From: a virus
Virus record (IMG/VR): IMGVR_UViG_3300022758_000054
Coordinates: 1 to 6,516 of that record
Length of the DNA: 6,516 nt
Direction: 5' to 3' (one strand)
This document shows positions 1 to 6,516 of the stretch, piece by piece. The position numbers and the translations under genes are program-made. A model generated the notes under the pieces. The model was given only the letters and a program-made list of their open reading frames with translations. It had not been told where the DNA came from and made no database searches. Within the stretch, counting starts at the first letter, position 1, and every line of letters starts with the position of its first letter.

Positions 1-127
1 ACCCGGAGACCAAGAATCACCATTCAAATAAACCAAAGCAGAGCCCAAATCGAACAACCTTAAAGACGGCAAATAAGTTCCAAGAGCCAAATTCTGAGTC
101 AAAGACAACGCCTGAATCTGATTGACG
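1..127. repeat. Terminal redundancy copy 1 (circular-genome assembly overlap)
   Basis: Compared base by base, 1..127 is identical to 6390..6516. The reading frame of the capsid gene is continuous across the junction. Confidence 0.95.
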
Positions 128-414
128 TCCTGCATCTGGGTCAATACGGAAGGCGCAGACTTCCAAAGAAGGCGTAAAGGAACAGCGTAGAAATCAAAGT
201 ATTCACGCAACCGGGTATAAGCAGAAGTTTCAACGGGCTGAGTGCGAGTGAAATACTCAACGTTAAACTTATACTTATCACCAGGCATTGAAATATCGAA
301 GTAAACGGGAAGAAGCTCACCAACTTTTGCAGTAAATGCATTTTTACGTCCAATATCAAAGCCAGAACGGTGAGGATGGTTCTGAAGATTGGACATTCCA
401 GTGTAAGAAGCCAT
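1..414 (-). CDS. VP1: Major capsid protein VP1 (F-like), N-terminal 138 codons; continues at 6389 after the circular wrap
   Basis: My translation from ATG 414..412 gives MASYTGMSNLQNHPHRSGFDIGRKNAFTAKVGELLPVYFDISMPGDKYKFNVEYFTRTQPVETSAYTRLREYFDFYAVPLRLLWKSAPSVLTQMQDVNQIQALSLTQNLALGTYLPSL... An in-frame stop (TAG) lies upstream at 441..439. The frame is open to base 1 and is the same frame as ORF 4944..6497 through the 127-nt repeat. The N-terminal motif pattern is typical of Microviridae capsid proteins. The ORF track missed it because it is cut by the window edge. Confidence 0.93.
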   Translation of the reverse strand, partial: MASYTGMSNLQNHPHRSGFDIGRKNAFTAKVGELLPVYFDISMPGDKYKFNVEYFTRTQPVETSAYTRLREYFDFYAVPLRLLWKSAPSVLTQMQDVNQIQALSLTQNLALGTYLPSLRLFDLGSALVYLNGDSWSPG

Positions 415-441
415 AAAAAAACATTTTAAAATTAAACACTA

Positions 442-2139
442 TCAGTCCTGATAAGAAAAAACACCAAACAAATCATTGACCTTCTTGTGTTTGACCTTAT
501 CCCTACACTTCATCAATGCAGCGGCAGCCAAACGACGAACAAGAGGCAATTCATGGTAAGATTTCTCCTTATCAAGAACAGATCTATTATAACGGAAAGA
601 ATAGTTACGAATCTCAAAGTCTACCAAATCCTTATCATTGGAATCTTCCAAAGTCTGATAGAAATCTACAAGACGGTGGTAATCATAAAAATTCCAAAAA
701 TAAACTATTTTCTCAGAGATTATTCGTAAAAACCTTTCCCGGCAGAAAAGTTCTCCTCCAGGAGTGCCGCTGGACCAGAAGAGTTCCGAGCATCCGTCTG
801 TTGAATATGTTCGAATAAACTTCGAAATTCCGAGAAAAAAGCGGTAGACACGGGACAGACGATGAGCAGCTTCCAAATCAGCACCATCGTACAGACGACA
901 TTCAGAAAGAACGAGAACATCACTATGCGGTAAATTCGCCTGAGGAGAGAGGAAATTCCTATATTCATTTGATTTTCCATAATTATCTACATAATTTAAA
1001 TACTGTTTACAAAAAGACAAAATACTTTGCTTGGAACTTTCGCCAAACGGATCGCAACCTATATCAGCGCATCCGCTACGAATGACCCGTTCGGGCGCTG
1101 TGAACGCAGCAAAAAGTAACTGGTAAATACTCGATGGAGATTTACGAATAGCGTCCGAAAATCGGGGGAATAGTCGAAGGAGATACGGCCATGTAGGTTT
1201 AATTGTGCGAAAATAACCATCGCGTTCAACGCGGACTCCATCAAGGCACTTATCGATAACTTCGTCAATTTCGGCAACTCGTACCTTTCGAGGAAAGAGA
1301 TTTGACTCTGTAAATCCAATGGAATGGAAGGATTTAGGTCGCACCACTTTTGGCATTTGAGTATAAAAGTCGGGTAAAGCGACAAAACTATTAACATACG
1401 ACGCAACATACGAAGCTGCAAATCCTCGCGAGAGTGACGCATCACAACGACCGTAAGACCAAGCCTTAGATACATTTTCACAAACAGTTTGCGAGAATCG
1501 TTCGGAATTGGAAAACAATAACAAGTGCCAATGCGGGCGGAAACTGGTAGGACCGTATTCTGATACAGCGTAGTAACGTAATTTTTCATCCGGGTAATAA
1601 CTTCTTAAACGTTTTAAAAATAAATCAAGGTCACGATTACAAACATAAGGAATCCTATTGGGAACATTATGATTAATCTTGCCAAGAATAGACAAAAGCT
1701 CCTTAGGTTTCATAGGATAAGTAAATCTTATCTCAGGATCCTTGAATATACGCTCAACGGTAGAATTTTTCAACTTGACAGAAGCGGTGCGAGGAACGCT
1801 GCGAAAACCAAAAAGATAAGTATTAGGGTCACCAGCGTCCAAGTCATTAATATCTGGAACGCAGGATACATCCGCAATATCATCCGTACAAAGTTCAACA
1901 AGCGAAACCTTCAAAGTAGGAAGAAAGCAAGGAGCATAAGTAAGAGTAACAAAGTATACATAACGGAATTGAGCAGAATAAGTAGTGAGCAAATTTGTTT
2001 GAATCCCGGAACGACGAAGAATACAAGAGGGGCAAGAGCCACAAGACACAAGAACAGACTCTTGTGTATACTTATTAACAACCGTGCGAGGATTCTGACA
2101 ACGGGTCACTAGCTTATTCTGCAATTCCTTAGTAATCAT
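442..2139 (-). CDS. VP4: Rolling-circle replication initiator protein VP4 (phiX174 A-like, HUH endonuclease)
   Basis: 565 aa. Motif 1 is FVTLTY (aa 63-68). The HUH motif is HWHLLLF (aa 203-209; H203 = nt 1533..1531). The two-tyrosine motif is YVASYVN (Y244 = 1410..1408, Y248 = 1398..1396), which closely resembles the phiX174 A active site YVAKYVNK. There is an N-terminal Cys cluster, C..P...SCGSCPSC. The ATG overlaps the upstream stop as ATGA. Confidence 0.95.
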   Translation of the reverse strand: MITKELQNKLVTRCQNPRTVVNKYTQESVLVSCGSCPSCILRRSGIQTNLLTTYSAQFRYVYFVTLTYAPCFLPTLKVSLVELCTDDIADVSCVPDINDLDAGDPNTYLFGFRSVPRTASVKLKNSTVERIFKDPEIRFTYPMKPKELLSILGKINHNVPNRIPYVCNRDLDLFLKRLRSYYPDEKLRYYAVSEYGPTSFRPHWHLLLFSNSERFSQTVCENVSKAWSYGRCDASLSRGFAASYVASYVNSFVALPDFYTQMPKVVRPKSFHSIGFTESNLFPRKVRVAEIDEVIDKCLDGVRVERDGYFRTIKPTWPYLLRLFPRFSDAIRKSPSSIYQLLFAAFTAPERVIRSGCADIGCDPFGESSKQSILSFCKQYLNYVDNYGKSNEYRNFLSPQANLPHSDVLVLSECRLYDGADLEAAHRLSRVYRFFLGISKFIRTYSTDGCSELFWSSGTPGGELFCRERFLRIISEKIVYFWNFYDYHRLVDFYQTLEDSNDKDLVDFEIRNYSFRYNRSVLDKEKSYHELPLVRRLAAAALMKCRDKVKHKKVNDLFGVFSYQD

Positions 2140-2444
2140 TTTCTATCAGTAAAATTAAGTTCCATTTGACGGGGTTTGCGACCGCGAGCAAAAGAAACAT
2201 GAATGAATGTACGATATTTTATAAGCTGGTCAAATTTAAAGGAAGAACATTTAACCATCGAGAGGAATCCATCAACCGAAAGGTCGACAGGTTTGAGGTC
2301 AACGGCATCACCGGTCAGATGTTGGGAGTTCCTAGAACCGTTACACGCATCATTCTGTGCTACAGTACGGAGAGCGGAAGTAACGGTAAAATGAACATTC
2401 CGACAAAGAAGCCATTCAAGAAATTTCATTAATTCGGGGTTCAT
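2136..2444 (-). CDS. Peptidase M15-like zinc D-Ala-D-Ala carboxypeptidase / cell-wall hydrolase (putative endolysin)
   Basis: 102 aa. The segment TVTSALRT..N...GS.NSQHLTGDAVDL ... YRTFIHVS matches the Peptidase_M15_3/VanY-type signature S.H..G.A.D ... H: H42-x6-D49 plus H82 as candidate Zn ligands. ATG is at 2444..2442. The stop TGA at 2138..2136 overlaps the Rep ATG. No obvious signal peptide. Confidence 0.78.
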   Translation of the reverse strand: MNPELMKFLEWLLCRNVHFTVTSALRTVAQNDACNGSRNSQHLTGDAVDLKPVDLSVDGFLSMVKCSSFKFDQLIKYRTFIHVSFARGRKPRQMELNFTDRK

Positions 2445-2447
2445 GAC

Positions 2448-2537
2448 TTACGAAAAAATTTGGGCAATAGACGTAAGAAGACTGACAGCAGCTGCAATAA
2501 TAGCAGACCAGATTTTAGATTTAGTTTCACTTTTCAT
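2448..2537 (-). CDS. 29-aa single-pass transmembrane peptide (holin-like candidate)
   Basis: My translation is MKSETKSKIWSAIIAAAVSLLTSIAQIFS*. It has a charged N-terminus followed by a 20-residue hydrophobic helix. The stop TAA at 2450..2448 lies 3 nt before the peptidase ATG. Its ATG (2537..2535) sits inside the end of the upstream 57-aa ORF. It is below the ORF-track length cutoff. Confidence 0.5.
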   Translation of the reverse strand: MKSETKSKIWSAIIAAAVSLLTSIAQIFS

Positions 2538-2700
2538 CAGAAGGGGAATTAAAGGTTGAACATGAAGAAACGATAATCAAACAGTCCGAACTAAGAGTAA
2601 AAGAAACAAAATCGGAAATTTCATTAACCGGCACAAGAACAGTCTTGTTCCGATTAGGATCAACTTTGGACTGAATACAACACAAATAAAAATCTTCCAT
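2527..2700 (-). CDS. Hypothetical 57-aa protein, first ORF of the Rep-proximal gene block
   Basis: My translation is MEDFYLCCIQSKVDPNRNKTVLVPVNEISDFVSFTLSSDCLIIVSSCSTFNSPSDEK*. ATG is at 2700..2698 and TGA at 2529..2527, overlapping the next ORF by 11 nt. It is on the coding strand and packed like the neighbouring genes. I recognise no motif. Confidence 0.4.
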   Translation of the reverse strand: MEDFYLCCIQSKVDPNRNKTVLVPVNEISDFVSFTLSSDCLIIVSSCSTFNSPSDEK

Positions 2701-2816
2701 AACTAATAAATATTAAATGTTAAACGATATGACGGGGCGAATATACAAAATAAAATCAATAACCAAAACATATAAGCAAAAAAATACATAAGTTATATGG
2801 GTGGCAGGCTGGTCTG

Positions 2817-2889
2817 TGAGTTTGCGTATATAAGACAAGGGGGAGACTGAAAGCGATGAGGTAAATCGCTTTCCCTCCGGGCAAACTCA
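2817..2889. other. Nested stem-loop element: outer 9-bp stem enclosing an inner 9-bp hairpin
   Basis: The outer stem pairs tgagtttgc (2817..2825) with gcaaactca (2881..2889). The inner hairpin pairs gaaagcgat (2849..2857) with atcgctttc (2865..2873) around a 7-nt loop, gaggtaa. Both stems are perfect complements. Confidence 0.55.
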
Positions 2890-2891
2890 TG

Positions 2892-3054
2892 TAGGCTTCG
2901 CCAAGTTATATCCTTGTATTTCAAGTATTTACAGTGATAAAAAGAGCAGCTCTCCGGGAGATTGCATACGCGCTACAAGCATCAAGATTTTAGACTTCGC
3001 CAAGTTATATACTTGTATTTCAAGTATTTACAGTGATAAAAAGAGCAGCTCTCC
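2892..3054. repeat. 64-nt direct repeat, two copies (2892..2955 and 2991..3054), period 99 nt
   Basis: The unit is tag[g/a]cttcgccaagttatat[c/a]cttgtatttcaagtatttacagtgataaaaagagcagctctcc, with 2 mismatches in 64. Each copy ends in the 16-nt core. Confidence 0.9.
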
Positions 3055-3189
3055 AGAGGCGGAAAAGAGCAGCTCTCCAGAGGCGGAAAAGAACAGCTCT
3101 CCAGACATTCTTTATATTTAAGGTGTTTAACGGCGACGGAAAAGAGCAGCTCTCCGGGAGATCGCATACGCGTTGCAAACATCAAGATC
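2940..3189. repeat. 50-nt direct repeat (2940..2989 and 3140..3189, 200 nt apart) bracketing the array; five copies in all of the core AAAAGAGCAGCTCTCC
   Basis: The unit is aaaagagcagctctccgggagat[t/c]gcatacgcg[c/t]t[a/g]caa[g/a]catcaagat[t/c], with 5 mismatches in 50. Cores start at 2940, 3039, 3063, 3087 (1 mismatch) and 3140. The core contains the palindrome AGAGC-A-GCTCT. Copies 1 and 5 add an overlapping palindrome, TCTCC-G-GGAGA. Confidence 0.9.
3039..3110. repeat. 24-nt tandem repeat, about 2.7 copies (aaaagagcagctctccagaggcgg)
   Basis: Units are at 3039..3062 and 3063..3086 (identical), plus a degenerate third unit at 3087..3110 (aaaagaacagctctccagacattc). Confidence 0.9.
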
Positions 3190-3291
3190 CGAGGAAGGCA
3201 GTACTATAGCCTGACGGCTCTGATTTCAGTCCTAACGTCCCGAAATCCAGGAGGTGCATAACCACGCTACGCGCGGTTGCCAGAAGTTACT

Positions 3292-3331
3292 CCAAACAAC
3301 AAAGCCCGGCGTGTATCACTACAAACCGGGT
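3292..3331 (-). terminator. Weak candidate intrinsic terminator downstream of VP2
   Basis: The minus strand reads ACCCGG-16 nt-CCGGGC followed by TTTGTTGTTTGG. That is a 5-bp G+C stem (3305..3309 with 3326..3330), a long loop and a T-rich tail, beginning about 28 nt after the VP2 stop. Confidence 0.25.
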
Positions 3332-3358
3332 AAGAAAAACGAAAAGAAGCACGGAAGA

Positions 3359-4447
3359 CTAACGACGAGTACTAATAACTCTATGAGGTATAAAATTACC
3401 TATAGTATTACCAATACTTGTTCCATAGTCTATCCATTTATCAGAATCAAAATACTCATATTTTTTCTTTTCATTTCGAGAACGATACCAAGACTCAATA
3501 TTCCTACTACGAGCATTATCTTGAGAAAGACCTAATCTGAGTTCCTCATTATGATAAGCGGCAGAAGATTGATTAGCCGCAATATTGGCAGCAATTTGAG
3601 ACTCAGCAATACGAGAAGCAACCTTATTAGAAATATTCTGACCACGCGCACGAGCGGCAGCCAAAGCTTCCTCAGCTATAGCCTTTTTAGCGGCAGCATA
3701 AGAAAGATAGCCAGAAGACATGCGCTGGTAGTAATCCGCAGCCTTAACATTCAAATCAAGCTGCTGCTGCTGGTCAAGATACTTGTTCAAAATACCCTTA
3801 GCCTCATTATCAAGAAGCATACCAGAACGCTGAGCGCGCATAATAAGACCTGTCATTGCCATATTATCAGCTTCTTGCTGTTCCTTAGCATAACCAAGCT
3901 GAGCACGTGCCAATCCAGTAGATTTCAAATAATTACGGGTTTCATCAGTAAGTTTTCCCCAATCTACATTGGAAAGAGTTTCCATTGCCTTAGCATCAGC
4001 AAGTTGTCTAGCACCTTGCAATTGAGACTTTTGAGATTGCATCAACTCATATTGGAAAATGTTACCAATGGAAGAACCAATACCGGAATAATCAGCCTGA
4101 AAAGGTTGCATGACGGCAGAACCAGAAGAAGAAGCAGAAGAGCCAGTACCAGCTGATTGAGCAACACCAGCTGAGCCTCCATTCATCATCAAATAAGGAT
4201 TCAAACCAGCTTCCTCGAGACGCTGACGTTGGGCAGATGCAGTGTTATAAGCGTTTTCCTTATTCCACATGTTTTCCTGCCAGTTACGCTGCTGAATCGC
4301 CATACGTTCGTTAAACTGGTTATTCATCTGATTAATTTTGTAATTCATCCGGTTGGTTTCCTGGACATTTTGTCTATTCTGCGAATTTTGAACAGCAGAA
4401 GAACCAATGCCAAGGAGACCACCAGCAATTGAACCAAGAAGACCCAT
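3359..4447 (-). CDS. VP2: Minor capsid / DNA pilot protein VP2 (phiX174 H-like)
   Basis: 362 aa. The Gly-rich hydrophobic N-terminus MGLLGSIAGGLLGIGSSAV resembles the phiX174 H N-terminus MFGAIAGGIASALAGG. The segment NERMAIQQRNWQENMWNKENAYNTASAQRQRLEEAGLNPYLMM carries the AGLNP motif that I recall from gokushovirus/alpavirus VP2. The body is Q/A/N-rich and coiled-coil-like. Its ATG (4447..4445) overlaps the upstream stop as TAATG. Confidence 0.85.
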   Translation of the reverse strand: MGLLGSIAGGLLGIGSSAVQNSQNRQNVQETNRMNYKINQMNNQFNERMAIQQRNWQENMWNKENAYNTASAQRQRLEEAGLNPYLMMNGGSAGVAQSAGTGSSASSSGSAVMQPFQADYSGIGSSIGNIFQYELMQSQKSQLQGARQLADAKAMETLSNVDWGKLTDETRNYLKSTGLARAQLGYAKEQQEADNMAMTGLIMRAQRSGMLLDNEAKGILNKYLDQQQQLDLNVKAADYYQRMSSGYLSYAAAKKAIAEEALAAARARGQNISNKVASRIAESQIAANIAANQSSAAYHNEELRLGLSQDNARSRNIESWYRSRNEKKKYEYFDSDKWIDYGTSIGNTIGNFIPHRVISTRR

Positions 4448-4929
4448 TATTCGGAGGAAGCAGCACCGGCGGAAGCAGCTGCCGCCTTTTCTGCCTCTTG
4501 TTTAGCAGTTTCAGCATCAATCAATTCCTGCGCCTGGGACTCAAGACTTTCAGCATAAGCAGACAACTCCTTAGACCAAGCAATAATCTCAGAAGGAGCC
4601 TGGACATGCCGGGAACGAACCGTTGCCAAAAGGTCATCATCAGACATTCCATCCATAATCTGCTGGGTCTGGGAAGCAGACTGTCTGCTTTGCCCAAACT
4701 TGGAAGCAACAGCGAGACCGGCACGGGAAGACAAATCCTTGGTATGAAGAATCAAACGAACATCAGAAGTATAACGAACCGGACGAGTTTCATCCGAATC
4801 ATCAATTTCAACACGAAGCTGTTCAGTAGAATCAAATTCGGGAGCAACTGCAAAAGTATCCGGTTCAACATTGGGAATAAGTCCAGAACCTTGTTCCAAA
4901 CTATTCAAAGAATTAAATTTTCCAAACAT
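4447..4929 (-). CDS. 160-aa acidic protein, putative internal scaffolding (VP3-like) protein
   Basis: ATG at 4929..4927 lies 14 nt after the VP1 stop. The stop TAA at 4449..4447 overlaps the VP2 start. The protein is acidic (D/E-rich, e.g. EIDDSDE, MSDDD) with an A/E-rich helical C-terminus. The functional call rests on position and composition only. Confidence 0.6.
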   Translation of the reverse strand: MFGKFNSLNSLEQGSGLIPNVEPDTFAVAPEFDSTEQLRVEIDDSDETRPVRYTSDVRLILHTKDLSSRAGLAVASKFGQSRQSASQTQQIMDGMSDDDLLATVRSRHVQAPSEIIAWSKELSAYAESLESQAQELIDAETAKQEAEKAAAASAGAASSE

Positions 4930-4943
4930 AATTAAAACAAGAT

Positions 4944-6516
4944 TTAGTAAGGTACACCATCACGAGACAAGTTACGGGCAACATAGCAACCAATATAAGA
5001 GTTAACCAACAACTGGTCAGTATCCCAAGTAGAATCAGCATTAACACCGAAAATCGGGTCAAGAACAGAAGGATTGACCTTAAAGAACTTATAGTTCAAG
5101 GCAACCTTAGTTCCAGTATCAGGAGTAGAACCACCGAACCGTGCCCAACCGGAAAGAAGAGACTCGGTAACAGGAGAAACCCAAGATTTAAGAGTAGTAG
5201 TGAACGCCCCGTTGATTACATCAAGCTTGGTTTTCCAATTGAAATAACGGGGATTATATCCGGCATTAAACAAATTGAAAGCGGTAGCAAGCGGAGAGTT
5301 GAAAATCTGGGTCATGGGAAGAACTTCCATACCAATGTTATCAAACTCAGGAATCGGCAAAGACTCAGCATCAGTGACCAACAGCTGCCCGTCCTGACCA
5401 GTAATGGAATAATCAAGAAGAGGAACGGCATGATAAATACACATAACGACACAATGCTCGTCGGTCGTATATGTAAACGAACCATTACCAGCACCTACAC
5501 CCTTACCGGCAATAACAGCAGTATCACCTTCGGCAGCAAGGTTATTATTAACAACTTCACTGATATCAAGGTTACGGGAAATACCACCGATATAGGTGCA
5601 CATATTGGAAAGAGCCTGAGGTAAGTTCACACCAAAATGTTTACGAATCTGCTCACGATAATCAGAATCACCAGACTGGCTGATTTCTTTCCAACGTTGA
5701 AGAGCCTCGGCTTGACGAAGAGCAAGGACAGTAAATTGACTTTGCAAATTTGAAAGATCAACTTGAAGAGTGGAATTAGAAGGAATGACATTACTAGTAG
5801 AAGCGTCAATAGCTGAGAGAGATATCGGAGTAAGAGGAGCATTGTAAGAACCAGTAGTAGCTACTTGAGAAGAAGCAGCAGAGTTCGGACTCTTCAAAAA
5901 TACAGAAGAAGAGATAGTACCCTCAGTATTTGAAACATCAATCACAGCAACATCACCAAACTGAGAATTCGGAAGAACACCCATCAGCATATCCTTGTTC
6001 CAATTACAGTATTTGAGGTCAAACATTGTATCGGATTTCCAATAATCAGAAGTAGTTCCAGGAAGAGAGTCAACAAAAAAAGGTGAAACGCCGGAAAAAT
6101 AATCAACATTATAAGAAGAGGGATTTGAACTTTCCCATTGAGACCAGCGAAAAAAGTCCTGATAAATCTTCTGATAAGCAAGAAGAGGGAATAGATTCAC
6201 ACAATTATTCTGAATATATTGTTGAGTATAACTAACAGCATCATCAGTATTTTTTATAGAAGTAGACCACCAACGATTGCTAGAAGAAGGAGCGTCTTTC
6301 ATAAAGTTACCATAACCAAGATAACTCAACAACTTATAAGCTAAATCAGAACGGGAAAAACCAAAAGCGTTTTTTTTAGCAGAAGAAGCACCCGGAGACC
6401 AAGAATCACCATTCAAATAAACCAAAGCAGAGCCCAAATCGAACAACCTTAAAGACGGCAAATAAGTTCCAAGAGCCAAATTCTGAGTCAAAGACAACGC
6501 CTGAATCTGATTGACG
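4944..6516 (-). CDS. VP1: Major capsid protein VP1 (F-like), C-terminal part; open to the window edge, and 6390..6516 duplicates 1..127
   Basis: The track ORF 4944..6497 begins at a TTG only because the window ends; the frame stays open to 6516. It contains the conserved block FTVLALRQAEALQRWKEISQSGDSDYREQIRKHFGV, typical of Microviridae capsids. The stop TAA is at 4946..4944. Joined to 1..414, the gene is 1,860 nt (619 aa). Confidence 0.95.
   Translation of the reverse strand, partial: VNQIQALSLTQNLALGTYLPSLRLFDLGSALVYLNGDSWSPGASSAKKNAFGFSRSDLAYKLLSYLGYGNFMKDAPSSSNRWWSTSIKNTDDAVSYTQQYIQNNCVNLFPLLAYQKIYQDFFRWSQWESSNPSSYNVDYFSGVSPFFVDSLPGTTSDYWKSDTMFDLKYCNWNKDMLMGVLPNSQFGDVAVIDVSNTEGTISSSVFLKSPNSAASSQVATTGSYNAPLTPISLSAIDASTSNVIPSNSTLQVDLSNLQSQFTVLALRQAEALQRWKEISQSGDSDYREQIRKHFGVNLPQALSNMCTYIGGISRNLDISEVVNNNLAAEGDTAVIAGKGVGAGNGSFTYTTDEHCVVMCIYHAVPLLDYSITGQDGQLLVTDAESLPIPEFDNIGMEVLPMTQIFNSPLATAFNLFNAGYNPRYFNWKTKLDVINGAFTTTLKSWVSPVTESLLSGWARFGGSTPDTGTKVALNYKFFKVNPSVLDPIFGVNADSTWDTDQLLVNSYIGCYVARNLSRDGVPY

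Follow-up and report, generated by a model that had tools for sequence, protein, structure and literature searches.

The microvirus genome analyzed here appears to carry a minimal two-gene cassette, in which a 29-residue membrane peptide (ORF29) would serve as the holin-like partner of a 102-residue M15 endolysin in a temperate Bacteroides phage; we put the probability of this reading at about 0.5. The window, that is, the whole 6,516-nt stretch under study, has a 127-nt direct repeat at its two ends; the genome is therefore complete and circular, with a length of 6,389 nt and every gene on the minus strand. Profile matches identify the hallmark proteins, namely capsid (PF02305), pilot protein, and Rep, the last being a VP4-type replication initiator of 565 aa at positions 442 to 2139, minus strand (PF23343, 5e-13; phrog_942, 7.5e-37). 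On the basis of gene content, the one-strand circle of ~6 kb, and integrated relatives, the virus is assigned to the Microviridae as Alpavirinae-type and Bacteroidetes-associated; as of 2020, the Alpavirinae had no cultured isolate (PMC7062461). One prophage close to the window is integrated beside gyrA in a Bacteroides contig, the encoded GyrA being identical to that of Bacteroides. Judged from sequence, the host is a Gram-negative Bacteroides, and the lineage is temperate. A 658-nt non-coding region without a conserved ORF (2701 to 3358, minus strand) lies 5' of ORF57, contains a 24-nt tandem repeat in 2.8 copies (3039 to 3105), and matches, by junction comparison, the region at which integration splits the related Bacteroides prophage. 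It is presumed to be the promoter/attachment region of the ORF57-ORF29-M15-Rep block; in a scan for promoters and terminators, its signals were not above those of shuffled sequences.

The peptidase gene occupies positions 2136 to 2444 on the minus strand and encodes, as the earlier note had read it, a 102-aa protein with the motifs SQHLTGDAVD and FIHVS (H42, D49, and H82); its TGA overlaps the Rep start codon in an ATGA at 2136 to 2139, again as described. The proposed M15 membership was borne out by a match to PF08291 (Peptidase_M15_3, LAS zinc peptidases) at E=1.5e-11, with 44.8 bits against a gathering cut-off of 23.2, and the protein also matches the endolysin family phrog_894 at 5e-15. 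The PF08291 match is partial, residues 19 to 84 covering positions 43 to 108 of a profile that runs from 1 to 108; the N-terminal third of the profile is missing, and the protein lacks the first ~40 to 60 residues of its 130- to 160-aa cellular and dsDNA-prophage homologues. In profile-to-PDB sequence alignments, H42 and D49 fall on H66 and D73 of the T5 endolysin (2MXZ) and on H154 and D161 of 1LBU, which we take to be zinc ligands. The R...SxHxxGxAxD motif aligns residue for residue with the T5 endolysin (an L-alanyl-D-glutamate peptidase, 2MXZ/8P3A), the Streptomyces albus zinc DD-peptidase (1LBU), and Serratia ChiX (5OPZ). The alignment with these LAS enzymes is confined, however, to the motif region (E=1e-4 to 0.03); the window protein has a shorter N-terminal part than they do, and its last histidine stands in an H-V-S context instead of H-x-H or D-x-x-H.

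Among divergent microvirus copies of the peptidase, S23, R26, H42, D49, D72, H82, and S84 are invariant, and the motif set is the same as in bacterial homologues. H82 falls in the last part of the Pfam match, inside an H-[IV]-S motif common to bacterial homologues, and outside the region covered by the PDB alignments; its invariance suggests that it may be the third zinc ligand and that the protein may adopt the LAS fold. The AF2 model, built on a shallow alignment (46 sequences, none below 80% identity), has a pLDDT of 67.9 with low confidence in the active-site region, and Foldseek with this low-confidence model returned nothing below E=1. The gene is under purifying selection (dN/dS 0.18), and the peptidase looks functional, given its Pfam and PHROG matches, the alignment of H42 and D49 with zinc ligands, and the invariant motifs. 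It has no signal peptide, as had been claimed, and likewise no SAR or TM segment, its maximum 19-residue Kyte-Doolittle mean being 0.77. A search of one genome per species yielded no close cellular homologue (>45% identical) of the window's M15 clade. That M15-like ORFs were already known in microviruses, as the earlier note stated, is confirmed by the literature: Roux et al. (2012, PMC3394797) described such genes and suggested that they encode endolysins, and "lysis-associated accessory genes" have been described in microviruses (Kirchberger et al. 2022, PMC9239249). These Alpavirinae and Gokushovirinae genes resemble the present one in PF08291 domain, virus group, human or animal gut origin, and proposed role, and the putative microvirus M15 endolysin is therefore not new.

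The new part is the peptide encoded beside it. ORF29 (2448 to 2537, minus strand) was found where the earlier note had placed it and encodes the single-pass membrane peptide MKSETKSKIWSAIIAAAVSLLTSIAQIFS, proposed as the holin-like partner of the peptidase from its conservation, its co-occurrence with M15, and its hydropathy; its TAA stop codon is separated from the M15 ATG by the 3-nt spacer GTC (2445 to 2447). An unknown ORF adjoins 5 of 11 microvirus M15 genes (Roux et al. 2012, PMC3394797), and in GenBank relatives the unknown ORF annotated beside M15 corresponds to the 57-aa gene, itself independent of M15. In contrast to the present locus, PMC3394797, PMC9239249, and the GenBank records give no membrane peptide in the space separating the unknown ORF from the peptidase, and in a gokushovirus-type genome with M15 no dedicated TM ORF was found beside the peptidase. 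The searched literature contains no mention of a membrane partner, in line with the earlier view that such a partner is not an established feature.

By hydropathy calculation, ORF29 has the predicted architecture of a charged N terminus followed by one hydrophobic helix: a basic tail of net charge +2 precedes a 21-residue Ala/Ser/Thr-rich segment (mean KD 1.8, 48% small residues) that extends to the C terminus. A chain of small-xxx-small pairs runs along the helix and is kept in both subfamilies. Like a holin, ORF29 is a small protein with at least one TM helix (from the hydropathy calculation only), and its gene adjoins that of a putative endolysin without an export signal, the two being inherited together. 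A charged hydrophilic C-terminal domain is absent, the helix reaching the last residue (…IAQIFS) and the charges being N-terminal; a dual-start motif is absent as well, as there is a single Met start. No significant holin family match was obtained for ORF29 (phrog_443, E=0.13; no Pfam match) or, against PHROG, for the peptide of a relative (best phrog_689, E=0.026). A phmmer search with a 30-aa version against 1.84 billion representatives returned only microvirus ORFs and one unrelated 771-aa repeat protein, which is regarded as compositional convergence, and tblastn against phage records gave no match, probably owing to low-complexity masking. The holin-like label is thus sustained by adjacency, the single helix, and co-inheritance, but not by family match, charged C-terminal tail, or dual start, and "holin" may describe a possible mode of action of ORF29, not membership of a known family. 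Two tiny inner-membrane permeabilizing peptides are comparable by analogy only, with different virus realms involved and no sequence relationship expected: the ~42-aa membrane protein P10 of the small-genome cystovirus phi6, which is paired with the P5 endopeptidase, and TisB, a 29-aa pore-forming toxin.

The pairing of the two genes was followed across 97 distinct contigs. In most close relatives the genes are 3 nt apart, in a few 9 to 56 nt; the spacing of 3 nt is consistent with translational coupling of ORF29 and M15. In a distant subclade, whose M15 copies are 43 to 54% identical to that of the window, a homologous peptide of 26 to 29 aa (e.g., MNKNNIWKIIIGAVSAALGYILNAIGL; ~30% identical to ORF29) lies upstream of M15 with an ATGA overlap. 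Peptide and M15 occur together in 77/77 M15-bearing genomes, and the peptide occurs in 0/14 genomes of an M15-less sister clade, a co-occurrence that reflects few evolutionary events and is statistically weak. Rough NJ trees of MCP and Rep place the M15-less clade and the window's subclade as sisters, with the second M15-bearing subclade outside both; the pair has therefore been lost or gained as a unit. The tight coupling claimed earlier is accordingly seen throughout the lineage, in the short gap or ATGA overlap and in the perfect co-occurrence.

The third gene of the supposed cassette does not belong to it. ORF57 (2527 to 2700, minus strand) encodes an acidic 57-aa protein, overlaps ORF29 by 11 nt, as had been noted, and is conserved under purifying selection (dN/dS 0.21). 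Its family comprises 3,555 proteins on microvirus-sized contigs. A beta-beta-alpha-beta fold is predicted (AF2 pLDDT 85); there was no match in Pfam and nothing significant in a Foldseek search of the PDB, and Foldseek against BFVD retrieved only uncharacterized microvirus proteins. ORF57 also adjoins Rep in the sister clade, where M15 and the peptide are both missing, and it is therefore a microvirus-wide neighbor outside the lysis pair, so that the three-gene arrangement of the earlier note reduces to two genes.

In the mechanism that we propose, the ORF29 peptide would insert into the cytoplasmic membrane with its basic N-terminal tail inside and its single helix across the bilayer, accumulate, self-associate via small-xxx-small contacts, and permeabilize the membrane. 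Translation of M15 is probably coupled to that of ORF29; the leaderless enzyme, unable to cross the membrane alone, would get through once ORF29 breaches it and would then cut murein peptide stems or cross-links, leading to cell lysis. Muralytic activity, bond specificity, the timing of lysis, and the route through the outer membrane are likewise inferred parts of the model, and no outer-membrane-disrupting component was identified in the genome. Several points count against the cassette reading, among them the holin traits that ORF29 lacks, the truncated PF08291 domain, and a relative that keeps M15 with a disrupted ORF29. In addition, an enzyme of 11.7 kDa would need large enough holes from one short helix, and the near-invariance of ORF29 is also compatible with binding to a conserved target in the host.

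Of the alternatives, the one that survives best, although we consider it unlikely, is that ORF29 is an autonomous lysis or membrane-toxic effector, which would inhibit a conserved envelope-biogenesis protein in the manner of an amurin or depolarize the membrane as TisB and Hok do, with M15 as an accessory that speeds wall breakdown. Classical microviruses and ssRNA phages lyse their hosts with one small membrane protein. phiX174 E, an MraY inhibitor encoded in an overprinted frame of gene D, works without a muralytic enzyme; like E and the ssRNA-phage amurins, ORF29 is a small single-TM membrane protein of a very small phage. It differs from E in having its own frame, in always being accompanied by a peptidase, and in showing no similarity to E; with only the 11-nt overlap with ORF57 and a peptidase gene always next to it, ORF29 was rejected as an E-type amurin. 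Gokushoviruses lack a phiX-like inhibitor of peptidoglycan synthesis (PMC7062461), which we count in favor of an autonomous effector. So does the very strong constraint on ORF29, 27 of 58 peptides being identical although neighboring proteins vary by 10 to 30%. The M15-less clade has in its VP2-Rep slot a different small membrane/lipobox protein (65 aa) without a muralytic enzyme, suggesting that a membrane protein alone may suffice. This protein was considered as an ORF29 homologue and excluded (hhalign probability 0.4%), and the absence of detected homology speaks against the parallel; in addition, ORF29 is tightly linked to M15 and never found without it in 77 genomes, and M15 itself retains its metal motif under purifying selection.

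Also unlikely, and ranked next, is a membrane peptide unrelated to lysis, serving superinfection exclusion, prophage maintenance, or the anchoring of replication or assembly, with M15 acting alone or piercing the wall at entry. The lineage is temperate, small membrane proteins often serve exclusion, a peptidase without a leader could in principle be carried on the virion, and ORF29 has no holin family features; however, nothing in the present data links M15 to virions, and adjacency, coupling, and strict co-inheritance tie the peptide to a peptidase that has no membrane route of its own. The order of a small TM gene followed by M15 recurs, moreover, in dsDNA-prophage lysis cassettes. In prophage-like loci of Bacteroidales and others, homologues of the M15 gene typically have a gene for a small protein of 1 to 3 TM segments directly upstream, and often a gene for a lipoprotein with a TM segment at its C terminus comes next, which is the canonical holin-endolysin-spanin order; six TM-gene/M15/lipoprotein loci were found in Bacteroidales and other genomes. 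The microvirus pair shares with dsDNA-phage holin-endolysin(-spanin) cassettes the order of membrane gene and leaderless M15, the tight spacing, and the Gram-negative host. It differs in its membrane partner (26 to 29 aa with one helix and no charged C-terminal domain, versus 66 to 163 aa with 1 to 3 TM segments), in its shorter peptidase (102 versus 130 to 160 aa), in the absence of a spanin-like gene, in the 6.4-kb ssDNA carrier, and in the lack of sequence similarity between ORF29 and the dsDNA-type membrane proteins.

That ORF29 is not translated and the stretch is instead conserved as DNA or RNA, for instance as a promoter or regulatory element with an incidental open frame, is highly improbable. 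Short hydrophobic ORFs are common on the T-rich coding strand, where 9 of 17 short ATG ORFs (25 to 60 aa) contain a hydrophobic 19-mer, and the hydrophobicity of ORF29 alone is therefore not beyond chance. ORF29 is also unannotated in the GenBank records of relatives, and a gene caller skipped it in the Bacteroides prophage. Its dS of 0.28, 2 to 3 times lower than in neighboring genes (0.66 to 0.83), hints at extra nucleotide-level constraint; no RNA structure that would explain the low synonymous divergence was detectable at ORF29 (z=0.23), and the promoter signal does not exceed that of shuffles. Against the untranslated reading, the frame and peptide pattern persist in the subclade at ~30% peptide identity, polymorphic sites are distributed over codon positions as 9/3/21 (chi-square p=5e-4), and dN/dS is 0.09 to 0.10 in the ORF29 frame but 1.2 to 1.6 in the two other frames. 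This value is lower than those of M15 and ORF57, and the predicted purifying selection is further reflected in an ORF that 57 of the 58 aligned relatives keep intact and in 50 nucleotide haplotypes that collapse to 18 peptide variants; one relative keeps M15 with an ORF29 that carries a stop and an 8-nt duplication. Taken together, intactness, haplotypes, codon positions, and dN/dS indicate that ORF29 is a genuine, strongly constrained coding gene. Two other frames were rejected as genes: a longer upstream extension of ORF29 (58 to 86 aa, apparently with two TM segments), open in about half of the relatives, has a dN/dS of 0.89 and variation that tracks the ORF57 frame, and an alternative-frame overlapping ORF at 2441 to 2530 has a dN/dS of 1.6. 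Least credible of all is stop-codon readthrough producing a self-exporting, SAR-like ORF29-M15 fusion. In its favor, ORF29 is in frame with M15 in the window (TAA GTC ATG) and its Ala/Ser/Thr/Gly-rich helix resembles SAR domains in composition. Against it, the ATGA overlap, together with spacers of 9, 12, 13, 15, 16, 21, 32, and 56 nt, puts the ORFs in different frames in many relatives, the stop is TAA without detectable local RNA structure, and a SAR endolysin, with its TM domain fused to the catalytic domain, does not fit a helix encoded as a separate ORF whose frame relation to M15 is not conserved.

The ORF29-M15 pair bears on how host lysis comes about in microviruses outside the phiX174 group: a leaderless peptidase cannot reach the wall alone, and the co-inherited peptide would supply the missing step, with both small genes taking up 399 nt including stop codons. 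We know of no holin as small as 29 residues. A bolder proposal, to which we give somewhat less than an even chance, is that the 26- to 29-residue peptide is the smallest holin yet seen, a bare helix gating a 102-residue endolysin, that Bacteroides microviruses achieve lysis in the canonical two-component way and not by an amurin, and that the VP2-Rep slot is an exchangeable lysis locus in which the pair alternates with the lipobox protein of the sister clade. If the cassette reading is true, it would define how small a functional holin can be and give Bacteroides genetics a lysis cassette of very small size; it would also mean that genes of fewer than 30 codons are systematically missed in microvirus annotation and that a complete holin-endolysin module fits into an ssDNA phage genome of 6.4 kb.

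The first and last 127 nt of the window (1-127 and 6390-6516) are identical, so it represents a complete circular genome of 6,389 nt, with all genes on the minus strand. It encodes a Phage_F capsid protein of 619 aa that spans the window junction, a 160-aa protein that relatives list as internal scaffolding, a pilot protein of 362 aa, the 57-aa ORF57 (2527-2700), the 29-aa ORF29 (2448-2537; coding part without stop, 2451-2537), a 102-aa peptidase (M15; 2136-2444), and a 565-aa Rep (442-2139), and a 658-nt noncoding stretch lies at 2701-3358. Reading of the sequence bore out the ATGA overlap between M15 and Rep and the 3-nt gap between ORF29 and M15 described in the earlier note, as well as an 11-nt overlap between ORF29 and ORF57, and the peptidase motif residues are all where they had been placed. 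Replication-initiator profiles cover only the first ~280 residues of Rep, and its C-terminal half has no family match. The noncoding stretch carries a tandem repeat at 3039-3105 (2.8 copies of a 24-nt unit; AAAAGAGCAGCTCTCCAGAGGCGG on the plus strand) and a direct duplication of ~50 nt, spotted by eye (minus strand, …TTATCACTGTAAATACTTGAAATACAAG.ATATAACTTGGCGAAG…), and this repeat-bearing region may act as origin, promoter, or attachment region. Some relatives possess an extra ORF of ~58 to 60 aa located 5' of ORF57 (7548-7730 in locus L155, 4022-4204 in L061, and 4249-4425 in L063), labelled a hypothetical protein in GenBank records, which has no counterpart in the window.

The assignment of the 102-aa protein to the M15 peptidases agrees with its profile matches, which are to Peptidase_M15_3 in Pfam (E = 1.5e-11, above the gathering score) and to an endolysin family in PHROG (5e-15). 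Against PDB sequences, the single sequence aligns with the T5 L-alanyl-D-glutamate endolysin, and a profile built from 15 divergent copies in microviruses matches the Streptomyces albus zinc DD-peptidase (E = 1e-4), the T5 endolysin, and, weakly, ChiX. Two of the three zinc ligands proposed in the earlier note, H42 and D49, align with H66/D73 of the T5 endolysin and H154/D161 of 1LBU, which we take to be zinc ligands. The AF2 model of the peptidase is poor because its alignment held only near-identical sequences, and the fold search was uninformative; we therefore infer both the fold and the third ligand, H82. Residues S23, R26, N31, G36, S40-L43, G45, A47, D49, D72, Q73, I75, H82, and S84 are invariant in copies down to 28% identity, the motifs SG[YF]R, SQHLxGEAxD, FDQ, and H[IV]S are common to microvirus, bacterial, and prophage homologues, and a dN/dS of 0.18 shows the gene to be under purifying selection. 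Compared with the 130- to 160-aa bacterial and prophage homologues, the microvirus protein is missing the first 40 to 60 residues, its Pfam match comprises profile positions 43-108 only, and it contains no hydrophobic segment. The microvirus peptidase itself is already known; peptidases of this kind in Alpavirinae and gokushoviruses were published as possible endolysins in 2012 (PMC3394797), and this has been repeated since (e.g., PMC9239249).

A hydrophobic 19-mer is present in 9 of the 17 short ATG ORFs on the T-rich strand of the window, so the hydrophobicity of ORF29 by itself proves nothing. The check proposed along with its prediction, conservation under purifying selection, came out in favor of the gene: the peptide is encoded just 5' of M15 in 60 IMG/VR loci found via the peptidase, and ORF29 is intact in 57 of 58 aligned genomes, with a dN/dS of 0.09 to 0.10 compared with 1.2 to 1.6 in the other two frames. 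Its 50 nucleotide haplotypes yield only 18 peptide variants (27 of the 58 peptides are identical to the window's), and polymorphic sites are distributed 9/3/21 over the three codon positions (p = 5e-4). In the sole exception, genome L021 (about 3230-3325), M15 is intact but ORF29 is interrupted by a stop at codon 4 (GAA to TAA) and also carries an 8-nt duplication, TCTTCTTA; the genome may be defective or misassembled, or the damage may be a sign that ORF29 is dispensable. An in-frame 5' extension of ORF29, open in about half of the genomes, was rejected as coding (dN/dS 0.89), the frame selected there being that of ORF57. The dS of ORF29 (0.28) is 2 to 3 times below that of ORF57 (0.66) and M15 (0.83), and neither a stable RNA structure (z = 0.23) nor a coding second frame was found to account for it. 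GenBank records list the peptidase and the 57-aa gene but nothing in the ORF29 interval, and ORF29 is intact in a Bacteroides prophage yet was skipped by the gene caller. The only nonmicroviral match to the peptide, the 771-aa protein P0258 of the representative library, contains ~14 repeats of F[WF]PALIG[AG][AG]ISLF[SG]S..G(G)NKKRD, that is, hydrophobic Ala/Gly/Ser-rich units between dibasic sites; since it looks like a precursor of processed peptides, the match probably reflects compositional convergence.

Where M15 is only 43 to 54% identical to that of the window, as in Dulem viruses, Microvirus mar56 and mar62, and loci L058-L060 and L115, a clearly related peptide of 26 to 29 aa (for instance, MNKNNIWKIIIGAVSAALGYILNAIGL) occupies the same place, usually overlapping the M15 start as ATGA. 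Both peptide subfamilies have a short basic N-tail, a Trp where the helix begins, a helix of 20 to 23 residues reaching the C terminus, and a series of chained small-xxx-small pairs. Scanning with the capsid brought up a related clade of complete 6.2- to 6.6-kb genomes without M15 (capsid about 50% and Rep about 32% identical). Among 97 distinct contigs, M15, the peptide, and ORF57 occur together in 77, 14 have ORF57 and a different 65-aa protein but neither M15 nor the peptide, 1 gokushovirus-like outlier has M15 only, and 5 are fragments without the region. In rough neighbor-joining trees of capsid and Rep, built without bootstrap and with the capsid tree effectively unrooted, the M15-less clade is the sister of the window's subclade, and the second M15-bearing subclade branches outside the two, which argues that peptide and peptidase were lost or acquired together; as the events are few, the association carries suggestive rather than statistical weight. 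The 65-aa ORF lies in the VP2-Rep interval of the M15-less clade (L103-L108, L110-L112, and L116-L120) and is conserved (MKITxQQWIEIIKLISTFIIGVITxLxVQSCT...STKININ), with a single hydrophobic helix, a lipobox-like [VI][QH]SC that does not vary, and a tail rich in Ser and Thr. No homology to ORF29 was detected (hhalign 0.4%), and neither Pfam nor PHROG gave a match; the protein might serve as a one-gene alternative for lysis, or be a lipoprotein.

ORF57, which the earlier note counted as part of a compact three-gene arrangement, is, judging by its dN/dS of 0.21, a real gene. Its position directly 5' of Rep or of the lysis pair is conserved, and genomes of the M15-less clade have it directly 5' of Rep; it is therefore not confined to the pair, and the cassette is thus reduced to two genes, inserted between ORF57 and Rep. 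The ORF57 family comprises 3,555 proteins, all unannotated and found solely on contigs of microvirus size. No Pfam domain is present, and the confident AF2 model of ORF57 (pLDDT 85), a beta-beta-alpha-beta fold, matches uncharacterized microvirus proteins only; neither sequence nor structure matched anything characterized.

One relative is a prophage in a contig of 112.7 kb (ERZ25414223 NODE_169) where the neighboring GyrA is identical to a Bacteroides protein (B. uniformis and relatives), and a further copy of the peptidase is listed under Bacteroides congonensis, which together indicate a Gram-negative host and an Alpavirinae-type temperate microvirus. The close prophage relative L155 (7340-13920) sits in a Bacteroides contig with a TPR-protein gene on one side and a Usp gene on the other, its phage sequence being split inside the region equivalent to the window's noncoding stretch; an imperfect direct repeat of about 26 nt (TATATTAAACAT..TGCTGATATT) brackets it and could be a dif-like site. 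The nearest cellular M15 homologues are only 30 to 43% identical (one-genome-per-species data). At many of these loci, a gene for a small protein with 1 to 3 transmembrane (TM) segments directly precedes M15, and at several a lipoprotein with a C-terminal TM segment follows it; this is the classical holin-endolysin-spanin layout, of which the microvirus pair resembles the first two genes in miniature. In four Bacteroidales prophage-like loci (L131, L132, L133, and L148), the downstream protein of ~150 to 170 aa combines an N-terminal lipoprotein-type signal (…LSGC, …CWGC, …LAAC) with a C-terminal TM segment, a unimolecular-spanin-like layout to which the microvirus has nothing comparable.

The most economical reading, to which we give a probability of about one-half, is that ORF29 permeabilizes the inner membrane and the peptidase then degrades murein. 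The peptide would insert N-in and build up in the membrane before permeabilizing it, and the leaderless, cotranslated peptidase would get to the murein. The peptide belongs to no described holin family and has no charged C-terminal tail, so “holin-like” is a functional hypothesis only. An autonomous amurin-like or depolarizing peptide with M15 as a helper, favored by how extremely the peptide is constrained and by the apparent one-protein solution in the M15-less sister clade, is in our view a distinctly less probable explanation, and a nonlytic membrane role for ORF29 appears slightly less probable again. That ORF29 is a conserved but nontranslated element seems very improbable. Still less credible is a readthrough SAR fusion of ORF29 and M15, which are in frame in the window but out of frame in many relatives. 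The holin-like reading aside, ORF29 and M15 are well supported as a gene pair on comparative sequence grounds, and a conserved, unannotated membrane partner strictly linked to M15 appears to be undescribed in the literature searched. The pair is directly testable and bears on the question of how microviruses outside the phiX174 group lyse their hosts.

Follow-up and report, generated by a model that had tools for sequence, protein, structure and literature searches.

What function, if any, is served by a 658-nt non-coding region with a short palindromic core repeated five times in a microvirus genome? The stretch of DNA analyzed here (the window, 6,516 nucleotides) is a circular microvirus genome of 6389 nt, as indicated by the first 127 bases, which are repeated at the window ends. 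All of its genes lie on the minus strand, and they comprise only the major capsid protein (414, wrapping to 4944), the scaffold (4929 to 4447), the DNA pilot (4447 to 3359), a 57-aa ORF (2700 to 2527), an M15 peptidase (2444 to 2136), and a 565-aa Rep (2139 to 442). The gap between the ORFs (3358 to 2701; here the NCR) is 658 nt long and non-coding, as a first-pass annotation of this DNA had claimed. The ORFs within it are 66 aa (minus) and 58 aa (plus) long, and no Pfam or PHROG match was found inside the gap. Searching both strands of the entire window with the Rfam 15 covariance models returned nothing at E ≤ 1, and ARAGORN identified no tRNA or tmRNA in it.

The repeat array

The core AAAAGAGCAGCTCTCC is present as an exact match at positions 2940, 3039, 3063, and 3140, and a variant with one mismatch, AAAAGAACAGCTCTCC, is located at 3087. 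The successive spacings are 99, 24, 24, and 53 nt. The five sites and their spacings thus agree with the first-pass annotation, although the copies are four exact and one single-mismatch rather than five identical ones. The number of core matches expected by chance is 0.01, and none of 200 shuffled sequences contained five. The longer repeats described around the core were also recovered, with minor adjustments: a 64-nt direct repeat (2892 to 2955 versus 2991 to 3054, 97% identical), a repeat bracketing the array that had been given as 50 nt and was found as 49 nt (2940 to 2988 versus 3140 to 3188, 92% identical), and a 24-nt tandem repeat at 3039 to 3105, in 2.8 copies where 2.7 had been counted. 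Iteron-type arrays contain at least three direct repeats of a short unit close to the origin; here there are five copies, three of them in 24-nt tandem. As in plasmids and CRESS viruses with iterons, the replicon encodes a Rep, and its short-unit direct repeats are non-coding.

An assembly artifact is an unlikely source of the repeats, because the copies of the long repeats diverge by 2 and 4 substitutions and because related arrays are present in two independent metagenome assemblies. The latter represent close relatives, L075 and L127, whose Reps are 93% and 91% identical to that of the window at the amino acid level. Both share a 35-nt piece, X, followed by the core; X is followed by four additional units in L075, in tandem, and by one in L127. 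The array is therefore real, specific to this lineage, and variable in copy number. The exact tandem junction of the window array had no match in IMG/VR, and the five-copy number is given as assembled.

A conserved cassette with a hypervariable junction

When the gap was compared by blastn with 50,697 phage records, there were 16 matches, all to uncultivated microvirus records, and in the best-covered relatives the match was split into two pieces on either side of the repeats. By scanning IMG/VR and metagenomes for patterns and by searching with profiles, we assembled more than 130 genomes. Most of them are circles of ∼6.2 kb and come from the guts of humans and animals. Two blocks of the 658-nt region, A (2799 to 2903) and B (3119 to 3293), are conserved in more than 120 related genomes; the cassette that they form is found in more than 130 genomes, with A adjoining B in most. 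Both blocks, which are assigned to the minus strand, match their nhmmer profiles (117 bits for A and 176 bits for B). We found no description of the A/B element in the literature. The B pattern had no match in 185,579 reference genomes, and a capsid search of the same genomes returned only three short, probably contaminant contigs, with no prophage or host. Three long contigs that might have been prophages (L110, L116, and L073) were rejected as concatenated or chimeric microvirus assemblies.

The repeats are located where the two blocks meet. Blocks A and B are normally separated by ∼9 nt (6 to 11 nt in 100 of 123 genomes) and directly adjoin in Dulem virus 236, compared with 215 nt in the window. 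The window-specific insertion (2904 to 3118, with no strand assigned) holds a copy of the last 14 nt of A, X twice, a degenerate copy of the first 50 nt of B, and three core-bearing 24-nt units. These parts are arranged in the order X1 (35 nt, 2905 to 2939), core 1 (2940 to 2955), the degenerate copy of the start of B (2956 to 2990), the copy of the end of A (2991 to 3004), X2 (the second 35-nt piece, 3004 to 3038), and the 24-nt units at 3039 to 3062, 3063 to 3086, and 3087 to 3110, each with a core, after which the normal linker resumes. The nhmmer profile of B gives a second, partial match inside the insertion, at 2941 to 2993. Core copy 5 (3140 to 3155, likewise with no strand assigned) is block B's own copy, where it forms the peripheral hairpin P1.1, and it is the ancestral copy, since it aligns to the lone equivalent segment of all other genomes. 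In other lineages, the same junction carries an unrelated insert of ∼141 nt with nested deletions, which marks it as hypervariable. The five-copy core thus very probably arose when, recently and in this lineage only, one dispensable peripheral stem-loop was amplified together with its neighboring sequence, by duplication and slippage at a junction that tolerates insertions.

The first-pass annotation had instead read the palindromic cores as an iteron-like or operator array recognized by a dimeric protein, either Rep or a host factor. On such a view, the number of copies would tune replication or transcription. The five near-identical copies, their internal palindrome, and the 24-nt tandem spacing suit such a role, and the numbers of extra copies among close relatives (1, 4, and 4) could reflect selection. 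We nevertheless consider it very unlikely. Multiple core copies occur in only 3 of the more than 130 genomes, namely, the window and its two close relatives, and more than 120 others have a single equivalent segment, inside block B. The ancestral hairpin is held by compensatory change and not by sequence, as seen by eye in the pairs GGAGAG/CTCTCC, AGAAC/GTTCT, and AAAAG/CTTTT, and in ∼40% of the genomes a purine-rich, non-palindromic sequence takes its place. In L008, the genome whose Rep is closest to that of the window (93.9% aa identity), the segment is of this non-palindromic type. Nor does core type go with Rep similarity, the mean Rep identities being 85.8% and 86.3%. A hairpin that varies or is lost irrespective of Rep is a poor fit to Rep-matched iterons, the repeats of which would be conserved and matched to the cognate Rep. 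When conservation of the core and its copy number among relatives was checked, as the annotation had suggested, the result therefore went against its reading, and the repeat units are visibly copied from the flanking cassette sequence. Unlike iterons, the window repeat is not conserved, does not covary with Rep, and derives from a neighboring structural hairpin. For annotation in general, repeat arrays should be compared with the surrounding conserved element before they are called iterons.

A second role for the repeats, which we regard as extremely improbable, is that of a type III antitoxin (ToxI-like) RNA decoy formed by the 24-nt tandem units and expanded under selection against a host abortive-infection toxin. 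The resemblance lies in a tandem array whose copy number varies among close relatives, as in the pseudo-ToxI repeat expansion described in phage escape mutants. However, known type III antitoxin arrays are transcribed, consist of tandem repeats of ∼34 to 45 nt, and neighbor an endoribonuclease toxin gene, whereas here the unit is only 24 nt, the array has no promoter, the genome has no toxin-like gene, and each unit was copied from a hairpin of the cassette.

Folding, mini-hairpins, and transcription context

The conserved blocks fold. In 92 distinct A+B elements, ten helix segments with 48 pairs were defined, and 99.2% of the cells were paired. Compensatory changes were found at 11 pairs (123 cells), a result matched by none of 500 shuffles, and partners slid out of register were only 25 to 42% paired. 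Divergent members add more compensatory changes in P2, P3, and P4. The helices were curated by hand because RNAalifold, applied to the full element, mispaired part of it; its pairing of positions 27 to 30 with 117 to 120, for example, was rejected, as covariation favors a local GGC/GCC hairpin. Block A forms a three-way junction closed by HA1 (2817 to 2825/2881 to 2889) that also includes HA2 (2849 to 2857/2865 to 2873) and the mini-hairpin HA2b (2874 to 2880; minus-sense CCGGAGG), and it is followed by a further mini-hairpin, HA3 (2894 to 2902; minus-sense GCGAAGC). Pairing in these helices is 95.6 to 100%, and HA2, HA2b, and HA3 show compensatory changes. Block B contains P1 (3130 to 3135/3171 to 3176), P2 (3208 to 3219, with the minus-sense mini-hairpin CCGTCAGG at 3210 to 3217), P3 (3220 to 3227/3242 to 3250), and P4 (3260 to 3278, with minus-sense GCGTAGC at 3266 to 3272).

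The terminal loops of the hairpins differ between the strands. In the minus sense, they read G-N-A or G-N-N-A in 84/90, 80/80, 114/118, and 112/114 cases at four hairpins, with N varying freely. Together with the C-G closing pairs, these loops identify the motif class of mini-hairpin DNA, GCGNAGC/GCGNNAGC. According to a 2026 review, this class is extraordinarily stable; G4, St-1, and alpha3 have it in hairpin I of their complementary-strand origins, and it also occurs in ssiA of RSF1010, to which the RepB′ primase binds (PMC13037366). The motifs C-GNA-G and C-GNNA-G number on average 4.5 per element in the minus sense versus 0.17 in the plus sense (92 elements). In the window NCR there are four in the minus sense (GCGAAGC, GCGTAGC, CCGGAGG, and CCGTCAGG) and none in the plus sense, a count of four being reached by 4 of 1000 shuffles. 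The cassette thus has the stable hairpins, mini-hairpins included, by which origins of the G4/ssi type are recognized. A plus-sense reading of the loops as UUCG/UNCG tetraloops was rejected, since the closing pairs would be impossible in HA3 and P4 and a variant in L027 backs the triloop register.

The evidence from folding as to which strand is the functional one is mixed. P1 has a fixed G·T pair and A-T/G·T variation in the plus sense only, the minus-strand equivalent being an A·C mismatch, and the closing helix at the end of the element likewise has G·T pairs in the plus sense that become A·C mismatches in the minus sense. A possible long-range pairing of the 5′ part of B with the inner loop of P3 also includes G·T on the plus sense only. 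Conversely, a conserved A·C at P4 position 3264/3274 on the plus strand is G·T on the minus strand. Sporadic wobbles outside P1 (17 G·T in the plus sense and 14 in the minus sense) were rejected as an arbiter because such counts do not decide. In raw folding energy, the plus sense is the lower one for 31/31 sequences folded as RNA and for 30/31 folded as DNA. When composition was controlled for, minus-sense DNA scored best, with z-scores of −2.97 (canonical element) and −2.95 (window) that no shuffle equaled, compared with only −1.6 for the plus sense.

The A/B element has a terminator-like hairpin on one side and a Bacteroidetes-type promoter on the other. The hairpin (minus strand, 3291 to 3330; 3305 to 3309/3326 to 3330 plus an inner stem) was recognized by eye, is followed by CTTTGTTGTTTGG, and is conserved in alignment A2 with compensatory changes; judged by its form, it would end the capsid-scaffold-pilot operon. 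A simple terminator scan did not call it, owing to a loop of more than 8 nt and an interrupted T-run, and both this type of scan and sigma-70 promoter scans are uninformative in this host group. On the promoter side, a promoter-like region (minus strand, 2738 to 2768), also located by eye, combines a −33-like TTTG with an imperfect −7 box, TATATTCG, and may drive the operon of the 57-aa ORF, M15 peptidase, and Rep. The strict Bacteroidetes-type pattern has no exact match in the window, which contains only this imperfect copy. Of 124 related genomes, 109 have an exact TTTG-N17-23-TAnnTTTG immediately past A on the coding strand. The same pattern in the plus sense was found in 0/124 genomes upstream of the element and in 0/92 inside it. 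In a second microvirus family that carries only B, the promoter follows B on the coding strand in 10 of 12 genomes. Given these promoters, the hosts are probably Bacteroidota.

These observations bear on the idea that A and B specify a structured non-coding RNA in the plus sense of the window, acting on a host or phage factor, which we regard as rather unlikely. Such an RNA would be antisense to the genes here and a Rep 3′ UTR in the other family, and extra cores would add stem-loops to it. It would account for the G·U-type pairs that P1, the end helix, and the B5′/P3-loop pairing have in the plus sense alone, including an A-U/G·U/G-C series; for the lower plus-sense minimum free energy; and for the long-range pairing, which could be pseudoknot-like. 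Strong conservation and transfer between lineages would also befit a self-contained gene. The plus-sense z-score, however, is the weaker one, no Rfam family matches either strand at E ≤ 1, and the search that finds promoters on the coding strand finds none in the plus sense. The element is located downstream of the terminator-like hairpin and upstream of the coding-strand promoter, and a single consistent sense would leave one of the two families without a promoter. In the plus sense, the four conserved loops would be U..C loops, which have no known stabilizing role, and UNCG is impossible for HA3 and P4. Finally, the orientation of the element flips relative to the genes and is fixed relative to composition skew (see below), which is not predicted for an RNA gene.

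Orientation, transfer between lineages, and candidate function

The family with B only comprises mar40, mar45, mar49, L063, and their relatives, with genomes of ∼6 kb and a Rep of 355 aa. The window capsid and pilot had no tblastn match in L063 and mar45, and the 565-aa and 355-aa Reps of the two families share only a weak match of 51 aa. B begins at the Rep stop codon in this family and has the same sense as the genes, so that the genes lie opposite to the plus sense of B in the window family and share its strand here. Before composition was considered, this flip seemed contradictory to a strand-specific DNA function. At 4-fold degenerate sites, T makes up 62 to 67% on the coding strand of typical window-family members and ∼50% on that of the divergent mar62. 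Typical members of the B-only family have 52 to 66% A on the coding strand, and mar49 has 40%; at ∼60% A and 10% T, the profile of this family mirrors the T-rich one of the window family, phiX174, Chp2, and phiHBP1. The plus sense of B lies on the A-rich strand at 135 of 137 loci, and thus the mini-hairpins are always on the T-rich strand, which in the B-only family is the non-coding one. The orientation of B is constant with respect to strand-composition skew and not with respect to gene direction, a rule drawn from only three to four independent lineages or transfer events. One of these is a third lineage, Dulem virus 262 (capsid 20% identical), which has the P4 module only and obeys the same rule.

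B sequences cluster by ecosystem and not by virus family. In the marmot genomes, B of mar62, a member of the A+B family, is closest to B of the B-only mar45 and mar40, and the L063-like B is 76 to 88% identical to B of the A+B type from human and lemur. Capsids across the cassette-bearing lineages are 20 to 25% identical or have no detectable match. The cassette has thus been transferred repeatedly between lineages with essentially unrelated Reps and capsids. It is also absent from some genomes. The Bacteroides fragilis microvirus phiHBP1 is without it, as are L145, a close relative with an 83% identical MCP, and most relatives of L063, which have another conserved, folded non-coding segment of 163 nt. 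Its absence from phiHBP1 and from most L063 relatives indicates that the cassette is replaceable, as plasmid single-strand origins are.

The skew itself suggests which strand is packaged. Single-stranded DNA phages have a C→T bias on their single strand (PMC4032129), and the 4-fold sites of phiX174, Chp2, and phiHBP1 are T-rich on the coding strand. The T-rich strand is therefore likely to be the packaged one, although the A-rich 4-fold sites of phiMH2K show that the rule is not universal.

At roughly even confidence, we favor the explanation that the packaged, T-rich strand carries in the cassette a complementary-strand origin of the G4/ssi kind, dependent on the host, and that the array is a by-product of junction duplication. 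This explanation builds on the observed conservation, folding, strand-asymmetric loops, cassette exchange, and skew-tied orientation, and it presumes the identity of the packaged strand and the priming itself. A and B would work as single-stranded DNA on the T-rich strand, which is here the coding strand and is probably packaged. After entry, the hairpins would remain folded within SSB-coated DNA, and the C-GNA-G/C-GNNA-G mini-hairpins would mark the primer start for host primase or RNA polymerase, leading to complementary-strand synthesis. The origins of G4, St-1, and alpha3 and the ssi/sso signals of plasmids are precedents for the priming step. Dependence on the host and not on viral proteins would let the cassette move between unrelated microviruses of the same hosts, and the cassette would have to keep one orientation relative to the packaged strand. 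Regarding position, the NCR is a non-coding location and the motif strand is T-rich in all families, as expected of a G4/ssi-type origin if the T-rich strand is packaged. The counterpoints are the plus-only G·T pairs (P1, end helix, and B5′/P3 loop), the lower raw energy of the plus sense, the phiMH2K exception, the few lineages behind the orientation rule, the cassette-less relatives, and the negative homology search for G4-type origins. Minus-strand origin activity and host-factor binding were among the functions that the first-pass annotation had listed for the region; they agree with the favored explanation as functions of the conserved cassette around the array but not of the repeated core.

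Alternatively, the cassette could be a viral-strand (+) origin or a packaging signal read by the phage Rep or capsid, with its orientation defining the displaced, packaged strand. Such a role would explain why orientation follows the genome-wide strand skew, and the B-only cassette does begin at the Rep stop codon; hairpins are also common at the nick sites of HUH endonucleases. We consider it unlikely, because B sequences that are 76 to 88% identical serve Reps of 565 and 355 aa with their 51-aa weak match, as well as dissimilar capsids, and because L145 dispenses with the cassette despite its similar MCP. In addition, there is no conserved phiX-like CAACTTG site, and the lone CRESS-like nonanucleotide, TAGTATTAC (plus strand, 3403), lies in the pilot gene, outside the cassette, and occurs at chance expectation.

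A complementary-strand origin could have a further consequence for the second family. There, the cassette runs in the sense of the genes, and we tentatively raise the possibility that this family packages the strand complementary to its genes, the cassette being a host-specific, exchanged complementary-strand origin with its orientation set by packaging polarity. If so, the B-only family would contain the first negative-sense representatives within a group that has been regarded as positive-sense. Orientation that follows skew and not gene direction could serve as a sequence-only marker of packaging polarity. Microviruses rank among the most abundant human gut phages, and we know of no microvirus outside the phiX174/G4 group for which the start site and mode of complementary-strand synthesis have been established. 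A conserved, transferable cassette of ∼300 nt with mini-hairpins of the G4/ssiA type is a concrete, clonable origin candidate that can be tested in Bacteroides.

Among known systems, the oric of G4, St-1, phiK, and alpha3 is similarly a non-coding, intergenic element of a microvirus with several stable hairpins on one strand and GCGNAGC/GCGNNAGC-type mini-hairpins, and dependence on host enzymes would be expected of the cassette as well. G4-type oric is ∼140 nt long with three hairpins, whereas the cassette is ∼300 nt long with at least eight helices, moves between lineages, is missing in some relatives, belongs to phages of probable Bacteroidota hosts, and is so far a candidate in function. 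The G4-type origins had no sequence homology to the NCR by blastn (50,697 phage records), and the likeness to G4, St-1, and alpha3 oric is therefore one of mechanism only. In the Ff phages, the intergenic region is flanked by a terminator and the next promoter, and its hairpins serve several DNA functions on the strand that is packaged. The cassette shares this setting, between a terminator-like hairpin and a promoter, but it has no homology to the Ff region, the hairpins of which mimic a sigma-70 promoter, and there is no Bacteroidetes promoter motif inside A/B. Also comparable are the phiX174 primosome assembly site (the n′/PriA hairpin) and the conserved intergenic hairpins of other microviruses, the reekeekee- and roodoodooviruses, which show compensatory substitutions and whose proposed role is to initiate the negative strand (PMC9865509). 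These are single hairpins of 13 to 64 nt, in contrast to a multidomain cassette of ∼300 nt with a hypervariable junction and cross-lineage transfer.

The single-strand origins ssoA, ssoU, and ssoT and the RSF1010 signals ssiA and ssiB are, like the cassette, long and highly structured non-coding DNA. Plasmid sso and ssi signals work in one orientation, on the displaced strand, are host specific, and are exchanged as cassettes between replicons with different Reps. The replicon here differs from those plasmids in being a virus. The mini-hairpin CCGAAGG of ssiA (PMC13037366) is the same heptamer as the family consensus of HA2b. Origins of the ssoA type have a conserved RSB and, in the terminal loop, the CS-6 consensus TAGCG[TA]; this consensus is found once in the minus sense of the NCR and not in the plus sense, as a match of sequence alone, irrespective of loop.

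The P4 hairpin of block B

Within block B, one of the two conserved folded blocks of the non-coding gap, lies the hairpin P4 (window 3260-3278). P4 and its flanks, with nothing else of B, are present in Dulem virus 262 (PP511329, L052:2361-2416), from a third and very distant microvirus lineage, where the segment matches at 95% identity over 44 nt and sits within that virus's own 340-nt non-coding region. P4 may be the smallest unit able to function or to be transferred. Inside the hairpin, almost every one of the more than 118 sequences keeps an A.C opposition at window positions 3264 and 3274 (G.T on the other strand), and the neighboring pair switches from C-G to T-A. The opposition is converted to an A-T pair only in L063, a member of the second, B-only gut microvirus family. 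A conserved wobble or mismatch of this kind is often a recognition feature.

Variable contents of the non-coding gap

At the hypervariable junction between blocks A and B, where the window carries its repeat array, other lineages (L004, L012, L023, L031, L105, and L107) possess an unrelated insert of approximately 141 to 150 nt that contains its own hairpins, e.g., GGGGTCGCAAGCGAC. A nested deletion series occurs at this junction, represented by L113 (90 nt), L015 (74 nt), and L108/L136 (47 nt). L017 and L038 belong with these junction variants and, in addition, the 5′ half of their B is replaced. The only open reading frames within the gap of the window, encoding 66 aa (2982-3182, minus strand) and 58 aa (3033-3209, plus strand), run through the repeats. 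Searches of Pfam and PHROG returned no match to either, and both are very unlikely to be genes because the insertion is absent from relatives.

L063 relatives without block B have in common a near-identical 163-nt non-coding segment (L148:5753-5915, L150:5820-6007, L152:5808-5970, and L155:1710-1872) that includes one long hairpin and smaller hairpins and looks like a different cassette filling the non-coding slot.

Coding-strand composition at 4-fold degenerate sites

The composition of 4-fold degenerate sites on the coding strand was compared between the whole window and L050, L051, L053, L063, L068, L087, L111, L121, L131, and L145 to L159. The two gut microvirus families have mirror-image profiles: T ∼0.64, C 0.16, A 0.12, and G 0.08 in the window's family, versus A ∼0.62, G 0.14, C 0.11, and T 0.12 in the other. 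This mirroring suggests that one of the families has its mutational or packaging polarity reversed with respect to the genes. The cultivated gokushovirus phiMH2K, a Bdellovibrio phage (L141, AF306496), is also A-rich and G-poor at these sites of its coding strand (A 0.45, T 0.25, C 0.23, and G 0.06), unlike phiX174, Chp2, and phiHBP1; the Chp2 coding strand approximates the complement of the phiMH2K profile.

Unusual contigs and other features of the window

Four contigs (L073, L110, L114, and L116) are, at 9 to 35 kb, longer than a genome or hold two cassette copies, L114 being an inverted duplication. Rather than prophages, they seem to be assemblies in which related microviruses were concatenated or joined as chimeras. 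Short contigs (1.4 to 3.5 kb) in the Saccharospirillum, Marinomonas, and Chitinophaga reference genome assemblies (L142, L143, and L144) bear capsid fragments with 44 to 68% identity to the window's capsid and are probably contaminating microvirus reads, not prophages.

On the plus strand of the window, TAGTATTAC (3403-3411) perfectly matches the CRESS-virus nonanucleotide pattern NANTATTAC; it falls inside the pilot gene, at its 3′ end, and ∼0.8 matches are expected by chance. On the minus strand, a gene for an endolysin-like M15-family peptidase of 102 aa (2136-2444) overlaps the start of the Rep gene by 4 nt. Its product is a lysis enzyme, unlike the single-gene lysis protein of phiX174.
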